The notes under the pieces: model-generated
The model's input: the letters and a program-made list of their open reading frames with translations, nothing else
Databases searched by the model: none
What the model was told of the DNA's origin: nothing
Source: Nanobdellati archaeon
Lineage (GTDB): Archaea; EX4484-52; GLR71
Reading direction: 5' to 3'
NCBI GenBank assembly: GCA_019429125.1
Contig: JAHYJO010000002.1
Coordinates: 2,695 to 66,694 of the forward strand
DNA length: 64,000 nucleotides
Shown here: positions 1 through 64,000 of the stretch, one piece after another
How the letters are laid out: each line of letters opens with the position of its first letter
How positions within the stretch are numbered: position 1 is the stretch's first letter
Translations under genes and position numbers: made by a program

Positions 1-1077
1 GAGGTTGTCAATAATGTTCCGGCTGGACTTGGTAAGAATGCAAAGCAAAAATTTTCAAGAGATGAACTTTCAGAGATTATGTCAAAGGGGGTCCGATGGA
101 CAATTGATAATGGTTTCGGGTGGAAAGGGGATGAGAAACGTCTTGAAGAGAATGGATGTATGAAAAGTGCTGATATAAATTATGTTTCTGATAATGCTTT
201 CAAGCGTGGGATGCCTCAGATTGGTAGTTTGGGTTCTGGTAATCATTTCCTTGAGGTACAGTCGGTTGATGAAATATTTGATGCTAAAACTGCAAAAGTA
301 TATGGTCTTACTGAACCTGGGCAGGTTGTCATTATGGTTCATTCTGGGTCGCGTGGTTTAGGTCATCAGGTGGCATCTGATTACTTGCGTAGTATGGAAA
401 AAAAGTATGGTATCGCTGGGCTTCCTGATAGGGAACTTATAAATGCGCCATTTTTAAGTGATTTAGGGCAGGAATATTATGGTGCTATGAGTGCGGCTGC
501 TAATTATGCATGGGTCAATAGACAGATGATGTCGCACTGGATTCGTGAAAGTTTTGCTAAAGTTTTTGAGTCTGATGCCCATGAGTTGGGTATGGATATT
601 ATTTATGATGTTGCGCATAACATTGCAAAGCGCGAGACTCATACTGTTGATGGTGAAAATATGGATGTGGTTGTGCACAGAAAAGGTGCGACACGATCAT
701 TTGCGCCGGGACGGATTGAGGTTCCTGAAATATATCGGGCTGTAGGTCAACCTGTGCTTTTGCCGGGGTCTATGGGTACATCGTCTTATATCTTGGCTGG
801 TACTGAAAAAGCTATGCAAACTACTTTCGGGTCAACTGCGCACGGTGCTGGGCGGTTGATGAGTCGGTATGCTGCAATTCAAAAATTCCGTGGTGAAACA
901 ATTAAGAAAGAACTTGAGGCAAAAGGTATAACTGTGCGTGCGGCTAGTTGGAATGGGATTTCTGAGGAAGCGCCTGGTGTTTATAAGGATGTTGATGAGG
1001 TTGTGCGTGTGAGTGATGCGGCTGGGATTGGAAAGCTTGTGGCAAAGGTTAAGCCTATGGGTGTGCTGAAAGGTTAG
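1..1077 (+). CDS. rtcB: RNA-splicing ligase RtcB, C-terminal ~360 aa; the 5' end lies outside the window
   Basis: The frame is open from nt 1. It contains the RtcB motifs GSGNHFLEVQ and HSGSRGLGHQ. Stop is a TAG at 1075-1077. Confidence 0.85.
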   Translation, partial: EVVNNVPAGLGKNAKQKFSRDELSEIMSKGVRWTIDNGFGWKGDEKRLEENGCMKSADINYVSDNAFKRGMPQIGSLGSGNHFLEVQSVDEIFDAKTAKVYGLTEPGQVVIMVHSGSRGLGHQVASDYLRSMEKKYGIAGLPDRELINAPFLSDLGQEYYGAMSAAANYAWVNRQMMSHWIRESFAKVFESDAHELGMDIIYDVAHNIAKRETHTVDGENMDVVVHRKGATRSFAPGRIEVPEIYRAVGQPVLLPGSMGTSSYILAGTEKAMQTTFGSTAHGAGRLMSRYAAIQKFRGETIKKELEAKGITVRAASWNGISEEAPGVYKDVDEVVRVSDAAGIGKLVAKVKPMGVLKG

Positions 1078-1080
1078 AGG

Positions 1081-1110
1081 TCTGTTTTTTGTTTTTATTC
1101 TTATTTTTGT
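1081..1110 (+). terminator. T-rich tract after rtcB
   Basis: TGTTTTTTGTTTTTATTCTTATTTTTG sits immediately 3' of the stop. Confidence 0.25.
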
Positions 1111-1230
1111 ATTATTTGCGAGAGCTATGTATAAATGTCATTAATTAGTAGTTATTTATCTAAAGCTTTATAAATATCAGAGTATAATATTAGTATAACT
1201 ACAATATAGTAGTTTATAATAATTGTCTGT

Positions 1231-1845
1231 TTGGTGATATATATGGTTCTTGAATTAAATGAAAATACGGTTGATGAATATACGGCTCAATTAGATAAGT
1301 GGGCATATGGTCTTGTTGAAAAAATGGAAGGTATTCCTAAACAATATGCAGAGATTACAGGTAAGGTTGCTGAAATTGATGCAAAGTTGGTTTCAGTAGG
1401 ATATGGTCCTGAATCTCAAGTTTTAAAGGATGAAAAAGCAGAATTACTTTATGGGGTATGTTTTAATTGGCGTGCAAAAAAGTTTACTGAACTTGATAAA
1501 TTAAGTGTTGAAGCAAGATACTTTCCAATTATGTTTTATAAGGTTTTAAATAATTTTGGTGTGAATGGTGGTCTTTTTGCAACTCATTTAAAATCTGAAG
1601 GTTTGTTAGATCGTTTTGTTAACCAATTGGCTGATTTGAATAACATCTCAAAGGATATTGATGAAGATACTAGATCTCAATATATTAACGAAAATAAATT
1701 TGTTCTTGATTCAGAAGCATCTTTAGAATTACCTATATTTAATTTTGATTCTGCTAAATATGAGTCTCTTTTGGCTAAAAAGATAGGTTTAAGTCCTGAG
1801 GTATATGAGTCTATTTCAGCACAAAATATGGAAAAACAAGATTAA
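1231..1845 (+). CDS. hypothetical protein
   Basis: 204-aa ORF with no motif I recognise. Coding-like composition. Confidence 0.4.
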   Translation: MVIYMVLELNENTVDEYTAQLDKWAYGLVEKMEGIPKQYAEITGKVAEIDAKLVSVGYGPESQVLKDEKAELLYGVCFNWRAKKFTELDKLSVEARYFPIMFYKVLNNFGVNGGLFATHLKSEGLLDRFVNQLADLNNISKDIDEDTRSQYINENKFVLDSEASLELPIFNFDSAKYESLLAKKIGLSPEVYESISAQNMEKQD

Positions 1846-1858
1846 TATTTTTTCTTTT

Positions 1859-2275
1859 TTATTCTAATTTCTTCAAAAATTCAAGCACAATTGGATGGAT
1901 TGATATCATGAAATAGTTTGTGACGTCTTTTGGGTTTATCCATTTAAGTTCTTTAAAATCGTGCATTTGTGTTTCTTCTGTTGCGCAATTTGTGCAAAAA
2001 TATATAGATATTATTTTTCTGTTTTCAGGATAGGTCTTGGCGTGGATAATCTGTTTTATGTCAATGTTAAGTCCTGTTTTTTCTTTTACTGTCTTTTTCA
2101 GCGACTCTTCAAGATCTTGGCTTCCTGCTTTTCCGCCTATGAAGGTCCAGCTGAGTTCTTCTATGTTCGGGTCGTTCTTTCTCAAACCTATCAGTATCTT
2201 TTTTGTTTCTGTATTGTAGACTATAGCCTGAAGAGTTACAAGGAACTGGCCGTCTTGAAGATTTTCTAGAGTCAT
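1859..2275 (-). CDS. Nudix-like hydrolase (degenerate Nudix box)
   Basis: The segment GGKAGSQDLEESLKKTVKEKTGL resembles the Nudix box GGK.E.GE..EEAL.RE..EE.G but is one residue short. Confidence 0.4.
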   Translation of the reverse strand: MTLENLQDGQFLVTLQAIVYNTETKKILIGLRKNDPNIEELSWTFIGGKAGSQDLEESLKKTVKEKTGLNIDIKQIIHAKTYPENRKIISIYFCTNCATEETQMHDFKELKWINPKDVTNYFMISIHPIVLEFLKKLE

Positions 2276-2505
2276 ATGTTAATATTGATTTTTAATTTTA
2301 AAAAAGGGTGTGTTGATTAGTTCTATGTGGAAGTAAGTTGTATCTGAGTTATATTTTTATCTTTTTCTTTCTTCTTATAAATAAACAGACAAAAATATTA
2401 AATAGTAGCGGGTTCAATAATAATTTATAATAACTGAACAAATAAATATATAAATATTTTTTTAAACATTTATTTACATATATTTTTCTTTAAAATGGTG
2501 TTAGT

Positions 2506-3495
2506 ATGGAAGACAAAGAAATTAAGGCGCTGAATAAACGCGCAAGTGAATATTCCAATGATATTGATGCGGTGGTTGCGCAGATAACTAAAGTTGTGGT
2601 CGGACAGTCTGCGGTTGTTGATAGAATAATGATATCACTTATCGCAAACGGACACATACTTTTAGAAGGTTTGCCTGGTCTTGCTAAAACACTTATGATT
2701 AAGACATTATCTGACACGGTTGATGCAAGCTTTAACAGGATACAGTTTACACCAGATATACTTCCCGCAGACATTGTAGGAACTAAGATATATAATCAGA
2801 ATAATGCTACATTTTCTACTAAAAAAGGTCCTATATTTGCTAATTTTATATTGGCTGATGAAATAAATCGTGCACCTCCTAAGGCGCAGTCTGCACTTCT
2901 TGAGGCTATGCAAGAAAGACAGGTGACAATTTCTGGCGAGACGTATCCGTTGTCTAAACCGTTCCTGGTGCTCGCTACACAGAACCCGCTTGAGACTCAA
3001 GGTACATATTCACTTCCTGAAGCGCAAGTGGACAGGTTCATGTTCAAGGTTAACGTCAAATATCCAAATGAGGAAGAAGAGAAAGAGATAATATCTCGGA
3101 TGACAGGATCTAAAGTACCGTCTGTTATAAAAGTCATAACTCCTGCAAAAATTATTGAGATGCAGAAGCTGTGCCATCAAATATATCTTGATGATAAGGT
3201 ACGGGACTTTATTGTGAGTATTGTTTTTGCCACTCGTGATCCTAAAAAGTACGGGCTTGAGATTGATAATCTTATTGAGTATGGAGCATCACCTCGTGCT
3301 TCAATCTGGCTTACTTTAGGGGCTAAGGCGCATGCATTACTTCAGGGACGAGGTTATGTGATTCCTGATGACGTCAAGGAGATTGCGGCTGATGTGTTGA
3401 GGCACAGGATTATACTTACTTATGAAGCTGAGGCCGAAGGTGTTAGTACGGATAATCTGGTCAAGATGATACTTTCAAAGGTTACGTCGCCTTGA
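2506..3495 (+). CDS. MoxR-family AAA+ ATPase
   Basis: Walker A LLEGLPGLAKT, Walker B ILADEINRA, and the MoxR-type C-terminal helical domain. Confidence 0.9.
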   Translation: MEDKEIKALNKRASEYSNDIDAVVAQITKVVVGQSAVVDRIMISLIANGHILLEGLPGLAKTLMIKTLSDTVDASFNRIQFTPDILPADIVGTKIYNQNNATFSTKKGPIFANFILADEINRAPPKAQSALLEAMQERQVTISGETYPLSKPFLVLATQNPLETQGTYSLPEAQVDRFMFKVNVKYPNEEEEKEIISRMTGSKVPSVIKVITPAKIIEMQKLCHQIYLDDKVRDFIVSIVFATRDPKKYGLEIDNLIEYGASPRASIWLTLGAKAHALLQGRGYVIPDDVKEIAADVLRHRIILTYEAEAEGVSTDNLVKMILSKVTSP

Positions 3496-3566
3496 GGTTT
3501 TTGATTTTTTAATTCAGTGTTTTGTTTGTGTAATATAATTTTATAATTTGTATGGTGCGCGTTTGT

Positions 3567-4484
3567 ATGGATGATTTTCAACAAGATAAGAAAGAAGATG
3601 TAAAGGATGTATTAAAGTCTGCAAGAGATATAGGTTTGTCATTTAGGAAATTATCAGATAGCAGGATACATGGAGCGCACATGTCTATGTTTAAGGGTCG
3701 AGGTCTTGAATTTAGTGAGATTCGTGGTTATGTCCCGGGAGATGATGTACGAGCTATTGACTGGAACGTGACTGCGCGGTTTGGGCATCCTTTTGTCAAG
3801 GATTTTGTCGAAGAACGTGACATGACTGTTTATCTTGTTGTTGATATCTCAGGGTCTTTTGATTTTGGGACACAGGATTCTTTTAAGAGGATGGCTGCTG
3901 CAAAGATTTGCGCTTCAGTTGCTTTAAGTGCTATAAAAAATAATGATTCTATCGGGCTTGTACTTTTTTCTGATAGGGTTGAGAAATGTATTCATCCGTC
4001 AAAAGGTAAGAAACATATGATGCGCATAGTTTCTGAGATTGTATCTTTTGAGTCTAAGTCGCGGGGTACTGGGCTTAAGGCACCGTTAGGGTTTCTTTCA
4101 AATGTGATAAAGCAGAAGTCAATCTTATTTTTGATATCTGATTTCATGGATGATGTCAGGGATTATTCGCGCGAGCTTGGGTATCTTTCAAAAGAGAATG
4201 ATGTTATTGCTGTCGATTTTTATGATGCGCGTGAGGTCAGTATTCCTGATGTGGGTCTAATTGAACTTGAGGATGAAGAGACTGGTGAGCAGATGTTGGT
4301 TGATACGTCTGATTCGTCATTTCGCGCTGATTTTGAAGAGCATGTGTGTGCGGACAGGGAAAGGTTGATTAGATTTATGCGCAAGAAACGGATTGATTAT
4401 GTGTCTGTGTCTACAACTGATGACGGTAGCTCTAAGATTTCCGGGCTTCTTAAGATGCGGGTCAAACGGAGGTTATTTGTATGA
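3567..4484 (+). CDS. DUF58 protein (MoxR partner, vWA-like)
   Basis: The conserved DUF58 block GRGLEFSEIRGYVPGDDVRAIDWNVTAR is present. The ORF track starts it at 3552; I moved the start to the ATG at 3567 on the basis of the GGTG spacing. Confidence 0.85.
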   Translation: MDDFQQDKKEDVKDVLKSARDIGLSFRKLSDSRIHGAHMSMFKGRGLEFSEIRGYVPGDDVRAIDWNVTARFGHPFVKDFVEERDMTVYLVVDISGSFDFGTQDSFKRMAAAKICASVALSAIKNNDSIGLVLFSDRVEKCIHPSKGKKHMMRIVSEIVSFESKSRGTGLKAPLGFLSNVIKQKSILFLISDFMDDVRDYSRELGYLSKENDVIAVDFYDAREVSIPDVGLIELEDEETGEQMLVDTSDSSFRADFEEHVCADRERLIRFMRKKRIDYVSVSTTDDGSSKISGLLKMRVKRRLFV

Positions 4485-5155
4485 TTGGATTTTTAGTGGA
4501 ACCATTGTCACAGGTACCATGGCTGTATGTTTTTTGTATATTGCTTGTCTCAGTAGTTTCGGTAATATTTCATTCTAAGATGACAGGGCTTGATGTCTGG
4601 CGCGAGATTTCAGTTGTTGTACGGGGTGTGGTATATATTGTTCTATTTTCATTGATTGTATTTTCGACGGTGGGTCTATTAAAATATGCAAGTTATTTGA
4701 AAATTGATATTATGCAACTTTCAGTTTTTGAATTTTTTGTAGTGTCTATCATTGCAACAATATTTATTTCTTGGAAATCGTTGTTTTTAGATGTTAAGAG
4801 TTCAGAGATAAGTATATTGAGGTTTTTGAAGTCGATACCTTACATGTTAAGGCAGGTGCTGTTACTATTATCTTTGTCTTTTATTGTGTACTTGTATAGT
4901 CCTGAACGTGGTATCTTTGCTATCATTGTTGCTGTTGTTCCTGTAAATATACTATATCATCTTTATCGTCTGGGTATTATTGATAAAGTGTTTGTTAAAT
5001 CTATAGATTGGCTTGACCGTGTTGATAATGTTATTGATAAAGTGTTTGGTATTGTGTCTCTTGATTCTGGGAAAGATAAGACTAAAAATGATAAAGTCAA
5101 TAATAATGATAATACTAAGTATAAACATAATAGCAAATGGGGGTCTAAGAAATGA
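4481..5155 (+). CDS. hypothetical polytopic membrane protein within the MoxR operon
   Basis: Several hydrophobic segments and a Lys/Asn-rich tail. Its stop overlaps the start of the next gene. Confidence 0.5.
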   Translation: MIGFLVEPLSQVPWLYVFCILLVSVVSVIFHSKMTGLDVWREISVVVRGVVYIVLFSLIVFSTVGLLKYASYLKIDIMQLSVFEFFVVSIIATIFISWKSLFLDVKSSEISILRFLKSIPYMLRQVLLLLSLSFIVYLYSPERGIFAIIVAVVPVNILYHLYRLGIIDKVFVKSIDWLDRVDNVIDKVFGIVSLDSGKDKTKNDKVNNNDNTKYKHNSKWGSKK

Positions 5156-6099
5156 ATTTTGCCAATCCTTCGTATCTTGTATTGTTTGCGCTTTTACCTT
5201 TAATCTATTACATCTATATGTCTGGGCAGAGGAAAAAGAACATGTCTGCGATAAAATTCTCTAACCTGTCACTTATTCGTAGGTCTGTCAAGCCGTCTGT
5301 GTCGGTTAAGCGGAATAGGATAATTTTTGTTGTTGAATTTATGATACTTATCGCTCTTATATTTGCGCTCGCTGATCCGCAGATTGAACTCATGCATAAA
5401 GGAGAGGGTGTGAATGTCGTTCTTGCGCTTGATGTGTCGGGGTCTATGTCTGCAATGGATTATCAGCCGACAAGGATGGAAGCGTCAAAAGTTAGTGCGC
5501 GTACATTTATTGAAAGTCTTGAGCCAAATGATAGGGCGGGTATTGTCATTTTTTCTGAAGGTGCTACTACGCAGTCGTTTTTGACACCGTCGCGTGAGAG
5601 AACACTTACTAATCTTGAGGCTGTCTCTGTCAGTCAAGGCAGGACTGCAATTGGTGACGGGCTTGCGCTTGCGGTTGATATGGTTACATCTGTGCCTAGT
5701 AAGAAAAAGGTTGTTATATTTTTGAGTGATGGCGTGAACAATGCAGGTGTGATAACTCCTCTTGAGGCAATTGGTTTTGCAAAAGAGCAGGACATTCAAG
5801 TATATACGGTCGGTATGGGTTCAAATGATGCTGTAATATTGGGGTATGACTGGTTTGGACGACCGCAGTATGCTGAGTTTGATGAGGCTACGCTCAAAAA
5901 GATTGCTGAAGATACTGGTGGGGATTATTTCAAGTCGGTCGATACTGAGACATTAAATGATATATACACGACATTGTCTGAAAAGATTGAACGAAAAGAA
6001 GAGCCGACAAGTACTATGATTTGGTTTATCATTTTGAGTTTTGCGCTTATGTTGTGTGATTTTTATATCAGGCAGGTCAAGTACAGGGTTGTATCCTGA
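5152..6099 (+). CDS. von Willebrand factor A protein, BatA-like
   Basis: N-terminal TM segment, MIDAS motif LALDVSGSMSAMD, and a C-terminal TM segment. Confidence 0.85.
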   Translation: MNFANPSYLVLFALLPLIYYIYMSGQRKKNMSAIKFSNLSLIRRSVKPSVSVKRNRIIFVVEFMILIALIFALADPQIELMHKGEGVNVVLALDVSGSMSAMDYQPTRMEASKVSARTFIESLEPNDRAGIVIFSEGATTQSFLTPSRERTLTNLEAVSVSQGRTAIGDGLALAVDMVTSVPSKKKVVIFLSDGVNNAGVITPLEAIGFAKEQDIQVYTVGMGSNDAVILGYDWFGRPQYAEFDEATLKKIAEDTGGDYFKSVDTETLNDIYTTLSEKIERKEEPTSTMIWFIILSFALMLCDFYIRQVKYRVVS

Positions 6100-6119
6100 T
6101 TTAAGTTTATGGTGTTTTT

Positions 6120-7982
6120 GTGACTGTGCGTTATTCTTTTGTTTCAGTGTCTGTATGTTTTGTCTTATTATTATCTTTATTGTCTGGTGTGGGATATGCT
6201 TTGGATGTGCTTTCAGTTGAAAAGATGGTTCAGACATCTAAGGTCAATTCTGGTGATACTGTAAAGATACTTCTAAATATTAGTAATCCGTTCGGTACTG
6301 CGCTTGAGATTAAGGTTCGTGACAATAATTCTGTTGGTGGTAGTACTGTTGACACTGTCTGTCAGCAGGCTGGTATTTCGGCAGGTTCTGGAATTGCTGA
6401 GTATATGGATATTCAGGCGTTTATGCCGGGGAACTATACGCTTGGTGTAATTGAAGTCAAATACACTAATCCTGTCACGGGTCAGGTTGAGGTTGTAAAA
6501 AGTAAAGATAAAGTTGTTGTTGAGGTATTGGGCAGTCCTGGTAATGTTCTCCAGTCATCTACACAGACTATTATGAATTGTCAGTTTGAGGGTGAAGATG
6601 AACAGCAACAACAACAAGAGCAGGAGGAGTCTTCTGAGGAAGAAGAATCCATAATTGATAAGATAAAAGATCTGATGCAGAAGGCTGAGGAAGAGAAACA
6701 AAAGGCTGAGGCTGAGAAAAAGGCGCAGGAGCAGCCACAGCAGCAGAGCCAGGCACAGCAGAAACTCGCGTCATCACGGCAGTTATCATCACAGAATATG
6801 CAGTCTGTTAAAGATGGGCTTGAAAAACAGGCTCAAGAAATGCAAAAACAGTTGGAGGAAGAGCTTGACAAGGTGCTGTCTGAGGATAAGGATTTCAAAG
6901 AGATGGAGGAGTCTCTAAAAGAATATGGGTATGAGCTTGACTCTAAAGATGTGCCGTCACTTAAAAATAATGAGACTAATTTTACTTATGATTATAAGAA
7001 CGAGGTGGGTGATAAGGCGTCAATATCTGGAAATATGCGTGATGGTGAAGTATCAGATCTTAAGAAGATGAGCGCTGAAGATCAGAAACAGTTGGAATCA
7101 GGTCTTGAGAATGATTCTGAGTTTCAGGAGATGAAACAGGAGCTTCAGGAACAGGGTTATGAGATGGATTCGACCGAGTTTGATGGTCTTGATGCCGATA
7201 ACAAAACTGATTTTACGTCGTCTTTTAAGAAACCAGATGGCAAGACTGCAAACATTACTGGGTCTATGCAAAATGGTAAACTGAGTGATATGGGGCACTT
7301 GTCTGATGATGATATTTTAAATATTAAAGATGCATTAGAAAATTCATCTGAGTATCAGGATTTAAAAGAAGAGCTTGAAGCAAAAAATATATCAATGCCA
7401 GAGGATTTGAAGGTTGAGCCTATCAAGAATGGTGAGACTGAGGTGACTCAAGGTAATATGACTGCTAAGGTCTCTGTATCTGGGAACGAGATTGATATAC
7501 TTGATATTGATTTTGATGACGGCAAGACTTTGATGGATAAGGTTAAGTATCCGTTATTGGTCTTGATATTTTTGATAATTAGCGCGTCATATTATCTTTA
7601 TAAGAAGCGTGAGGCGCTGGTTTCAGCTATTGTTGATAATGTTCCTGTGGCACGAGTGCGCAAGGTAAATCCTAAAAAAGATGCACTTAAGATGCTTTTA
7701 GAGGCTGAAAGATTGTTTGAGGCTGGAGATATGAAAGAGGCTTATACTAAAGTGTCTTTTGCGGTCAGGTTTTATTTCAGGTATACTATTGATGCTGCGG
7801 GTAGTCGTGAGTTGACTAGCATTGAGGTTATTCGGCTTTTGAAAGGTGAGAGTTATAAGGGTATCTCAAAGGTTAAGGAATGTTTCTCTATGTGTGACCT
7901 TGTTAAGTTTGCAAAGTATAAGCCTAACAAGACTGATTTTGGTAAGATGGTTGGGCTTGGGAAAGAGATTGTTGAGAAGTGA
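6120..7982 (+). CDS. large secreted / membrane-anchored repeat protein in the Bat-like operon (possibly BatD-like)
   Basis: Signal-peptide-like N-terminus, an acidic QQQQEQEE/EEEKQKAEAEKK stretch, three imperfect ~65-aa repeats (..EYGYELDS.. / ..EQGYEMDS..), a TM helix near residue 480, then a ~130-aa C-terminal domain. Confidence 0.55.
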   Translation: MTVRYSFVSVSVCFVLLLSLLSGVGYALDVLSVEKMVQTSKVNSGDTVKILLNISNPFGTALEIKVRDNNSVGGSTVDTVCQQAGISAGSGIAEYMDIQAFMPGNYTLGVIEVKYTNPVTGQVEVVKSKDKVVVEVLGSPGNVLQSSTQTIMNCQFEGEDEQQQQQEQEESSEEEESIIDKIKDLMQKAEEEKQKAEAEKKAQEQPQQQSQAQQKLASSRQLSSQNMQSVKDGLEKQAQEMQKQLEEELDKVLSEDKDFKEMEESLKEYGYELDSKDVPSLKNNETNFTYDYKNEVGDKASISGNMRDGEVSDLKKMSAEDQKQLESGLENDSEFQEMKQELQEQGYEMDSTEFDGLDADNKTDFTSSFKKPDGKTANITGSMQNGKLSDMGHLSDDDILNIKDALENSSEYQDLKEELEAKNISMPEDLKVEPIKNGETEVTQGNMTAKVSVSGNEIDILDIDFDDGKTLMDKVKYPLLVLIFLIISASYYLYKKREALVSAIVDNVPVARVRKVNPKKDALKMLLEAERLFEAGDMKEAYTKVSFAVRFYFRYTIDAAGSRELTSIEVIRLLKGESYKGISKVKECFSMCDLVKFAKYKPNKTDFGKMVGLGKEIVEK

Positions 7983-7998
7983 GATTATTTTTTAATTG

Positions 7999-8490
7999 TT
8001 ATCTTTTTTCCTTTTCTTCCAGGATTTTTTCTATATGGTACAGATTTACGATGTCTTCTTTGTTGTATTCTAGAAGTTTAGTGAGTGAGTTGTTACATCC
8101 GCACTGGTAGCGTCTCCAGAGACGAACTGCTTCTCTACCGTCTGAGATTCCAGAGTCGCGGGATATACCTAAGATGTTTTCTATTTTTTTCAGGCCACCT
8201 GTTAGGTTATGTTTCCTGCAGGTGTACATAAGGTCGTGGTGTTCTGCGCTATTGAAGTCTATGTTTGGGAACTTGTGCGCAAGAAATGGGATGTCAAAGC
8301 GTTTTCCGTTGAAGGTGACCATGTTTTTAGCTTTTTTAATTACATCATTTAAGTTGTCTTCAGTCATGTCTATGCCGTTTACAAACTGGATGACTTCGTC
8401 ACCTGTGTAGATGCCTATTACTGTCACGCTGTTTCTTTCACGGCTTAGACCTGTAGTTTCGATGTCTATGTATTGCTTTATGGGAATCAC
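7999..8490 (-). CDS. RNase H-like 3'-5' exonuclease (DEDD / YprB-like)
   Basis: Exo I-like DIETTGL and Exo II-like FNGKRFDIPFL motifs, in a 163-aa single domain. Confidence 0.6.
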   Translation of the reverse strand: MIPIKQYIDIETTGLSRERNSVTVIGIYTGDEVIQFVNGIDMTEDNLNDVIKKAKNMVTFNGKRFDIPFLAHKFPNIDFNSAEHHDLMYTCRKHNLTGGLKKIENILGISRDSGISDGREAVRLWRRYQCGCNNSLTKLLEYNKEDIVNLYHIEKILEEKEKR

Positions 8491-8594
8491 ACTTTTGTTA
8501 TTTAGTGATTGTTGTTTTTAAGTTTATTTTATGAGATGCTTACAAATATTTTTGGTGATATAATTTAAGAAGGTATACTGGTGATAATTTGAAA

Positions 8595-9717
8595 ATGTGC
8601 GCAGAGGATAAACAACTAATTGTTGGAAAATCAATTGAATCCAATAATAAATATAATGTAATTGATTTATTTTCGGGATGTGGGGGTTTAAGTCTAGGGT
8701 TCTCTGATGCTGGATTTAATATTGTTCTATCAAATGAACTAAATCAAGATGTTGCAAATAAATAAATTCATAATTTAATACAAAAACGAAAACATAACAC
8801 TACAATGTTGGTTGGTGATATTGTGAAATTGTCAAATTCTCGTATAAAAAATAATTGGGGGTACTAAGATACATTTGGTGGTGGCAGGATCCCCATGTCA
8901 AGGTTTTTCGTTAGCAGGTAGACGAAATATTAATGATTCTAGAAATAAACTTTTTAAGGAATTAGTTCGAGTTGTTAAAGATTTAAATCCACCTGTTTTT
9001 TTAATGGAAAATGTTAAAGATATATTGACAATGGATAACGTTAAAGTTATTAAAGAGATTGAAAATCAATTTTAGGAGTTAGGATATTATATAAATATAA
9101 AAGTATTTAATGCATCAAATTTTGGAGTTCCTCAAAATAGGGAACGTGTTTTTATTATCGGTACGAAAATATTTACGAAGGATATATATCCCTCTGGCAA
9201 AAAACAGGTAATAAGTACTAGGGAGGCTATAGGTGATTTAGATTTTCTTGATGCTTCTGAATTTTCAACAAGTTATCAAAAACCTATTGGATCTGAATAT
9301 CAAAAGGTTATGAGAGTGGATACAAATATTTTATTTAATCATAAGGTTGCTAATCATACAAAAACAGTAATTGATAGATTTTCTTATCTTAATAAAGGAT
9401 AGAGTGCTGAAGATTTACCTGAAGAAATAAAAACAAAAAAAAGAAGTTTATATCGGCTAGATTCTAAAAAATCATCCAGAAATGTTGTTACATTGCCAGA
9501 TGATTATGTACATTATTTAAAAAATAGAATATTAACTGTAAGAGAAATGGCGAGATTGCAATCATTTCCTGATTGGTTTGAATCTCAAGAACCTAAATCT
9601 ACTAGAGAACCTCGGCGTAAGTTTGATGTTCCCTCAATATTTTCAAGTAGGTAATGCTGTTCCACCTTTGTTGGCTAAAGCTGTTGGGTTATCAATATTT
9701 AAACATTTGGAAAAGTA
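8595..9717 (+). pseudogene. DNA cytosine-5 methyltransferase, disrupted by stops and frameshifts
   Basis: Motif I FSGCGGLSLGF is followed by a TAA at 8762-8764. Motif IV PCQGFS and motif VI ENV sit in a second frame (8875-9075). Motif VIII QNRERVF and the C-terminal GNAVPPLLAKAVG block are in further frames and carry internal stops. Confidence 0.8.
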
Positions 9718-9958
9718 GTATTCTGAATAATACATCATCATATTTATATATTTTCTAAGATATTTAGTGGTTAATGGAAAGTATTATAGAATTTTTAAGA
9801 AAACAAGTAGTTGAATCTTTATTTAAAACACCTACTGTCAAGAAGTGTTGAGGTTTATGGAATTTAAAAATAGATTCTATAACGGATGGAAATCGTACGT
9901 CCTATTATTTTTGATTTGGGTGATACTCTTTCAGATATTTTTAGGTCTACTTTAACTA

Positions 9959-10714
9959 GTGAACGTAATCAAGGTTCCGTTTCGGGAGGGGTACTGTTTG
10001 GGAATCACTTGTATGTTGGTATATGAATCTTTGTTTGATTGGGACGAGAGTTGTTGTAATCAAACAAAAAAGAGAGTTAATTCCGGAATTAATTCGAAAT
10101 GCAATTCAAGTAAATTATGGTCCTTTTCCATCAATACCGAATCTTATTTGTCAGTAATTGTCTTTCCTAACGATGGTATATTTACTGAAGATGTAAGTGA
10201 TAATACTTCTTTGATTAATGAAATTGAATCTATTGTTCCAATTCAAAAGCATGGTAAATTTAATTGTAAAGAGATTATAGATGTTTTACTTAATATACAT
10301 ATTCATGAATTTGAACTTGGTATTATTCAATGTAAAACAAATTGGAATGATAATGCACAAATTCCTATGTTGTAGGATATGGTATATGCCTCTGCTGGAT
10401 TTTCTAATCCAAAGATTTCTGTAGGGTCTAATGGACGTTCGATTAAATATTTTAAAAATTTTACTTATTCTTTTGTAACTGTACTAACTAGTAGGGGTCC
10501 ATTTAAAGTGAATAGTACGCCTGTAAGACGCGTATGTAATTTATCTGGCTGGAATTATTGGGGAAAACCAACAAGTAATTCTGTTGCGTTTTCAGTTAAA
10601 GAAATTTTCTTAAAAAATTATAGAAGTGGCATTCCTAAAAATTTTATAAATCATCTTACAAAGGAATTAAATAAAATAGATACAGAATATTCTTATTTTT
10701 TTCCTGAATTGTAG
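9959..10714 (+). pseudogene. hypothetical ORF interrupted by an in-frame TAG (possibly the decayed restriction partner of the adjacent MTase)
   Basis: ORFs 9959-10375 and 10379-10714 are in the same frame, separated only by the TAG at 10376-10378. TAG is a genuine stop elsewhere in this window (rtcB). Confidence 0.3.
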
Positions 10715-10784
10715 GGGTTATGAGATTTATATTTAATTTAATATTATTTTTTTTAAAGTCTATATCTTGGTAAATATTTAGTCT

Positions 10785-11744
10785 CTATATTAATGTTGTT
10801 GCAAGTAAATTAAATATGTAGCCTGTAAGGATTATTGATATAGTCACGATTGCAAAGAATACTGCAATAAGTGGTAGTTTCATCGCGCGCCTTAATATTA
10901 TTGCTTCAGGGATGCTTAAGGCGGCAGTTCCCATCATGAATGCTAGTGCTGTGCCTAGCGGGAATCCTTTTTCAAAGAGGACTAATGCGATTGGTACGAC
11001 GGCTGCGCAGTTTGCATATAATGGTACACCTATTAATGTTGCAAGAGGTACTGTGAATATGCCACCTTTCTCTATTAAGCCTATAATTGCTTCTTGAGGT
11101 ATGTAGCCATGGAGGAGTGCGCCTATCCCTATACCTACAAGGACCCATATCCAGATGCTTTTTGTGATTGCAGTTGCTTCAGTTAATCCGGTTTTTATTC
11201 TTTCATTTTGTGTGTGGTATATCTTCTCTGAATTTTTGATATCTGTGTCTATCATATCTTGTACTATGTGTTTTTCTAGATTTAGTTTTCCTATTACTAT
11301 GCCTGAGAATACGCCTATCAATATCCCGCTCATTATGTATAGGGCTGTTATCTTCCAGCCGAAGAAGCCGAGCATTATGATTGCGACGTATTCGTTCACT
11401 AATGGGGATGTTACAAGAAATGAGAAACTTATACCTATTGGGATTTTTGCTTTCATAAATGATAAGAATACAGGTATTGATGAACATGAACAAAATGGCG
11501 TGATTGCACCCATTACTGCAGCAGTTAGGTTTCCTATACCTTGTCTTTTTCCTGAAAGCATCTGTTTTATCTTCTGCTCGGATATGTATGTCCTTAAGTA
11601 TCCTACAATTGCAATCATCACGAAAAGAAGGAATAATATCTTTATTGAGTCATATATGAAAAATTCTAAAGCTAATGCAAGTTTTGTGCCTTCTTCAACT
11701 TTTAAGAGGGATAGGATTATCCAACTTGCAAATTCTTCTAGCAT
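10785..11744 (-). CDS. ArsP-like permease (COG0701/DUF318 family)
   Basis: Polytopic membrane protein carrying the hallmark TPFCSCSSIP motif of ArsP-type permeases. Confidence 0.7.
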   Translation of the reverse strand: MLEEFASWIILSLLKVEEGTKLALALEFFIYDSIKILFLLFVMIAIVGYLRTYISEQKIKQMLSGKRQGIGNLTAAVMGAITPFCSCSSIPVFLSFMKAKIPIGISFSFLVTSPLVNEYVAIIMLGFFGWKITALYIMSGILIGVFSGIVIGKLNLEKHIVQDMIDTDIKNSEKIYHTQNERIKTGLTEATAITKSIWIWVLVGIGIGALLHGYIPQEAIIGLIEKGGIFTVPLATLIGVPLYANCAAVVPIALVLFEKGFPLGTALAFMMGTAALSIPEAIILRRAMKLPLIAVFFAIVTISIILTGYIFNLLATTLI

Positions 11745-11765
11745 ATAAAATCTAAACTCTTAGTT

Positions 11766-11894
11766 TTAACAACAAGAACAGGATGAACTAGAACTACAAC
11801 ATTTATCTTTTGACTTTTTTTCAAGTTTCTTGTCGATTTTTTCGGCGAGTTTGGATAATATGCCAGTCTTTTTTTCTTTTTTACATTCAGTCAT
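11766..11894 (-). CDS. small Lys-rich peptide with a C-terminal CCSSSSSCSCC tail (42 aa)
   Basis: I translated it by hand as MTECKKEKKTGILSKLAEKIDKKLEKKSKDKCCSSSSSCSCC. It ends 22 nt upstream of the permease start on the same strand. It is below the ORF-track size cut-off. Confidence 0.4.
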   Translation of the reverse strand: MTECKKEKKTGILSKLAEKIDKKLEKKSKDKCCSSSSSCSCC

Positions 11895-12210
11895 TTGTAT
11901 CACATCTTTTATTTTTGCGTATTAAGTATTTATTGTTATTGGTGGGGGTGGCACTATATATAGGTGTATGGTTTTGATTGGTATTATTTAGTTTTATTCT
12001 GATTATAGGAGTATTATATGCAATCTATGATTTATTATGTTTCAGATAATATCTATGTTTATTAGGATTTTTGATAATCTATAATTTTTTATGCAATTTT
12101 TAGGATATAATGATTTTCTGTGAATTTTTGTAATTATTAAAGTAACTAAAGTAAATATTGTCTATATATTTTGTCTATATATATTTTGTATATATACATT
12201 TCATACTTTT

Positions 12211-12374
12211 GGTACAGTTCATTTTTTGAGTGATTTCAAACAGAATGTAGTTAATTAAATACCTTTATTTCTTTTGTAATTCGACGTGAAATGTGTATAT
12301 TAAATGGATCTCTGCAGGAGTTTATAAACAATATTTAAAAAATATTCAAAATCACTAACTTTTTGGACAGTACC
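12211..12374 (+). mobile_element. MITE-like element, copy A (~164 bp, imperfect terminal inverted repeats)
   Basis: Near-identical to 50651-50818 and, in inverted orientation, to 55860-56033. Ends are GGTACAGTTC...GGACAGTACC. It is flanked by a direct CATACTTTT on both sides. Confidence 0.7.
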
Positions 12375-12503
12375 ATACTTTTTAAGTAGTATAAGCTATA
12401 ATGAGTAATAATTGATTATTTTGTAATGGTAATTAGGTCTGTTTTTGTTTGTTTGTATTGATTAATTTTGGACAAGTTTTATTGATTTTTGGTGTTCTTA
12501 TAC

Positions 12504-12518
12504 AAACATTTATAAAGG
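12504..12518 (+). promoter_or_regulatory. candidate archaeal BRE/TATA box (AAACATTTATAAAGG) upstream of the L3 operon
   Basis: Matches the A-rich BRE plus TTTATAAA consensus, ~150 nt upstream of the L3 start. Confidence 0.3.
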
Positions 12519-12667
12519 TTTTGATAAAAAAGTATTTTGTTCATTATTGGCTTGAAAACCTCCTGCTAATGTATTACAAATATGTACTGCACAGAGTTCT
12601 TTCATAATCTAAAATGTGACACAAAAATCGATTTGTTTTTAAAGCTATCGAGTTAAAGGTAATATCT

Positions 12668-13651
12668 ATGGGAAGAATACATCATCCAAGAAGAGGATCA
12701 CTTGCATTTAGACCTAAAACTAGAGCTAAAAGAATTTATCCTAGAATGGCCACTCTTCCAGTAACTTCAGATATTAAAATACAAGAGTTTGCAGGGTACA
12801 AGGTCGGTATGACTCATGTGATGATGGTTGATAATCGTAAAGGGTCAGTAACATACAATCAGGAATTGGCCGTGCCTGTAACTGTCATAGAATGTCCTAA
12901 ACTTAAAGTTTTGGGTATGAGGACATATTCAAAAGAACATTATGGTATTAAAGTAATTTCAGAATCTTGGACTGTCGATAAAGATGCTGAAGATTTAAAA
13001 AGAGCAGGTGTTCATGTTGTGAACGTCAAATCAAAAGATCTTAAGAATGATATTGATACGATTGCTGAAGTACGTCTTATGGTATCTACTCGACCAACAG
13101 AGACTGGTGTTTCTAAAAAGACTCCTGAAGTTTTTGAAGTGACTGTTTCAGGAAATGATGTTAATGAAAAACTTAAGCTTGCAGAAGACAAGCTTGGAAA
13201 ATATATTAATGTTTCAGAGATATTTAAACCTGGCGAAGTCATTGATGTTCGCGGAGTCACAAAAGGTAAAGGTTTTTCTGGACAAGTAAAAAGATATGGT
13301 GTTAAGCTTCTTGCAAAAAAATCAGAGAAGGTAAAGCGAAAACCTGGTAATCTTGGACCTTTTCACCCACATACGACCAGTTGGACTGTCGCACAGGCAG
13401 GAAATCTTGGATTCAATAACCGAACTGAACTTAATAAGATGATTGTTAAGATTGGTACTGGTGACTTGAAAATAAAAGGTGGTTGGTTGAATTACGGTCT
13501 TGTCAAATCGGATTATATTATGCTAAAAGGTTCTATACCCGGACCTTGCAAAAGATTGATAAGATTTAGAGCACCCATAAGGCCTACGAAATACAAGTAT
13601 GATGAACCACAGATTAATTATGTGTCTCTAGAGAGCAAACAAGGTGTATAA
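12668..13651 (+). CDS. rpl3: 50S ribosomal protein L3 (uL3)
   Basis: MGRIHHPRRGSLAFRPK N-terminus, length and operon position. Confidence 0.95.
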   Translation: MGRIHHPRRGSLAFRPKTRAKRIYPRMATLPVTSDIKIQEFAGYKVGMTHVMMVDNRKGSVTYNQELAVPVTVIECPKLKVLGMRTYSKEHYGIKVISESWTVDKDAEDLKRAGVHVVNVKSKDLKNDIDTIAEVRLMVSTRPTETGVSKKTPEVFEVTVSGNDVNEKLKLAEDKLGKYINVSEIFKPGEVIDVRGVTKGKGFSGQVKRYGVKLLAKKSEKVKRKPGNLGPFHPHTTSWTVAQAGNLGFNNRTELNKMIVKIGTGDLKIKGGWLNYGLVKSDYIMLKGSIPGPCKRLIRFRAPIRPTKYKYDEPQINYVSLESKQGV

Positions 13652-13653
13652 AC

Positions 13654-14460
13654 ATGAAAACTAATATAATCTCTATTGATGGTAAAAAAAGTTCACAAAT
13701 AGATTTGCCTCTGCAATTTTTGGAAGCTTACCGACCTGATTTAATAAAAAGGGCTGTGGTTGTAGCACAAAGCAAAGATAGGCAATCATATGGTGCTGAT
13801 CCTAGGGCAGGTCTTAAGACGTCTGCACATCATATGGCTAGACGAGCTTGCTATGGTAGTCTTGCAAATAGGGGTATTGCTAGGATGAAGCGTATCACAA
13901 TTGGAACTGGTCCTTTATCTGGTACAGGTCGTGTGGCGCCTCATGCGATTAAAGGTAGGAAAGCACATGCTCCTAAAAGTGAAAAGATTTATAAAACTGA
14001 TATTAATACTACTGAGAGGCGTTTCGCAATCAGGAGTGCAATCGCTGCAACTGCTGTCAAAGATATAGTTTCGGATCGTGGTCATAAAACTGATGGCGTA
14101 ATTGAATTTCCTATAATTTGTGAGGATGCGCTCGAAAGTGTGACAAAGACTCAGGATGCTTTTAAAATTTTAAAAGCTATTGGTCTCTCTGCAGATCTTG
14201 AGCGTTCATCTGAACGAAAAATTCGTGCTGGTCGCGGTACTATGCGGGGTAGGAATTATCGTATTAAAAAAGGTCCATTGATAGTTGTTGGAACTAATAA
14301 AGGTATAAATAATGCTGCTTCAAATATTGTAGGTGTTGATGTTATTGAGGTTCGAAATCTTAGTGCTGAACTGCTTGCACCGGGTACTCATCCTGGTAGA
14401 CTTACAGTATGGACAAAATCTGCAATAGATATGCTTGAAAAAGATAAATTATTTATGTGA
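13654..14460 (+). CDS. rpl4: 50S ribosomal protein L4 (uL4)
   Basis: Position after L3 and L4-like sequence. Confidence 0.9.
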   Translation: MKTNIISIDGKKSSQIDLPLQFLEAYRPDLIKRAVVVAQSKDRQSYGADPRAGLKTSAHHMARRACYGSLANRGIARMKRITIGTGPLSGTGRVAPHAIKGRKAHAPKSEKIYKTDINTTERRFAIRSAIAATAVKDIVSDRGHKTDGVIEFPIICEDALESVTKTQDAFKILKAIGLSADLERSSERKIRAGRGTMRGRNYRIKKGPLIVVGTNKGINNAASNIVGVDVIEVRNLSAELLAPGTHPGRLTVWTKSAIDMLEKDKLFM

Positions 14461-14465
14461 TATTT

Positions 14466-14723
14466 ATGAAAATACAGATACTTAAACACACACATTTGAC
14501 TGAGAAAGCTATGAATAATGTTGAAAGTTTGAATGAGCTTGTGTTTGTGGCTGACATCAGGTCATCAAAACCTGAGATAAAGAAAGCTATTCAAGATCAA
14601 TATAAAGTAAAGATTGTAAGGATTAACACCTTGATTGATCAGAAGAAAAGGAAAAAAGTAACAGTTAGATTATCTGAAGAAACACCTGCAATTGATATTG
14701 CAACTCGTCTTGGGATGATATAA
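14466..14723 (+). CDS. rpl23: 50S ribosomal protein L23 (uL23)
   Basis: Position and size. TGTGATATTT SD-like motif precedes the ATG at 14466. Confidence 0.85.
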   Translation: MKIQILKHTHLTEKAMNNVESLNELVFVADIRSSKPEIKKAIQDQYKVKIVRINTLIDQKKRKKVTVRLSEETPAIDIATRLGMI

Positions 14724-14724
14724 T

Positions 14725-15432
14725 ATGGGTAAACGAATAATCTCGCAGCGTAGGGGGCGTGGAAGTCCAACATACAGAGCTAATAGCCATAAGTATCTTC
14801 CTGCTGCAAAATATAGTTCAAAGGATAAAACAATATCCGTTAATGGTGTTGTTATTGACATTAAACATGATGTTGGTAAAAATGCACCTGTTGCTCTTGT
14901 TAAATTTGAGAATAATGATACACAACATATGATTGCCTCTGAAGGTATTTCGGTAGGTAAAGGTGTATGTATTGGTGTAGGTTCAAATTTTGATTATGGG
15001 AACGTTCTTCCTGTTGGAGATATCCCTGAAGGTACTCCTATATTTAATATTGAAAATGTTCCAGGTGATGGTGGTAAGTTTGTCAGGTCCTCTGGTATGT
15101 CAGCAATAGTCTCATCACATAGTGGAACTACTACTGTTGTAAAACTTCCTTCAAAATCATTTAAGACATTTAATTCATTTTGTCGAGCAACTATTGGCGT
15201 TGTGGCTGGTGGTGAAAGGAAAATGAAACCTTTCGCTAAAGCTGGAAATAAGTTTCATAACCGAAAAGCTCGTGGTAAATTATATCCTACTGTAAGTAAG
15301 ACTGCTATGAATGCTGTAGACCATAAGTTCGGTGGGGATAATAAAGGTGTATGTACAACAACAAGTAGAAATGCACCTCCTGGAGCTAAAGTTGGTTCAA
15401 TTGCTGCTAGAAGAACAGGAAAAAAGAGATAA
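14725..15432 (+). CDS. rpl2: 50S ribosomal protein L2 (uL2)
   Basis: MGKRIISQRRGRGS N-terminus and the GxxxxVKLPSG-type region. Confidence 0.95.
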   Translation: MGKRIISQRRGRGSPTYRANSHKYLPAAKYSSKDKTISVNGVVIDIKHDVGKNAPVALVKFENNDTQHMIASEGISVGKGVCIGVGSNFDYGNVLPVGDIPEGTPIFNIENVPGDGGKFVRSSGMSAIVSSHSGTTTVVKLPSKSFKTFNSFCRATIGVVAGGERKMKPFAKAGNKFHNRKARGKLYPTVSKTAMNAVDHKFGGDNKGVCTTTSRNAPPGAKVGSIAARRTGKKR

Positions 15433-15452
15433 TGTAATTTGAAGTGATTGTT

Positions 15453-15866
15453 ATGGTTAATGAGATCAAAACTGATAAGTTCGGAAAGAAAATATTTACT
15501 TTTCGGGGAAAAACTATTGAAGAAGTTAAAGCTTTGCCTATAGATGAATTTATGGGCCTTATAAAAAGCAGAGGTCGAAGACATATTATAAGAGGTTTTA
15601 CAGTTCTTGAAAAGAATCTTATTGAAAATATCAGTAACAATCCTGATAAATTTGTTAAGACTCATGCACGTGATATGATTGTATTGCCTGATTTTGTAGG
15701 TAAGAAAATTGGTATACATAATGGTAAAGATTTCGTCTCTGTCGATATAAAGGAAGAGATGTTAGGTCACAGGCTTGGGGAATTTGCACAGACTCGAAGA
15801 TCACTTAAACACAGTGGTGTTGGTGTTGGGGCAACAAAATCCAGTAAATTTGTAGCACTTAAATAG
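15453..15866 (+). CDS. rps19: 30S ribosomal protein S19 (uS19)
   Basis: Operon position; GKEF..V.I-like motif. Confidence 0.85.
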   Translation: MVNEIKTDKFGKKIFTFRGKTIEEVKALPIDEFMGLIKSRGRRHIIRGFTVLEKNLIENISNNPDKFVKTHARDMIVLPDFVGKKIGIHNGKDFVSVDIKEEMLGHRLGEFAQTRRSLKHSGVGVGATKSSKFVALK

Positions 15867-15898
15867 ATGTTAAAAACAAATGATCAATGTGATATTTT

Positions 15899-16489
15899 AT
15901 GACTAATATAAATCACCCTTACAAAATGAATGACACAAAAGTTGCTCATAGCGGTGCAACTAATCTTAGGGTTTCTACCAAGAACTCAGTAGAGATAAGT
16001 AGGTTCATAAAAGGTCTTGGTGTTGACAATGCAATGGATTATTTAGCTGCAGTAGTCACAAAAAAGAAAGCAGTCCCTTATAAAAGGTTTATCAGGGATC
16101 AGGCACATCGAAAAGGTGGTATGGGTCCAGGAAGATATCCGGTAAATGCGGCAATTGAGTTTTTAAAACTGTTAAAGAATGCAAAAAATAATGCTGAAGT
16201 TAAAGGTCTTGATGTTAAATATCTTGTTGTAGATAATGCACAGGCAAATATCGGCAATTCACGTTTTTATAGGGGTGCAAGATCGTTTGGTCGAAGATAT
16301 GCAAAGAGCACAAACGTATCAATAACCGTTAAAGAGAAAAAAGTAAAAGCTGTAAAACTTGCAGTTATTAAAAAAACAGCAGTAAATGTTGCAAAACCCA
16401 AAGTTGTGCCTAAAGTTGGGGTTGGAACTGAAAAAGTAGATGTGAAAAAAGACATTAAAGATGATGTCAAAGAAGAAATTAAGAAATAA
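15899..16489 (+). CDS. rpl22: 50S ribosomal protein L22 (uL22) with a Lys-rich C-terminal tail
   Basis: Operon position and archaeal L22 core. The tail is KPKVVPKVGVGTEKVDVKKD. Confidence 0.85.
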   Translation: MTNINHPYKMNDTKVAHSGATNLRVSTKNSVEISRFIKGLGVDNAMDYLAAVVTKKKAVPYKRFIRDQAHRKGGMGPGRYPVNAAIEFLKLLKNAKNNAEVKGLDVKYLVVDNAQANIGNSRFYRGARSFGRRYAKSTNVSITVKEKKVKAVKLAVIKKTAVNVAKPKVVPKVGVGTEKVDVKKDIKDDVKEEIKK

Positions 16490-17499
16490 TGCTTAATGAG
16501 GCCAGATTGCATATGATTGAAAGAAAATTTATAGAGGATCACATAAAATCACTAGAGATTGAGGAGTATCTTGCAAAGGTTCTTGAAAAAGCTGATTACA
16601 GTCATACTGATATACAGATTACACCTTTGTCTACAAGATTAGTGGTACATGTGGGTCGTCCTGGCATTGCAATCGGTCGTGCTGGTAAGAATATTGAAAT
16701 GATAACTAGTATGCTTTCAGAAAAATTTGGGGTAAAGAACCCTCAATTAGATATACAGTCAATTGAAAGTCCTGACCTTGATGCAACTTATGTTGCTCAT
16801 CAGATATCATCTGCGATTGAAAGGTATGTAAAACCGAATAGAATTACAAGCATATATCTTCGAAACATAATGCGAGCGGGTGCTTATGGTGCTGAGATAC
16901 AAATAAGTGGTAAAATTTCAGGTGGTCGTGGTAGGACTGATAAGAAACAAGTAGGCTATATTAAAAAATCAGGAGAATTTGCAGTTGATAATGTTGATCA
17001 TGGTTTTTCTACTGCAAAAATGAAACCGGGTGTACTTGGAATTAAAGTTATGATAATGAAAGCTCTTCCAGAGTGTATGCTTATTGAGAAGAAGATAAAA
17101 GAGTATGGTCTTGCTGAAATTAAAGAAGTCGCAGATAAAAAAGCAGCAGATAAAAAAGCTAAAGAACCTAAAGCTGACGTTAATGCAGATGTAAAAGAGA
17201 CTGAAAAAGATGATGTTGTTAAAGAAGTAAAGAAAGATGAGAAAAAAGAAGATAAGAAAGATAAGAAAAAAGCAGTTGTTAAAAAAGAAAAAGAAACAAA
17301 AACTGTAGCTGTTGCAAAATCTAAAAAAGAAATAGTACGAAAAGAAGAAAAAGCAACATTTGTGGTACCTACAGTCAAAAAAGAGACAACTAAGAAAGAA
17401 GTTAAGAAAGAAGATGTTGTAGATAAAAAAGTTGCAGGTAAAGTGGAATCAATAAAAAAAGAAGATACTAAAATTGTTGCTAAAGAAGAAAAGAAATAA
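16489..17499 (+). CDS. rps3: 30S ribosomal protein S3 (uS3) with a ~125-aa Lys/Glu-rich C-terminal extension
   Basis: KH-domain motif GRPGIAIGRAGKNIE, followed by a low-complexity K-rich tail. Confidence 0.9.
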   Translation: MLNEARLHMIERKFIEDHIKSLEIEEYLAKVLEKADYSHTDIQITPLSTRLVVHVGRPGIAIGRAGKNIEMITSMLSEKFGVKNPQLDIQSIESPDLDATYVAHQISSAIERYVKPNRITSIYLRNIMRAGAYGAEIQISGKISGGRGRTDKKQVGYIKKSGEFAVDNVDHGFSTAKMKPGVLGIKVMIMKALPECMLIEKKIKEYGLAEIKEVADKKAADKKAKEPKADVNADVKETEKDDVVKEVKKDEKKEDKKDKKKAVVKKEKETKTVAVAKSKKEIVRKEEKATFVVPTVKKETTKKEVKKEDVVDKKVAGKVESIKKEDTKIVAKEEKK

Positions 17500-17520
17500 G
17501 ATTAAATAAATGTGATATTT

Positions 17521-17715
17521 ATGGCTATACTTCGTCCAAAACAGATAAGAGATATGAACGCTGAAGACAGAAACAAAAAGATTGATGAATTAAAACTTGA
17601 GCTTTTCAAAGAAAAAGGTAAGATTGACGTTGGCGGAGTTTCAGATAATCCTGGCAGAATCAGTGAAATCAAAAGGACGATTGCACGGATACTGACTATT
17701 CAAAAGGAGATGTAA
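17521..17715 (+). CDS. rpl29: 50S ribosomal protein L29 (uL29)
   Basis: ~65-aa helical protein at the expected operon position. ATG 9 nt after GTGATA. Confidence 0.8.
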   Translation: MAILRPKQIRDMNAEDRNKKIDELKLELFKEKGKIDVGGVSDNPGRISEIKRTIARILTIQKEM

Positions 17716-17723
17716 ATACTAAG

Positions 17724-18032
17724 ATGCAGGATATATGCAATAAGTGTGGTCTTCCAAAAGATCTTTGTGTTTGTGAGACTATATCCAAAGAAGCACAGCA
17801 GATTGAAATTACTTATTTAAGAAAACGTTTTAGAAAGTTTTCTACAATGGTAAAAGGTCTTGACCCAAAGTCAACAAATATCAAAGAAATAACAACGACT
17901 TTAAAAGGGAAGCTCGCTTGTGGTGGAACATCAAAAAATGGTTTGATTGAGTTACAAGGGAAACATGCTGAAGAAGTAAAAAAATTGCTTATTGAAATGG
18001 GTTTTAGTGAAGAATCAATAACTATATCATAA
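17724..18032 (+). CDS. translation initiation factor SUI1 (aSUI1/eIF1)
   Basis: CxxC N-terminus, the GGTSKNGLIELQG block, and the expected archaeal position between L29 and Rpp29. Confidence 0.8.
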   Translation: MQDICNKCGLPKDLCVCETISKEAQQIEITYLRKRFRKFSTMVKGLDPKSTNIKEITTTLKGKLACGGTSKNGLIELQGKHAEEVKKLLIEMGFSEESITIS

Positions 18033-18042
18033 GGATGTTTTC

Positions 18043-18327
18043 ATGATAAATCCACAGAATCTCATAAGGCATGAACTTGTTGGTCTTAATGCAACGGTTT
18101 CGGAATATGATGATACAAAATTTATCGGTATTTCGGGATGTATAATTGATGAGACTAAGGACATGATACTTATGATGTCTGGCCAAAAAAGGATTTGGCT
18201 TGTAAAAGATAAAGTGACATTGGATATAACAATTCCTTCGGGAGATGTTGTTCGAGTGTTGGGGGAACGTATTTCCGGACGACCTGAAGATCGTATCCGA
18301 AAAAAAACTCCGTCAAAATGGAAATAA
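18043..18327 (+). CDS. RNase P protein component 1 (Rpp29/Pop4-like)
   Basis: Size (94 aa) and the conserved archaeal placement between SUI1 and S17. Confidence 0.6.
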   Translation: MINPQNLIRHELVGLNATVSEYDDTKFIGISGCIIDETKDMILMMSGQKRIWLVKDKVTLDITIPSGDVVRVLGERISGRPEDRIRKKTPSKWK

Positions 18328-18368
18328 TATTTAATAATTGTTTAAAAATAATAAAAAGGATTGATATA

Positions 18369-18704
18369 ATGGCAAAAAATGCTGTAAAAAACATAGGAAT
18401 CCCGACCAAAACTGTTCCTACTGAGGTATGTACGGATAATACATGTCCATTTCATGGTACACTTAAAGTAAGGGGTAAAATATATCAAGGAACTATTGTT
18501 TCAGTAAGTATGGATAATTCTGTGGTTGTTGAATGGGATTATACTTATTTTATTCCTAAGTTTGAACGTTATGAAAAAAGAAAAACAAAGGTTGTTGTTC
18601 ATAAACCATCATGTTTCCATGTCAAGAAAGGAGATATTGTCCGTATTGGTGAGTGCAGACCTATAAGTAAAACAAAAAAGTTTGTGATAATAGAAAAACT
18701 TTAA
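18369..18704 (+). CDS. rps17: 30S ribosomal protein S17 (uS17)
   Basis: C..CPFHG motif and OB-fold-like sequence. Start refined to the ATG at 18369. Confidence 0.85.
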   Translation: MAKNAVKNIGIPTKTVPTEVCTDNTCPFHGTLKVRGKIYQGTIVSVSMDNSVVVEWDYTYFIPKFERYEKRKTKVVVHKPSCFHVKKGDIVRIGECRPISKTKKFVIIEKL

Positions 18705-18733
18705 AAAAGTAATAAAAATTATGGTGATGATTT

Positions 18734-19132
18734 ATGAAAGCTATGAGTATCAATTCAACAAAAGGTATACAAACTGGAAGTATTATTAGATGTATTGATA
18801 ATACTGGTGCAAAGAAGTTGGAAGTCATAGCTGTTAAAGGTTATAAAGGTATTAGAAAACGACATCCATCTGCTGGTATTGGGGGGGTTGTTACTTGTGC
18901 TGTTAAAACGGGTAATCAGAAAATAAAACATGAGGTTGTAAAAGCTGTCATTGTAACTCAGACAAAGGAATTTAAACGAGCAAATGGTGTCAGGATTAAA
19001 TTTCAAGAGAATACTGCAGTTCTAATTCAGGATAATAATGAACCTAGAGGGAAGCAGATTAAAGGTATTATCGCAAAAGAAGTTGTGGAAAGATTTCCAA
19101 TGATTGGAAAGATTGCAGCAACAATAGTATGA
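18734..19132 (+). CDS. rpl14: 50S ribosomal protein L14 (uL14)
   Basis: Highly conserved core: CIDNTGAK...V..GVRIKF. Confidence 0.95.
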   Translation: MKAMSINSTKGIQTGSIIRCIDNTGAKKLEVIAVKGYKGIRKRHPSAGIGGVVTCAVKTGNQKIKHEVVKAVIVTQTKEFKRANGVRIKFQENTAVLIQDNNEPRGKQIKGIIAKEVVERFPMIGKIAATIV

Positions 19133-19144
19133 TGGTGACGTAAT

Positions 19145-19735
19145 ATGAAAATTGGTAAATGGTCTGTAAAATGGAAAGGTTCAAAGGAAAGTGCAAAACA
19201 GAGAAAATATCTTTATAATGCTCCACTTCATATTAAACGAAAATTCATATCGGCAAACCTTTCAAAGACATTGAAACAGAAAGTTGGCAAATCGTCATTA
19301 CCTGTCAGACTTGGTGATGAGGTCATAATCAAGAGGGGTTCACATAAAGGTTCAACTGCTGAGATTGTTGCAGTTTTTATAAAGAAAGGATATGTTCATA
19401 TTAAAGGGATTACAACTAGAAAGACAGATGGTACTGAAGTTTTGCTTCCTATAAATCCATCAAATCTTCAGATAATATCTTTGAATCTTGATGATGCAAA
19501 GCGTATTGGAACTGTAAAATCTGATAGTTCTAAAAAAGTTAAAGATCCAAAAGTTAAAAAAGAGACAGTAAAAAAAGAGGTTAAGCCTGTATCAAAAACA
19601 GTAGTTGATGCAAAATTAGTTAAAGTAAAATCCAAAGTAAAAAAGACTGCAACTAAAACTGCAGATTATGTAACTAAACAGGCGGATACTGTAAAGACTG
19701 TTAAACCTGTAGAAAAAAATAAAATTGTAAAATAA
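19145..19735 (+). CDS. rpl24: 50S ribosomal protein L24 (uL24) with a ~75-aa Lys-rich C-terminal extension
   Basis: KOW motif (GDEVIIKRGSHKG), then a KVKDPKVKKETVKKEVKP... tail. Confidence 0.85.
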   Translation: MKIGKWSVKWKGSKESAKQRKYLYNAPLHIKRKFISANLSKTLKQKVGKSSLPVRLGDEVIIKRGSHKGSTAEIVAVFIKKGYVHIKGITTRKTDGTEVLLPINPSNLQIISLNLDDAKRIGTVKSDSSKKVKDPKVKKETVKKEVKPVSKTVVDAKLVKVKSKVKKTATKTADYVTKQADTVKTVKPVEKNKIVK

Positions 19736-19775
19736 TAAAAGATTAAAAATAATATTTATGGAATGAGTGATTGTA

Positions 19776-20477
19776 ATGCATTTAAAGAGACTTCGAGCAT
19801 CAAAAAATTATCATATGCCAAAGAAGACTGCTAAGTTTGCAGTTTTGCCTAATTCGGGACCTCATGCTAAAGATGAGTGTATACCTGTAGGTGTACTTCT
19901 TAGGGATATATTAATGTTTGCAAAAACAATTGCCGAAGCAAAAACAATATTAAATGATAGTCAGTTTTTAGTTGATGGTAAAATCATAAAAGGTTATAAA
20001 CATCCGGTTGGTTTTATGGATGTTGTAGCATTACCAAAAATTAATAAATATTATAGGATACTATTAAAAACAGGAAAATTAATGCCTGTTGAGATTGAAA
20101 GTAAAGAAGCATCTTTTAAACTTGGAAAAATAATTTCCAAAAATGTGTTACATGGTGGGAAAATACAGTTTGGTCTTCACGATGGTCGAACTTTTGCCAT
20201 GGATGTTAAAAAAGCAACATATAAAGTTGGCGATACTGTACAGATTACAGTACCTGGTCAAGAAGTGAAATCACATCAATCTTTAGATGTTGGCAATCTT
20301 GTGATGATTACTGGTGGTAAAAATATAGGTACTATTGGAAAAATCAAGATGATTGAAATCGTTGAGAGTCCTGAACCAAATATGGTGCTTGTTGATGTGG
20401 ATGGTACTGAAATTAGGACGTTAAAAAAGTATATCTTTGTTATAGGAACAAAAGAGTCCCTTATTAAACTGGAATAA
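19776..20477 (+). CDS. rps4e: 30S ribosomal protein S4e
   Basis: Operon position, size, and S4e-like N-terminus HLKRLRASK. Confidence 0.85.
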   Translation: MHLKRLRASKNYHMPKKTAKFAVLPNSGPHAKDECIPVGVLLRDILMFAKTIAEAKTILNDSQFLVDGKIIKGYKHPVGFMDVVALPKINKYYRILLKTGKLMPVEIESKEASFKLGKIISKNVLHGGKIQFGLHDGRTFAMDVKKATYKVGDTVQITVPGQEVKSHQSLDVGNLVMITGGKNIGTIGKIKMIEIVESPEPNMVLVDVDGTEIRTLKKYIFVIGTKESLIKLE

Positions 20478-20506
20478 ATTATGGAGTATAGTGGTTTGTG
20501 ATTATT

Positions 20507-21013
20507 ATGAGTCTTATGAAAAATATTGAGGTTTCAAAGGTTGTATTGAATATAGGTCTTGGAAAGAATGTAGATCGTCTTGATAGTGCGATGCTTCTTG
20601 CTGAAAGACTTACGGGATGTAAACCTGTTAAGACCTTAGCTTCAAGAAAAGCAAAGACATATAAAGTCGGTAAAGGAAGAGTCATAGGAGTCAAAGTTAC
20701 AATGCGAAATCAGAAAGCTTTGGATACTCTAAAGAATCTGCTTCGTGCTAAAGGTAATAGTATTAAGAGTTCAAGTTTCGATAATGAGGGTAATTTTAAT
20801 TTCGGTTTTGAAGAATATCTTGAAGTACCCGGAATTAAATATGATCCTGCGATAGGTATTATGGGTTTTAATATAAGTGTAACTCTTGAAAGACCTGGGT
20901 TTAGAATAAAAAGAAGAAAGATTCAGAAAAGAAAAATACCTTTATCTCATAGAATTACACGGGATGAAGCTAGAGATTTTATGAAAGGGGAATTTAAAGT
21001 AGAAATCTTGTAA
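20507..21013 (+). CDS. rpl5: 50S ribosomal protein L5 (uL5)
   Basis: Operon position and L5-like sequence. Confidence 0.9.
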   Translation: MSLMKNIEVSKVVLNIGLGKNVDRLDSAMLLAERLTGCKPVKTLASRKAKTYKVGKGRVIGVKVTMRNQKALDTLKNLLRAKGNSIKSSSFDNEGNFNFGFEEYLEVPGIKYDPAIGIMGFNISVTLERPGFRIKRRKIQKRKIPLSHRITRDEARDFMKGEFKVEIL

Positions 21014-21031
21014 TTAGTTATGTGATGTTAT

Positions 21032-21265
21032 ATGGGAGATTATAGAAAACTTTTAAAACAATTGGAACAGAAAGCAAATAAGACGAAGGCTATAAAGTTT
21101 AAAAAACATAATATGCCAAAAGATAGAAATAATGGTCTGGCTCTTAATAAATGCAGAAGATGCGGCAAGACTGGTAAAGGTGTTATAAAATCATTTCATC
21201 TTAATTATTGTCGTAACTGTTTCCGTGAAATTGCGAGTAGTCTTGGTTTCAAAAAGTATGATTAA
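21032..21265 (+). CDS. rps14: 30S ribosomal protein S14 (uS14, zinc-binding type)
   Basis: CRRCGKTGKGVIKSFHLNYCRNCFRE zinc-ribbon motif. Confidence 0.8.
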   Translation: MGDYRKLLKQLEQKANKTKAIKFKKHNMPKDRNNGLALNKCRRCGKTGKGVIKSFHLNYCRNCFREIASSLGFKKYD

Positions 21266-21287
21266 AAATTAATAATGGTGATATTTT

Positions 21288-21674
21288 ATGTTGCATAATC
21301 CAATTGCAGATGTTATGACTGTTCTCAGAAATGCTGAGAGTGTCGGAAAAAAGGAGTGTATGCTGGATTATACGTCTAGTATGATGGTCAGTATAATGAA
21401 TATATTCAAGGAAAATGGGTATATCAGTGATTATAAAGTCATAGAGGATAATCAGGGTGGACATATAAAAGTTGAATTGTTGGGTATGATTAATGTTTGT
21501 AAACCAATTATACCAAGACATGCAGTTAAAAAAGATGATTATCTTAAATTTGAGAAAAGATATCTTCCCGCAAGTAATGTGGGAGTTATGATAGTATCAA
21601 CTTCAAAAGGTGTAAAAGCTCATAAAGAAACTAAAGGAAAAATTGGAGGAAGTCTAATTGCTTATGTGTATTAA
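21288..21674 (+). CDS. rps8: 30S ribosomal protein S8 (uS8)
   Basis: Operon position and S8-like sequence. Confidence 0.9.
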   Translation: MLHNPIADVMTVLRNAESVGKKECMLDYTSSMMVSIMNIFKENGYISDYKVIEDNQGGHIKVELLGMINVCKPIIPRHAVKKDDYLKFEKRYLPASNVGVMIVSTSKGVKAHKETKGKIGGSLIAYVY

Positions 21675-21723
21675 GCATTTTGACTTATTAAATTAAATTA
21701 TAATTAATTATTATGGTGTTTTT

Positions 21724-22251
21724 ATGGTGTATGAACAGAAAATCGTAATTCCTGAGGATATAAAAATAGAACTACAGGATAACGGAAAAATTGAAGTCTC
21801 AAAAGATGGAGCAAGTATTAGTAGGATTTTTGTTCATCCACATTTAATATGTAATATTTCCGATGGTGTAATTTTAATCCGTACGGAATCAAAAAGAAAT
21901 CAAGATTCTGCAGTTGTAGGAACTTGGATATCACATATAAATAATATGATTAAAGGTGTTACAAGTGGATTTGTATATACGTTGAGGATTGTATATACTC
22001 ATTTTCCTATGAATGTGTCTGTCAATGGCGATGTTGTTGACATTAAGAATTTTCTTGGAGCTAAAGGTCTTTTGAAAGCAGACATTGTGGGTGATACCAA
22101 AGTGGTTGTCAAAAAAGAAGATGTTGTTGTGTCAGGAATAAATAAAGAAGAAGTGGGTCAGACTGCTGCTAATATTGAAAGAGCTTGTAAAGTTAAAGGT
22201 AAAGACCGTAGAGTTTTTCAAGATGGAGTTTACCTCGTAAGTAAAGAATGA
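21724..22251 (+). CDS. rpl6: 50S ribosomal protein L6 (uL6)
   Basis: Operon position; two-domain L6-like sequence. Confidence 0.9.
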   Translation: MVYEQKIVIPEDIKIELQDNGKIEVSKDGASISRIFVHPHLICNISDGVILIRTESKRNQDSAVVGTWISHINNMIKGVTSGFVYTLRIVYTHFPMNVSVNGDVVDIKNFLGAKGLLKADIVGDTKVVVKKEDVVVSGINKEEVGQTAANIERACKVKGKDRRVFQDGVYLVSKE

Positions 22252-22273
22252 TAAGTATATAAATGGTGTTATT

Positions 22274-22825
22274 ATGATTAAAAGACTACTTGAAGTACGA
22301 AAACTATTAAAAAGTAAGAAACCATCATTTACTAGGCAGGATTCTTATAGGTATCTAAAGCTTGGTACTGCATGGCGTGCTAGGAAAGGTAGACATAATA
22401 AGTTTAGGATGCACAGAAGAGGTCATACAAATCCGACTCCTAGTTATGGTTCTCCTGTTAAAGTTAGAGGATTTCATGCATGTGGCAAAAAAGAAGTTAT
22501 GATTTATAATGTTTCAGATCTTGAAATAGTTAATAAGGCTGATGAAGTTGCAAGGATTTCTTCTACAGTCGGAGTTAAAAAAAGGATTGATATTGTAAAT
22601 AATGCTGATAAATTAAATATAAGTATTTTAAATCCTGGTATCTTAACTCTTAAGGCTATCAAAACAGCTTTAAAAAAAGAGAAGAATGCTAAGGCTGTCA
22701 AGACAGTTGTACCAAAGGTTAAAAAAGATACTTTTTATAAAGATGACAATAAAGACAAAGATGTATCTGCAAAAATGGAGTCTGAAAAAGCAGAGACTGA
22801 TGATATTAAAAAAACAGTTAAATAA
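22274..22825 (+). CDS. rpl32e: 50S ribosomal protein L32e with a Lys-rich C-terminal extension
   Basis: Operon position; basic N-terminal core; tail KKEKNAKAVKTVVPKVKKD... Confidence 0.8.
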   Translation: MIKRLLEVRKLLKSKKPSFTRQDSYRYLKLGTAWRARKGRHNKFRMHRRGHTNPTPSYGSPVKVRGFHACGKKEVMIYNVSDLEIVNKADEVARISSTVGVKKRIDIVNNADKLNISILNPGILTLKAIKTALKKEKNAKAVKTVVPKVKKDTFYKDDNKDKDVSAKMESEKAETDDIKKTVK

Positions 22826-22848
22826 TAATTATAAATAGGTGTATTTAG

Positions 22849-23025
22849 GTGACATTGATAACATTTTTACATGCAGGACATACAAAATGTCCGAAATGTG
22901 GAACTATTGGCAATGCACGTAATGAAAAAAAAATAAATTATTTTGAATGCCCATTGTGCAATACTGAATTTACTGATGAAATCATATTGTCTGAGGGTGT
23001 TGAAATAGAACTTACAAATAATTGA
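22849..23025 (+). CDS. small zinc-ribbon protein (58 aa; CPKC..x20..CPLC), GTG start
   Basis: Hand-translated as VTLITFLHAGHTKCPKCGTIGNARNEKKINYFECPLCNTEFTDEIILSEGVEIELTNN. It is on the same strand as the operon, between L32e and L19e. Confidence 0.35.
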   Translation: MTLITFLHAGHTKCPKCGTIGNARNEKKINYFECPLCNTEFTDEIILSEGVEIELTNN

Positions 23026-23047
23026 ATGTAATATTGATGTGATTTTT

Positions 23048-23488
23048 ATGAACACGAGACAGCAAAAAGAACTGGCCGCAAGAATGCTTAATGTAGGGAA
23101 GGATCGAATTTGGGTTAGTCCTGATAATGCTGATGATGTAAACTCTGCAATAACACGTCATGATATAAGGACCCTTATTAGTAAGGACATTATAAAAGTT
23201 GCGTCTTTAAAGGGTCAGAGTAGAGTTCGTGCAAGGAAGATTGCAATACAGAAGAAAAAATCCCTAAGGTGTGGGTCCGGTTCAAGAAAAGGAACAGCAA
23301 AAACACGATCATATCCTAAAGTAGAGTGGATGAAAAAAATAAGAGCTTTAAGGTCTGAGCTTTTAAAGTTAAAAGCAAAAGAAGTTATACTTTCAACAGA
23401 ATATACAAAGCTTTACCGTCTTTCAACAAGCGGTTTTTTCAGAAATAAAGCTCACCTGAACTTGTATATAAAGAAACTAAAAGAATAA
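23048..23488 (+). CDS. rpl19e: 50S ribosomal protein L19e
   Basis: Operon position; the RQQKELAARML..GKDRIW N-terminus is typical of L19e. Confidence 0.85.
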   Translation: MNTRQQKELAARMLNVGKDRIWVSPDNADDVNSAITRHDIRTLISKDIIKVASLKGQSRVRARKIAIQKKKSLRCGSGSRKGTAKTRSYPKVEWMKKIRALRSELLKLKAKEVILSTEYTKLYRLSTSGFFRNKAHLNLYIKKLKE

Positions 23489-23514
23489 TTATTGTATGAT
23501 ATATGGTGAATCTA

Positions 23515-24078
23515 ATGAACTCAAAACATCTTTCACATTTTAGAAGAAGAATAGAAGGCAAGACTAATTACAAGAAAAGGCTTAATCTTTTGATATCTGG
23601 TAAACCTCGTATGGTTGTACGTAGATCTAATACCAAAATGATTGTGCAGATTGTAACTTCTGTTCATGGACAGGATAAAACAGTTGTTGCTGTTGATTCA
23701 TCATTTCTTGCTAAAATTGGATGGAAAGGTTCATTAAAGAATATACCTGCTGCTTATTTAACTGGTCTTCAGCTTGCAGTACTTGCAAAATCTAATAAGG
23801 TTGATAATGCAATACTTGATATAGGGCTTTTGACACCTACTAAAGGTGCAGTAATATTTGCAGTTTTGAAAGGTGCAGTTGATGGTGGTCTTGAAATACC
23901 TAATTCGCCAGATAATATACCCTCTGATGAAAGAATTGTGGGTACACATATTGATGCTTATAGAAAGACATCTATAGTTAAAGAGTTTGAAAAAGTAAAA
24001 AATAAAATACTTGCAGGTTCTTCAGTAAAATCAGAAAAAAAAGAATCAATTAAAGAGGAATCTAAAAGTAAGAAATAA
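23515..24078 (+). CDS. rpl18: 50S ribosomal protein L18 (uL18)
   Basis: Operon position; ATG 7 nt after GGTGAA; Lys-rich C-terminus. Confidence 0.85.
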   Translation: MNSKHLSHFRRRIEGKTNYKKRLNLLISGKPRMVVRRSNTKMIVQIVTSVHGQDKTVVAVDSSFLAKIGWKGSLKNIPAAYLTGLQLAVLAKSNKVDNAILDIGLLTPTKGAVIFAVLKGAVDGGLEIPNSPDNIPSDERIVGTHIDAYRKTSIVKEFEKVKNKILAGSSVKSEKKESIKEESKSKK

Positions 24079-24099
24079 ATTTGAGTATATGTGATTATT

Positions 24100-24825
24100 A
24101 TGGCAGATTTTAGAAGAAGGGATTCTGAGAAAAGAGATATTAAGGAGACTTGGGTTCCTAAGACTGAACTTGGAAGAAAAGTTATGAATGGGGAAATCAA
24201 AAGTATCAAAGAAATATTTGAGCAGGGTCTTGTCATAAGAGAATCCGAGATTGTTGATTTTTTAGTACCTGAAATAAAAGATCAGGTTATACAGATTGGT
24301 GGTAATCCTGGTAAAGGTGGAAGTATTACACGAACACCTATAAGGTATACTAACAGAATGCATAAATCCGGTAGGCGTCGTTCTATTCATGCACTTGTTG
24401 CAGTTGGTAATGGTGATGGTCTAATCGGTCTTGGTTATGCTAGCAGTAAAGATGTCCCAACAACTATTGCTAATGCTGTCAAGAAAGCTAAACTTAATAT
24501 TATCCCAATTAGGAGAGGTTGCGGTTCATGGGAATGTGAATGTAGATCTCATCACTCAATACCTTTTAAAACAGAATCAAAATGTGGGTCTGTCAATGTG
24601 ACTCTTATGCCTGCACCTAAAGGGATTGGTCTTTGTGTTGCTAAAGAAGCAAAAACACTTATGACTCTTGCTGGTATAACTGATGTATGGGGTAAAAGTC
24701 GTGGTCAGACAAAGACAAGGCTTAATTTTGTGAAAGCTATATTTGGTTCATTGAAGAAACTTAACAATATGAGAGTTTCAGATGATGCTAAAAAATCAAC
24801 GGGTATGGTTGATGGGATAATTTAA
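24100..24825 (+). CDS. rps5: 30S ribosomal protein S5 (uS5)
   Basis: Operon position; S5 dsRBD-like and C-terminal domains. Confidence 0.9.
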   Translation: MADFRRRDSEKRDIKETWVPKTELGRKVMNGEIKSIKEIFEQGLVIRESEIVDFLVPEIKDQVIQIGGNPGKGGSITRTPIRYTNRMHKSGRRRSIHALVAVGNGDGLIGLGYASSKDVPTTIANAVKKAKLNIIPIRRGCGSWECECRSHHSIPFKTESKCGSVNVTLMPAPKGIGLCVAKEAKTLMTLAGITDVWGKSRGQTKTRLNFVKAIFGSLKKLNNMRVSDDAKKSTGMVDGII

Positions 24826-24842
24826 ATTATTTTGTGATTATT

Positions 24843-25283
24843 ATGTCAAAATTATATGCAGTTATAAGGGTCAGAGGTACCGTGGGCATAAACAAGAATA
24901 TAAAATATACTCTTGAATCGTTGAGGCTTACAAAACCTAATCATTGTGTCATCATTCCTAAAAATGAATATATGGATGGTATGCTTAATAAAGCAAAGGA
25001 TTATATCACTTGGGGCGAAGTCTCAGATGATATGCTGAATAATCTTGTGTCTAAAAGAGGTAGGATTAGTTCTAAATTATTTGCAGATAGTAAAATTGCG
25101 GCATCCGCAGTCAAAATGATTAAGGATAGCAAGATTAATGATTCTGGCATAAGGCCTGTGTTTAGGTTATCTCCACCTGTTAAAGGGCATGAACGTGGTG
25201 GGATAAAAAGAACTTTTGTTCAGAATGGCGTATTAGGGTATAGAGGAGATAAAATTAATGATCTTCTAACCAAGATGATTTAA
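24843..25283 (+). CDS. rpl30: 50S ribosomal protein L30 (uL30)
   Basis: Operon position; MSKLYAVIRVRG N-terminus. Confidence 0.85.
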   Translation: MSKLYAVIRVRGTVGINKNIKYTLESLRLTKPNHCVIIPKNEYMDGMLNKAKDYITWGEVSDDMLNNLVSKRGRISSKLFADSKIAASAVKMIKDSKINDSGIRPVFRLSPPVKGHERGGIKRTFVQNGVLGYRGDKINDLLTKMI

Positions 25284-25306
25284 ATATATCCAATTTCGTG
25301 ATTAAT

Positions 25307-25756
25307 ATGGTTGTAAACAAAACAAAAAAAGTACGGAAACTCAGAGGTTCTAGGACTCATGCTTGGGGTTCTCCTAAAAAACATAGGGGTGCTGGAAGCC
25401 GAGGTGGTCGTGGTATGGCTGGTTCCGGAAAGAAAGGACAACAAAAAATGTCAGCTCTTAATAATATTAAACAACGGATTGGTAAATCTGGTTTTGTTAG
25501 GCCTAGTAAGGTTATAATAAATGATGTTACTATCAATCTATCAAAGATTGAACTTAATATTGATAATTATTTGGCATCTGGGGTAGCTATTAAGTCTGGT
25601 GCTATATATGATATTGATTTAAGTAAGGCGGGCGTACAGAAAGTTCTGGGTAGTGGTATTTTAATCTCAAAGATGAATATTATTGCAAAGAAATTTTCAA
25701 CTACTGCTATTGAGAAAATTGAAAAAGCCGGTGGAAAAGCAATAGTTTTAGAGTAA
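25307..25756 (+). CDS. rpl15: 50S ribosomal protein L15 (uL15)
   Basis: Operon position; glycine/arginine-rich N-terminal region. Confidence 0.85.
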   Translation: MVVNKTKKVRKLRGSRTHAWGSPKKHRGAGSRGGRGMAGSGKKGQQKMSALNNIKQRIGKSGFVRPSKVIINDVTINLSKIELNIDNYLASGVAIKSGAIYDIDLSKAGVQKVLGSGILISKMNIIAKKFSTTAIEKIEKAGGKAIVLE

Positions 25757-25901
25757 TCTTTTATTATTGTTAAGCTTTTTTTGTTTTTTATAGTATATAT
25801 CTATTTATATATGGTTTTTCATATATAGTTAGCAGGCATTTATATTGTCTGTTTTAGTCTTAATTAATGTTGTTTTAACATATGTTTATGGTGTATATTT
25901 A

Positions 25902-27263
25902 ATGAATTATGAGTCTTTGATACAGAAGCTTCCTGGTGTGGCAAAACCACTAAAGAAACTTACATTTAAGGAAAAGCTTAAATGGACTCTTCTTGGTCTT
26001 CTATTTTATTATGTTCTTTCAGAAATTGCAGTCTGGGGTGTTGCTTCAACAGCTATTGCTCAGTTTCAGGCACTTGAAGATATTATGGGTGCCAGTTTCG
26101 GTTCTATAATTACGCTAGGTATAGGGCCTATTGTCACCTCAAGTATATTTTTGCAGTTGTTGACAGGGTCTGGTATAATTAACTGGGATCTTTCAACGCA
26201 TCATGGAAAAGTTATGTTTCAGGGAACTCAAAAGATATTAACCTACGTTTTGTGTTTTGTAGAGGCTGCTGCATATACTCTTATGGGTGCGATACAACCT
26301 ATGAATTTCTTGCCTATGACTGTAGGTCTTGTCATTTTTCAGATTGCACTTGGTGGTATTATAATTGTGTTTTTAGATGAGGTTGTGAGTAAATGGGGGT
26401 TTGGTTCTGGTGTATCACTTTTCATTGCAGCAGGTGTCAGCAAGCAGATATTTTTGAGATTGTTTAATCCATTTGGTACGACTGGTACACCATCTGGAGT
26501 CATACCATATTTCATATCATCAATTATGTCAGGTGTTCCTGATTTCTTGTCATTATTGCCCGTACTTACGACATTATTTATATTTGGTATGGTGGTGTAT
26601 GCTCAGGCTATGCGGGTTGAGATACCTCTGGCGTTTGGTTCTGTACGTGGGTTCGGTAGGAAATGGCCTTTGAAATTCATTTATACTTCAGTTATTCCTG
26701 TTATTTTAGCTGCTGCACTTTTGATTAATTTTAAAGTATGGGGTCAGCTTTTGGCATCGCGAGGGTTCCCTTTGTTAGGTACTTTTAGTGCGGATGGTGT
26801 TCCTTTGTCAGGTCTTGTATATTATCTTAGTCCTCCATCTAATTTTATATGGAATCTTGTCACGCTTAATATTGTTTTTGATGATGTATTGAGAGTTATT
26901 ATATATACTACCTTTTTTGTTATGGCGAGTGTTGTGTTCTCAATATTCTGGATGCATAGTTCTAATATGGATTCTCGTTCGGTAGCTAAACAGATACAGA
27001 ATAGTGGTATGCAGATTCCAGGATTCCGTAGAGATATACGGGTTGTAGAAAGAGTTCTTGATAGGTATATACCAAGTCTTGCTGTTTTAGGTGGTGCATT
27101 TGTTGGTCTGCTTGCAGCATTCGCTGATTTGACTGGTGCACTTGCGGGTGGTACTGGTATACTGTTGGCAGTTATGATTATTTATCAGTTATATGAAGAG
27201 GTATCAGTGCAGCATGTTGAAGATATGTACCCATCACTTAGAAAATTCATGGGTAAGTTGTGA
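25902..27263 (+). CDS. secY: preprotein translocase subunit SecY
   Basis: Ten-TM protein at the canonical position after L15. Start set to the ATG at 25902, which follows GGTGTA. Confidence 0.9.
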   Translation: MNYESLIQKLPGVAKPLKKLTFKEKLKWTLLGLLFYYVLSEIAVWGVASTAIAQFQALEDIMGASFGSIITLGIGPIVTSSIFLQLLTGSGIINWDLSTHHGKVMFQGTQKILTYVLCFVEAAAYTLMGAIQPMNFLPMTVGLVIFQIALGGIIIVFLDEVVSKWGFGSGVSLFIAAGVSKQIFLRLFNPFGTTGTPSGVIPYFISSIMSGVPDFLSLLPVLTTLFIFGMVVYAQAMRVEIPLAFGSVRGFGRKWPLKFIYTSVIPVILAAALLINFKVWGQLLASRGFPLLGTFSADGVPLSGLVYYLSPPSNFIWNLVTLNIVFDDVLRVIIYTTFFVMASVVFSIFWMHSSNMDSRSVAKQIQNSGMQIPGFRRDIRVVERVLDRYIPSLAVLGGAFVGLLAAFADLTGALAGGTGILLAVMIIYQLYEEVSVQHVEDMYPSLRKFMGKL

Positions 27264-27268
27264 TATTT

Positions 27269-27973
27269 ATGGTCGGCGGGGTTTTAATCAATATTGGTAA
27301 TATTCTATTTAGTCCACTTTTAGAGCTTGAACCAGTATATGCTGTATCTATTGTTGCTTCTTTTTTGTCTTTTGTATTCGTTGTTGCCAATAAGATGTTA
27401 GTAAATCAGGAGAAGTTGAAACATGTTAAACATGAGATGAAAACAGTTCAGAAAGATATTAAAAAGGCAAGATTAAAAAATGACGAAAAAGAGATGAAAC
27501 ATCTTTGGGAAAAGAGTATGAAGTTGAATCATCAGCAGCTTAAGATGGTACTTAAACCTATGATGGTGTCTATGCTTTTGATATTTATAGTGTTTCCTTG
27601 GATGCGATTTACATATGGTGATGTGATTTCTCCTGTTAATGATTCCTCCGCACTTTTTGTGCGTGGTGATTTTGAGAATGCGTTTACAGTGCATGTAGGT
27701 GTTGGTGGTGGTGATGTCACTTTTGTTGATGATATTACTGGCATTGCATATTCTTTAGGTGATAAGGTTATGCTTTTAGGGAGAGAGTGGACTATTGAGT
27801 ATAAACCGTCGTCTCATGGTGATGAGTTGTCATCCGTTGTGTTTAAGACTATGAAAATAAAGTTACCTATTCGTCTTCCGTTGGTAGGTGGTTTTGTTGG
27901 TTGGCTTGGTATGTATATACTTATGTCTATACCATCTACAATTGTTTTTAGAAAATTGTTGGGTGTGCAGTGA
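27269..27973 (+). CDS. DUF106 / archaeal YidC-Oxa1-like membrane protein (putative insertase)
   Basis: TM helix, then a basic coiled-coil region, then two further TM helices, immediately after secY. Topology matches the DUF106/EMC3-like family. It has an unusual ~90-aa C-terminal extension. Confidence 0.45.
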   Translation: MVGGVLINIGNILFSPLLELEPVYAVSIVASFLSFVFVVANKMLVNQEKLKHVKHEMKTVQKDIKKARLKNDEKEMKHLWEKSMKLNHQQLKMVLKPMMVSMLLIFIVFPWMRFTYGDVISPVNDSSALFVRGDFENAFTVHVGVGGGDVTFVDDITGIAYSLGDKVMLLGREWTIEYKPSSHGDELSSVVFKTMKIKLPIRLPLVGGFVGWLGMYILMSIPSTIVFRKLLGVQ

Positions 27974-28128
27974 TTAATTATTAATGATTGAAAAGATTAA
28001 TATGCTTGTAGGATTAGTGTAATAGGATTTAAGAATGTGTTTATTTTAAAAAGATTTGTGTTGAAATTGTTATCTATTGGTTAAAAATTATGTTTATGTT
28101 ATTTATTTAGTTAAAGGAGATGTAGAAT

Positions 28129-28392
28129 ATGGAACCACGATTTAGGTCAAGATCATTTAAAAGGATAGAAACAAGTCTTCCTGGCGGAAAAAATGTCCTT
28201 CATTATAGGCGTAAGGGTGTGGCAAAAGCGCATTGTGCAACATGTGGTGTACCTCTTTCAGGAGTACCTACAGGTGGCAAAGGCGAAATTGCTAAACTTG
28301 CAAAGACTGAAAAGAGACCAGAACGTCCTTATGGCGGTGTCCTTTGTAGTAGATGTGGACGAGAAAATATAAAAGTCAAATCAAGACTTTAA
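28129..28392 (+). CDS. rpl34e: 50S ribosomal protein L34e
   Basis: FRSRSFKRI...HYRRKG N-terminus and a C..C zinc motif. Confidence 0.8.
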   Translation: MEPRFRSRSFKRIETSLPGGKNVLHYRRKGVAKAHCATCGVPLSGVPTGGKGEIAKLAKTEKRPERPYGGVLCSRCGRENIKVKSRL

Positions 28393-28413
28393 TTTATATA
28401 TTAGGTGATAATT

Positions 28414-28689
28414 ATGTCAGCAATTACAATGGGTAGAATTTGTGTAAAGACTGCAGGAAAAGATGCAGCAAAATATTGTGTGATTACGGAAGTTATAGAT
28501 GATGATTTTGTTGAGATTACAGGTCCAAAAGCGCTTACAAGTATAAAGAGAAAAAGATGCAATGTTTTACATCTTGAGCCTATAGCAGACTTTGTGACAA
28601 TAAAGGCAAAAGCAACAGATGAAGATATAATTAAAGCAATAAATGTTGCAAAACTTACAGAAAAGATGGAAGCGGGACTTAAGCTTTGA
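28414..28689 (+). CDS. rpl14e: 50S ribosomal protein L14e
   Basis: GRICVKTAGKDAAKYCVI KOW-like N-terminus; archaeal position before cbf5. Confidence 0.7.
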   Translation: MSAITMGRICVKTAGKDAAKYCVITEVIDDDFVEITGPKALTSIKRKRCNVLHLEPIADFVTIKAKATDEDIIKAINVAKLTEKMEAGLKL

Positions 28690-28695
28690 TTTCTT

Positions 28696-29667
28696 ATGTT
28701 AAATAATGAGACCGGATGGATCGTAAAAGAAGAAGCTGAGAGTGATTCTAAATACGGTTGTTTTCCTCATGAACGAACTATTGAAGAATGTTTAAACAAT
28801 GGTCTTGTCATAATTGATAAGCCTGCGGGTCCCACTTCGCATCAGGTTGCAGCGTGGATTCGTGATGTTTTAGGCGCTAAAAAAGTTGGTCATGCAGGAA
28901 CTCTGGATCCACAAGTAACGGGTGTACTTCCATCTCTTATAAATAATGCTACAAAAATAACTCCTGCTCTTCTTACTGAAGGCAAAGAATATGTATTTAT
29001 AATGATGTTGCATTCTGATGTTTCTGAAAAACTTATAAAAAATACTGTTTCTGATTTTATTGGTACTATTGTGCAGATGCCACCTGTCAAGTCTGCTGTT
29101 AAGAGACGACTGCGTCAGAGAAATATATATTCGCTTGATATTCTTGAAATCTCGGGTAGATATGTTCTTTTTAAGGCTGATGTGCAGGCTGGAACGTATA
29201 TACGTACATTATGTGTGGATTTAGGTAAAAGAATGGAGGTTAAAGCACATATGCATGCTCTTCGAAGAACTCGTGCAGGTCCATTTTATGAAAATCAGGC
29301 AGTTACACTTCATGATCTTAAAGATGCTTTTGTGGCTTGGAAAGAGGATGGGGATGAATCAAAGCTTCGTGAGATTATAAAGCCTGTCGAGTTTGGGGTC
29401 AAGCATATGAGGACCATACTTGTCAAGGATTCTACTGTCTCTGCTTTATGTCATGGCGCACCTCTCCATATTGGTGGGATTTCAAAATTATCTAAAGGCA
29501 TTGAAGTTGATGACCAGATTGTTATAAAGAGCCTTAAAGGTGAACTGATAGGTATTGGTACGGCTTGCATGGAATCTGAAGATATAAAGGTTCAGAAGAA
29601 AGGCATTGTTGCAACACTTAACCGACTTGTCATGAAAGAAGATTTATATCCACGCATGTGGAAATAG
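28696..29667 (+). CDS. cbf5: tRNA pseudouridine synthase Cbf5 (TruB family with PUA domain)
   Basis: GHAGTLDPQVTG catalytic motif and a C-terminal PUA-like region. Confidence 0.9.
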   Translation: MLNNETGWIVKEEAESDSKYGCFPHERTIEECLNNGLVIIDKPAGPTSHQVAAWIRDVLGAKKVGHAGTLDPQVTGVLPSLINNATKITPALLTEGKEYVFIMMLHSDVSEKLIKNTVSDFIGTIVQMPPVKSAVKRRLRQRNIYSLDILEISGRYVLFKADVQAGTYIRTLCVDLGKRMEVKAHMHALRRTRAGPFYENQAVTLHDLKDAFVAWKEDGDESKLREIIKPVEFGVKHMRTILVKDSTVSALCHGAPLHIGGISKLSKGIEVDDQIVIKSLKGELIGIGTACMESEDIKVQKKGIVATLNRLVMKEDLYPRMWK

Positions 29668-29757
29668 AAGTAGTGTCTATTTATTGGATGGTTATTATGT
29701 ATATTATTGTTGTAAATATTTTTATTGATTTTATTTAGGATATTATGTGATGTTTAT

Positions 29758-29964
29758 ATGGTTTTTAAAAAAGATTTGCTTGATATACTTGCTTGTCCTA
29801 GCTGCAAAGGCGATGTGTCTTTTAAGGGGATGTTTATTGTTTGTGAAGGGTGCAAGCTTGCGTTTCCGGTTCTAGAAACAGATGTTCCTGATATGCTGAT
29901 TGATGATGCTTGGGTATTGTCTAAGGCTGAAAAAGCTGGATTTAAGCATAATCTTAAGCTTTGA
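29758..29964 (+). CDS. Trm112-like small zinc-finger protein (UPF0434-like)
   Basis: The pattern LACPSCKG...CEGCKLAFPVLETDVPDML is typical of Trm112/YcaR. Confidence 0.5.
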   Translation: MVFKKDLLDILACPSCKGDVSFKGMFIVCEGCKLAFPVLETDVPDMLIDDAWVLSKAEKAGFKHNLKL

Positions 29965-29995
29965 TGTGTGATATTTTTTAAAGTTTGGATTCTAT

Positions 29996-30702
29996 TTGTA
30001 TTTTATGTCTAGTGGTTTTATAGAGTTTACAAAAGAAAATTTTATGGACCTATTGTTAAGCTATCGTGATATGTTTGTTGAAGATAGAGCTTTTGGTGCT
30101 GGGTATGTTACATCTTGTTTTTCTGAATTAAATATGTTTGATAAGGATGTTAATGCTCGTAAAAAATTATTTTCGAGGTATAAGTCTATAAATCTTAGAA
30201 TTGATCTTGAAAAGGAATATTCGTCGTTGTTTTCAGTTTCAGATTATGGGGTTGGGTCGGGTTTAATATTTAAAAAATTATTATTTTATGATGTGGCTTT
30301 GCGCATGTATGATGTTCTTGGGTCTTTTTCGGGGGGGTGGATAATCCATTTTTTGATGAAAGTGATGAGACTTGTTTAAATGGTCTTATTCAGAAATTAC
30401 AAAGGTGTGATGGTGATGAAAATATTGAGTTTTCAGATTACAGAGGGGCTCTTAAGTTTGCAACTAAAAGTATGACAAATAATAAAACTCTATTTCTTGA
30501 AGATATTTCAAATCAAGATATGTCTATGTATAATAAAGGATTTGTGTTGGATTATTTTCATGAAGGTGGGATCTCTCCATTTTACTCTAAGGGAGTGGGA
30601 TTTAAGATTAATGTTATGGTTAATAATATTTATATTGATGATATGCGGGTTGTATTAAATGGGGTTGCTGCACGTAAATTGGGTTCTGAGGTCTGGGTAT
30701 AA
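29996..30702 (+). CDS. hypothetical protein split into two overlapping ORFs at a G7 homopolymer (frameshift)
   Basis: ORFs 29996-30379 and 30337-30702 overlap across GGGGGGG at 30331-30337. One indel would fuse them into ~240 aa. Confidence 0.4.
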
Positions 30703-30894
30703 TTGAAGATGCCTAGGAGTTGTCATGATACTGATAAGGATGCTTATCGGTTGTATCCTAATAATTAAGGGATTTTCAATTTGGTTTTAGGGATGTTGCT
30801 TTGTTGCGTAAGGAGGGCGATATGCTTAAATGTATTTCAGATTAAAAACAAAGACTATTTAAAACTTCTGCCGTAATTTCATTTATTATTTGAT

Positions 30895-30978
30895 GCAGAG
30901 GTCGCTTAGCCAGGTAGAGCGCTGGACTTGAGATCCAGTGAGTCTTGACTCCCGGGTGTTCGAATCACCCTCTCTGCG
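30895..30978 (+). tRNA. tRNA-Ser (anticodon TGA), type II with long variable arm
   Basis: Hand-folded cloverleaf. Anticodon loop CTTGAGA, G73 discriminator, T-loop TTCGAAT. No intron. Confidence 0.8.
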
Positions 30979-30995
30979 CTTTTTTTATTTTTATT
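30979..30995 (+). terminator. T-run (CTTTTTTTATTTTTATT) after tRNA-Ser, archaeal terminator-like
   Basis: Oligo-T tract directly downstream of the tRNA 3' end. Confidence 0.3.
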
Positions 30996-31023
30996 AGGTT
31001 TTTTGTGGCAATTTAATATTTAC

Positions 31024-31037
31024 AAAACCTTTATAAA
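31024..31037 (+). promoter_or_regulatory. candidate BRE/TATA (AAACCTTTATAAAA) upstream of the S13 operon
   Basis: The same AAACCTTTATAAA motif recurs upstream of the rRNA operon. Confidence 0.3.
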
Positions 31038-31191
31038 ATTATCAAGACTATTCTTCTTGTTAATATAGTCTCTATACAGATTCTTGATTATTTTAAAACT
31101 TGATATCTATGTGGGAAATATTAATCATTTTCGGTAACATGTGTTGCCGTTGGTTCCTAAATACCCGGAACTAAAAAAAGGGGGAGTAAAT

Positions 31192-31707
31192 ATGGCAAAA
31201 AATGACATAAAACAAGATAAGATAAAAAAAAGTCCTAAGGCTACTGTTTTTGCAAGTAAACTTAATGTAAAACAGTCTAAAAATATCATTCGTATAAAAG
31301 GTACTGATGTTGTTTCTGCTAAAAAGTTAGGAATTGGGTTAACTGCTATAACTGGTGTGGATTATAATCTGTCGAGAGCAATAATCCATGTTGCGGGTAT
31401 GGATTATAATCAGTTAGTTGAATCGGTTTCTGAAAAAGATATTGAACGAATAGAAACTATAATTGATACCCCAATTAAGTTTGGAATTCCTGCATGGCTT
31501 TTAAATCGACGAAATGATTATGTAACTGGTAATAATATTCATTTAACCGGTTCAGATATCCGTTTGACTCTTCGTGATGACATAAATCGTCTTCGTAAGA
31601 TTCGTGCGTATAAAGGTATAAGGCATGAACTGGGATTACCTGTAAGGGGTCAGAGAACAAAATCATCATTCAGGAAGGGTGGCGTTGCGTCCAGGAAGAA
31701 AAAGTAG
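31192..31707 (+). CDS. rps13: 30S ribosomal protein S13 (uS13)
   Basis: S13 core and C-terminal GxRHxxGLPVRGQRTKS motif. Confidence 0.9.
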   Translation: MAKNDIKQDKIKKSPKATVFASKLNVKQSKNIIRIKGTDVVSAKKLGIGLTAITGVDYNLSRAIIHVAGMDYNQLVESVSEKDIERIETIIDTPIKFGIPAWLLNRRNDYVTGNNIHLTGSDIRLTLRDDINRLRKIRAYKGIRHELGLPVRGQRTKSSFRKGGVASRKKK

Positions 31708-31717
31708 GTGATATGGT

Positions 31718-32350
31718 ATGGGAGATCCACGAAAATCAAAAAGAATATACAGCAGACCTACAAGACCTTATGATAAAGATAGGATAACTGCCGAAAAAAT
31801 AACTATGAAAGAGTTCGGTCTTAGAAGAAAGAATGAAATCTATAAAGCTGAAGCTTTCATAAGGGATATTAAACGACGTGCACGTGAGTCTATTGCTTTA
31901 AAAGATGAAGAAGTTGAAAAGACAATCTTGAATAAAGTTACAAAACTTAATTTATTGGGCAATAAAGAAGCAAATATCGATGCTATTTTAAATATTGATA
32001 TGAAAGCGTATCTTGAAAGAAGGCTTGAGACACAGGTTGTAAGACGCGAACTTGCAAATTCATTTTTGCAGGCAAGACAGTTTATTGTCCATGGTCATAT
32101 CTTTGTGAACAATGTAAAGGTAACTTCACCGCAATATATTGTATGTTCTGGTGAGGAAGATCTTATAAGCTATAATTCACGGTCTGTTCTTGTTTCCAGT
32201 TTTTCATATGGTCCTAAAAAGATTAAGGAACGTAAAGAATTTGCAGGTGGGAGAAAACCTTTTGGTGGTAGAGGCGGAAGTCGTCCACCATTCCAAAATA
32301 GAACTGGTAATGCTCAAGCGGGTACATCTAATGGAGGTGTTAAGAAATGA
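31718..32350 (+). CDS. rps4: 30S ribosomal protein S4 (uS4)
   Basis: Operon position; S4 domain-like sequence. Confidence 0.9.
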
Positions 32351-32757
32351 GTGCTATAACTAAAACTGCTAAACCTCAAAAGTGGGGTATTGTTCATGTA
32401 TACAGTAGTTTCAATAATATTTTGATAACTCTTACAGATATTACTGGTGCTGAAACTTTAGCTAAATGTTCAGGCGGTATGATGACAGATAGAGGCCGTG
32501 ATCAGGCAGGACCTTATGCATCTATGCAGGCAGCACAACGTGTGGCTCAGGAAGCTATTGAAAAGGGTATGACTGGAGTTCATGTCAATGTACGTGCACC
32601 GGGCGGAAACAAATCTAAAACACCTGGTAAGGGTGCTCAGCCAGCAATAAGGGCGTTGATTAAAGGTGGATTGAAAATAGGTAATATTAAAGATGTAACT
32701 CCGTTACCTCATGATAAGACCCGTAAAAAAGGCGGACGACGTGGAAGGAGGGTGTAG
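32347..32757 (+). CDS. rps11: 30S ribosomal protein S11 (uS11)
   Basis: Highly conserved S11 core (GIVHV..S.NN..ITLTD..G). Confidence 0.95.
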
Positions 32758-32759
32758 AT

Positions 32760-33545
32760 ATGAAAGTTAAACTGTTGAGCCGAGACACTAATTCACTTAA
32801 GCTTGAAATATCTGAGACTACACCTGTATTTGTTAATTCTCTGCGTAGGGTAATTATGCAAGGGATACCTATATTATCTATGACTAGTGTTGATTTTATA
32901 GATAATACTTCCGCATTGTATGATGAGATAATTGCACACCGTCTTGGTTTGTTACCTCTTGTTTTTGACCTAAAGAAATTAGTTTTGGTTGCTGATTGCA
33001 AGTGTGGCGGTAAAGGTTGTTCTGCATGTCAGGTTAAATTCGTGTTGAAAAAAGATGGACCTTGCACCGTATATGCAAAAGATTTTAAATCAACTGATCC
33101 TGATGTTATGCCTGTAGATGGTGATATTATTATCGTCAAGCTTTTAGATGGTCAGTCAATCGATTTAGAAGGTACTGCAAATATAGGTTTTGCTCGTGAT
33201 CATGCAAAATGGCAGAGTTCTATTGTAGGTTATGGTTTTTATCCTACATTGAAAGTCGATGCGAAACGTATTAAGGAAGCTAAAGAATGTATTGATGCGT
33301 GTCCATTAGGACTTATAACATCTGATTTCAAGTTAACTGATCCTTATTCTTGCACTCTTTGTGGTTCATGTTCAGAATCATGTCCACCAGGTGTTGTGAC
33401 TATTGAGGGTGACAGTTCAAGAATAATATTGTATATTGAATCGGTCTCAGGTCTTAGTCCGGAAGTAATTCTCCGTGAAGCAAAAGATTTATTGGCAAAT
33501 CATGTTGGCGAGTTTGAAGAGGCTTTGAAAAAAGAATTAAAATGA
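32760..33545 (+). CDS. rpoD: DNA-directed RNA polymerase subunit D (Rpo3) with 4Fe-4S-type Cys cluster insertion
   Basis: Position after S11; CTLCGSCSESCP ferredoxin-like motif. Confidence 0.85.
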   Translation: MKVKLLSRDTNSLKLEISETTPVFVNSLRRVIMQGIPILSMTSVDFIDNTSALYDEIIAHRLGLLPLVFDLKKLVLVADCKCGGKGCSACQVKFVLKKDGPCTVYAKDFKSTDPDVMPVDGDIIIVKLLDGQSIDLEGTANIGFARDHAKWQSSIVGYGFYPTLKVDAKRIKEAKECIDACPLGLITSDFKLTDPYSCTLCGSCSESCPPGVVTIEGDSSRIILYIESVSGLSPEVILREAKDLLANHVGEFEEALKKELK

Positions 33546-33553
33546 GGATTTAT

Positions 33554-33737
33554 GCAGGGGTCGCCAAGTCTGGTCAACGGCGCTGGACTTAAGATCCAGT
33601 GAGTCAGTCTCTACGAGGGTTCGAAATTAAAATAAGCCTTTAAAGTGTAAGTATTATCTTATGTTGTATGAGGTAGTGCTTGCAGTTGTCATTATTGTGG
33701 TTTAGGTTTTGTTTTTAAGAAAATCCCTTCCCCTGCA
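33554..33737 (+). tRNA. tRNA-Leu (anticodon TAA) interrupted by a ~98-nt intron within the T-loop
   Basis: The 5' part, 33554 to about 33625, is GCAGGGGTCGCCAAG...CTTAAGA...GAGGGTTCGAA. The T-stem 3' strand (CCCTT) and acceptor 3' strand (CCCCTGC) plus A73 lie at 33724-33737. The intact tRNA-Leu(TAG) at 35441-35525 is a close paralog. Confidence 0.75.
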
Positions 33738-33874
33738 CTCTCATTAAAAATATATTTATAAAGGTATTGGTATTAATTATACCTGTTCAATGTAATATAT
33801 GCATTGTCTCCAAGTACGTAACATTGGAATTATTGGTGTTGCGCGCGAGGGAAACCATATAAGGAGGTTATTAA

Positions 33875-34240
33875 ATGACAAAACACACGGGTCCTACAAA
33901 TCCAGTAACTATCAGTCTTATACGAGATTTAAGAAAACTGGGCGTAAAGGAAAATGCACAGATATGGAAAGATATAGCTATGTGGTTGGAAAAGTCTTCA
34001 AGACAGAGACCAGCAGTTAATCTATCTAAACTGGAAAAATTCTATAATGATAAACTAGAGATTATTGTTCCTGGAAAAGTATTAGCTGATGGTATTATTT
34101 TAAAACCAGTCAAAGTTTCTGCTCTTTCCGCATCGGGTTCTGCAATCCGTAAACTTGAATCTGTAAAAGGTAGTTTTACTACAATTCAAGAACTCATGAA
34201 AATGAATCCTAAAGGTAAAAACCTTAGGATTATAGTATAG
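33875..34240 (+). CDS. rpl18e: 50S ribosomal protein L18e
   Basis: AGGAGG SD 8 nt upstream; archaeal position after rpoD. Confidence 0.85.
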   Translation: MTKHTGPTNPVTISLIRDLRKLGVKENAQIWKDIAMWLEKSSRQRPAVNLSKLEKFYNDKLEIIVPGKVLADGIILKPVKVSALSASGSAIRKLESVKGSFTTIQELMKMNPKGKNLRIIV

Positions 34241-34249
34241 GTGTTTATT

Positions 34250-34660
34250 ATGATAGTTGATGGTACAGATCTTATACTTGGAAGGATGGCATCCAAAGTG
34301 GCTAAAGTTCTTCTTGCTGGTGAAGATGTAATTATAATTAATGCTGAGAAAGTTGTAATTTCGGGTAGTCGGAAGGAAATTTTTACAAAATATAAAGTCC
34401 GACGAGATAGAGGAGATATTTATAAGGGTCCTTTTACTCCAAGAATGCCTGATAGACTTGTCAGGAGAACTGTAAGAGGTATGCTTCCACGGGCAAAAGC
34501 AAAAGGTATAACTGCTTATGCTAAACTTTCCGTACATATTGGTGCTCCTACGTCTGTTAAAGGCACACCAGAACCAATGGATATCTCAAAAGGTAGTCTT
34601 AAAGATCAGAAATATGTCACTGTCCTTGAATTATGTCAGTGGCTTGGTGCGAAGGTGTAG
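34250..34660 (+). CDS. rpl13: 50S ribosomal protein L13 (uL13)
   Basis: MIVDGTDLILGRMASKVAK N-terminus. Confidence 0.9.
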   Translation: MIVDGTDLILGRMASKVAKVLLAGEDVIIINAEKVVISGSRKEIFTKYKVRRDRGDIYKGPFTPRMPDRLVRRTVRGMLPRAKAKGITAYAKLSVHIGAPTSVKGTPEPMDISKGSLKDQKYVTVLELCQWLGAKV

Positions 34661-34664
34661 ATTT

Positions 34665-35069
34665 ATGAAAGTTATAAATACTGTAGGTAAAAGAAAAAAT
34701 GCGGTTGCAAGAGCAGTCCTAAAGAAAGGTACAGGTCAATTCAGGATAAATAGGATTCCTTTTGATCTTGTTAAACCGGAATTATCACGCTTGAGACTTA
34801 TTGAACCTATAAGGCTTTCTAAAGCTGTTTCAGATATGCTTGATATTGATGTTGTCACAAATGGTGGTGGAACTACGGGCATGATTGATGCTGCAAGGCA
34901 AGCTGTTGCTAGAGGTATAGTCTCTTGGACTGGCGATGATGAACTTAAGAGTAAATTTGTAGCTTATGACAGGAATCTTATTGTGAATGACCCAAGAAGG
35001 AATGAAGTAAGTAAGCAATCACATTCCAGTATGGGTCCTCGTAGAAAGAGACAGTCAAGTAAGAGATGA
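34665..35069 (+). CDS. rps9: 30S ribosomal protein S9 (uS9)
   Basis: GKRKNAVARA N-terminus and C-terminal RRKRQSSKR. The track ORF started too far upstream. Confidence 0.9.
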   Translation: MKVINTVGKRKNAVARAVLKKGTGQFRINRIPFDLVKPELSRLRLIEPIRLSKAVSDMLDIDVVTNGGGTTGMIDAARQAVARGIVSWTGDDELKSKFVAYDRNLIVNDPRRNEVSKQSHSSMGPRRKRQSSKR

Positions 35070-35075
35070 TGTGAT

Positions 35076-35282
35076 ATGATTATACCTGTAAGATGCATGA
35101 CATGTGGCGCTGTAATTGGCGGTAAATGGGAAAAGTATAATGCGCTTATTGCTAAAGGCAAGACTCCTAAAGATGCGCTTGATGAACTTGGTATTCGTCG
35201 ATACTGTTGCAGAGGTCTTATGTTGACTCATGTTGACATTATTGATGAGGTTGCAAAGTTCAAGATTGTCAGTAAAAATTAG
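35076..35282 (+). CDS. rpoN: DNA-directed RNA polymerase subunit N (Rpo10)
   Basis: MIIPVRCMTCG...RYCCRGLMLTHVD zinc-binding motif. Confidence 0.85.
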   Translation: MIIPVRCMTCGAVIGGKWEKYNALIAKGKTPKDALDELGIRRYCCRGLMLTHVDIIDEVAKFKIVSKN

Positions 35283-35325
35283 GTAAGGATATTATATCTT
35301 TTATTTTTTATTTTATTATGTATCT

Positions 35326-35400
35326 GCTCCCGTAGTGTAGACCGGCCAATCATTCTGGCCTTTCAAGCCAGTGACTCGGGTTCAAATCCCGGCGGGAGCA
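35326..35400 (+). tRNA. tRNA-Glu (anticodon TTC)
   Basis: Hand-folded cloverleaf. Anticodon loop CTTTCAA, T-loop TTCAAAT. Confidence 0.9.
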
Positions 35401-35440
35401 TTTATAGTTTTATCATTTAGTGCGGTTATCATTTTTACAT

Positions 35441-35525
35441 GCAGGGGTCGCCAAGCCTGGTCAACGGCGCTGGGCTTAGGACCCAGTCTTATAGAAGTTC
35501 GGGGGTTCGAATCCCCTCCCCTGCA
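35441..35525 (+). tRNA. tRNA-Leu (anticodon TAG), type II
   Basis: Anticodon loop CTTAGGA, long variable arm, A73. Uninterrupted. Confidence 0.9.
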
Positions 35526-35598
35526 TTTATTTTCTTTTAGTCTTATCGACAGGTATTTAAATAGGTATAATTATAATATTTATTAAACTGTGATTTTT

Positions 35599-36549
35599 AT
35601 GTGGCTTCAGATTAAAATGTATATGGTTATGGCTGCGCTTTTTGCGGTGGTCTATTCGCTTGTGTCAGTCGCAGGTATGTATCTTGGTATGGGTACTTTT
35701 GTATTTTATGCATTACTTGCGACATTTTTTATGTTTGTGCAGTTCATGGTTGGGCCTAAAGTTGTTGAATGGTCTATGAAAATCAAGTATGTGACGCAGT
35801 CTGAGAATCCTAAACTGCACAGGATGGTTGATGAACTTGCAAGGCAGGCAAATATTCCTAAACCACGAATAGGTGTTTCTGATAACAGTTTGCCTAATGC
35901 GTTTGCTTTCGGTCGGTGGAAATCTGATAGTCGTGTCTGTGTTACAAAAGGTATTCTTAATCTTTTAGATGATGATGAACTTCGTGCTGTGTTAGGTCAT
36001 GAGATTTCACATATTAAAAACCGTGATGTCTTAGTCATTACTCTAATAAGTGTCATACCTATGATTGCTTGGCATATTGCATGGAGTTTTATGTTTTCAG
36101 GCGGGCGTAATCGTGAAGGTGGAAACACTATTGCTTTAGGTATTGCTGCTTTTGGTATATATATATTTACTAATCTTTTAGTGCTTTATGCGTCGCGTGT
36201 GCGTGAATATTATGCTGACAGGGGTAGCGTTGCGCTAGGGTCAAGACCTAACCATCTGGCTTCTGCATTGTATAAGCTTGTTTATGGGAGTGCCAAGATT
36301 TCAAAAGATGATCTCAAAAAAGTTGAAGGTATGAAAGCGTTCTTTGCAAGTGATCCATCTCGGGCATTCTCTGATATGCGCGAGCTTAAGGAATTGGACA
36401 AGGATATGAGTGGTGATATTGATGCTAGTGAATTGCGAGCAATTCGTGGGCGCAAGATGGCTGTATCTCGTTCAAATAAGATGATGGAGATGTTAAGTAC
36501 TCATCCTAATATGCTTAAGAGGATTCATGCGCTGTCTGAGATGGAATGA
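35599..36549 (+). CDS. htpX: M48-family zinc metalloprotease HtpX
   Basis: N-terminal TM helices plus the HEISHIKNRD (HExxH) motif. Confidence 0.8.
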   Translation: MWLQIKMYMVMAALFAVVYSLVSVAGMYLGMGTFVFYALLATFFMFVQFMVGPKVVEWSMKIKYVTQSENPKLHRMVDELARQANIPKPRIGVSDNSLPNAFAFGRWKSDSRVCVTKGILNLLDDDELRAVLGHEISHIKNRDVLVITLISVIPMIAWHIAWSFMFSGGRNREGGNTIALGIAAFGIYIFTNLLVLYASRVREYYADRGSVALGSRPNHLASALYKLVYGSAKISKDDLKKVEGMKAFFASDPSRAFSDMRELKELDKDMSGDIDASELRAIRGRKMAVSRSNKMMEMLSTHPNMLKRIHALSEME

Positions 36550-36571
36550 GTGTGGGTTTTTTGTTTTTTTA

Positions 36572-36691
36572 ATTTATATATTTAGATTTATATTTAGATT
36601 TATATTTAGATTTATATTTAGATTTATATTTAGATTTATATTTAGATTTATATTTAGATTTATATTTAGATTTATATTTAGATTTATATTT
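36572..36691. repeat. tandem array of ~10 copies of a 12-nt unit (TTTAGATTTATA)
   Basis: The perfect head-to-tail repeats are directly visible, in the htpX downstream intergenic region. Confidence 0.9.
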
Positions 36692-36782
36692 GGGTAATAA
36701 TTTGTATGTGTCTTGAGAGTTTGTTATTGCTGTGTATGCCTAAGTCTATGAGATATAGTAGGAAAATTAAATATTAAATTCT

Positions 36783-37199
36783 GTGAATCTTGTGAAAGAA
36801 CTTAAAGTAACAAAGGAAATTGCTTTAACTTATTTGTTACCTATTTCTGTTGAGGATTATTTGAGTTCTACAGGTGTTGATGTAGGTAATTATGATGTTC
36901 GGCCAGTTTATGGTTCTTCTTCAGGAATTCCTGAGTGTTATAATTATAAGACTATTGAATATATTGAAAACTTGCTTGATGAACTGCAAGGGCCTGTTGG
37001 TGCTAAACTTTTTACTGGTGGGATTCCTGATATAGATTTTATTTTTTCTGAAAAACATCTTATTGGTGAATCTAAAGAATTAGGTGCTGATGTTGTTGTG
37101 GTTGTAAAAACTCAATATCCTGATTCTGCACCTTCTTTGTTTTCGTTGGGTCAGCATACAGTTTATCTTGAAGGGCTTGCTTTAGTATCTAAAGATTGA
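36783..37199 (+). CDS. hypothetical protein (138 aa, GTG start)
   Basis: ORF only. No motif recognised. Confidence 0.35.
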   Translation: MNLVKELKVTKEIALTYLLPISVEDYLSSTGVDVGNYDVRPVYGSSSGIPECYNYKTIEYIENLLDELQGPVGAKLFTGGIPDIDFIFSEKHLIGESKELGADVVVVVKTQYPDSAPSLFSLGQHTVYLEGLALVSKD

Positions 37200-37277
37200 A
37201 TGTTTTTTGTTTTATTGACTTTTTTGCATAGATGCTAAGTTTTATAAAATTGAATTTTCTTAAATATATTTGTTATT

Positions 37278-38255
37278 ATGCCATTAGAATTTAAAAAGTT
37301 GTTGATGCAGAATCCATGTGCTGGCTGTGGTGCTACTTGTGATAATGCAAATGCAAATAAAGAAAAGGCATTTCTTAAGGATTTCTATATATATGATCCT
37401 GAAACGGGACAATATGCAACTGTTCTTGAAACACCTTATGATTTAATTGCGACTATACATTCTTTAGAAAGTATATATAGTCAAGGTCATTCTGTGAAAA
37501 ATTTACATATTCTTTATGGTAATGTTAATGGTGTTAAAAATTTATTTTTAGGTAATGGTCATGATGTTGTTGTTAATGATTTAAGTGAGGTGAATCCTCG
37601 TGATAATGATACTATGCTAATGTTGCTTCATAAAAAAAGAAAAAGTAGTGATGGTCGTGATATTTTAGAAAATTATATAGAATTTATGGATACTATACAG
37701 GCTACTGGTTCTGTTGATGCTCCTTATACGTTTACTGCAAAGTCTATGTCTCAAAAGTATTTAACGCAGATAGAGGAAGCTATTTCTGGAGTTCCTTATC
37801 TTAAGACTGGTGATGGTACAAATATGATAATTAATGTAAGAAAAAGTGATTTGATTTGTGCTAAAGATGATGGTTTTCTTGATGAAAAACTTTATAGGGA
37901 TATTATATCTGATACTTCTAAGGTTGCACCACTTTTTCCATTTAATTTCAAGATTAAGTTTCCAGAACCGTTAAAACTAGATTTGGTACCTGCTAGGGAT
38001 ATTCCATCTGGTATTGATTTAACTAATGTCAGTTTGATTGATGTTAATGATGGGGGTACTGTGTATCATGTATTTTTTAATACATCTTCTGAACATTTTG
38101 GGCGGGTTGATATTGTGTCAGGTACAAAATATGTCTCTGTAATTAATACTTATTTGAGTGATACTTTGAAAGATTCTGATGTGGGTCCTCTTTTTGCGAT
38201 TATTAAGGCATTTGATATGTTTGAGAATTCTTTGTCTAGTGAACATTTTAATTAA
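37278..38255 (+). CDS. hypothetical protein with N-terminal CxxC (325 aa)
   Basis: ORF with coding-like composition. No motif recognised. Confidence 0.4.
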   Translation: MPLEFKKLLMQNPCAGCGATCDNANANKEKAFLKDFYIYDPETGQYATVLETPYDLIATIHSLESIYSQGHSVKNLHILYGNVNGVKNLFLGNGHDVVVNDLSEVNPRDNDTMLMLLHKKRKSSDGRDILENYIEFMDTIQATGSVDAPYTFTAKSMSQKYLTQIEEAISGVPYLKTGDGTNMIINVRKSDLICAKDDGFLDEKLYRDIISDTSKVAPLFPFNFKIKFPEPLKLDLVPARDIPSGIDLTNVSLIDVNDGGTVYHVFFNTSSEHFGRVDIVSGTKYVSVINTYLSDTLKDSDVGPLFAIIKAFDMFENSLSSEHFN

Positions 38256-38320
38256 ATTATCATTTTCAAAAATCAAAACTCTTAAAAAGCTTACCATATC
38301 TATTTAATATGTTAATCTGT

Positions 38321-38498
38321 GGTGAGGGTGAGCTAGCTCGGTTATGCTTGACGACTGTGGATCTTCAAACCCGGGTTCAAACGAGGGGGCTCCCTCAAGG
38401 CGCATTATATGTTCAGACCTTTGGTTGAATATAGATTATCTTTATCATTAATGATTTTTGCGCTAGAGATGTCTTTTCTGGAATTCCCGGCCCTCGCC
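38321..38498 (+). tRNA. tRNA-His (anticodon GTG) with encoded G-1, C73 and a ~100-nt intron in the T-loop
   Basis: G-1 plus acceptor GTGAGGG (38321-38328); anticodon loop CTGTGGA (38355-38361); T-stem CCGGG with loop TTCAAA at 38371-38381. The T-stem 3' strand CCCGG and acceptor 3' strand CCCTCGC plus C73 lie at 38485-38498. Confidence 0.65.
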
Positions 38499-38520
38499 CT
38501 TTTTTCTTTGTTTTTTTGAT
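38499..38520 (+). terminator. T-rich tract after tRNA-His
   Basis: CTTTTTTCTTTGTTTTTTTG follows the tRNA 3' end directly. Confidence 0.3.
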
Positions 38521-38653
38521 TTTAAATTTGTTTATTTTTTAGTGTTTTACTATTCCTTTATAATATTATCATTACTATTAATCTTGTTATATTCAATCTT
38601 AATCGGTTGTTGTACTGTTGCACTTTTTAGTAGTGTATTCGGTTTGACAAAAC

Positions 38654-38662
38654 CTTTATAAA
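38654..38662 (+). promoter_or_regulatory. candidate rRNA operon promoter (AAACCTTTATAAAG)
   Basis: Strong BRE/TATA-like match ~225 nt upstream of the 16S 5' end. Confidence 0.35.
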
Positions 38663-38886
38663 GATTTAGATTGCATAACTTATATTCAACTTTAACTGTT
38701 AACATTTGCGTACAAATCCGTGCGTAAAGCTTGTTTTTGTTGGTCTATATACTGATATGGACTGTTTATGAACTGAAGTGCCTCTTTGGAGGTGCGGTGA
38801 AGGTTTTTTTAAAGGTCGTTTATTAGATACAATGTTGGCTTGTTTGATATGAGTCAGAATAAGGTGAATCTTTGTTGGCTTCGTTA

Positions 38887-40357
<1,471 letters not shown>

Positions 40358-40456
40358 TGCCAAAAAGTTTCTGAACTTGTGATAGCTACTTCAACGTAGC
40401 ATTACGTAAACAGATTACGAAGCCGACAAAGCACCAATTTTTCAATTTGTTTAAAT

Positions 40457-40563
40457 GGGCTCTTAGTTCAGTTGGAAGAACGCTGCCTTTGCAAGGCAGA
40501 GGCCGCGCGTTCAATTTGCGTTTACCTTTAGGGTTTTAGCAAGAACATATCGCGCAGAGTCCA
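40457..40563 (+). tRNA. tRNA-Ala (anticodon TGC) in the 16S-23S spacer, with a ~34-nt T-loop intron
   Basis: Acceptor GGGCTCT with the G3:U70 pair; anticodon loop TTTGCAA; T-stem GCGCG with TTCAA at 40505-40514. The 3' T-stem CGCGC and acceptor AGAGTCC plus A follow at 40551-40563. Confidence 0.75.
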
Positions 40564-40749
40564 TTTTTATATTTACCAAAAATTACGAAGATTCACCTAA
40601 AATATCATACATCATAAAATCATATTTAAAGCATACAGCTTTATTTGTGATCGAAAGTCATTTTTCGATTGCATCTGATCAATATATTTTTCATATTGAG
40701 ATGAGGTATCATAGGTCTGTATTTGAGCATTTTGCACAAAATGTGAAAG

Positions 40750-43640
40750 CTATACAAGGGATGGCTTGGCTCAACAGCTGATGAAGGACGTGACAAGCTG
40801 CGATAAGCCCGGAGTAGGCGCATGTAGCCTTTGATTCCGGGATTTCTGAATAAGCAACTAGCTCTTCGGAGCATTCTCGCAAGAGAAAGGGAACGCGGAG
40901 AATTGAATCATCTTAGTACCCGTAGGAAAAGAAAGTAATAACGATGCCGTGAGTAAAGTCGATCGAAAGCGGTAGAGATCAAACTGAATCCTTTATAGAA
41001 ATATGATGGAAATGTGGTGTTCGTCTAAAGTATATGCTATCTTCCCGTTTTTAGCTGAAGTCTTCTGGAACGTTGCACTGTAAAGGGTGATAGTCCCGTA
41101 AGCGAAATTAACGAAAGATAGTTCTTTAGACAGAGTATCCTAGGTTGGAATTCCTGGGAGAATATGGGAGTCAATAGCTCCTAAATCTAAATACTCGTTG
41201 AGACCGATAGTGAACCAGTACTGTGAAGGAAAGGTGAAAAGTATTCCTAGCGGAAGGTTAAAAGAACCTGAAATTGTATAGCTATAGTCAGCCACGGCCC
41301 GAAAGCACCTAACGGTGCGGGGTTGTGGTGTGCGTTTCGAAAAAAGAGGCAAGGAGTGCATTTCAGTGGCGAGATTAAGGGCTTAAGGTCCGAAGTCAAA
41401 GGGAAACCAATATCTCGCAGCTTGCAAGGAGAATGGTGTTAATAGCGCCATTAGTCACTGGGATGCTACCTGAAGCCGGATGATCTTGCCCTGGGTAGGA
41501 TGAAATGTGGTGAAAACTGCATGGAGGTCCGCAACCGTTGTTATCTAGTACTCGGGTGACCTGGGGTAAGGGGTGAAAAGCCAATCGAATCCGGCGATAG
41601 CAGGTTCCTTCTGAAATAGGCAGTAGCCTAGCCTGGAACGAGGTTAATATTGGGGTAGAGATACTGATTTAGTATTTAGGCTGGGAAACCGGTCGGTACT
41701 TTGCCAAACTCCGAATCCAATATTGCTGTAGACTTCCGGAGTTAGGGCATCGGGGTAAGCTTGATGTCCTAGAGAGAAACAACTCAGGCTAGAGTTAAGG
41801 CCCCAAAGTGATTGCTAAGTGTAATAATAAGATGGTCAAAAACCACAGACAGTAGGGAGGTTAGCTTAGAAGCAGCTATCCTTTAAAGAAAGCGTAATAG
41901 CTCACCTACCAAGGTTTTTGGCGTCGTAAATGGACGGGGCTAAAGCAATCCGCCGATACTCTAGAGTGCCTATATTTTAGGTAATCTTGTATGAAGGCGT
42001 TATGCTAGGATAGAAGCAGGGTTGTAAAATCCTGTGGACCTTGCATAAACGAGAATCTTGCCGGTAGTAGCAGAAAGTCGGGTGTGAATCCCGATCGCCG
42101 TAGGGGCTAGGTTTTCCCAGCACTGTTCGTCAACTGGGAGTTAGTCGATCCTAACCGTATTCGTAATTCGAGATTCGGGAAAGGGAAATAGGTTAATATT
42201 CCTATACTGCAAAAGTACACGTGGCGACACAAGTTTATTTTCTGACATTTTGGGATAGGTTGACACGAGCTCTGCTCGTGCTAAGTGTTGAAACCTATGG
42301 AGAGTCGTAATGACGAGAAGTAGGTGAAAGCACAAATGGCTTTCCTTATGGAGAGTTCAGCTGGATCCTGGAATCCATGAAAAGGGAAATAATCGGATCT
42401 TTTGTAATCGTACCGAGAACCATTACTGGTGCCCCTGGATGAAAAGTCTAAGGCGTTTCAGGATAATCAAGTTAAAGGAATTCAGCAAATTAGCCCTGTA
42501 TCTTTGGTATAAGGGGTGTCTGTGACCATGCCCTAGGCATGACTCGCAGACTTCAATAACAAGGGGGGCTCGACTGTTTAACAAAAACGTAGCTGGCTGC
42601 TAGTCCGAAAGGATGCGTACAGCCAGTGACTCCTGCCCAGTGCGAGTAGGTGAAACTCCGGTTCAACGGATATAAGCCCTCGTAAACGGCGGTCGTAACT
42701 ATGACGATCTTAAGGTAGCGTAATCCCTTGTCGATTAATTGTCGACCTGCATCAATGGAGTAACGAAGTCCCCACTGTCTCTAACTTGACCCTGGCGAAC
42801 CCGCAATTTTGGTGCAAATGCCAAAGACTCCAAGCGGGAAGCGAAGACCCCGTGGAGCTTTACTGCAACCTGTTGTTGAGATACGGTTTAAGTTGTGAAG
42901 TGTAGGTAGTAGACATCGAAGTTATCACGCAAGTGATAATGGAGTCACCAATGGGACACTACCCTTCTTAAACTGTATTTCTAACCCTATAAGGGGACAT
43001 CTACAGGCGGGCAGTTTGACTGGGGCGGTACACTCCTAAAAAAATATCAGGAGTGCCCAATGACTTACTCAGGCCGGACAGAAATCGGCTGTAGAGCGTA
43101 AGGGTATAAGTAAGTCTGATAGGATTTCGAATAGCGAGAAATCCTGCCGTGAAAGCGTGGCCTAACGAACCCATGTAGCTTTTTATTGAGGCTCATGGAT
43201 GACAGAAAAGCTACCCCGGGGATAACTGAGTCGTCTCAAGCGAGAGCTCATATCGACCTTGAGGCTTGCTACTTCGCTGTCGGCCCTTCTCATCCTGGTT
43301 GTGCATCAGCAGCCAAGGGTGGGGGTGTTCACCCATTAAAGAGGATCGCGAGCTGGGTTCAGAACGGCGCGAGCCAGTTTGGTTGCTATCTGCTTGGAGT
43401 GTTAGTGTCTGAGAGGAAGGTTCCAACAGTACGAAAGGAACGTGGAGCCGTGGCCTCTGGTTTATCAGTTGTCCAAAAGGGCATGCTGAGTGGCTACGCC
43501 ATAGGAGATAAAAGCTGATAGCGTCTAAGCTTGAAGTTCCCCTTAAAAATAGACACTGGATCCTTATAGAAGATGAGGTTGATAGAACAGGGATGTAAGT
43601 GCGGTAACGTATTAAGTCCACTGTCACTAATAATCCAACA
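40750..43640 (+). rRNA. rrl: 23S ribosomal RNA (archaeal); ends approximate
   Basis: 5' region GGGATGGCTTGGCTCAACAGCTGATGAAGGACGTGACAAGCTGCGATAAGCC plus conserved 23S blocks throughout. No 5S follows. Confidence 0.9.
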
Positions 43641-43817
43641 AAGGCATTTTGTGCAAGCTTTGAAAATACAGACCTATGAATTTTACCTTATCCTTTTTTG
43701 GGTGAGGTTTTTTTTGGAGTGTATATAGCACTATAGTGGTATAGTTTTAGGTGTTTATAGTTTTATATAATATTGCTGTTGTTTTTTAGAAAATGATTAT
43801 ATTTTTTGTTTTTAATT

Positions 43818-44831
43818 TTACAACACTATCACGTCTTTGGCTATGTCGTAGCTCAATGAAATTACGGGTTCAAAATGACTTATTAATTTATCTATATGTG
43901 CGTGGTCTATGTCTTTATTTTCTTTATTTTGCAATTCATTTTGGACCTTAAATATTATACTCATTGTCTTTTTTGTTCTTCTATTTGTGTATATCTCTAT
44001 CGCCGTTTCTGTTTTTTTCTTGAAGAGCGCATCTCTTATGGGTTTTATGTAACTTATCCAGTCATTTAGGAATTTGATGGTGTATGTGTTAATATGATTG
44101 TCTCTTTTGAAGACGATGTAACCGTATTCTTTCATGTTTTTTGTCGGGGTAGTGTTCATGTAATAGCTTATGCCTACAAGCATGTTGCCTATTTTTTCAA
44201 GGTTTTTTATTATTCTTGACAGAATCATTAGCTCATGTGTGTCTTTTTTTGTCTTTTTCATGTACTGTGAGTCTTTGAGCGCTAGATTCAAGCATCTAAA
44301 TACTAGGTTTGTTGTCCTGTCTACTGCTGTGTCCATCTCTTTTATCTTGTCGCCTATGTCTTTGTCCTCTTTTATGTCGTCTGCTAATTCTGTTGCCATA
44401 CCTATTAAATGATTGAAGATGCTGCCTGTAAACTTATCTAAATCTATGTCTTCAATGTGTATGAAATCCTTGAAGATTATCCTTTTTTTTGACTGTTCCA
44501 TTACTTCAAAACCAATTAGCCTTTTTTGTACATGTGTTATGACTTCATACTGGTTCTTGTCAAGGTGACCTGTAAGTATTATTGTCTTGAATCCGTTTAT
44601 GTAGGATCTGTATATCTTTGCATATATGTGTTCCATGGGTTCGTTTCGGTCTATCTGTATTATTTCTGTGAGGTTTTCTGTTTCCTTTTTTAAGCAGTTG
44701 ATAGTGAGTGTGCCTGAATTGATCTCTTCAAGGTCTATTTCATCTGTTTTTTTTAGATCATAATGTTCTATCCAGCCTTTTGGTAATGATATTGCGTATG
44801 AATCGCCTAATTTGATTATTTTTCGTTTCAT
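43818..44831 (-). CDS. AbrB/SpoVT-type DNA-binding domain fused to PhoU-like helical domains (putative phosphate-uptake regulator homolog)
   Basis: N-terminal KIIKLGDSYAISLPKGW swapped-hairpin motif, followed by long helical PhoU-like repeats. Confidence 0.5.
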   Translation of the reverse strand: MKRKIIKLGDSYAISLPKGWIEHYDLKKTDEIDLEEINSGTLTINCLKKETENLTEIIQIDRNEPMEHIYAKIYRSYINGFKTIILTGHLDKNQYEVITHVQKRLIGFEVMEQSKKRIIFKDFIHIEDIDLDKFTGSIFNHLIGMATELADDIKEDKDIGDKIKEMDTAVDRTTNLVFRCLNLALKDSQYMKKTKKDTHELMILSRIIKNLEKIGNMLVGISYYMNTTPTKNMKEYGYIVFKRDNHINTYTIKFLNDWISYIKPIRDALFKKKTETAIEIYTNRRTKKTMSIIFKVQNELQNKENKDIDHAHIDKLISHFEPVISLSYDIAKDVIVL

Positions 44832-44975
44832 ATTGATTACCTTTGTTTGGTGTAATATATATTTTGTCTTTGTATATATATTATATATAATATATATATA
44901 TTCTTTGGGTTTCTCTCATTAAAATTATGTCTGAAAAAGTTTTCAGACGTTGTGTATTTGAAATGTTGTGATACT

Positions 44976-45536
44976 ATGGGAAAATATGTGATAACTGGTG
45001 GGCCATGTTCGGGGAAGACAAGTCTTGTGAATTATTTGGCTTCTAAAGGGTATGGGATAGTTCCTGAGACTGCGGAATTGATAATAAAAGAGCAATTGGA
45101 GTCTGGCGGAGATATAGTGCCATGGAATTTGTTGCGACGGTTGGAGTTTCAGGAAGAACTTATAAGTCGGCAGATATATGCTGAGAATTCTATTTCATCT
45201 ATGTTAGGTGATAAGACTTATTTTTTTGATCGTGCAATTCCTGATAATATTGCATATAATATTTTTGATGGGCAGAAACCTTCAGATTATCTTGTTGATA
45301 CAAGTAAAAATCAAAATTATGATTGTGTCTTTCTTTTGGGACAGGTATCAGTCTATGAGAATTCATCAATCCGTAAAGAGGATTCATTTGAGGCTAAAAG
45401 ACTTTCATCAATATTGGGTGAGGTTTACTGTGATCTTGGATTTGAGGTTCTTGATGTTGAGCCTATGGGTTCTGCTTGTGAGAGAGCTGAGTTTATAATG
45501 GATATTATAAATGATAAAAATGAGTTTTTGAGGTGA
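44976..45536 (+). CDS. P-loop NTPase (AAA_28 / NadR-like ATPase domain)
   Basis: Walker A ITGGPCSGKTS right at the N-terminus. ATG follows GTGATA. Confidence 0.55.
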   Translation: MGKYVITGGPCSGKTSLVNYLASKGYGIVPETAELIIKEQLESGGDIVPWNLLRRLEFQEELISRQIYAENSISSMLGDKTYFFDRAIPDNIAYNIFDGQKPSDYLVDTSKNQNYDCVFLLGQVSVYENSSIRKEDSFEAKRLSSILGEVYCDLGFEVLDVEPMGSACERAEFIMDIINDKNEFLR

Positions 45537-45542
45537 TTGTAT

Positions 45543-46046
45543 ATGGTTGTTGAAAAAGAAATCAAATTGGTCAATCCTAAATTTACTGTGGCTGATGTTT
45601 ATTATTGGTGTGAGTGTAAAGATATCAGTGTGTTGAAGATTGTGGATACTTATATGGTGTCTAAACGTTTAGAGGGTGTAATTTCAGATGGTAATCTCAC
45701 AGATGATAATTTAGTGCGCATACGAGAGATTGACGGAGCTCCATACTTTACAGTCAAGGGACCTGATATGTCTTGGTCTGTGTATAAAAAACGTGAAGAA
45801 TTTGAAGTTCTTATCACTCCTCTTGTCAAAGATGTAATATGTGGTTTAGGGCAACCTGCGCTTGTAATTGTGAAAGATAGATATGTTCTTGAGGGTGGTA
45901 TGTTTGAAATGATATATGATACTGTGTATGGTGTGTCTGTTATAGGTAAGGATATTGCGCTATCTCATGACTTAAATGGGTGGTATAATATGATTCAGAC
46001 TAATATATTTGAGGTAGAGGATATAACTGATAAAGGTCTGGATTGA
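45543..46046 (+). CDS. CYTH-domain protein (triphosphate tunnel metalloenzyme family)
   Basis: N-terminal EKEIKL (ExExK) motif and a downstream RIRE...YFTVKG pattern typical of CYTH. Confidence 0.55.
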   Translation: MVVEKEIKLVNPKFTVADVYYWCECKDISVLKIVDTYMVSKRLEGVISDGNLTDDNLVRIREIDGAPYFTVKGPDMSWSVYKKREEFEVLITPLVKDVICGLGQPALVIVKDRYVLEGGMFEMIYDTVYGVSVIGKDIALSHDLNGWYNMIQTNIFEVEDITDKGLD

Positions 46047-46274
46047 TTGTCTATATGTCTTCGTTTTTCAAAAGATGATTTGACTACTGTCTCAAATTAT
46101 GACTATTTTATAGAACTCATCTCAAAATTGTCATGAATCGTGTTTTTTTGTTATATCGTCAAAATCTTTATAAAATTTATAAGTTAACATACATTTACTT
46201 ACTTTAGTAAGTCAATCCCTTTAGGTGGCTTCAATGTCACAGATTTGTGCGCTTTTGTATCAAGTCTTGGATTG

Positions 46275-46542
46275 GAAGAGGCAGAATGGCTTACTGTGGT
46301 ATAATCTTTGATTTATCATTGATTGTATCGTGGAGGAAAGTCCGCCCTCCGTTAAATGAAACCGGTGTGAGTCGGTGCGTGAAAGCGTAGGCAATGCAGC
46401 AGAAACGAATGTTTTTCCGTAAATATTATGATACGTTAGTTGAAGTTCCGGAAAAGACAGTGAAACGGGCATCCTTTCAGGAGCAAGGTATAACCGCTTA
46501 GTCTGATGCCATTAAAACATAAGGCGGCTTACTCGCCTCTTC
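46275..46542 (+). ncRNA. rnpB: RNase P RNA (rnpB), compact form
   Basis: CR-I-like GGAGGAAAGTCCGCCCTCC and CR-V-like ACATAAGGCGGCTTACTCGCC; the P4 strands AAG(U)CCGC and GCGGCUU pair with a compensatory change; terminal helix GAAGAGGC/GCCTCTTC; internal GTGAAACGG-type blocks. Confidence 0.7.
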
Positions 46543-46768
46543 ATAATTTTTATAATATTGGGTGATGTATATTTCAAAAAAAGAAAAAGCAGGAATGCCG
46601 TCGGGAAATGCAGGACTTGTAAGATATTTTGATGATTATAAGGAAGCTGTACAGATTAAACCAGAGCATATTTTAGGGTTTATATCTTTTATCATTGTTC
46701 TTGAGCTTGTGCTTAAGTATATGGCTGTATAGGTTAGTTATTTATTTCTTTTTTCCTATAGTTTTCTT

Positions 46769-47575
46769 ATGGATGTAAATGTTGGTGTTTCTGGTATACC
46801 TTTGTCTGCAAAAGGTTCGGATACTGCTTCGGGTCTTAAAGTTCTTAAAGGTCTTGGGCTTGACTTTATGGAGATACAGTTTGTCCGGAATATATATTTG
46901 ACTTCAGATAATGCTCGTGCTGTGGGAAATGTCGCGAAAGAATTGGGTATTGGACTTACCTGTCATGCGTCTTATTATATCAATCTTGCATCACAGAAAA
47001 GAGAGGTTCAGGAAGCTAGTATGGTACGTATTGTCGATACGTTGAGGATTGCTGAAGCTTTGCGCGCTAAACTTATTGTGGTCCATGCAGGATATTACTC
47101 TGACAGATCTCCTAAAGATGCATATGACATTATCAAAAGCAATATTGATGCTATTGGAATTAAATATCCGTCAAAAGTCAAGATTGGAATTGAGACTATG
47201 GGTAAACAGAAATCATTCGGTAGTGTGGATGAGATTATACAACTATGTAATGATTGTCATAATATATATCCAGTTATTGATTTTGGGCATACTCACGTAC
47301 GGAATTTTGGAAACCTTAAGACTGAAAATGATTTTATGTTTATTTTTGAAAGATTTGAGAGAGAAACAGGTATTGATGATTTTCATATACATATGTCTTG
47401 CATGAAACATGTAAATGGCAATGAGATAAGTCATCTTCCGTTGGAGTCTTATGATCCAGATTTTAGGATGATGGCTAAAGTTATAAGGGATAACGGTTAT
47501 AAATGTTCTGTTGTGTGTGAATCTCCATTTAGGGAGCATGATGCACTGCTTTTTAAAAGCTGGTTAAAAAGTTAA
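46769..47575 (+). CDS. AP endonuclease family 2 / endonuclease IV-like TIM-barrel protein
   Basis: CHASYYINLAS resembles the Nfo HAPYLINLAS motif. VVHAGYY and conserved His/Glu/Asp positions also fit. Confidence 0.55.
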   Translation: MDVNVGVSGIPLSAKGSDTASGLKVLKGLGLDFMEIQFVRNIYLTSDNARAVGNVAKELGIGLTCHASYYINLASQKREVQEASMVRIVDTLRIAEALRAKLIVVHAGYYSDRSPKDAYDIIKSNIDAIGIKYPSKVKIGIETMGKQKSFGSVDEIIQLCNDCHNIYPVIDFGHTHVRNFGNLKTENDFMFIFERFERETGIDDFHIHMSCMKHVNGNEISHLPLESYDPDFRMMAKVIRDNGYKCSVVCESPFREHDALLFKSWLKS

Positions 47576-47615
47576 TATTTAAAAAGATATTCTCTTAACT
47601 GATTATGTTGTTTGT

Positions 47616-47690
47616 GGGCTCGTAGCTCAGTTTGGATAGAGCATCGGACTTCTAATCCGAGGGTCGTGGGTTCAAATCCCATCGGGCTCA
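47616..47690 (+). tRNA. tRNA-Arg (anticodon TCT)
   Basis: Hand-folded cloverleaf. Anticodon loop CTTCTAA, T-loop TTCAAAT. Confidence 0.9.
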
Positions 47691-47796
47691 CTTTTATTTT
47701 TTTGATATCCCAAAAGGTAATGATTTGAAGATCGTCATCTGATTGCGATAATGTCGTGTATGAAGATGTGAACACCAAATGAACCTGGGAATATAT

Positions 47797-48315
47797 CTAT
47801 ATATCTCTTAGTTTTTCAAGAATTATTGATGATCTTGCAAGGCGTGCGCTTAAATTTGTTATATGCCCTGTCTTAAATGCTGAATTTAGTGTGTTTGTTT
47901 CAAATATTTTAAATAGTCTTTCTGTTTTTTCAGTTGTTGATAATATTTCACTATAATGTGTGGCTCTTACAGCACCTGTGCCAATTCGTCCCAAATTACC
48001 TAAAAGTGGTATGAATAATAGGATGCAGAACCATCTTTTTTTTATAAATCCTATCTTTGAGTAGCTTAATATGTAATCTATGAGTATGTCAACTGCAAAA
48101 AGAAAAATAACTAATTTGTCAATTCGCATAATTAACATTTCTTGTCCTGGCGTAAGTTTTATTGAGAACTTTATGAATATTGTCAGAATTACTACTAGTA
48201 TGAGCATAGGTGTTATTTTTTGGATTATTATTTTTGCGGTCCTTAGGTGTCTGCTCTTGTATTTTTTTCCTGTATTTGTTTGGAGTTTTAGTGTTTTTTC
48301 GGAAATATTCATCAT
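47797..48315 (-). CDS. hypothetical membrane protein
   Basis: 172-aa ORF with several TM segments. Overlaps the next ORF by 4 nt. Confidence 0.4.
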   Translation of the reverse strand: MMNISEKTLKLQTNTGKKYKSRHLRTAKIIIQKITPMLILVVILTIFIKFSIKLTPGQEMLIMRIDKLVIFLFAVDILIDYILSYSKIGFIKKRWFCILLFIPLLGNLGRIGTGAVRATHYSEILSTTEKTERLFKIFETNTLNSAFKTGHITNLSARLARSSIILEKLRDI

Positions 48316-48641
48316 TTTTCTTCCTCTGCATATTTTTTGATTATTATATAATTATGAACTACAGTAAATACATATACCAATGTGAATATGAACAGTAACA
48401 TGTTTGCAGCAAGCATGTTTGTGTGGGAGATGTAGTATAAAATAGTGCCTAACATAAGGAGGTCAAATATTTTAAATAGTATGAAATCTTTGTTGCTCAA
48501 TTTAAGGAAAAATTTTGCAACTGGGTTTTCTTCAACGCCTAGACCTTCTTTGTTTACAAGTTCACAAGTCTCAACAGTATCTGTAGTCCAGAGGATTGTT
48601 AATATTACAAATAATAATAGGGTCATAATTGATATTAACAT
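48312..48641 (-). CDS. hypothetical small membrane protein
   Basis: 109-aa ORF with three predicted TM helices. Confidence 0.4.
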   Translation of the reverse strand: MLISIMTLLLFVILTILWTTDTVETCELVNKEGLGVEENPVAKFFLKLSNKDFILFKIFDLLMLGTILYYISHTNMLAANMLLFIFTLVYVFTVVHNYIIIKKYAEEEK

Positions 48642-48691
48642 AATTATATATTAGAACCGAAAAGTTTATATAGCTCTATGGTGTTGTACAT

Positions 48692-49501
48692 TTATAATAT
48701 GGGGGTTATGAACACTTCAAGAAATGCAGCACCTAAGATAATAACTGTTGCAATCATGAATAATCTCAATGAATCATTTATGATTATGTCGGTTTTGTGA
48801 CCTTTTGTTATTCCTATAGATAATATTGCTCCGGCAATTCCTGCTATGCTATATGCTGCAATCTCAGGTATCCCATGCAAGGCTATGCTTGAGAGTCCGT
48901 GGAAAAGGGCTAATATTAGTGCTATTATTTTTGGATTGTTTGCAATTATGAGATCTTTTCCAATGTTACCTATGAATATTCCTACGACGGCAGCATTCCA
49001 GCTCAATATGAATATCGCGCCTGTACCAAATATAAATGATACAAAAAATGAAAGTAGCATGACTTTTAGATTGTTTGTAAGTATGCTTGAGAAACTATAG
49101 GTTGAATTGAATGCACCTAATGCTTTTATTGTCTCAATCTCGAGTGCAAACATAACTTGTGATTGTGTCGCGCTTGCAAATATGTACCAGAATGATGTGG
49201 TGATTATTACTCCTAAGAAAAAGTATGCGTATATCTCTAATATTGTGCCGTGTCTTTCAAAAAAGCCAAGTGATACAGTTCTGTCTTCATTTTCTTCATT
49301 TCTTTCGTCATCTTTGATTGCACTGTATATTACAGGTAGTAATGCGATTGTTGTAAGGAATAAGAATACGACTGATGCTGATGTGGGAAATATTATATAG
49401 GCGGTCCATATTGCAACTGATGTGACTATTATGCTGTATATGAGCATTTCTATGGGGTTTTTTTCAATCTGTCTGCTTGTAAGAATTGATTCAAGAACCA
49501 T
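48692..49501 (-). CDS. hypothetical polytopic membrane protein (possibly SpoIIM/DUF95-like)
   Basis: 269 aa with 5-6 TM segments. Family assignment is weak. Confidence 0.4.
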   Translation of the reverse strand: MVLESILTSRQIEKNPIEMLIYSIIVTSVAIWTAYIIFPTSASVVFLFLTTIALLPVIYSAIKDDERNEENEDRTVSLGFFERHGTILEIYAYFFLGVIITTSFWYIFASATQSQVMFALEIETIKALGAFNSTYSFSSILTNNLKVMLLSFFVSFIFGTGAIFILSWNAAVVGIFIGNIGKDLIIANNPKIIALILALFHGLSSIALHGIPEIAAYSIAGIAGAILSIGITKGHKTDIIINDSLRLFMIATVIILGAAFLEVFITPIL

Positions 49502-49506
49502 ATTAT

Positions 49507-50613
49507 TTATTGTTTCTTGCTTGTTAATATAGTTTTATCTTTTTCAGTATCATGTATGAGTAGATATATTATTGACGCTGGTATTGCCATCAAGATTGGT
49601 CCGAGTATAAATCCTACTGGTCCAAAGACTACTGCACCACCTATAAAACTGATTAGTACAATTAAGATGTTCATCTTCTTTTCTTTTGCTACTATGAGTG
49701 GCTTTGTTATCCAGTCTGGTATGCTGCTTACTATAATTAGGTTGAGTATGAAGAATGTTATTGCGGTCTCTGCATTGCCACTGAAGAACATTATCATGCT
49801 TATAGGTGTGTATATTAACCATGCACCTATTATTGGTATTAATGTTAAGAGTGCTGTTGCAGTTGCAAGGAGTATTGGGTATGGTATGGAATATAAGATA
49901 AATATTAGGTAAGCTAGTGCTCCTGTGAGTACTGCCGTTACAAAAATGCCCATAAATATGTTGTTTAAAGATATATCCATTTCTTTTATGAATTTTGTCA
50001 TGAATTCTTTGTGAGTTTCAGGTACTGTGTTTGTTATCAGTTTCGTTATTGATTTCCTGTCACGGACTCCGTAAAAAGCTATCATGAATGCAATTGTCAG
50101 TTGCAGGATTATGTAGCCTAAGCTGAACATAAATCCTATTATGGTGTTTATTGTGTAACTTATCTGTGAGGAATATGTTTTTAAGTTTTGGATATTGTTA
50201 AGGTCTGGTTTTTCAAAAAGTAGCATGATGGTGTTATAATTTATTGCTTTTAATATTTCGGATTCTATGTCTGTGGTATTTATGTTATATTGGGTGGATA
50301 TTATGTTTGTAGCTGTCGGATTGTTTAGTATTGCTGTTGTTTCAGTTATTGCGACTGATAGGAAATATGTGCTGAATATTACAATTGAAGTTATGACTAT
50401 TATTATTGTAATTGCTATGGGTATTGTCTTGTTTTTTATATATTTCTCAAGTGTGGCATATATTGGTCGTGTGACATATATTATGAACAGACCTATACAT
50501 AGTGCTGGTATGAAATATGTAAGTATTTTCATGACAAAGAAGGATATGAAAAGTATTATGGCTGATATTATGAAGGTATATATGTTATTATTGTTAAATT
50601 TTTTTTGATTCAT
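49507..50613 (-). CDS. AI-2E family (PerM/UPF0118-like) transporter
   Basis: 368 aa with 8 TM segments; N-terminal region LFIIYVTRPIYATLEKYIKNKTIPIAI resembles the family signature. Confidence 0.5.
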   Translation of the reverse strand: MNQKKFNNNNIYTFIISAIILFISFFVMKILTYFIPALCIGLFIIYVTRPIYATLEKYIKNKTIPIAITIIIVITSIVIFSTYFLSVAITETTAILNNPTATNIISTQYNINTTDIESEILKAINYNTIMLLFEKPDLNNIQNLKTYSSQISYTINTIIGFMFSLGYIILQLTIAFMIAFYGVRDRKSITKLITNTVPETHKEFMTKFIKEMDISLNNIFMGIFVTAVLTGALAYLIFILYSIPYPILLATATALLTLIPIIGAWLIYTPISMIMFFSGNAETAITFFILNLIIVSSIPDWITKPLIVAKEKKMNILIVLISFIGGAVVFGPVGFILGPILMAIPASIIYLLIHDTEKDKTILTSKKQ

Positions 50614-50650
50614 ATATGTTAATTATATCTTGTGTCTTATATATTTTTGT

Positions 50651-50818
50651 GGCACAGTTCATTTTTTGAGTGATTTCAAACAAAATGTAGTTAATTAAAT
50701 ACCTTCATTTCTTTTGTAATTCGACGTGAGATGTGTATGTTAAATGGATCTCTGCAAAAGTTTATAAACAAACAATATTTAAAAAATATTCAAAATCACT
50801 CGATTTTTGAACAGTGCC
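50651..50818 (+). mobile_element. MITE-like element, copy B
   Basis: About 90% identical to copy A, with the same imperfect terminal inverted repeats (GGCACAGTTCATTTTTTGAGTGATTT ... AAATCACTCGATTTTTGAACAGTGCC). Confidence 0.7.
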
Positions 50819-50893
50819 TCTTAGGTATTATCTATATATATCATGTCTTGTCAAATAATTATATATAAATTAGTAATATTTATGGTGTTGTAA

Positions 50894-51586
50894 ATGGTAT
50901 TTAAAATAAATCGCATAACTACGGGTGTACCTGGAGTAGACTTGCTTATAGATGGGGGTGTTCCTGAAGGAAGTGTGGTACTTCTTTGCGGTGGTCCCGG
51001 TTGTGGCAAGACTACATTTTCATGTCAGTTCCTTATGAGCGGTCTTAAAAAAAATGAAAACGGTCTTTATATTACTCTTGAAGAAAGTCCTGAAGATATA
51101 AAAAAGGATGCGCTTTTGCATGGATGGGATTTTAGTAAGCATGAATCTGATGGTTCATTGCGCATTATGTATTATGATCCATTTGAGCTTAAAGAAATAA
51201 TAACACGATTGAAAGATCTCATAATTGTCAATAAGATAACAAGACTTGTTATTGATTCAGTAACACTTTTTGGTATGTACATTAAAGAAGAATATAATGT
51301 GCGTAAAGAATTGTATCATCTCATTTCAGCTTTTAAAGAGACTGGTTGCACCGCTCTTCTTCTGTCTGAAATCAGTGCGGGAGAACCAAATAAATATAGC
51401 AGGTACGGTGTTGAAGAATTTGTGGCTGATGGTGTTATTGTTCTTCATTACATGGGTATTGGTGAAGGTGTCTTTAGAAATATTGAAATTCGTAAAATGC
51501 GTAGAACAAAACATAAAAACGGAATGTTCCCATTAGTTCTTGATGATGAGGGTATGCATATCGATTCTGAGATGGCTAATTTTTAA
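50894..51586 (+). CDS. KaiC/RecA-superfamily single-domain ATPase (FlaH/KaiC-like)
   Basis: GVPGVDLLIDGGVPEGSVVLLCGGPGCGKTTF Walker A and a KaiC-like fold signature. Confidence 0.75.
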   Translation: MVFKINRITTGVPGVDLLIDGGVPEGSVVLLCGGPGCGKTTFSCQFLMSGLKKNENGLYITLEESPEDIKKDALLHGWDFSKHESDGSLRIMYYDPFELKEIITRLKDLIIVNKITRLVIDSVTLFGMYIKEEYNVRKELYHLISAFKETGCTALLLSEISAGEPNKYSRYGVEEFVADGVIVLHYMGIGEGVFRNIEIRKMRRTKHKNGMFPLVLDDEGMHIDSEMANF

Positions 51587-51889
51587 TTTTATTATTGGTA
51601 TCTGTTAAATGTTGTCTGCTCGGGTAGATTTCAAAGACAATTTTGTGTAATGTGTCTTCAGATATCTCTGTTAAGTATGAAGATTTCCAATTTTCAGATT
51701 TGATTAGTACTTTTGTAGTTTCAAAAATTAAAATGTTCATAACTGTTGCATATTTCTAGATTAATTTTTATTATATTTCAGAAGTTAATTGTGTATTTTC
51801 ATCTATTTGGCTAGTGAGGTCAGGATATGCTTGATATATGCGTTTATTACTGTATATTCCGTTTTTTTGAGATTACGACATGATTGATC

Positions 51890-53431
51890 TTATCCTTTAT
51901 TTAAGCTATTTATATCTTTTCCGTTGAATATTATAGCATCTATTGTATTTGCAATGTCTGCAATCTTTATCCTTTTTTGTTCTTGTGTGTCTCTATCTCT
52001 TATCGTGACTGTATTATTTTCTTTTGTTTCAAAGTCTATAGTTATACAGAGTGGTGTGCCTTTTTCATCCATGCGAGCATATCTTCGGCCTATTGAACCG
52101 CTTGCATCATATACTGCTGTCAGTCCGTGATTTTCTATCAGGTTTTCTGTCAGTTCTTCTGCTATTTCAGCAAGACCTTCTTTTTTTACGAGCGGGAAAA
52201 TTGCAACATGTATGGGTGCTATATCTTTTGGTACTGTAAGTATTGTCCTTTCAGCATTTTTTTTGTAGTTTATGTCAAGGAGTGCAAAAACAGGTCTGTC
52301 TGTGCCGAATGCAATCTCTATTATGTGTGGTACTATCTTGTTGTTATTTTCATCTAGAGCTTCAAGTTTCTTGCCTGAGGCTTTTGAGTGCTGAGTGAGG
52401 TCGTAATCGGCTCTGTCGTGGATACCGCAACATTCAACCCATCCGAAACTGTTGGTCTTTATCTCAAGGTCCCAGGCGTCATCAGCGTAGAATGCGCGCT
52501 CGTCAAGCGTATGCTGGCGTAATCGTATGTTCTCTTTAGGTATGCCTATTTCAGTGAACAGTAGGTATGCAAGGTTTACGGCCCAGGCATATGCTTTATT
52601 TTTGAAATATTTATTTTTTATTGCATCTTTAACTTTTGTTTCTTTTTGTGTCTCTTCTTTTTCTTGCATCTGGTAGGGCCATAGTGGTAGTTTGTTGTCG
52701 CTTATCTTTTCATATCTGTTCCAGATATCTTTCTGTTCAGGAAATACAAATATCTGGCCTTCTGCCTGTGTGAACTCTCGCATGCGCATTACGTGCTGTC
52801 TGGGGGATATTTCGTTTCGGTATGCTTTACCTATCTGAAACACGCCAAATGGCAGTTTTTTTCTAAAATAATCAACATATCTTATAAATGGGAGGTATGT
52901 GGTCGTTGCTGTCTCTGGGCGATTGTAAGCTTCTATATCTGTACCTATTTTTGTCTTCATCATAAGATTATGTTTTGTTATCTCTTTGTTGAATTCAGAA
53001 CCGCAAGTGGGGCATTTGATTTTATTTTTTTCAATGAAATCAAGAAGTTGCGTCTCTGAGAATGCGTCGGCTACTACGTCGTGTTTTTCTTCTATGATTT
53101 TATCTGCTCTGAAATTAGAGTTGCACTTTGAGCATTTTATTAGTGGGTCTGTGAAATTGTCCAGGTGACCTGATGCCTGCCATACTTCTTTTTGCATGAC
53201 TGTTGGGCATTCAACTTCCCACATGTCATTTTTATGGAATGTGGTTCTTATTTTGTTCTCTACATTATTTTTTAATTTTTTGCCTAATGGCGCATAAGTA
53301 TAAAATCCGGCAAGTCCACCATAAAGTTCTGGTTCAGGACCCCATATGAAGCCTTTCTGCTGGATGAAAGATATCAATTGTTCCTGAAACTTTTTTCTTT
53401 CTTTTTGCATTTTTAAAACCTGTTGTATCAT
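51890..53431 (-). CDS. glyS: glycyl-tRNA synthetase (archaeal/eukaryotic alpha2 type)
   Basis: N-terminal FIWGPEPELYGGLAGFYTYAPLG, class II motif 2 FRNEISPRQHVMRMREFTQAE, and the anticodon-binding GSIGRRYARMDEKGTPLCITID. Confidence 0.8.
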   Translation of the reverse strand: MIQQVLKMQKERKKFQEQLISFIQQKGFIWGPEPELYGGLAGFYTYAPLGKKLKNNVENKIRTTFHKNDMWEVECPTVMQKEVWQASGHLDNFTDPLIKCSKCNSNFRADKIIEEKHDVVADAFSETQLLDFIEKNKIKCPTCGSEFNKEITKHNLMMKTKIGTDIEAYNRPETATTTYLPFIRYVDYFRKKLPFGVFQIGKAYRNEISPRQHVMRMREFTQAEGQIFVFPEQKDIWNRYEKISDNKLPLWPYQMQEKEETQKETKVKDAIKNKYFKNKAYAWAVNLAYLLFTEIGIPKENIRLRQHTLDERAFYADDAWDLEIKTNSFGWVECCGIHDRADYDLTQHSKASGKKLEALDENNNKIVPHIIEIAFGTDRPVFALLDINYKKNAERTILTVPKDIAPIHVAIFPLVKKEGLAEIAEELTENLIENHGLTAVYDASGSIGRRYARMDEKGTPLCITIDFETKENNTVTIRDRDTQEQKRIKIADIANTIDAIIFNGKDINSLNKG

Positions 53432-53761
53432 TTTTGGTGAACAGATTTATAAATTATATATATATAGATTTGTTTTTTTGGGTGAGATGTTTGTTTTTTA
53501 TTGATGCTGAGTGAATATTGTAGTGTGATTCAAACCGAAAAGCTTATAAACTTGGGAGTTTTAATTCTGGCTTTGTGAAATAATGCGGGTGTGAAAATAA
53601 TTTAACAGTATTGAACTATAAGGTATCGGTTTTAGTAAGGATCTCTTCATCTTTTAATTAATAGTTTTAGCTTTAGCTATTGTTTTATTTTTTGAAGAGT
53701 TTCTTTATCTATGTTGGATATAGCTTTAGCTATATTTTGGAGTAATTAATTGGTGATATGA

Positions 53762-54040
53762 ATGAAAAATAAAATGAAAAAGAGTCTTGAACAGATAAAT
53801 GACATTGCAGTTGATGCGATGGGACAAAACCAGTATGTTTTGGTATTAGGCAACATATGTCGTCTAATTGAAGGGAAAACAAAATCTGATGCATTGAGAA
53901 AGTATATATCTAATTTTGATTTCGGTTTTAATATAGGTAATGTTTTTGAAGGACGTATAGAAGCTCTTAATAAATTGAAGTCTTTTAAGATGCAAACTGC
54001 AGAGCTATCATCAAATTGCGTTGAGATACCATGTGAATAA
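53762..54040 (+). CDS. hypothetical small protein
   Basis: 92-aa ORF, no motif. Confidence 0.3.
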   Translation: MKNKMKKSLEQINDIAVDAMGQNQYVLVLGNICRLIEGKTKSDALRKYISNFDFGFNIGNVFEGRIEALNKLKSFKMQTAELSSNCVEIPCE

Positions 54041-54055
54041 ATTAATGGTGTTGAT

Positions 54056-54340
54056 ATGAAACAAAAAGGATTTATGATGTCTATAAATGTGGTTGTATCT
54101 CTTGTTGTTCTTCTTGTGCTTGTATCCATATCTATAATCATTATAGGTGAGGATGCGACTACATTTGGTTCCGAATCAGAATCAAAGATTGATTTGGGTT
54201 CATCTGCAACATTGTGTCAGGTTGGTTGTTTTAAATGCTGTAGGTATTCTGAATCGCAATCTGGTCTGTGTGGTACTCAAGAAGATATGGTATTTGGGAC
54301 TGGTGGGTGTGTATGTTTATGTGCTTCCGGTTCTTTTTGA
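54056..54340 (+). CDS. small Cys-rich secreted/membrane-anchored protein with a class-III (prepilin)-like N-terminus
   Basis: MKQKGF followed by a ~25-residue hydrophobic stretch, then 10 Cys in the last 45 residues (CQVGCFKCC...CGT...GGCVCLC). Confidence 0.4.
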   Translation: MKQKGFMMSINVVVSLVVLLVLVSISIIIIGEDATTFGSESESKIDLGSSATLCQVGCFKCCRYSESQSGLCGTQEDMVFGTGGCVCLCASGSF

Positions 54341-54424
54341 TTTTTTTGATTTTGTGGTATTTGCATTATAGATAAATATATATATTTTAAATTCGAATAG
54401 AATGTAAGTTGTTGTGGTTATATT

Positions 54425-54853
54425 ATGGTGAAAAAATCGTCAAGTGATTTAAAGAAAAAGATAGAAGATGTTAAATATGAGGCTTTAGGTAAGATTGATA
54501 CTATTAAAAAAGAGTCATCAGGTAAAAAAAATGATAAAAAATCTAATAAAAAGGGAAAGTTATCAGTATTGTTTCTTATTTTCTCATTTTTAGAAGATAT
54601 GATAAAAAAAAGTGGTGATATTCTTGTTGCTTTTGCTGAGCTTGGTGTTTTTAGTAAAAATACAATTGAAAATATCAAGCACAAAGTCATGAAGTCATTC
54701 GTATTTGTGGTTCTTTTGATATTGGGCGCTGTGTTTTTTATACGTGGTGTGATAATATATCTTGAGCATGTGTTCCCACAGCTTGCTAATGGTACTTCTT
54801 TTGTGTTCATAGGGCTTGTTATAATGAGTATTGCTTACCTATATAATAAGTGA
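54425..54853 (+). CDS. hypothetical membrane protein with Lys-rich N-terminus
   Basis: 142-aa ORF with two or three TM helices. Confidence 0.4.
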   Translation: MVKKSSSDLKKKIEDVKYEALGKIDTIKKESSGKKNDKKSNKKGKLSVLFLIFSFLEDMIKKSGDILVAFAELGVFSKNTIENIKHKVMKSFVFVVLLILGAVFFIRGVIIYLEHVFPQLANGTSFVFIGLVIMSIAYLYNK

Positions 54854-54873
54854 ATTTAATAAGTGAATTTTTG

Positions 54874-54925
54874 GCACAGTTCAAAAATCGAGAGATTTTA
54901 AATATTTTTTAATTTTTTTCATTTA
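54874..54925 (-). mobile_element. truncated/divergent MITE end (solo terminal repeat)
   Basis: GGCACAGTTCAAAAATCGAGAGATTTTAAATATTTTTTAA matches the first ~45 nt of the inverted MITE end, then diverges. Confidence 0.4.
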
Positions 54926-55402
54926 TTTTTCAATACTCAATTTGACAGTTTGTATGCTAAAATAAAAATATGTTATATAGTTTGATCTATATTTAAATTC
55001 AGATTTAATCTTTAATAAAAATTAAGAAAATTCACAAAAATTAGCCAAATGAATTTGACAGTTGGGTTAAAATTTAGAAAAATTATGAAAAAAAGAGACA
55101 TTTAGTCTTATTTTTATCCCAAAATTAGTATATTTTAGTAAAAAATCAAGAAATTGTATGATTTAATCAAGCAAAAATGCTCAATAATTGCCAACTGTCA
55201 AATAGGTTTTCAGAATGAAATAGTGCTAAACTGTTAAACTTAGACTATATTATAAATTAAATAAGATGCCTATTTTGAGATGGTTGTTTTTTATTAAATT
55301 TTGACATTGCAACTCTTTTTTTAGACACATCAAATGAAAAATAAATTTGATAAATAGAATGAGTGATTGTAAAAAATAAAAAAATAAAAGTTTTTGAGGC
55401 TT

Positions 55403-55792
55403 TTATTTCTTTTTTGAATCTTTTTTTATCTCAGCTTCAAGTTTTTGTATTTTTGCTTCAAGAACCTTAATCTCTTTTTTTGTTGCGAGGTCTGTCTTTT
55501 TGATGATGTCTGTGACTTGACTGTTAATTGTAGTTTCAAGGTCTTTTGTGCTTTTCTTTGATTTTTCGATAAGTTCTGCGACAAGCTTTTTGCCTTCGTC
55601 TTTGTTGAGGTCACCTTTTTTAATCAGGTCTTTGACAAGTGCTTCTGCCTTATCTTTTGTTATTGCTGCAACACCTATGCCAAAAAGGCCAACCTTTCTT
55701 GCAAGATTGTATATGTCTGTTTTAGTTTCTGGTTGTTTTGCAGTTTCCGCTTTTGTAGTCTTCTTTTTTGTAACCATATTAATTTCCTCCAT
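55403..55792 (-). CDS. phasin-like / coiled-coil protein (start uncertain; 55777 is an alternative)
   Basis: IYNLARKVGLFGIGVAAITKDKAEALVKDLIKKGDL resembles the phasin (PHA-granule-associated) family. The longer track ORF, extending to 55864, runs into MITE copy C. Confidence 0.4.
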   Translation of the reverse strand: MEEINMVTKKKTTKAETAKQPETKTDIYNLARKVGLFGIGVAAITKDKAEALVKDLIKKGDLNKDEGKKLVAELIEKSKKSTKDLETTINSQVTDIIKKTDLATKKEIKVLEAKIQKLEAEIKKDSKKK

Positions 55793-55859
55793 TAAAAGAG
55801 TATGTTTTGTTTTATGGTAATTATTTGTATCTATAAAGATAAATAGGTTTGGATAATTT

Positions 55860-56033
55860 GGCACTGTTCAAAAAGTGAGTGATTTTGAATATTTTTTAAA
55901 TATTGTTTGTTTATAAACTCCTGCAGAGATCCATTTAATATACACATTTCACGTCGAATTACAAAAGAAATAAAGGTATTTAATTTAATTTAACTACATT
56001 CTGTTTGAAATCACTCGAAAAATGAACAGTGCC
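55860..56033 (-). mobile_element. MITE-like element, copy C (inverted relative to copies A and B)
   Basis: Reverse-complement match to copies A and B, flanked by a direct GATAATTT on both sides. Confidence 0.7.
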
Positions 56034-56325
56034 GATAATTTTGGTTGTTTTTTTTGGTTTTTATTGTTATGTGCACACTAGGATATATTTATAAAGCTAT
56101 CTTTGTATATTATTCTCGTTATGTATAAGGTTAGAAGAACATTATAGTTGATTTCTTGCTTTTTGTTCTTTGTGATATAATATAGATTATAGTTTTGTAT
56201 CTATAGTATTGTGTATATATATCCAGAAAATAAAAAGCATATAGATGTTTTCATTAATATCCTTATGATTTGATTTAGAATTGTTTTCTGTTAAAGAAAT
56301 AAATATAAATACGAATGTGATAACA

Positions 56326-57801
56326 ATGAATGAATTTGAAAAATTAGGACTAGATGAAGCTATACTTAAAGTTATAGTTGTTGAAAAATTTGAGAAGCCA
56401 AGTGATATACAGGTAAAAGCAATACCACTTATTCTTGAAGGTAAAGATGTTATGGCTGTATCTGCTACAGGTTCAGGTAAAACGCTCGCTTTTGCGGCAG
56501 GTATTATACATGATGCTAAAAGAGGTGCAGGGATTCAGGCATTAATACTTACGCCTACAAGAGAACTTGCAGAACAGGTTTCGGACTCGTTTAAGACATT
56601 CTCACAGTTTAAGAAATTGAGAATATTGCCTGTTTATGGTGGTGTGTCTATAAGTGCTCAGATACAAGGACTTAAGCAAGCTGATGTTGTTATAGCTACA
56701 CCAGGAAGGGTTCTTGATCATATTCAGAGAAAGACTATTGATTTAAGTTTAGTAAGTACACTTGTTTTTGATGAAGCTGATAGGATGCTTGATATGGGTT
56801 TTATTGATGATGTTAAAAAGATTACAACTAAATGTCCAAAGAAAAGACAGACTTTACTTTTTTCTGCAACATTATCAAAGAAAGTATATAGTCTTGCAAA
56901 AGGATATATGAATAATCCTGAATCTGTTTCTGTTGAATCTCGTGTTGATCCTACTAAATTGAGTCAGTGTTTTTATGATGTTCAGGATAATCTTAAATTT
57001 TCACTTTTAGTACATTTATTGAAAACTGAGAAATCAGGACTTGTGATGGTATTTTGCAATACTCAGAGAAATACTGATTTTGTTGCAAAAAACATTAAGA
57101 TGCAAGGTCTCGATGCGTCTGCAATTCATGGTGGTCTTACACAAGATAAAAGGACCAGGATTATGAAAAATTTCAATTCTAGTGATGTCCATGTGTTAGT
57201 ATGTACAGATGTTGCTGCTCGTGGTCTTGATATAAAGGGCGTGTCTCATGTATATAATTATGATGTGCCTAATGAAAGCGATAATTATATACACAGGATA
57301 GGTCGTACTGCACGTGCTGGTAAAGAAGGTAAAGCAATAACTATACTTGCAAGCAGAGATTATGGAAATTTCAGGAAAGTTTTAAGTGATACTGGTGTAA
57401 AGGTTGTAAAAGAAGATGTACCTGCTGTTGAACGTGTCAAGTTAACTGTTCCTGTCAGTTCTGATAGTGGTTCAGGTCGTGGCGGTTTCGGTGGAAATCG
57501 TGGCAGTTCTGGATTCGGTGGTAGAGGCGGTTCAGGTTCCGGTGGTCGAAGCAGTTCTGGTTTCAGTGGTCGAAGCGGTTCTGGATTCAGTGGTAGAGGC
57601 GGTTCAAGTTCCGGTGGTCGAAGCAGTTCTGGATTCAGTGGTAGAGGTGGTTCAGGTTCCGGTGGTCGAAGCAGTTCTGGATTCGGTGGTAGAGGCGGTT
57701 CAGGTTCTAGCAGTGGCGGATATGGGGCTAAAAAGACTGGTTTTGGTGGTAATAACAACCGTAAATCATCTGGCGCTGGTAAATCTTTTCAGAAAGATTA
57801 A
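56326..57801 (+). CDS. DEAD-box ATP-dependent RNA helicase with a C-terminal RGG/SG-rich low-complexity tail
   Basis: Q-motif, Walker A GSGKT, DEAD and SAT motifs, HRIGRTAR; then ~100 aa of repeating GGRSSSGFSGRGGSGS units. ATG 5 nt after GTGATA. Confidence 0.9.
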   Translation: MNEFEKLGLDEAILKVIVVEKFEKPSDIQVKAIPLILEGKDVMAVSATGSGKTLAFAAGIIHDAKRGAGIQALILTPTRELAEQVSDSFKTFSQFKKLRILPVYGGVSISAQIQGLKQADVVIATPGRVLDHIQRKTIDLSLVSTLVFDEADRMLDMGFIDDVKKITTKCPKKRQTLLFSATLSKKVYSLAKGYMNNPESVSVESRVDPTKLSQCFYDVQDNLKFSLLVHLLKTEKSGLVMVFCNTQRNTDFVAKNIKMQGLDASAIHGGLTQDKRTRIMKNFNSSDVHVLVCTDVAARGLDIKGVSHVYNYDVPNESDNYIHRIGRTARAGKEGKAITILASRDYGNFRKVLSDTGVKVVKEDVPAVERVKLTVPVSSDSGSGRGGFGGNRGSSGFGGRGGSGSGGRSSSGFSGRSGSGFSGRGGSSSGGRSSSGFSGRGGSGSGGRSSSGFGGRGGSGSSSGGYGAKKTGFGGNNNRKSSGAGKSFQKD

Positions 57802-57994
57802 TCTTTTTTTTAATTTATCTTTTTTCTCTTTTTTATATCATTTATTATATTTTTATTAAGGTAATCAAAGATTTGTTAAATAGTCTATTTTAGATATTAT
57901 GTTCTTAGGGTGTATGCCCTTACGGAAGATTCCTAGAAACCTTCTGTAGTGGAACTATGGTTTTTATTGTGGATATCAAATATATTAAAAGAGG

Positions 57995-58456
57995 TTACTT
58001 GAATCGGTACATATCTTTTTCCAGATCTGATCTTTTTAGAATTAGGTCGTTGCCTTCTATTGAGCTTTCAAGATATCCAGGCCAGCAACCGCCACCTTTT
58101 TTGTTCTTTGTGCCAAGATCTATTATATTATAGGCGTTGCCGCAATTGTTGCATATCATATCTGTACCTTCCTGACGATAACCTTTCTTTGCGCCGAAAC
58201 ATACGTCACAGGCGTCAAAAGCAGTCTTAATTGTTCCATCTTCAGCTTTGACAATAAAGTATTTGATGGTTGTGCCTTTGTATTCGTATGTGTACCATTT
58301 GGCTGTTTCTGATATGTCTGAGAGTGATATCTTTATTTGGTCATCACTTATTGTTGCTTGACCTGTTATTTTTTGAGTGTCTCCTTTTGTTAAAAATATT
58401 CCTGAAAGTAATGCAACTGCCAGTAGTATTCCAATTATTATTTTTTTATTGTTCAT
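57995..58456 (-). CDS. membrane-anchored zinc-ribbon protein (CDVCFG...CNNCG; DUF2318-like)
   Basis: N-terminal TM helix and two CxxC pairs. Sits downstream of, and co-oriented with, the HMA-domain protein. Confidence 0.45.
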   Translation of the reverse strand: MNNKKIIIGILLAVALLSGIFLTKGDTQKITGQATISDDQIKISLSDISETAKWYTYEYKGTTIKYFIVKAEDGTIKTAFDACDVCFGAKKGYRQEGTDMICNNCGNAYNIIDLGTKNKKGGGCWPGYLESSIEGNDLILKRSDLEKDMYRFK

Positions 58457-58473
58457 AATATATCATCTCTTTT

Positions 58474-59955
58474 TTAAGCTCCGCAACCACAGGTGCCACC
58501 ATTGCTCCCTCCACAAGACCCTGCTGTGGCTGTTGGTGTTGAGTCAAGTATCTGTTGTGTTTCTTGTGCTGTTGTTGGTGTGTCATCACCTGTTACGATG
58601 AAGGTTCCTTGAATCATGCCCATCCAGCAGCTCCAAGGGATGACTCCTTCTGTTTCGGGTGTGAATTCAATTGTTTGGATTCCACTTTTTATCTTGAAAT
58701 TCATGTTGAGAGAAGGGACTTGGATTGCGTTGTTGCATCCTGTAATCTCTTTTCCGTTTATTACCCATTTGACGGGAATACCTTTCTTTAGTATGAACTT
58801 ATTTGGTTCCCAGCCATATCGTGTGACATCCATGTTTATTATTTGGTAACCGTCTTCTATTTTTATAATGTCTTTTAATGTTGCGCTTGATGTGTCTTGT
58901 TTGCTTGCTATTTTGCTTGACTCTATAAGTGTGTTTGTATCAAAGCCTGTTCCAGTAAGTGAGAGTCCTGTGTTTACCATTACAAGTCCTAGGATAATCA
59001 CTATTGCTCCTGATGCTTTGAGAATTTTGTGAGTTGCATTTTTGGATATTACGTTTGTCAAGAGACCGAAGCTCATCATGACTGGTAATGTTCCAAGAGC
59101 GAATATGAACAGAAGTTTTGCGCCTTCAAACATGCTTCCTGTACTTGCTGCCATTATATATATTGCCTGCAAGGGTCCGCATGCAATCATAAGTCCGTTT
59201 AAGAGACCTATTGTAAGTGGGTTATTGTGCTCTCTTGATTCTTTTTTTATGAATTTGTTTAGGAATTTAGGTGAGCTTATGCGTATCTTTCTTAGTGCTG
59301 GAAATATGTTTAGCATGTTGAGACCGAAAACAATTAAGAAAATACCTGCAATTATTCCTGCCATACCTCGCATCATAGGGGTGAATGTGATTATTGATCC
59401 AAGAAGACCGAAGGTTGCGCCTATAACTGTATATGATACTGTCTTTCCAAAACCGTACATAAGATGTGACTTGTAGCTGCTTTTTCCGTCTTGTGCGTCT
59501 TTTGCAGTGTAACTTATCACAAAACCACCACACATGCTGATGCAATGGAAACCTGTCAGAAGCCCTACTAGGAACAAGAGTCCGTAACTCATGTTTGCGC
59601 TTATCTCTGGAAATGGGATTGATTCAATGTAGGGGAGAACATTCATGCCTATGATTAACAATCCTATCGTTCCGAATATTATGCCTAGAAGTTTTGTGTT
59701 GAACATGTTTCTGGTATCATTTGTGTCTGAACTGTTGTCTCTTATTTGGCAGGTGTATCCTTTTTTGTCAATTTTATTGAAAATCTTTTTGAGTGTTGTC
59801 TTTTCAGTATCAAAAGTGACTGTGCCTTGATTTTTACTGTAATCTATATTGACTTTTGATATGCCTTTTGAATTGTCTAATGTGTCTCTTATTAGAGTCT
59901 CACAGCTTTTGCAGTGCATGCCGTTAATATTAAATGTCTCTGTCTTTTTTGTCAT
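58474..59955 (-). CDS. HMA-domain membrane protein with DsbD/CcdA-like transmembrane core and a C-terminal cupredoxin-like domain (putative heavy-metal handling)
   Basis: N-terminal GMHCKSC heavy-metal-associated motif; a polytopic region containing HCISMCGG; a C-terminal beta-rich domain with GCNN...SCWMGM ligand-like residues. Confidence 0.55.
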   Translation of the reverse strand: MTKKTETFNINGMHCKSCETLIRDTLDNSKGISKVNIDYSKNQGTVTFDTEKTTLKKIFNKIDKKGYTCQIRDNSSDTNDTRNMFNTKLLGIIFGTIGLLIIGMNVLPYIESIPFPEISANMSYGLLFLVGLLTGFHCISMCGGFVISYTAKDAQDGKSSYKSHLMYGFGKTVSYTVIGATFGLLGSIITFTPMMRGMAGIIAGIFLIVFGLNMLNIFPALRKIRISSPKFLNKFIKKESREHNNPLTIGLLNGLMIACGPLQAIYIMAASTGSMFEGAKLLFIFALGTLPVMMSFGLLTNVISKNATHKILKASGAIVIILGLVMVNTGLSLTGTGFDTNTLIESSKIASKQDTSSATLKDIIKIEDGYQIINMDVTRYGWEPNKFILKKGIPVKWVINGKEITGCNNAIQVPSLNMNFKIKSGIQTIEFTPETEGVIPWSCWMGMIQGTFIVTGDDTPTTAQETQQILDSTPTATAGSCGGSNGGTCGCGA

Positions 59956-60032
59956 ACTATCCCCTTTTTGGATGATAACATTTTGATTGAAACACCTTAT
60001 AGTCTAATATGTGAAACTTATTGAAACCAGTT

Positions 60033-60521
60033 TCATTGACGTTTTAATATGACTATGTTTGTCATACCACGGCGTTTTCGTTCTATTATGTTTCGTGTCT
60101 CTAATCTGTTTAGAATTCGTGTAATTTTTACTTTGCTTAGTTTTGTTTTGTCTACAAGGTCTGATTGGAAAATTGTGTTTCCCTTTTCAAGGATGCACTC
60201 AAGGATAAGTTTCTCTTCAGGGTTTCTTGCTTTTTTAAGTAGGTCTGTCTTGTTTATCTTTGTATTTACTTTAGTTTTTTTCAATATGTGTTCTTTTATG
60301 TTTTCTGCGAATATCAAATATAATCCGATAATTATTAATGTTGTCATGATAGCTAAGCTTATGTTGGTTTGGAAATTTATGGAACCCCACATCGGGCATG
60401 CATCACCATGGTCACAGGAGACTGCGACAATATCTTTTAGCGCCTTGTTGAAAAGGTAGATTATGAAACCTACTAGCGCTGAAATGGTCAGTATAAAATA
60501 TCCTGTGGTCTTGTCTTGCAT
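60033..60521 (-). CDS. membrane-tethered winged-helix transcriptional regulator with a CDHGDACPMW Cys/His motif
   Basis: Two TM segments flank the Cys/His cluster; the C-terminus is wHTH-like (...KVKITRILNRLETRNIIERKRRG). Confidence 0.45.
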   Translation of the reverse strand: MQDKTTGYFILTISALVGFIIYLFNKALKDIVAVSCDHGDACPMWGSINFQTNISLAIMTTLIIIGLYLIFAENIKEHILKKTKVNTKINKTDLLKKARNPEEKLILECILEKGNTIFQSDLVDKTKLSKVKITRILNRLETRNIIERKRRGMTNIVILKRQ

Positions 60522-60565
60522 ATGTAGTTATGATTGTGAGAATATTATAAGTTTTGTGGATTTTT

Positions 60566-60811
60566 TTATTTACTTTTTCTATCTTTCACAGTATCATATA
60601 ATTTATAAGTTGCAGAAGTGAACCATACAAGGTTTAGTATTATAAATGGGATGCTATCTAGTGTGTATGCGTAGATAATTAGAAGGACTGAGCCTGCAAT
60701 ATTCATAAGTATTGAACTTTTTGAGTCGACTGATAATTTATGAAATTCGTCGAGAACAAATGCGATAAGTATTAGCACCATGCCGGGCAGGCCTATAAGT
60801 AATGGGTCCAT
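60566..60811 (-). CDS. hypothetical small membrane protein
   Basis: 81 aa, two TM helices. Confidence 0.3.
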   Translation of the reverse strand: MDPLLIGLPGMVLILIAFVLDEFHKLSVDSKSSILMNIAGSVLLIIYAYTLDSIPFIILNLVWFTSATYKLYDTVKDRKSK

Positions 60812-60949
60812 GTGTATTTTTTGTCTGTTTGGGTTTATATGTATTTGTTTGTGTTTGTTAGGATTTATGTCTGTATCTGTTATGTTTTTTTTGGATTTTA
60901 TGCAAAACTATATAAAAATATGATGGTGAAATCAGTATAGGTTAGCAAG

Positions 60950-62455
60950 ATGGCTGAAAGTGAAAAAAAGACATATAATCTCCAGTATCATGAGATAATT
61001 CTTCTTAAAAAATTGTCAGAAATGAAAACATCTACAGTTATTGCGCTTGATAAGATATTAGGTATTGATCAGGCTGCAGTTGTTCGCGCAGCTATGACTC
61101 TTGCACATCTTGGACTCTTAAAGATTGATGAGAGTGACAAGATGGTTGTTGCGCTGACTCGAGACGGAAAGATTGTCATAGATAAGGGTCTGCCTGAAAA
61201 ACAGCTTATTTCATATGTCATTAAAGACAAAAACGTACTTTATTCTAAAATTGATATTAAGGATAAGAATATTGCGCTTGGTTGGGCAAAAAAAGAAGGG
61301 CTTGTCGAGCTTGAGAAAGCTGGTGATGACATGGTCGTCAAGGTGACTGGTAAAGGTCAAGATTTCTATAAGGTCAAGTCTGATATTGAACTTGCACTTT
61401 TAAACATTGTTAATAATAAGCCTGTTGACAAGAATATGATTGAGATTTTAAAGAAAAGAAGGTTGATTACGGCTGAGTTTAGGACGGTTCGGACACTTTC
61501 AATGACACCTAATGGTGAAAAGATTGCAAAGTCAGTCAAGCTTGTCAAAGAGGTCAGTAAGGTCACTCCTGAACTATTAAAAGATGAAAAATGGAAAGAT
61601 GTTCAGTTCAGGAAATATAATGTTGTTGCACCTGTTTCTTCAGTCTATCCTGGGAAGAAACATTTTGTGTCACAGTCTCTTGAGTATGTAAGGCGAATTT
61701 GGCTTGAGATGGGTTTTAAGGAGATGGAAGGTAATCTTATAGCTACATCATTCTGGAATTTTGATGCGCTCTTTGTACCACAAAATCACCCTGCACGAGA
61801 AATGCAGGATACATTTTATGTTGATGTTAAAGATGGTAAGTTGCCTGATAAGAAGATTGTGGCTGATGTCAAGAAAGTGCATGAGACCGGAGATAAAGAA
61901 TCTTGTGGTTGGGAATATGACTGGAAAGAGAGTGATGCAAAGACTGTTGTCTTAAGGACACATACTACTGTACTTTCTGCGCAAACTATTGCAAATATAA
62001 AGGAATCAGATTTACCTGTTAAGTATTTTGCAATTGGTAAATGTTTTAGAAATGAAAGTCTTGATTGGAAACATCTTTTTGAATTTTATCAGATGGAAGG
62101 AATTGTGGTTGATAAGAATGCTAATTTCAAACAGCTTTTAGGATACTTAAAACAATTCTATAAAAAGATGGGATATACTGCTGTTAGGATACGACCTGCT
62201 TATTTTCCGTATACTGAAATGTCATGTGAGGTTGAGGTGTTCCATCCTCTAAAGAAGGAATGGGTTGAGCTTGGTGGTGCGGGAATATTTAGACCTGAAG
62301 TTGTCAAACCGTTGCTTGGAATTGATGTACCTGTTCTTGCATGGGGTCAGGGACTTGAAAGGATATTGAGTGAATATTATAAGATTACAGATATTAGGGA
62401 TCTTTACAAGAATGATGTCTCAAAATTGAGGTCTACAAAACTTTGGATGTGGTAA
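60950..62455 (+). CDS. pheS: phenylalanyl-tRNA synthetase alpha subunit (archaeal type)
   Basis: Class II core with FRNESLDWKHLFEFYQMEG and GAGIFRPEV motifs; N-terminal winged-helix repeats. Confidence 0.9.
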   Translation: MAESEKKTYNLQYHEIILLKKLSEMKTSTVIALDKILGIDQAAVVRAAMTLAHLGLLKIDESDKMVVALTRDGKIVIDKGLPEKQLISYVIKDKNVLYSKIDIKDKNIALGWAKKEGLVELEKAGDDMVVKVTGKGQDFYKVKSDIELALLNIVNNKPVDKNMIEILKKRRLITAEFRTVRTLSMTPNGEKIAKSVKLVKEVSKVTPELLKDEKWKDVQFRKYNVVAPVSSVYPGKKHFVSQSLEYVRRIWLEMGFKEMEGNLIATSFWNFDALFVPQNHPAREMQDTFYVDVKDGKLPDKKIVADVKKVHETGDKESCGWEYDWKESDAKTVVLRTHTTVLSAQTIANIKESDLPVKYFAIGKCFRNESLDWKHLFEFYQMEGIVVDKNANFKQLLGYLKQFYKKMGYTAVRIRPAYFPYTEMSCEVEVFHPLKKEWVELGGAGIFRPEVVKPLLGIDVPVLAWGQGLERILSEYYKITDIRDLYKNDVSKLRSTKLWMW

Positions 62456-62458
62456 ATT

Positions 62459-64000
62459 ATGCCTACAGTGAATCTGAACAAGAAAAAAGTACTTGAATAC
62501 ATAGGCAAGAATATCTCTGATGAAGTGTTGTCTGAGAAGATACCTATGATTGGCACTGATTTGGAAGAGATAACAGCGGATGAAATTGCTGTTGAAATAT
62601 TTCCTAATAGGCCTGACATGCTTTCTGAGGAAGGTTTTGCTCGCGCACTTAAAGGTTTTCTTGGTCTTGAGAAAGGATTAAGGAAATATGATGTAAATAA
62701 GAGTGATTATACGGCAACTATTGACTCGTCTGTTTCAAATATCAGGGAATTTGCAGTAGCTACGGTCATCAAAGGTTTAGATATTGATTCGGATTTTATA
62801 ATACGGCTAATGCAGGTTCAGGAAAAGTTACATACTACTCATTCGCGCAACAGGAAAAGTGCGGCAATTGGTGTGCATGATTTTGATACTGTCAGCTTTC
62901 CAATAAGGTATACTACAAAAGGCAAAGATTTTAAGTTTATACCTCTTGAAGGTAAAAGCGAGATGACAATTGAAGAGATATTAACGGTTCATCCTAAAGG
63001 AAAAGCATATGCGCATCTTGTAGATAAGGATTTATATCCGGTCTGGATTGATGCAAAAGATAAGGTTGTATCATTTCCGCCTATAATCAATGGTGTACAT
63101 ACTACTGTGACTGAGAATACTAAAAATATATTGTTGGATATTACAGGCACTGATGATAAAGTTGTGTTGCAGGCATTGAATATTATGGTCTCTATGTTAT
63201 CTGATGCAGGTGGTAAGATTTATGAGGTTGATGTTTCTGGGAAGAAGTACCCCTGTATGGTGCCTAAATTGATGGGACTTGACATAAACTATGCAAATAG
63301 GCTTTTAGGTATTGAGCTTGATGTTGAGTCTGCTATTGATTATCTTCTGATGATGGGATTTGGTGTTAAGAAAGTATCTGGGTCAGCTGTTGAGGTTTCG
63401 GTCCCTTCGTTTAGGACTGACATTCTTCATCCAATAGATCTTGTTGAAGATATTGCAATAGCTTATGGTTATGAGAACTTTGAGAGTGAGATGTCAGATG
63501 CTACAACTGTGGGTGCTGAGTTGTCTAAGGCTGTATTTTTAAGAAAAGTGTCAGAGTTGCTTGTGGGATTATCCTATCTTGAATGCAAGAGTTTTCATAT
63601 GACTAATGCAAAGACGCTTTTTGAGAGGATGAATCATGAGGTATCTAAAGATTTAGTCCGTACTACAAATGCAGTCAATATTGAATATGATGCTTTGCGG
63701 TACAGGTTACTTTCCGGACTTATGAAGATACTTTCTGAAAATACTCATAATGAATATCCACAGAATCTTTTTGAGGCCGGTACGGTCATATCAAAGGATG
63801 ATTCCTCAGAAACAAATGTTTTGGAATCTACAAATATTGCAATGGTTTCTGCTGGGCTTACGTCTGATTTTTCTTCGATGAAAGCTGTAATTGAGACGTT
63901 TGCTTTGAATCTAGAGGTTGCTATCGGGTTTGAAGAGTATGAGGATCCGTCTTTTATATCTGGGCGTTGCGCAAAATTAGTTCTTTCGGGTCTACAGATT
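62459..64000 (+). CDS. pheT: phenylalanyl-tRNA synthetase beta subunit (archaeal type), N-terminal ~514 aa; continues past the window end
   Basis: Open frame from the ATG at 62459 to the window edge. B3/4 and B5-like regions are present; immediately downstream of pheS. Confidence 0.85.
   Translation, partial: MPTVNLNKKKVLEYIGKNISDEVLSEKIPMIGTDLEEITADEIAVEIFPNRPDMLSEEGFARALKGFLGLEKGLRKYDVNKSDYTATIDSSVSNIREFAVATVIKGLDIDSDFIIRLMQVQEKLHTTHSRNRKSAAIGVHDFDTVSFPIRYTTKGKDFKFIPLEGKSEMTIEEILTVHPKGKAYAHLVDKDLYPVWIDAKDKVVSFPPIINGVHTTVTENTKNILLDITGTDDKVVLQALNIMVSMLSDAGGKIYEVDVSGKKYPCMVPKLMGLDINYANRLLGIELDVESAIDYLLMMGFGVKKVSGSAVEVSVPSFRTDILHPIDLVEDIAIAYGYENFESEMSDATTVGAELSKAVFLRKVSELLVGLSYLECKSFHMTNAKTLFERMNHEVSKDLVRTTNAVNIEYDALRYRLLSGLMKILSENTHNEYPQNLFEAGTVISKDDSSETNVLESTNIAMVSAGLTSDFSSMKAVIETFALNLEVAIGFEEYEDPSFISGRCAKLVLSGLQI

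Follow-up and report, generated by a model that had tools for sequence, protein, structure and literature searches.

A MITE family in a DPANN archaeal contig and the insertion sequences that share its ends

Near-identical sequences of about 165 bp recur in the 64,000-nt stretch of archaeal DNA analysed here (the window, meaning this stretch at its full length), and they raise the questions of whether they are mobile elements that inserted at their present sites and, if so, which transposase moved them. A previous examination of the letters, without database searches (the sequence-only reading), had taken the repeats to be MITE-like. They are confirmed here as a genuine MITE family by their size, their ends, their 8-bp target-site duplications, the divergence between copies, the empty sites of relatives and the existence of insertion sequences (IS) with matching ends.

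The window, with a G+C content of about 35%, is archaeal in its 16S-tRNA-23S operon and in its RNase P RNA. Ten of its proteins are identical throughout to proteins of a MAG deposited as 'DPANN group archaeon', and their 90%-identity clusters include proteins from MAGs labelled Nanohaloarchaea and Aenigmarchaeota. The rRNA operon (38887-43679) comprises 16S, a tRNA gene (40457-40529; found by Rfam and missed by ARAGORN) and 23S, which is bracketed by a 35-nt inverted repeat (40709-40743 and 43645-43679) resembling a processing stem; no 5S gene was found anywhere in the window. GC skew is strongly positive in every 4-kb bin (0.14 to 0.31), and the plus strand carries most of the large ORFs. Repeats of other kinds were also noted. 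One is a 12-nt tandem repeat (TTTAGATTTATA, about 11 units) in the intergenic region 36540-36731, downstream of the ORF at 35590-36549; another is a 24-nt periodic repeat (57450-57719; about 8 units, 62-85% identical) in the 3' part of a DEAD-box helicase gene, where it probably encodes a repetitive C-terminal tail.

Anatomy, flanks and gene context of the copies

The three full copies (A, B and C; Table 1) were aligned together with their 20-nt flanks. Pairwise identities of 92.7% (A/B), 96.3% (A/C) and 94.0% (B/C), with small indels, bear out the near-identity first noticed at these three positions, and the GG and CC tips form a sharp limit of similarity, beyond which the flanks are unrelated. 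The terminal inverted repeats of about 26 nt, previously described as imperfect, are present and prove to be bipartite, each consisting of an 11-nt tip (GGCACWGTTCA) and an inner block (GAGTGATTT) separated by a spacer of 5-6 nt. The strand on which the spacer is T-rich does not change from one end of the MITE to the other; thus, by comparison with full-length IS, one end is IRL-like and the other IRR-like. Searched with a tolerance of up to 3 mismatches, the end pattern GGYACWGTTCAWWWWNNNAGTGATTT has 7 matches in the window versus 0.02 expected from shuffles. In copy A both tips are mutated (GGTAC for GGCAC; GTCCA), for which reason this copy may be immobile.

An nhmmer profile of the element found no copies in the window beyond the three full ones and a solo end. 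Three of these four hits fall within 5.4 kb, so that the earlier extrapolation from their density in the window to many copies genome-wide is unsafe.

The flanks of copies A and C carry perfect target-site duplications (Table 1), each with a chance of about 4e-5 per copy of arising as an 8/8 match, by our own estimate at this base composition. Their length, formerly given as 8-9 bp, is 8 bp, the ninth base counted for copy A (a C) being the last base of the element. The duplications do not extend to all copies: the flanks of copy B (ATTTTTGT versus TCTTAGGT) show none. Loss of a duplication at copy B by inversion with the solo-end copy was considered and rejected, as the flanks do not fit such an exchange.

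The copies are AT-rich and non-coding, and are absent among the window ORFs of at least 80 aa. All three full copies are intergenic, as originally noticed, and each is flanked by divergently transcribed genes: copy A by genes for an ArsP-type permease (10785-11744, minus strand) and ribosomal protein L3 (12668-13651, plus strand), copy B by genes for an AI-2E-type transporter (49507-50613, minus strand) and a KaiC-like ATPase (50894-51586, plus strand), and copy C by a phasin-like gene (minus strand, ATG near 55776) and a DEAD-box helicase gene (56281-57801, plus strand). The orientation of the MITE relative to the adjoining genes varies among copies. Confinement to gaps between divergent genes is probably due to a compact genome that tolerates insertions only there. 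The single-stranded fold of the MITE is more stable than those of shuffles (z = -4.1 and -3.6) and consists of the terminal repeats pairing with each other, the two sub-blocks pairing around a small T·T bubble. Rfam gave no match over 50500-56200, either at the gathering threshold or at E <= 1, and a scan for sigma-70 promoters and terminators gave the same result as for shuffles, the sigma-70 model being inapplicable to an archaeon.

The end fragment of 45 nt that had been placed at 54874-54925 is real, with somewhat different limits (Table 1): it begins one base earlier and is lengthened to 54925 only by the nhmmer profile. Its type is that of the right end of copies A and B. It lies within an AT-rich stretch specific to the window, in which a tandem copy of a host 13-mer (AATAAGTGAATTT) at the start precedes the solo end, and a third, diverged copy of the 13-mer (AATGAGTGATTGT) lies near the right border. 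No second end and no ORF above 30 aa was found in this stretch, which is possibly a decayed, longer non-autonomous element or the outcome of a two-step event. At 51597-51883, about 290 nt separate the convergent genes of the KaiC-like ATPase and glycyl-tRNA synthetase, which are 5 nt apart in the relatives; this segment lacks a terminal repeat and matches nothing else in the window or among the loci collected.

Table 1. Features of the window and of loci elsewhere (L numbers). The strand of a MITE copy runs from its IRL-like (A-run) end to its IRR-like (T-run) end; TSD, target-site duplication; relatives, syntenic contigs L045-L048.
Feature	Position	Strand	Length	Flanking repeat or remark
MITE copy A	12211..12374	-	164 bp	
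TSD of copy A, left	12203..12210		8 bp	ATACTTTT, perfect
TSD of copy A, right	12375..12382		8 bp	ATACTTTT, perfect
MITE copy B	50651..50818	-	168 bp	no TSD
MITE copy C	55860..56033	+	174 bp	inverted relative to A and B
TSD of copy C, left	55852..55859		8 bp	GATAATTT, perfect
TSD of copy C, right	56034..56041		8 bp	GATAATTT, perfect
Solo IRL-like end	54873..54917	+	45-53 nt	GGCACAGTTCAAAAATCGAGAGATTT..., homologous to the A-run end of the MITE
AT-rich window-specific stretch	54858..55402		~545 nt	~51 nt in relatives
Short element, L012			168 bp	ACAGAAAA, perfect; 71-73% identical to window copies; MAG shared with relative L048
Short element, L014			166 bp	GGTCGTTT, perfect
Short element, L010/L026			166 bp	CTTGATTC, perfect
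Short element, L025			171 bp	7/8
Mini-element, L016/L029	L016:1245-1299, L029:611-665		55 bp	TTTACTGC, perfect; hardly more than two ends back to back
Mini-element, L007/L022	L007:2661-2715, L022:11705-11759		55 bp	7/8; same mini type
Mini-elements, L005/L032	L005:4209-4263, L032:4576-4630		55 bp	flanks are inverted, not direct, repeats
IS in L037			1574 bp	CCCTGATT, perfect, 8 bp; perfect 24-nt inverted repeats GGCACAGTCCAAAAAGTGAGTGAT
IS in L049-L058			1568 bp	
IS in L060-L069			~1630 bp	

Empty sites in related contigs

Four related contigs (L045-L048) are syntenic with the window (46-60 kb) at about 82% nucleotide identity. Copy B is missing from all four, and copy C is missing from three of them (L045, L046 and L048). 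Homology to the relatives ends at 50650 and restarts at 50825 around copy B, and ends at 55854 and restarts at 56084 around copy C; these breaks coincide with the borders of the two copies. At the C site the relatives read ...AATAGGTTTG-GATTGTTT-TTTGGT..., with the target 8-mer present once, versus twice in the window. The breaks at the element borders, together with the single target at the C site of the relatives, indicate true insertions and exclude an assembly artefact, and the empty orthologous sites of B and C indicate that these insertions postdate the split from those relatives. The sequence-only reading had named an assembly duplication or inconsistent termini as the outcomes that would count against it; the copies have instead diverged from one another, with unrelated flanks, and B and C have empty sites.

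The B site is also informative about its missing duplication. Between the conserved flanks, the relatives have about 18 nt, and the window has 6 nt in addition to the element, some 10 nt of the ancestral site having been lost or altered there; thus, copy B lacks a duplication because a little target sequence was lost or changed in association with its insertion. The element inserted between two TATA-like, AT-rich boxes that are conserved in the relatives and that we interpret as putative promoters.

Elements with the same ends in other genomes

Scans with the end pattern yielded 12 loci from 185,579 species genomes and 21 loci from JGI metagenomes; viral contigs gave nothing either in pattern scans of their own or in a protein scan. 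With probable chance matches removed, the end-bearing loci belong to Woesearchaeota, Nanoarchaeota, 'Nanohaloarchaea' and Methanosarcinales MAGs, or to unbinned contigs. Short elements elsewhere (55-171 bp) have the same ends, different interiors and 8-bp flanking repeats that are perfect or match at 7/8 positions (Table 1), and all the MITEs examined have one IRL-like and one IRR-like end each. Comparison of the L012 element with the window copies indicates that the interior is the part of the MITE least conserved between species. The 55-bp mini-elements were found in Woesearchaeota and in metagenome contigs. Further contigs break off 38-141 nt inside an end, as is expected of multi-copy repeats that break assemblies.

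Among the candidates set aside, a single locus beside an IS5-like gene (L013, L015, L017, L020, L021, L024 and L030) was taken as a chance match, as were end-pattern matches inside coding sequence (L008, L018/L027 and L031). In two contigs (L006:1-989 and L023:1-1024), an IRL-like end precedes an ORF resembling an antitoxin and a gene for a PIN-domain toxin, and the contig stops before a second end. The MAG of L006 is labelled Candidatus Buchananbacteria (CPR); the remaining genes of this contig are of HEPN, nucleotidyltransferase and GNAT type, and none of its genes distinguishes Bacteria from Archaea.

Homologues were reached indirectly, through a decayed ORF beside an end in L001; the first of them were all of 164 aa or less (a word-indexed search that returned fragments only). 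In L033 and L035, the end is followed about 90 nt on by an ORF starting MTEI(H/Y)LNLNNF; L034 and L036 are decayed copies, and L035 has a recognisable left end. The search for a transposase with matching inverted repeats that the sequence-only reading had proposed was successful: complete IS of 1.57-1.63 kb, bounded by 26-nt ends of the MITE type and by 8-bp duplications, were found (L037, L049-L069) in organisms other than that of the window, their hosts being DPANN archaea and Methanothrix. The IS of L037 has one 432-codon frame, broken by a single in-frame TAA (896-898). Within L060-L069, five 8-mers (AGGAAAAC, GTAAAACC, GTAGTGGA, GCTTTTTA and TGAAAAAC) each occur once at a left flank and once at a right flank, which is independent evidence of the 8-bp duplication. 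The two flanks do not match in most IS contigs from metagenomes (L049-L059), a mismatch attributed to probable chimeric assembly of multi-copy repeats; the cross-matches within L060-L069 support this for L049-L059 too. In L060-L069 and L049-L058, contigs often combine the left flank of one copy with the right flank of a different one.

Most IS have ...CAAAAAGTGAGTGAT as the end upstream of the gene and ...(A/T)TT(T/C)(C/T)TGAGTGATTT as the downstream end; the end sequence varies, being GGCACAGAATAG in L060 versus GGCACAATTCAA in L049. An eIF-1A gene adjoins the IS in L049, indicating an archaeal host for at least this copy. The IS and the MITE have in common the 26-nt ends (tip plus GAGTGATTT), the pairing of an IRL-like with an IRR-like end, the 8-bp duplication, and AT-rich and DPANN hosts, whereas the IS are about ten times longer, encode a transposase of 431-432 aa and differ in subterminal sequence beyond about 27 nt. 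The MITE interior of about 115 nt matches none of the sampled IS, the likeness being confined to the 26-27-nt ends, and thus lends no support to an origin by simple internal deletion. The window had been described as free of a transposase, and tblastn with four members of the partner family agrees (best E = 0.59); nor was a transposase of this family found in the four related contigs.

The transposase has a zinc finger (CxC...CxxC) at its N terminus, and HQKCxxH lies in a helical insertion domain. Features invariant in an alignment of 29 members are CxC...CxxC, NYDEQHP (D153), TDCDRRYP (D210), HQKCLLHLNK and PATNNAIEN (E377), so that the conserved D, D and E on an RNase-H-like fold by which DDE enzymes are recognized are present as D153, D210 and E377. 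With the L037 protein as query, 852 clusters were found, mostly of intact 431-432-aa proteins and nearly all on contigs of 1.5-2 kb; the few labels among the homologues are 'transposase [Nanoarchaeota archaeon]', 'transposase [Patescibacteria group bacterium]' and 'ISNCY family transposase, partial' (NCBI). A profile of the family, searched against 1.84 billion representative proteins, recovered only 424 clusters (50% identity) at E <= 1e-3, indicating a compact family that is separate from the large known ones. The transposase genes are often broken, by a TAA (L037:896-898), a frameshift (L035:1158-1187) or, in Methanothrix, a GC-rich insert of about 110 nt (L043:~980-1100); as a result, gene callers list the C-terminal 100-160 aa or so as small 'hypothetical proteins' in their own right.

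The transposase family passes none of the Pfam or NCBIfam models. Weak matches to DDE_Tnp_IS66 were found in 19 of the 29 members (best E = 4.6e-5), below the Pfam cut-off of 23.1 bits; on the IS66 model NF033517, with a cut-off of 180, the core family scores 20-26 bits and remote relatives reach 50. Over these two models the scores run from 18 to 26 bits in the core family, and on the same IS66 model a true IS66 transposase encoded in L060 reaches 250 bits. Matches to the MULE model are sub-threshold (6 of 29 members). For ISL3 (NF033550 and Pfam domains) there is a fragment match at E = 0.019, with 14 bits versus a cut-off of 180, and the remote relatives reach 28 bits. The core family matches neither NF033587 nor the IS6-type Pfam domain, and neither the ISH6 model NF041731 nor the IS256 model NF033543; the transposase profile has no match among PDB sequences. 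The remote relatives, of 450-490 aa, show faint matches to IS66, IS256, ISL3 and IS6 alike. Our reading of these scores is that the transposase is a DDE enzyme in the broad neighbourhood of IS66, IS256 and ISL3 that lies outside each of them by curated criteria. A tblastn search of plasmids found only a 24%-identical 'hypothetical protein' of 473 aa on a plasmid of Methanosphaera sp. ISO3-F5 (L070, NZ_CP118754.2, 64063-65484), which has faint ISH6, ISL3 and IS66 matches and is probably an unannotated transposase.

We propose tentatively, with rather less than even confidence, that the 26-nt end defines an unclassified IS family centred on ultra-small DPANN archaea, also present in Methanothrix and possibly in CPR/Patescibacteria (according to MAG labels), and that this family has spawned non-autonomous derivatives from 55 bp to 164-174 bp.

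Origin of the copies and likeness to known systems

The copies are very probably a MITE whose partner is the 1.57-1.63-kb IS of DPANN archaea and Methanothrix, with the 431-432-aa transposase acting in trans. The transposase would bind the bipartite ends of the MITE, cut at the GG tips and integrate the element at staggered cuts 8 bp apart, with gap repair producing the 8-bp duplication; the copies that survive would be those that landed between the promoters of divergent genes.

An alternative that we consider unlikely is that the copies are a genuine MITE moved by some other transposase of the source genome, with ends that are alike by common descent or by convergence among related IS families. 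Such a history would suit a MITE interior that matches no sampled IS, a window in which no partner is seen, and IS ends that vary between L060 and L049; however, the MITE agrees in both end sub-blocks and the distance between them, in IRL/IRR asymmetry and in its 8-bp duplication with the IS, whose hosts include DPANN archaea (eIF-1A in L049; Nanoarchaeota labels).

It is distinctly improbable that selection maintains the copies for a function in the host, as a promoter, a regulatory cassette or a gene for a small RNA, although a function of this kind would be compatible with a transposon origin. All three copies do occupy divergent promoter regions, the ribosomal protein L3 gene starting 294 nt beyond one of them, and their fold exceeds shuffles in stability, but that fold is merely the pairing of terminal repeats and has no Rfam match even at the relaxed threshold. 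The orthologous intergenic regions of the relatives work without the element; moreover, its interior is the part least conserved between species (L012), and its orientation to the neighbouring genes is inconstant.

Parentage by IS6/IS26 was the first guess from the tips, and is contradicted by the sampled IS that carry these ends; we accordingly give very little credence to a MITE derived from an IS of this family and moved by an IS6-type transposase, through replicative cointegrates with 8-bp duplications. IS26 ends in GGCACTGTTGCAAA, there are two IS6-derived MITEs in ISfinder, and some remote relatives of the partner transposase score faintly on IS6 (25-29 bits versus a cut-off of 125). The published IS6-family end motif, a GG tip followed by cTGTt and caaa, fits the tips found here (GGCACTGTTCAAAAA), and IS6 elements also make 8-bp duplications (PMC7986276). 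This is resemblance only: the IS with these ends are 1.57-1.63 kb long rather than 0.7-0.9 kb, about twice the length, their 432-aa zinc-finger protein fails the IS6 models (NF033587 and the IS6-type Pfam domain), and tblastn with an IS26 transposase as query gave no match to the window or the loci. An assembly or duplication artefact, for which a metagenome-assembled source contig might give occasion, can be dismissed with near certainty, since the copies have diverged (at 4-7% of positions, besides indels), their flanks are unrelated, two have 8-bp duplications of their own, and related elements occur in independent assemblies.

Taken as a MITE with an identified partner family, with occupied and empty sites and with duplications, the repeats provide a clean case of recent transposition in a DPANN archaeon. 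The genomes of this group are tiny and known almost solely as MAGs, in which repeats usually drop out or are mis-assembled. With the end motif and the 432-aa transposase, a family missed by Pfam and NCBIfam models can be annotated, and contig breaks or chimeric joins in DPANN assemblies can be flagged. The two could also help to trace the exchange of mobile DNA among DPANN archaea, Methanothrix and, perhaps, bacteria of the CPR; should the bacterial labels be true, the family would have crossed between the two domains of episymbionts that share habitats.

The IS66 family makes 8-bp duplications and has GTAA tips. The partner IS resemble single-ORF, ISBst12-like IS66 elements in their 8-bp duplication, and IS66 gives the best of the weak model matches; they differ from IS66 in a transposase that scores below the cut-offs and in tips that read GGCAC. 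ISH6 is an archaeal Mutator-like family that makes 8-bp duplications at a AANATNTT target (PMC3942029). The partner IS are unlike the IS256/ISH6/Mutator-like group (p-MULT; PMC3942029) in that the core family matches neither the ISH6 nor the IS256 model, and the duplicated 8-mers found here do not fit the ISH6 target.

The window element is closest in kind to other prokaryotic MITEs (e.g., the SM elements of Sulfolobus and entries in ISfinder), with which it shares a length below 200 bp, the absence of coding capacity, terminal inverted repeats, a target-site duplication of fixed length, an intergenic position, ends in common with a full-length IS and reliance on a transposase supplied in trans. 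It differs from them in its end sequence, in its partner family and in an interior that is not traceable to the sampled partners, and is set apart also by its bipartite ends with a spacer of constant strand polarity. MITE-dense DPANN genomes have already been reported in a census (PMC11602168). Thus, the kind of element is an ordinary one, and knowledge of the workings of MITEs is unchanged; what is moderately new is the link between a series of MITEs of 55-174 bp and a widespread, uncurated IS family of DPANN archaea and Methanothrix.

Follow-up and report, generated by a model that had tools for sequence, protein, structure and literature searches.

How does an archaeon obtain a working tRNA from a gene whose last 14 nucleotides lie about a hundred nucleotides away from the rest? 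This question is raised by the spacer between the genes for RpoD and ribosomal protein L18e in the stretch of 64,000 nucleotides analysed here (hereafter the window). We conclude that positions 33554-33737 of the window very probably hold a functional DPANN gene for tRNA-Leu(UAA), whose T-loop is split at 59/60 by a 98-nt protein-spliced intron of the bulge-helix-bulge (BHB) type. The host is archaeal, as indicated by an archaeal 16S-tRNA-23S operon, an archaeal RNase P RNA and the splicing ligase RtcB within the window, and its RpoD is identical to MBW6461587.1, from a metagenome-assembled genome labelled 'DPANN group archaeon'.

An interrupted tRNA-Leu(UAA) gene downstream of rpoD

The tRNA gene begins 8 bases past the rpoD stop codon and ends 137 bases before the L18e gene. 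Exon 1 (72 nt, 33554-33625, forward strand) comprises the 5' strand of the acceptor stem, the D-arm, the anticodon arm (TAA), the long variable arm, the 5' strand of the T-stem (GAGGG, 33615-33619) and the T-loop nucleotides U54 to A59 (33620-33625), and ends in GAGGGTTCGAA. Exon 2 (14 nt, 33724-33737, forward strand; TCCCTTCCCCTGCA) supplies U60, the 3' strand of the T-stem (CCCTT), the 3' strand of the acceptor stem (CCCCTGC) and the discriminator A73; CCA is not encoded. The preliminary description of this locus had thus been right that the parts missing from the first portion of the tRNA reappear downstream, and its limits for the gene and for an insert of about 98 nt are exact (33626-33723, 98 nt). 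It had also placed the insert away from the canonical 37/38 site, and T-loop position 59/60 is indeed among the documented non-canonical intron sites of archaeal tRNAs (PMC4090602; PMC3239211). By contrast, its statement that the 5' portion is a perfect paralog of the intronless tRNA-Leu(UAG) gene (35441-35525, forward strand) does not hold, as the two genes differ by four substitutions in the first 47 nt and their variable arms are quite different.

Several observations tie exon 2 to exon 1. The T-stem formed by the two exons is GAGGG/CCCTT, so that exon 2 matches its own gene, whereas the Leu-UAG paralog has GGGGG/CCCCT. With up to two mismatches allowed, the 14-mer of exon 2 has one other occurrence in the window, the 3' end of tRNA-Leu(UAG); 0.17 occurrences would be expected, and its match is therefore not due to chance. 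G+C makes up 28% of the insert, described earlier as AT-rich, whereas the window averages 35% and the joined exons reach 58%. A split or permuted tRNA gene was considered and rejected, the exons being collinear, on one strand and 98 nt apart.

The gene is missed by ARAGORN and by Rfam at the gathering score, the latter yielding a 21-bit partial tRNA match at the locus and nothing more. Yet once the exons are joined at the predicted junction (exon 1 ending in GGTTCGAA, exon 2 starting with TCCCTT), ARAGORN names the product an 86-nt tRNA-Leu(taa), a canonical class II tRNA with a long variable arm and A73. Because of the runs of A, the product of the window gene would be identical whether the cut fell at 57/58, 58/59 or 59/60; the junction was set to 59/60 by copies with unambiguous ends, namely the tRNA-Glu gene of a relative (L016) and also the tRNA-His gene of the window, both described below. 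UUA and UUG together make up 37% of the Leu codons in 35 window genes, and a tRNA with the anticodon UAA is therefore needed.

Conservation of the locus in close relatives

Relatives were collected by a protein search with RpoD (66-81% identical) and by contig look-ups; scans of GTDB representatives and of JGI metagenomes returned distant relatives only, with RpoD identities of at most 49%. In all contigs of close relatives (loci are designated L followed by a number) the order S13-S4-S11-RpoD-[tRNA]-L18e-L13-S9-RpoN is kept, and tRNA-Leu(UAA) carries an insert of 100-105 nt at the same T-loop position in L011, L012, L013/L014, L016 and L018; the short contig L015 ends within its insert. Across these six genomes (the window and five others) just 5 of the 86 exon columns vary, two of which represent a compensatory change from U-A to G-C in the anticodon stem. 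Exon 2 is invariant (100% in all six), and the exons of L011 are identical to those of the window. The intron, on the other hand, retains about 14 invariant columns. Near-invariant exons flanking a diverging insert exclude a decaying pseudogene, and their conservation argues strongly, at the level of sequence comparison, that tRNA-Leu(UAA) is functional.

In more distant relatives with RpoD about 50% identical, L001 (4781-4896) and L019 (about 2289-2400), the orthologous tRNA-Leu(UAA) gene has an identical T-arm without a T-loop intron and is interrupted instead by an intron of about 30 nt at 37/38, while L002 and L006 possess an insert of about 80 nt in the D-loop of the orthologous gene. Since distant relatives have a 37/38 or a D-loop insert in its place, the T-loop intron is confined to a single clade. 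The L001 gene also encodes the 3' CCA that the window gene lacks.

The same spacer holds other unusual tRNA genes in these distant lineages. In two more distant DPANN loci, L004 (4837-4922) and L010 (about 1005-1090), the tRNA-Leu gene that follows rpoD has the anticodon AAG with a wobble A, and such a tRNA-Leu has been reported earlier for ARMAN-4/5 (PMC3239211). The last 12 nt or so of the L010 gene, with about 45 nt of downstream sequence, are present in three tandem copies up to the contig end (about 1075-1232), a pattern for which misassembly and a repeat at an integration site are both conceivable. In L020 (about 2400-2675), and also in L021, L003 and L008, the rpoD-L18e spacer holds an apparent class II tRNA enlarged by several insertions that add up to about 190 nt; in three of the four (L020, L021 and L008) its strand is the opposite one. 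ARAGORN made no call for this apparent tRNA in the four spacers.

Bulge-helix-bulge geometry at the exon-intron junctions

Drawing a BHB motif at the junctions had been proposed as a check on the preliminary description, and the motif can be drawn in strict geometry, with all five T-stem pairs as the outer helix. We used the arrangement in which the central helix has 4 bp and each 3-nt bulge is cut between its second and third nucleotides. In the resulting register, U54-U55-C56-R57 pair with intron nucleotides n-2 to n-5, the 5' bulge consists of A58 A59/i1 and the 3' bulge of n-1, n/U60 (slashes mark the splice sites), and the inner helix begins with the pair i2:n-6. In the window gene the 5' half of the motif, U54 U55 C56 G57 followed by the bulge A58 A59/A(i1) that holds the 5' splice site, occupies 33620-33626 (forward strand). 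The intron nucleotides AGAA at 33718-33721 are the 3' strand of the central helix, and 33722-33723 together with U60 form the 3' bulge (A A/U60). The central helix thus consists of U54-A, U55-A and C56-G with a G57xA mismatch, and the inner helix starts from intron nucleotide 2.

This strict register fits all ten intron copies that we recovered (including those in other tRNAs, see below). The outer helix is complete (5/5) throughout and the inner helix has at least four pairs in every copy, while the central helix is complete (4/4) in six copies and has three of four pairs in the remaining four, 57:n-5 always being the broken pair. In L013 and L016, the 59/60 junction is the single best BHB among approximately 12,500 candidate site pairs. 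Within the alignment of the six pre-tRNA-Leu sequences, the pairs U54-A, U55-A/G and C56-G are present in 6/6, and the first pair of the inner helix covaries, being CG in three, UA in two and GC in one. Folds constrained to contain the BHB lie 0.8-4.1 kcal/mol above the minimum free energy across the copies, and 1.1 kcal/mol above it for the window Leu gene. The latter has the loosest BHB of the family, with one inner-helix mismatch in addition to G57xA, and would therefore need an endonuclease tolerant of relaxed BHBs; its AT-rich intron is also the most diverged in sequence and the lowest in model score.

The intron as a structured RNA

The 98-nt intron (33626-33723, forward strand) is predicted to fold into a rod. 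Its inner helix, H', pairs 33627-33636 with 33708-33717, and a G.U-rich hairpin of 18 pairs at 33646-33684 (forward strand) corresponds to the family hairpin P4, in which 11 of 12 pairs have changed on both sides among nine copies. The minimum free energy of the intron is -25.8 kcal/mol (z = -4.87) on the forward strand, compared with -5.2 kcal/mol (z = -0.78) on the reverse strand, the fold being strand-specific because many of its pairs are G.U.

Comparative analysis points to the same architecture. In the RNAalifold consensus the cloverleaf is kept, and the insert forms a rod with three or four helices. When cloverleaf, BHB and rod were evaluated together over the six pre-tRNAs, the share of paired cells was 94.8%, compared with 45-53% after the partners were slid, and changes on both sides affected 17 pairs, compared with 4-7 in these controls. 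For nine introns the corresponding share of paired cells was 87%, against 35-51% in slid controls, with covariation in 18 of the 26 pairs. The long-range inner helix has a competitor in a local hairpin at the 5' end of the intron, built from different sequences in different copies (GAGGG/CCCTC, CAAC/GTTG, CGAC/GTCG and UUAAA/UUUAA); covariation is found in both. At E<=10, an Rfam search over both intron loci of the window returned noise only. The preliminary description had found no C/D-box motifs in the insert, and RTGATGA, TGATG and CTGA are indeed all absent. An 18-nt direct repeat (83% identical) between the 5' leader of the gene (33535-33552) and the start of the intron (33625-33642) is absent from the relatives and is probably a matter of chance in AT-rich sequence.

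Homologous introns in tRNA-His and tRNA-Glu genes

Judged by sequence and predicted structure, the window Leu intron and its homologues make up a family of structured introns (98-121 nt), all located at T-loop position 59/60, whose hosts in this clade are tRNA-Leu(UAA), tRNA-His(GUG) and tRNA-Glu(UUC). Trained on the six Leu introns, a covariance model gives the window Leu copy 62.8 bits (54.6 bits after retraining) and recovered three copies on which it had not been trained, at 38381-38485 of the window, 5147-5251 of L012 and 5131-5229 of L016. These untrained His and Glu copies had E-values of 4e-8 to 1.7e-10, and the retrained model scores them at 78-82 bits.

The second window copy reveals a tRNA-His(GUG) gene at 38321-38498, just upstream of the 16S rRNA gene, which was called by neither ARAGORN nor Rfam and was found by the intron covariance model alone. 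Its newly recognised exon 1 (38321-38381, forward strand) starts with G-1 at 38321, followed by positions 1-59. The 103-nt intron at 59/60 (38382-38484, forward strand) scores 46.8 bits (E 4e-8) with the original model and 79.5 bits with the retrained one, and exon 2 (38485-38498, forward strand) extends from U60 to C73 and is followed by an oligo-T run. The BHB of this intron is a perfect 3-4-3, and ARAGORN names the exons, joined at the predicted junction of GGTTCAAA with TCCCGG, tRNA-His(gtg).

In the relatives, the tRNA-Glu(UUC) gene downstream of rpoN contains a family intron at 59/60 (L023 12630-12750; L016 5132-5230; and a partial copy in L011 from about 4407 to the contig end), and the joined exons are recognised by ARAGORN as tRNA-Glu. 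The window, for its part, encodes an intronless tRNA-Glu(UUC) (35326-35400, forward strand) that corresponds exactly to the two exons of the L023 and L016 genes placed end to end. Every base is identical between the window gene and the relatives' joined exons, so the difference is one of precise presence or absence, and the window gene, read as a natural 'spliced' allele, shows where the junction lies.

The distribution of the family was examined further. L023, which extends the L012 contig, has three copies within 4 kb, hosted by Leu, Glu and His tRNA genes; its His copy, too, was recovered without having served for training. With its filters off, the retrained model found two copies only, those of Leu and His, in the whole 64-kb window, and a search of 22 other loci returned the known copies only; a scan of viral contigs for the intron motif found none. 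The His intron of L023 is 77% identical to the Leu intron of L011 and 66% identical to the His intron of the window, and the Leu intron of L018 is 67% identical to the Glu intron of L016 and 44-57% identical to the other Leu introns. Accordingly, in an identity matrix and a UPGMA clustering of the ten short copies, drawn without support values, the introns are not grouped by host tRNA, which suggests that introns have been exchanged between tRNA loci.

Splicing machinery and proposed mechanism

A gene for the tRNA-splicing ligase RtcB (PF01139, E 5e-129) opens the window (1-1077, forward strand), its N-terminus being lost at the window start. RtcB joins ends bearing a 2',3'-cyclic phosphate and a 5'-OH, such as those generated by the splicing endonuclease. 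An archaeal RNase P RNA, which serves in the maturation of pre-tRNA 5' ends, is located at 46274-46543 (forward strand; RF00373, 159 bits). No tRNA_int_endo domain of the splicing endonuclease EndA was detected with Pfam in 40 window ORFs, and a tblastn search of the window with an unverified M. jannaschii EndA query, which carries little weight, gave no match; EndA is presumably encoded elsewhere in the genome.

We propose that the cloverleaf of the precursor would fold normally, with the T-stem serving as the outer helix of the BHB. Pairing of U54-U55-C56 with a G-A-A close to the 3' end of the intron would create the central helix and place the splice sites in the two 3-nt bulges, while the remainder of the intron would form a long rod that brings both ends together. 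Following the archaeal route, in which EndA cuts both bulges and RtcB ligates (PMC4090602), EndA would then excise the intron and RtcB would join the exons into the 86-nt tRNA; RtcB would probably also circularise the excised intron. EndA cleavage, ligation and circularisation are the steps that we infer. Because almost all T-loops contain the sequence UUCR, to which the 3' end of the intron (YGRAA-N) can pair, one and the same cassette would form a splice motif in any tRNA, and this pairing may be the reason why 59/60 recurs as the insertion site.

Other features of the window

The L18e leader (33738-33874) is strongly conserved, the same spacer being found in L011, L012, L016 and L018. It contains a promoter-like box (TTTATAAAG), then TCTCC-N-AGTA, a hairpin with a covarying stem and, just before a GGAGG Shine-Dalgarno sequence, the invariant GCGAGGGAAACCA. 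From their sequences, TCTCC could pair with GGAGG, and the region is possibly a ribosomal-protein operon leader. Immediately upstream of the tRNA-Ser/S13-S4-S11-RpoD cluster, positions 28696-29964 encode a Cbf5/TruB-type pseudouridine synthase and a Trm112-like ORF, and the window as a whole is rich in functions for the maturation of tRNA and rRNA (Cbf5/TruB-type enzyme, RtcB, RNase P RNA). The tRNA in the 16S-23S spacer (40457-40529) obtains 39 bits with Rfam and no call from ARAGORN.

Two repeat arrays were also noted. The spacer after an M48 peptidase gene contains a perfect tandem array of 9.6 copies of the 12-nt unit TATATTTAGATT (36577-36691), and the 3' end of a DEAD-box helicase ORF (56281-57801) contains imperfect tandem repeats of 24, 48 and 72 nt (57502-57707), the translation of which is rich in Gly, Ser and Arg.

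Comparison with known archaeal tRNA introns

BHB introns at 59/60 have been described in pre-tRNA-Cys(GCA) and pre-tRNA-Pro(GGG) of Candidatus Micrarchaeum (ARMAN-2), as well as in tRNAs of Crenarchaeota and Nanoarchaeota (PMC3239211; PMC4090602). In ARMAN-2, tRNA-Pro has two T-loop introns (PMC3239211), and the 13-nt intron of tRNA-Cys is cleaved in vitro by the organism's own epsilon-2 EndA (PMC3239211; PMC4090602). The introns described here share with those of ARMAN-2 the T-loop site, the use of the T-stem as a flanking helix and a BHB that is strict or relaxed; in both cases the host is a DPANN archaeon and the genes are missed by standard tRNA finders. Unlike the 13-nt intron of ARMAN-2 tRNA-Cys, however, those of the present family form a covarying multi-helix rod of 98-121 nt, and homologous copies reside in three tRNA species.

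Sharing of introns between tRNA genes also has a precedent, in the Thermoproteales, where 'large-scale tRNA intron transposition' was reported (Fujishima 2010, as related in PMC4090602). As far as that account goes, the two cases have in common very similar introns in different isoacceptors and gain and loss among close relatives; intron relationships incongruent with the host tRNA, described there, are suggested here by the ten short copies. The Thermoproteales belong to the TACK archaea, whereas the hosts here are DPANN; compared with the introns in the same account, ours form one family at one position, 59/60, and are much longer and more structured, the sample being ten copies.

Long tRNA introns with a function of their own are exemplified by the intron of euryarchaeal tRNA-Trp(CCA), which hosts a box C/D guide RNA (PMC4090602). 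The present introns resemble it in being unusually long, in their conserved internal features and in probably being excised as a circle, but the tRNA-Trp intron is located at 37/38 and possesses C, D, C' and D' boxes with guides, none of which is seen here. Kaneta et al. found that tRNA gene disruption is raised in several DPANN lineages, in association with L3-loop variants of EndA, and suspected unidentified disrupted tRNA genes behind incomplete-looking tRNA sets (PMC5829648). The tRNA-Leu(UAA) and tRNA-His(GUG) genes of the window are of the very kind suspected in that study, which describes the disruption of DPANN tRNA genes without describing the present intron family (PMC5829648). Both BHB introns at 59/60 and shared intron families have thus already been described in archaea; what sets the present introns apart is that they are unusually long (98-121 nt), share a conserved, covarying rod and occur at one position only.

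Alternative and complementary explanations

The insert in tRNA-Leu(UAA) might be a self-splicing intron, since the bacterial and organellar versions of this gene are classic hosts of group I introns (PMC4033280), and archaeal integrative elements target tRNA genes (PMC3293823), so that the insert might also be the scar of an element directed to tRNA 3' halves. Length, position and context refute both variants. With its 98 nt the insert falls far below the size of a group I core (more than about 200 nt), it lies in the T-loop and not at 37/38 in the anticodon loop, the Rfam search at E<=10 gave no intron match, and the host is an archaeon. As for a scar, the 3' part of the tRNA is not duplicated, the locus is flanked by rpoD and L18e with no integrase, and only short, weak repeats surround it. 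A dead gene disrupted by an insertion, its tRNA being supplied from another locus, would account for the silence of the tRNA finders and for the BHB being the loosest of the family. It is nevertheless very improbable, given that, over six genomes with RpoD differences of 19-34%, the insert has diverged freely but the exons, the isolated 14-nt exon 2 included, have stayed invariant or changed in a compensatory manner, and that synteny and a splice-competent geometry of the insert are maintained in all six.

Could the fold serve a small RNA, whether a guide, a regulator or a stable circle, encoded by the intron itself? Its 98-121 nt certainly contrast with the medians of 12-25 nt of archaeal tRNA introns, which range from 11 to 129 nt (PMC4090602), its helices covary strongly even far from the splice sites, and a stretch predicted to be unpaired, AGATTATCTTTRTC...TGATTTGCGC, is conserved in several copies. 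We regard this function as quite unlikely, however. Besides the lack of C/D boxes in the window copy, none is conserved in the relatives. An inspection by eye of the intron alignment (A5) found neither a k-turn in the P2/P3 internal loop, nor an ACA box, nor an H/ACA-like layout to be conserved. Neither window copy matches an Rfam family, complementarity to the 16S, 23S, tRNAs and RNase P RNA of the window stays within the expectation from shuffled sequences, and most of the conserved sequence blocks have disappeared from the Leu copy of the window; the need to keep the splice sites together in a rod would be reason enough for the fold. A different extension complements the BHB intron reading and has, in our estimate, a little under an even chance of being correct: the family may be mobile or evolve in concert, by gene conversion, transposition or reverse splicing followed by recombination, and be lost precisely. 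Homologous introns at an identical position in three tRNA species, the identities of the L023 His and L018 Leu introns that do not cluster by host tRNA, the tRNA-Glu intron present in L011, L023 and L016 and precisely absent from the window, the 37/38 or D-loop introns found instead in tRNA-Leu(UAA) of distant relatives, and the comparable pattern in Thermoproteales, to the extent that Fujishima 2010 is covered in PMC4090602, all speak for it. Set against these are the noise inherent in identities among ten copies of about 100 nt from six genomes, the presence of just two copies in 64 kb and of none in viral contigs, and the shortness of the shared exon flanks (GGGTTCRAA and TCCC). A bolder version, in which the T-loop introns would be a self-propagating RNA element whose 3' end guides it to U54-U55-C56-R57, enabling it to make a splice site in any tRNA, and which spreads among tRNA genes, for instance through a reversed endonuclease/ligase reaction with recombination or through gene conversion, the rod perhaps persisting as a circular RNA with its own role, we consider unlikely; if it were true, one mobile intron family would cause much of the apparent 'missing tRNA' in this clade.

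Implications

Taken by itself, the Leu intron of the window is ordinary for an archaeon of this kind. As two essential genes, those for tRNA-Leu(UAA) and tRNA-His(GUG), are invisible to ARAGORN and Rfam, annotations of such DPANN genomes would wrongly report missing tRNAs, and inferences of completeness or auxotrophy would be affected likewise. The finding extends known biology and does not overturn it, the hidden tRNA-His gene and the intron family being useful additions. The family keeps to one position, can be recognised by a covariance model and is present in some tRNA genes but absent from their counterparts in close relatives, and so offers a compact system for studying the gain, exchange and precise loss of tRNA introns in archaea.

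Follow-up and report, generated by a model that had tools for sequence, protein, structure and literature searches.

An intron-containing tRNA-His(GUG) gene and a family of structured T-loop introns at position 59/60 in several tRNA genes of a DPANN clade

The window analysed here is a stretch of 64,000 nucleotides of archaeal, AT-rich DNA (35% GC), and the coordinates of its features are collected in Table 1. The protein encoded next to the tRNA-His locus, on its upstream side, is 100% identical to K0B07_00910, a hypothetical protein of a DPANN group archaeon. Relatives retrieved with RpoD carry the labels Nanohaloarchaea, archaeon and Aenigmarchaeota; their RpoD identity is 66-81% inside a small clade and falls sharply to 51% or less beyond it. 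The comparative set is small: about seven genomes from a single clade, each known as a MAG or from metagenome contigs. The assemblies GCA_013138765.1, GCA_030594675.1 and GCA_034660235.1 are among the relatives. An Rfam search of the whole window returned five tRNAs in addition to the 16S rRNA, the 23S rRNA and the archaeal RNase P RNA. The rRNA operon (38887-43650) has the order 16S - tRNA-Ala - 23S, and no 5S rRNA reached the Rfam gathering threshold anywhere in the window. A gene-poor region (8450-12700) gave no match in an Rfam scan; a stretch of 1.47 kb at 8491-9958 has neither an ORF of at least 90 aa nor an Rfam match at E ≤ 0.1, and encloses a small GC island at 8674-8713.

Table 1. 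Coordinates of the tRNA-His locus, its splice borders and other RNA and processing genes in the window
Feature	Position	Strand	Description
RtcB tRNA-splicing ligase gene	79-1077	+	Pfam PF01139, E 5e-129; NCBIfam RtcB families
Hidden tRNA-Leu(UAA)	33554-33737	+	98-nt intron 33626-33723 at 59/60
Uninterrupted tRNA-Glu(UUC)	35325-35401	+	intron-less allele
Putative BRE/TATA promoter box	38271-38288	+	AATCAAAAC-N2-TTAAAAA, conserved
tRNA-His(GUG) gene with intron	38321-38498	+	exon 1 + 103-nt intron + exon 2
tRNA-His exon 1	38321-38381	+	G-1 to A59
BHB 5' half	38371-38390	+	h CCGGG (38371-38375); H TTCA (38376-38379, nt 54-57)
BHB 5' half, continued	38380-38382	+	bulge AA/C, predicted cut after 38381; h' GAGGGGGC (38383-38390)
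Intron, 103 nt, position 59/60	38382-38484	+	BHB register, family homology, covariation
BHB 3' half	38471-38490	+	h' GTCTTTTC (38471-38478); H' TGGA (38479-38482)
BHB 3' half, continued	38483-38485	+	bulge AT/T, predicted cut before 38485; h CCCGG (38486-38490)
tRNA-His exon 2	38485-38498	+	U60 to C73
Oligo-T tract, likely archaeal terminator	38500-38518	+	TTTTTTCTTTGTTTTTTTG; predicted function
Archaeal 16S rRNA	38887-40356		Rfam
16S-23S spacer tRNA-Ala(UGC)	40457-40563	+	34-nt T-loop insert, ~40516-40549
23S rRNA	40738-43650		Rfam
Archaeal RNase P RNA	46274-46543	+	Rfam RF00373, 159 bits

An earlier note on this DNA had read a GC-rich island as a tRNA-His gene interrupted in its T-loop, and the locus indeed stands out with 44-49% GC from flanks of 15-31%. 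Exon 1 comprises G-1, the acceptor 5' strand, the D-arm, the anticodon arm, the variable region, the T-stem 5' strand and nt 54-59. Exon 2 comprises U60, the T-stem 3' strand CCCGG, the acceptor 3' strand CCCTCGC and the discriminator C73, and the gene lacks an encoded CCA. The acceptor 5' strand GGTGAGGG is paired with CCCTCGCC (38491-38498). The G-1:C73 pair claimed in the note is formed by the G at 38321 and the C at 38498; the anticodon loop CTGTGGA was found where the note required it, at 38355-38361 with the anticodon GTG at 38357-38359, and the T-stem 5' strand CCGGG is followed by TTCAAA, again as described. The insertion of about 100 nt that had been placed ahead of the 3' strands of the T-stem and acceptor measures 103 nt. 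When 38382-38484 is removed, the product is a 75-nt tRNA-His(GUG) with a canonical cloverleaf and a 7-nt T-loop, TTCAAAT, which holds G-1:C73, U8, A14, G18G19, G15:C48, U33 and G53:C61. This canonical product comes from one deletion register only. The identity features of tRNA-His, a GUG anticodon and an extra G-1 paired with C73, are present here and likewise in the related sequences L001, L044 and L121. The anticodon stem contains a C29.U41 mismatch (38352/38364) in the window and in L001; L044, L047 and L121 have A29:U41 at this place.

The TATA-like part of the upstream box ends 32 nt ahead of G-1. The elements AATCAAAA...TTAAAAA are conserved in the window, L001, L044 and L047, the remaining spacer being 72-80% identical, and the box is a putative archaeal promoter of tRNA-His. 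T-runs also directly follow the tRNA-His gene in L001 and L044. The oligo-T tract of the window is likely to be an archaeal terminator that parts the gene from the rRNA promoter region, and the two signals taken together suggest an independent transcription unit right before the rRNA operon. A sigma-70/terminator scan was set aside, as its bacterial model is unsuited to an archaeon.

The intron borders form a strict 3-4-3 bulge-helix-bulge (BHB) motif, hBHBh', whose register matches the tRNA-His product exactly. Helix h, which is the T-stem, has 5 bp, the central helix H has 4 bp (TTCA/TGGA, with one G:U) and h' has 8 bp. Cleavage of an archaeal BHB falls between the second and third bases of the bulge, which places the tRNA-His intron at 59/60. 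The BHB features are retained in L001, in L044 and across the intron family described below, where H' is TGGA or TGAA facing an invariant T55, with pairing retained. The cleavage rule applied agrees with the description of the BHB in PMC4090602. A group I or group II self-splicing intron was rejected, since no Rfam match was obtained at E ≤ 10 and 103 nt is far too short; a split or permuted tRNA gene was likewise rejected, as both exons lie in normal order on the same strand, separated by 103 nt, with a single promoter-like box upstream and a single T-tract downstream.

Folded alone, the window intron is barely more stable than its shuffles (z -1.45). Its free-energy minimum favours a local 5' hairpin over the closing stem, the BHB fold being about 2 kcal/mol costlier. 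The intron 5' strand (38383-38396) has two pairing options, with the intron 3' end, giving the BHB closing stem, or with a neighbouring segment, giving the local hairpin CGAGGG/CCCTCG; in the tRNA-Glu intron of L044 both options co-change (CAAGGC/GCCTTG). Judged from these pairings, the alternative partners of the 5' strand may constitute a conformational switch.

ARAGORN missed the tRNA-His gene in the window, and Rfam at its gathering threshold reported no tRNA-His at 38321-38498; even at E ≤ 10, a 421-nt region gave no tRNA and spurious eukaryotic matches only. The expectation that standard scanning would pass over the gene was thus borne out for both programs. Could the locus be a coincidence, a GC-rich stretch whose fold resembles three quarters of a tRNA and which by accident is followed by a complementary block? 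BHB-like motifs are common under loose rules (79 per 10 kb of a single strand), and for this reason the BHB by itself was dropped as proof. ARAGORN, moreover, accepts many artificial 3' ends: when deletions were placed arbitrarily in the spacer tRNA-Ala it took many of them, and this leniency means that its acceptance of the spliced tRNA-His counts for little when taken alone. The two tests were therefore combined, and a search of the window in both orientations gave 3,267 BHB-like candidates, of which a single one, 38381/38485, yielded a tRNA across its junction. In addition, a 13-nt block complementary at 13/13 positions to the 5' strands of T-stem and acceptor is met 0.62 times per shuffled 64-kb strand, that is, about 0.002 times within 200 nt. 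Given also the recurrence of the gene in other genomes with conserved exons, coincidence is hardly credible, and the comparative data refute it for practical purposes.

These comparative data rest on orthologues at graded distances. L001 is 98.7% identical to the window in the 16S 5' region and 76% identical in the flanking protein; its tRNA-His exons are identical at 75/75 positions (61/61 + 14/14), against 87/103 in the intron, which has the same length of 103 nt and 16 substitutions. L044, with a 16S identity of 94.9%, has the same gene layout and a 101-nt intron that is 55-66% identical, depending on the alignment. Its exons show three differences, namely a one-base D-loop deletion, A29 and U70, of which A29 mends the C29.U41 mismatch of the window. 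The gene was also found in L121 and is known from four genomes including that of the window; in the three relatives the exons are identical or nearly so, and intron identity falls to 84-53%. In an alignment of the window, L001 and L044, 98% of the cells pair, compared with 35-61% when the alignment is slid, and each substitution in a helix preserves pairing. When GTDB genomes were searched for synteny using the neighbouring protein of 325 aa, nothing matched. Exact-sequence look-ups of window proteins also gave no match, and scans of JGI metagenomes with a 27-nt exon pattern and with a T-loop plus intron-start pattern gave 0 matches.

The same data bear on whether the gene is alive. A tRNA-His inactivated by a small mobile or repetitive insert would remain unspliced, with a functional tRNA-His elsewhere in the genome, of which 64 kb are visible here; the mismatch in the anticodon stem would suit such a pseudogene, as would the fact that the insert belongs to a multi-copy family with a rearranged copy outside any tRNA (in L122 and L123). 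However, the exons are perfectly conserved in L001 whereas both insert and flanks have diverged, the ends of the insert keep the BHB in exact register through pairing-preserving changes, and the promoter-like and terminator-like signals are retained. G:U pairs in the intron stems indicate selection on the RNA strand rather than on a DNA palindrome. Furthermore, the same inactivation would have to hold clade-wide for tRNA-Leu(UAA), tRNA-Glu(UUC) and tRNA-Ala(UGC). We consider a pseudogene very unlikely.

Two further tRNA genes of the window are interrupted in the T-loop. tRNA-Leu(UAA) sits between rpoD and the L18e gene, is missed by ARAGORN and Rfam alike, and has a relaxed BHB with one central-helix mismatch, G57.A. 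The spacer tRNA-Ala(UGC) has its junction at 58/59 or 59/60, again with a relaxed BHB, and after removal of the insert shows G3:U70, A73 and a perfect T-stem. Rfam assigns it a false 3' end (40457-40529, 39 bits), and ARAGORN misses the gene; its 34-nt insert has no obvious likeness to the ~100-nt introns. A strict BHB scan skipped both genes, whose BHBs are relaxed, but a T-loop scan that did not require a BHB found both. Thus ARAGORN misses three of the seven tRNA genes of the window (His, Leu-UAA and Ala-UGC), all three T-loop-interrupted, while Rfam misses two of these and sets wrong ends for the third.

Relatives retrieved via RpoD carry inserts of about 100 nt at 59/60 in tRNA-Leu(UAA), tRNA-Glu(UUC) and tRNA-His, and plain ARAGORN missed all the tRNAs interrupted in this way in those relatives. 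Orthologues of tRNA-Leu with such introns were found in L044, L121, L122, L124, L125 and L127. The tRNA-Glu gene, uninterrupted in the window, has an intron at 59/60 in L044, L121 (12568-12765), L122 (12570-12745) and L124, the last being the closest RpoD relative recovered from contig collections. The tRNA-Glu introns of L044, L121 and L122 are 99-121 nt long, and the L124 contig stops within its intron. That of L121 (121 nt) looks composite, with the 5' modules of two subfamilies. The window tRNA-Glu equals exon 1 plus exon 2 of the interrupted alleles, and for L044 and L122 it is reproduced only by a deletion that starts exactly after nt 59. The intron-less allele therefore fixes the junction independently of the BHB rule, and the presence/absence alleles show precise gain or loss of the intron.

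The 103-nt tRNA-His intron is a member of a homologous family of structured introns of about 100 nt at 59/60 in the clade's tRNA-His, tRNA-Leu(UAA) and tRNA-Glu(UUC). Introns of different tRNAs can be closely similar: identity is 85% between L044 His and L044 Leu and between L044 His and L122 Glu, 81% between L121 His and L124 Leu, and 73% between window His and L125 Leu. By comparison, the three subfamilies, represented by the window, L044 and L121, have His introns that are mutually only 53-57% identical. The grouping into these three sequence subfamilies is independent of the host tRNA, and in L044 and L121 the introns of different tRNAs within one genome share a subfamily. All 15 tRNA-borne copies found sit at 59/60, with lengths of 98-121 nt across tRNAs and genomes, and a model search of 24 sources (222 kb) returned no copy at other tRNA positions.

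The common fold consists of a closing stem, a middle stem, a long hairpin and a short palindromic hairpin. On 11 family members 93.3% of the cells pair, versus 38-52% when slid, and the 17 compensatory pairs compare with 9.6 +/- 1.6 in shuffles (reached in 0/500) and with 2-6 when slid; in the long hairpin 10/11 pairs covary. The covariance model R1 scores the window His intron at 95.5 bits and finds two copies that were absent from its training, the L121 Glu intron (63 bits) and the window Leu intron (32.5 bits, E 2e-4, at 33615-33729), the latter a divergent, degenerate, AT-rich member of the family. The intron is not a dispersed repeat in the window, as blastn and the R1 search gave no free-standing copy. 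A box C/D sRNA within the intron was rejected as well: no C (RUGAUGA) or D (CUGA) box is conserved in a 13-sequence intron alignment, AATGAT of the window is ACGAT in L001, and Rfam gave no match.

A rearranged intron-like copy lies outside tRNA genes at L122:3580-3705 and L123:24-91, reading CGAGGGGACT...CCCTCGAGGCGTAAGCGACGTTCACATCTGCGATGTGAAGTCAC with a partial duplication. It stands directly after the terminator of tRNA-Ser and is absent at the equivalent site of the window (30980-31140). A copy in such a place suggests that the sequence has moved as DNA.

Given the conserved fold, the intron may be more than a passive one: it could be a functional RNA (a stable circular RNA or a protein-binding module), or a mobile selfish element that docks at the T-arm. 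This extends the reading of the locus as a spliced tRNA-His gene and does not replace it. The long hairpin covaries although it is outside the BHB, and intron length is held at 98-121 nt, whereas the usual archaeal medians are 12-25 nt. The independence of subfamily and host tRNA, the exact presence/absence at tRNA-Glu, the solo copy in L122/L123 and the co-changing alternative partners of the 5' strand fit the same idea. On the other hand, the structure may serve merely to bring distant BHB halves together, neither C/D boxes nor an Rfam match nor an associated protein gene was seen, and the window tRNA-Leu copy is strongly degenerate with its BHB kept, as if splicing alone were selected. On balance such an added role seems unlikely. 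The bolder form, in which the clade's ~100-nt T-loop introns are an actively mobile family of RNA elements that can enter any tRNA gene and are harmlessly spliced out, is a tentative proposal and probably not the right one. If it were true, the long hairpin, unneeded by the BHB, would serve mobility or a role after excision, for example as a stable circular RNA.

To see how common this site is, GTDB representative genomes were scanned for the His anticodon loop together with CCGGG, TTCRAA and a base other than C in place of C61. The scan gave at least 119 loci. Among the matches listed, at least 31 loci passed the strict BHB plus ARAGORN test, and with looser criteria at least 76 contained a tRNA-His that could be spliced; the spliceable loci with titles among them were all archaeal, and the bacterial loci there gave no solution. 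tRNA-His inserts at 59/60 of about 30-32 nt were found in at least dozens of Thermoplasmata MAGs, many with a relaxed central helix, and among the matches listed others occur in Hadarchaeota (16-21 nt), Nanobdellati (29 nt) and unclassified archaea. Reading the Thermoplasmata inserts as 38 nt proved to be an artefact, as TCCCGGC there is the acceptor strand and the BHB-based 30-32 nt is correct. L027 has an apparent tRNA-His insert of 211 nt.

According to PMC4090602, 59/60 is an established archaeal intron position, and archaeal introns are 11-129 nt long with medians of 12-25 nt. In the DPANN archaeon Micrarchaeum ARMAN-2, 59/60 introns are described for pre-tRNA-Cys(GCA) and pre-tRNA-Pro(GGG) (Fujishima et al. 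2011, PMC3239211; positions listed by Yoshihisa 2014, PMC4090602), and one of them is cleaved in vitro by ARMAN-2 EndA (PMC3239211). This kind of feature is thus documented in archaea including DPANN, and what is new is the structured intron family across several tRNAs, not the 59/60 T-loop intron as such. ARMAN-2 shares with the window the T-loop site, the BHB-dependent logic and the DPANN host, and its tRNA-Pro shares the strict hBHBh' motif. It differs in length, the tRNA-Cys intron having 13 nt while the window His intron, at 103 nt, approaches the upper limit of the reported 11-129-nt range; in the window, moreover, the host tRNA is His, the internal fold is conserved and the family recurs in several tRNAs.

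In Thermoproteales, similar introns across different tRNAs have been read as transposition (Fujishima et al. 2010, Mol Biol Evol 27:2233, as related in PMC4033280 and PMC4090602). The clade likewise has closely similar introns in tRNA genes of different identity, which implies spread between genes after the tRNAs had diverged. Thermoproteales, however, are Crenarchaeota and not DPANN, and their introns occupy many canonical and non-canonical positions according to the reviews, whereas the copies of the clade are all at 59/60 and share a structured core of about 100 nt. The tRNA-Trp(CCA) intron of Euryarchaeota, which holds a box C/D sRNA at 37/38 (cited in PMC4090602), is comparable as an unusually long archaeal intron whose inner part is conserved beyond the needs of splicing; it differs by its canonical 37/38 site and its C/D boxes from the window intron, which is at 59/60 and has no conserved RUGAUGA/CUGA. 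Nanoarchaeum equitans has a split tRNA-His (Randau et al. 2005, via PMC4090602), also a disrupted tRNA-His(GUG) of DPANN type with BHB-like reassembly by EndA and ligase. There, two halves at 37/38 are transcribed separately, whereas the window has both halves in line on the DNA, with 103 nt between them and the interruption at 59/60.

Taking the spliced cloverleaf, the hBHBh' motif in register and the conservation in related genomes together, the tRNA-His(GTG) with a T-loop intron proposed in the earlier note stands, and the locus is very probably a functional, intron-containing tRNA-His(GUG) gene that carries a family intron and would be spliced via its BHB by EndA and RtcB. On this explanation, the gene would be transcribed from its own promoter, with the transcript ending at the oligo-T tract. 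In the precursor the T-stem would form the outer helix of the BHB, T54-T55-C56-A57 would pair with TGGA near the intron 3' end to give the 4-bp central helix, and the 8-bp intron stem would extend the helix. Cleavage sites would be exposed in the two 3-nt bulges, one after 38381 and one before 38485; EndA, the splicing endonuclease of archaea, would cut at both, and RtcB, encoded in the window, would ligate the exons. RNase P and CCA addition would then complete tRNA-His, the RNase P RNA of the window being expected to yield a 5' end that keeps G-1, a role predicted for this gene from its presence.

Of the proteins involved, the RtcB-type ligase is encoded at 79-1077, where the 5' end of the gene is cut off by the window edge; among NCBIfam models it best matches the C-terminal part of 'intein-containing RtcB'. 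No match to EndA (tRNA_int_endo) was obtained among the ORFs of at least 90 aa in the window. Given the relaxed BHBs of tRNA-Leu and tRNA-Ala, the EndA of the clade is predicted to be of broad specificity. A class-II aminoacyl-tRNA synthetase at 51890-53431 was considered as HisRS and rejected, as it is GlyRS.

The choice of position may follow from the T-arm itself. For a BHB at 59/60, the T-stem and the near-universal T54-R57 provide the helices on the exon side, so that one intron would fit any tRNA; this plausibly explains spread among tRNA genes by transposition or gene conversion. With two of the three BHB helices supplied by the T-arm, there would be a simple reason why 59/60 recurs as an intron site across archaeal phyla.

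Because of the intron family, several essential tRNA genes of a DPANN clade escape ARAGORN and, for the most part, Rfam. According to PMC8450103, tRNAscan-SE 2.0 seeks non-canonical introns only in first-pass candidates extended by 60 nt, and exons at a distance of about 100 nt may therefore escape it. If T-loop-interrupted tRNAs are missed, MAGs of the lineage would seem to lack essential tRNAs, which affects completeness estimates and claims of tRNA loss or host dependence. Incomplete predicted tRNA sets in DPANN genomes have been flagged as a sign of undiscovered disrupted genes (PMC5829648). With its presence/absence alleles and within-genome homogenisation, the family is also a small, tractable data set on how archaeal tRNA introns move. 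Within the clade, introns appear to have been gained recently, lost precisely and homogenised within genomes, and a solo copy stands outside a tRNA; if the introns are indeed mobile elements, the clade would be a natural system for the gain and loss of archaeal tRNA introns.

Follow-up and report, generated by a model that had tools for sequence, protein, structure and literature searches.

A nanohaloarchaeal RNase P RNA with a type A-like specificity domain, a reduced catalytic domain and an apparent folded 5' leader

Introduction

RNase P is the enzyme that trims tRNA precursors. An intergenic region within the 64-kb stretch of DNA analysed here (the window) had been predicted to encode its catalytic RNA, and the locus raises two questions, namely to which class of archaeal RNase P RNA this molecule belongs, and how its 5' end arises. 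Two main classes have been described. Type M is marked above all by the loss of P8; it also lacks L15, P16, P17 and P6, and its P10/11 is elongated and uninterrupted (PMC1874661; PMC4919922); type M occurs in the Methanococcales and Archaeoglobus, and type A in, for example, Methanothermobacter thermautotrophicus and Pyrococcus furiosus. In this study, we characterized the RNA, its orthologues, its promoter and its surroundings by comparative sequence analysis.

Results

Identity and extent of the RNA

An Rfam scan of the whole window matched RF00373 (RNaseP_arch) to 46274-46543 on the plus strand at 159 bits (E 3e-45), the gathering score being 84. The match aligns end to end with model positions 1-288, and no second RNase P RNA was found in the 64-kb window. 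The covariance model thus bears out, at full length, the original prediction of an RNase P RNA at 46275-46542, and the CR-I-like block, the CR-V-like block and the closing helix that it described were all found where it had placed them (Table 1). Its view that the molecule is shorter than typical type A RNAs holds only by a small amount (270 nt against the 288-position model), and the length is hardly remarkable because a 29-nt expansion of P3 offsets the 36-nt loss in P15-17. The RNA itself is a routine annotation, within reach of any Rfam-based pipeline. It is followed by an oligo-T run, and the region 3' of the RNA is T-rich in all relatives (alignment A5). The transcription start and both mature ends of the RNA used throughout are predicted positions.

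Table 1. Coordinates of the RNase P RNA, its 5' leader and neighbouring features (RNA numbering from 46274 = 1)
Feature	Position in window	RNA nt	Strand	Basis or remark
Rpp29, RNase P protein subunit	18043..18327		+	PF01868, E 4.9e-18, full domain
rRNA operon, 16S - tRNA-like - 23S	38887-43650			Rfam scan
tRNA-Ala(UGC)-like element	40457-40529			between 16S and 23S; Rfam 39 bits
MazE/AbrB-PhoU fusion gene	43818-44831		-	first in conserved gene order
AAA_28 ATPase gene	44952-45536		+	second in conserved gene order
CYTH-like ORF	45537-46046			upstream of the RNA
Archaeal promoter: BRE-like CAAAATC, then TATA box TTTATAAAA	46160..46175		+	conserved in 8 loci
Structured 5' leader, 77 nt	46197..46273		+	RNAalifold and covariation
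Leader hairpin 1	46197-46212		+	RNAalifold
Leader helix A	46213-46218 with 46269-46274		+	RNAalifold; 3' strand runs straight into P1
Leader hairpin 2	46225-46240		+	RNAalifold
Leader hairpin 3	46241-46247 with 46261-46267		+	RNAalifold
Reverse ORF, 70 aa	46260-46472		-	ORF list; no Pfam match
RNase P RNA (RPR), 270 nt	46274..46543	1-270	+	RF00373, full model
Closing helix, GAAGAGGC with GCCTCTTC	46275-46282 with 46535-46542			paired strands
P1		2-11 with 259-269	+	RF00373 alignment
P2		12-17 with 235-240	+	RF00373 alignment
J2/3, 3 nt			+	RF00373 alignment
P3, expanded to about 40 nt	46294..46333	21-60	+	RF00373 alignment
CR-I block, AGGAAAGTCCGCCCTCC	46334-46350			
P4 5' strand in CR-I, AAG-U-CCGCC, bulged U at 46341 (U68)	46338..46346	65-73	+	
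P8, CCGGU-GUGA-GUCGG, GUGA loop	46362-46375	89-102	+	aligned to model P8
P9, GAAA loop	46376-46389	103-116	+	aligned to model P9
P12 with K-turn-like UGAU/UGA internal loop	46410..46459	137-186	+	matches model AuGAuGAU...cuGA
P15 stub GGU-AUA-ACC, 3 bp	46487..46495	214-222	+	3 nt vs 39 nt in model
CR-V block, ACATAAGGCGGCTTA	46517-46531			
P4 3' strand in CR-V, GGCGGCUU	46523..46530	250-257	+	pairs with P4 5' strand
Oligo-T run, 4 nt past the RNA	46547..46551		+	seen in sequence; likely archaeal termination signal
Sec61beta gene, 56 aa	46562-46732			PF03911; immediate 3' neighbour
Endo IV-like TIM-barrel gene	starts 46769			after Sec61beta

Host clade and orthologues

Judged by its sequences, the host is a nanohaloarchaeon, one of the tiny, salt-loving archaea within DPANN. 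The 19-mer GGAGGAAAGTCCGCCCTCC from CR-I was scanned against one genome per GTDB species and gave 24 loci. Three of these lie in Candidatus Nanohaloarchaea MAGs, the only archaeal genomes, and 21 are bacterial, mostly from Anaerolineae; among the bacterial loci checked, two had an RNase P match, both being class A RNase P RNAs. The RNAs of the three MAGs share 96% mean column identity with that of the window, and in all four genomes a distance of 2.6-3.3 kb separates the 3' end of the 23S rRNA from the RNase P RNA downstream of it. Moreover, the Endo IV-like protein encoded close to the RNA is 100% identical to an NCBI protein of a 'DPANN group archaeon' MAG.

Further syntenic orthologues were found in L026, L025, L027 and L155, whose Endo IV-like homologues are 64, 63, 54 and 50% identical, respectively, and whose RNase P RNAs score 158-177 bits. 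Eight syntenic orthologues were collected altogether, with RF00373 scores of 156-177 bits. As DPANN homologues of the Endo IV-like protein with 45-49% identity (L028-L034) have no adjoining RNase P RNA, the synteny is confined to the clade.

Anatomy of the RNA

The structure was read from the RF00373 alignment (Table 1), in which P5 and P7 are also present. The P3 loop has 29 nt, compared with 4 nt in the model, and relatives differ in the length of P3, with 11 nt deleted in L006 and a short P3 in L025; its basal pairs covary. P8 and P9 both end in GNRA loops and are 100% paired in seven orthologues, in which only one-sided changes (G.U to G-C or U-A) occur. P10/11 is interrupted by a CAA bulge and a U bulge (GG-CAA-UGCA with GGCA-U-CC), as in the type A consensus, and the CR-II/CR-III motifs AGAAACGA and GUGAAACG are present. 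P12 shows compensatory changes at pairs 142-180, 143-179, 146-176 and 160-167, and its K-turn-like loop is the presumed L7Ae site; the K-turn role of such a motif has been described (PMC5499556). In one clade member, L155, the J5/7 that connects P5 with P7 contains an inserted small hairpin, CCUG-UUAAGU-CAGG (L155 197-216), which no other member has.

As to which P-helices are missing, a point raised by the original prediction, the alignment shows that L15, P16 and P17 are absent and that P15 has shrunk to a 3-bp stub; since this reduction leaves P6 without a partner, the P6 pseudoknot is absent as well. The same reduction of P15 is found in all eight clade members. Because the stub is invariant within the clade it carries no covariation support, and a single U-U mismatch occurs in it, in L026. 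P13, P14 and P18 are also absent, as they are from all archaeal RNase P RNAs (PMC1874661).

The remaining structure is well supported by comparison. In seven orthologues, 95.7% of the cells are paired in the model structure, compared with 40-50% in slid controls, and both-sided changes are found at nine pairs, in P1, P2, P3 and P12; pair 9-262 in P1, for example, is C-G, G-C or U-A among the orthologues. The covariation score of 0.149 was reached by none of 500 shuffles. The P4 helix with its universal bulged U would form the catalytic core, and the complete type A-like specificity domain, consisting of P7-P12 with the GNRA loops and the CR-II/CR-III motifs, would read the tRNA elbow.

Pairing in P4

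All eight pairs of P4 are Watson-Crick, with U46341 bulged. The helix is invariant within the clade; across 11 archaeal RNAs it is 100% paired, compared with 28-52% in slid controls, with compensatory changes at five of the eight pairs. Pair G71-C252 is reversed relative to the archaeal consensus c-g, and among the 11 RNAs this position is G-C in six, C-G in four and A-U in one, to which L155 adds U-A. The same pair agrees with the bacterial class A consensus, CCGGG/CCCGG. The original prediction held that P4 keeps its pairing through a compensatory swap relative to both the archaeal and the bacterial consensus. The pairing and the swap against the archaeal consensus are upheld, but there is no swap against the bacterial consensus, which is already G-C at this position. 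The swap is genuine, yet this pair is known to vary and the change is nothing out of the ordinary.

The 21 bacterial genomes that share the CR-I 19-mer (mostly Anaerolineae/Aggregatilineales, including L001 and L017) carry CCGCC in P4, and the partner strand in CR-V of L017 is GGCGG. As these differ from the usual bacterial CCGGG/CCCGG, the P4 variant arose in parallel in a bacterial lineage.

Promoter and 5' leader

All eight clade loci, including the divergent L155, have an invariant or almost invariant BRE/TATA block about 100 nt upstream of the RNase P RNA (alignment A6). The usual archaeal spacing between TATA box and start is about -26/-27, and the TATA centre at about 46171 thus puts the expected start close to 46197, or 77 nt ahead of the RNA, whereas other archaeal RNase P RNA loci have a TATA-like box only about 28-36 nt before the RNA 5' end. 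A T-rich stretch, TTTTGTAT at 46253-46260, was considered as a proximal TATA box and rejected, as it sits in the loop of leader hairpin 3 and is absent from L155. The conserved promoter would therefore give rise to a precursor, and a conserved leader of 77 nt with a fold of its own apparently precedes the RNase P RNA in the transcript; the original prediction appears to have missed this start of the transcription unit, about 77 nt upstream.

The leader folds into a hairpin followed by a three-way junction that abuts P1. It is 95.8% paired among the orthologues, compared with 22-44% in slid controls, with compensatory changes at eight of 24 pairs and a covariation score of 0.425 against 0.04-0.14 in slid controls. 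Single-sequence energy minimization of the leader alone gives the same fold (-21.8 kcal/mol, z = -3.7), and the many G.U pairs indicate that the structure belongs to the plus-strand RNA. Conservation is confined to the helices, and the loops and joining strands vary. A covariance model built from seven clade leaders (R1) finds the L155 leader independently (35.6 bits, E 2e-5) and detects none elsewhere in the window or in the loci of other lineages. An Rfam search at E <= 10 over 46040-46290 returned nothing believable, so that the leader has no Rfam family. We also considered a miniature 5S rRNA, a C/D or H/ACA sRNA and half of a BHB stem, and set them aside for want of supporting motifs or an Rfam match.

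Neighbouring genes

The original prediction named an Rpp29 gene at 18043-18327 as encoding the cognate protein, and the PF01868 match lies exactly there, between SUI1 and an S17-sized ORF in a ribosomal-protein gene cluster. Rpp29 is the only one of five subunits found in the window; Rpp21, Rpp30, Pop5 and L7Ae were not found in the 64 kb by Pfam searches, which included 20 further ORFs. Together with Rpp29 and, presumably, the other four proteins, the RNA would remove the 5' leaders of tRNA precursors.

The genes on either side required some revision. The Endo IV-like gene, which had been placed next to the RNA on its 3' side, does not adjoin it directly, since a Sec61beta gene (PF03911) stands between the two, with a Shine-Dalgarno-like GGTGAT motif after the oligo-T run. 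The upstream ORF had been called a CYTH gene. It has no Pfam CYTH match here even at E <= 10, yet the assignment is plausible: the ORF is 37% identical to an ORF in L025 that has a weak precomputed CYTH match, and both begin with an ExExK-like motif. The 70-aa reverse ORF that overlaps the RNA is present, and it was rightly dismissed as spurious because it is broken in relatives, by stops after 17-56 codons or by frameshifts from P3 indels.

The gene order in this region, MazE/AbrB-PhoU fusion, AAA_28 ATPase, CYTH-like ORF, RNase P RNA, Sec61beta and Endo IV-like, is complete in L025 and partial in L026 and L027.

rRNA operon, tRNA genes and strand composition

Besides the tRNA-like element within the rRNA operon, the Rfam scan found four ordinary tRNAs in the window. 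No 5S rRNA was found by Rfam after the 23S rRNA (43650-44000) or anywhere else in the window. The tRNA-Ala(UGC)-like element has no ARAGORN call; its D, anticodon and T arms are intact, and the segment that follows the T arm, UUACCUUU, is unable to form pairs with GGGCUCU, the 5' strand of the acceptor stem. The element could be a degenerate tRNA that survives only as a signal for rRNA processing, or else reflect an assembly problem. The tRNA-Arg(UCU) gene downstream of the Endo IV-like gene is a normal 75 nt in the window (69 bits), and the corresponding Rfam matches in L004 (4344-4402), L006 (3198-3256) and L025 (3842-3900) are 59 nt long and score 29-32 bits. In one alignment of these relatives, a stretch of 18 positions around the T arm is reduced to 3 nt, which could be a local-alignment artefact or reflect an unusual tRNA.

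In two of the other archaeal loci, L038 (1279-1632, minus strand) and L088 (7-281, minus strand), 32 and 86 nt, respectively, separate the RNase P RNA from the 23S rRNA that precedes it on the same strand, which suggests co-transcription with the rRNA operon. This slot is the usual place of the 5S rRNA. The window itself has a GC skew of +0.14 to +0.31 in every 4-kb bin of 1-64000, including the part at 44-56 kb that is rich in minus-strand genes, and so marked a strand asymmetry is unusual for an archaeon.

Discussion

We consider it highly probable that 46274-46543 on the plus strand encodes the catalytic RNA of a nanohaloarchaeal RNase P, with a reduced catalytic domain, and that this RNA is made as a precursor with a 77-nt leader. 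In a limited literature search, we found no description of a hybrid A/M architecture or of an RNA leader in Nanohaloarchaea, and work on RNase P in this group was represented by a survey of protein subunits only. A covariation-supported leader fused to P1 is, as far as we could find in that search, undescribed for any archaeal RNase P RNA. It poses a concrete and easily tested question, namely how the 5' end of the RNase P RNA arises.

Most likely, the leader is a maturation or stability element that is recognized by its shape and would be cut off at the junction of helix A and P1. We lean towards removal because all mature RNase P RNAs known so far have their ends in P1, and the process would then resemble that of t-elements and of the yeast RPR1 leader. 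Removal is not without difficulties, since a leader made only to be discarded seems superfluous if the promoter could be placed at +1, and the leader has neither conserved loop sequences nor a T-loop motif, nor a tRNA call by ARAGORN at default settings.

A possible but less probable alternative is that the leader stays on the RNA as a peripheral domain peculiar to the lineage, so that the mature RNA would have about 347 nt and helix A would stack coaxially on P1; such stacking would make the catalytic domain, now lacking P15-17 and P6, more rigid. In seven of the eight loci no linker separates P1 from the 3' strand of helix A, the helices are conserved and the loops variable, as in expansion segments of the rRNA type, and the clade has indeed lost the P15-17/P6 scaffold. 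The gene also has its own promoter, so a leader is not required just for excision from an operon. However, one or two unpaired nucleotides interrupt the junction in L155, and we saw in the leader no motif for tertiary contacts, tetraloop-receptor or otherwise. Long 5' extensions that are kept in the mature molecule are, moreover, not known to us from any RNase P RNA, and the ends normally pair in P1.

That the leader is a tRNA-like t-element, with a tRNase Z cut at its 3' side creating the 5' end of the RNase P RNA, is in our view rather unlikely. Helix A (6 bp) and hairpin 3 (7 bp) would mimic the stack of acceptor and T arm, hairpin 2 would stand for the anticodon arm, and the boundary between hairpin 1 and helix A would be the RNase P cleavage site, so that maturation of the RNase P RNA would be coupled to the tRNA-processing enzymes. 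The topology is in fact that of a tRNA without a D arm, the 3' strands of hairpin 3 and helix A are contiguous, and their stack of 13 bp is close to the 12 bp of a tRNA. There is also a precedent in Haloferax volcanii, in which a t-element lies directly upstream of the 5S rRNA and cleavage by tRNase Z makes the 5S 5' end, t-elements being substrates of both tRNase Z and RNase P (PMC3296008; PMC4326828). Nevertheless, the leader has no T-loop consensus, hairpin 3 has a loop of anything between 5 and 13 nt, that of hairpin 2 has 6 nt and is variable, and the predicted cut site shifts by 1-2 nt between the window and L155. ARAGORN at default settings, including its mitochondrial model, calls no tRNA in the leader, and the Rfam tRNA model gives no match there at E <= 10. 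Relaxed ARAGORN runs repeatedly propose a tRNA-like fold that ends at nucleotide 1 of the RNA, but these cloverleaves clash with the covariation-supported hairpin 1 and helix A. We rejected such calls (80% thresholds) as evidence, as they come as 3-4 overlapping and inconsistent calls per 150 nt. The stronger proposition, that the leader is a degenerate tRNA-like element and that maturation of the RNase P RNA depends on tRNase Z and on RNase P itself, is quite unlikely in our estimation. If true, it would link tRNA-processing capacity and RNase P biogenesis in a feedback loop, in an organism whose genome is minimal.

It is very unlikely that the leader is a separate small RNA gene that is co-transcribed with the RNase P RNA and then released. 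Its fold is self-contained, with the last pair exactly at the boundary of the RNase P RNA, and its sequence evolves faster than that of the RNase P RNA while its structure is kept, as the covariation scores of the two indicate (0.425 and 0.149). Yet it was never found apart from the RNase P RNA, neither the window nor the other loci hold a further copy, and it offers neither a conserved single-stranded sequence that could act as a guide or binding site nor a match to an Rfam family.

Finally, the idea that the locus is a decayed, non-functional copy whose loss of P15-17 is mere degeneration takes up the loss of elements that are important in type A RNAs, but it is almost certainly wrong given that the architecture is kept in eight genomes with a neighbouring protein as low as 50% identical, that P1, P2, P3 and P12 show compensatory changes, that the blocks from CR-I to CR-V aligned by the Rfam model are all intact, that the promoter is invariant and that the window holds no other RNase P RNA.

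Comparison with known systems

For the favoured reading, in which the leader is removed, there are two points of comparison. In Saccharomyces cerevisiae, the RPR1 precursor has an 84-nt 5' leader that is removed in maturation, and the archaeal RNA described here would likewise start out with some 80 nt of 5' leader. In yeast this leader contains Pol III promoter elements, a rationale that is not applicable here because archaeal promoters lie upstream of the transcript. The Haloferax t-element resembles the leader in being a folded element directly 5' of a stable RNA, with the 3' end of its closing helix at the mature 5' end of that RNA. It lies inside the rRNA operon, where excision is needed, whereas the transcription unit described here has its own promoter; in addition, no T-loop or cloverleaf is detectable in the leader.

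As for the RNA proper, it is neither a canonical type A nor a canonical type M RNA but a hybrid, with a specificity domain of the A type and a reduced, M-like catalytic domain. It shares with type A the helices P1-P5 and P7-P12, including P8 and P9, the 3-nt J2/3, the sequences of CR-I, CR-II/III and CR-V, the bulged U in P4 and the K-turn-like motif in P12. Of the features that define type A (PMC1874661), P8 and the interrupted P10/11 are thus present, and L15, P16, P17 and P6 are not. The missing L15 internal loop would have held the GGU that binds CCA, and what is left of P15 is a 3-bp hairpin; the P3 of about 40 nt and the structured 77-nt leader, apparently co-transcribed, likewise depart from type A.

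The loss of L15, P16, P17 and P6 is the feature shared with type M, from which the RNA differs by its P8 and its interrupted P10/11. L15 is the loop that pairs with CCA, and its loss has been described (PMC4919922). With these elements gone, pairing with the 3'-CCA of the tRNA would not take place and dependence on protein would be expected, as in type M (PMC4919922; PMC1874661). It fits with this loss that a 3'-CCA is not encoded by any of the window's five tRNA genes. As the DPANN host lineage is unrelated, the loss of P15-17 was probably independent of that in type M. The traits that are joined in the definition of type M therefore come apart here, in a DPANN lineage.

Short P15 hairpins are not confined to this clade. 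A pattern scan of metagenomes for a short P15 found, in other archaea, at least eight RNAs with P15 hairpins of 10-13 nt, scoring 94-153 bits; the matches listed were mostly type A RNAs from soil with a P15/16 of 29-30 nt, and none of those listed came from the clade of the window. The short-P15 RNAs among the matches listed, all from other uncultured archaea, are L086, L040, L087, L037, L038, L088, L089 and L054. Two of them, L089 (239-463, minus strand, 225 nt) and L054 (1678-1896, plus strand, 219 nt), pass the Rfam gathering score with 101 and 94 bits, lack P8, most of P12 and P15-17, and are perhaps smaller than type M. The short-P15 RNAs of these other lineages are 219-451 nt long, have TATA-like boxes about 30 nt from the RNA and carry no leader detectable by model R1, in contrast to the RNA of the window; they resemble it in the P15 hairpin, and several also have G-C at the position of G71-C252. 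The occurrence of such RNAs in other uncultured archaea suggests that the division into types A and M is too coarse.
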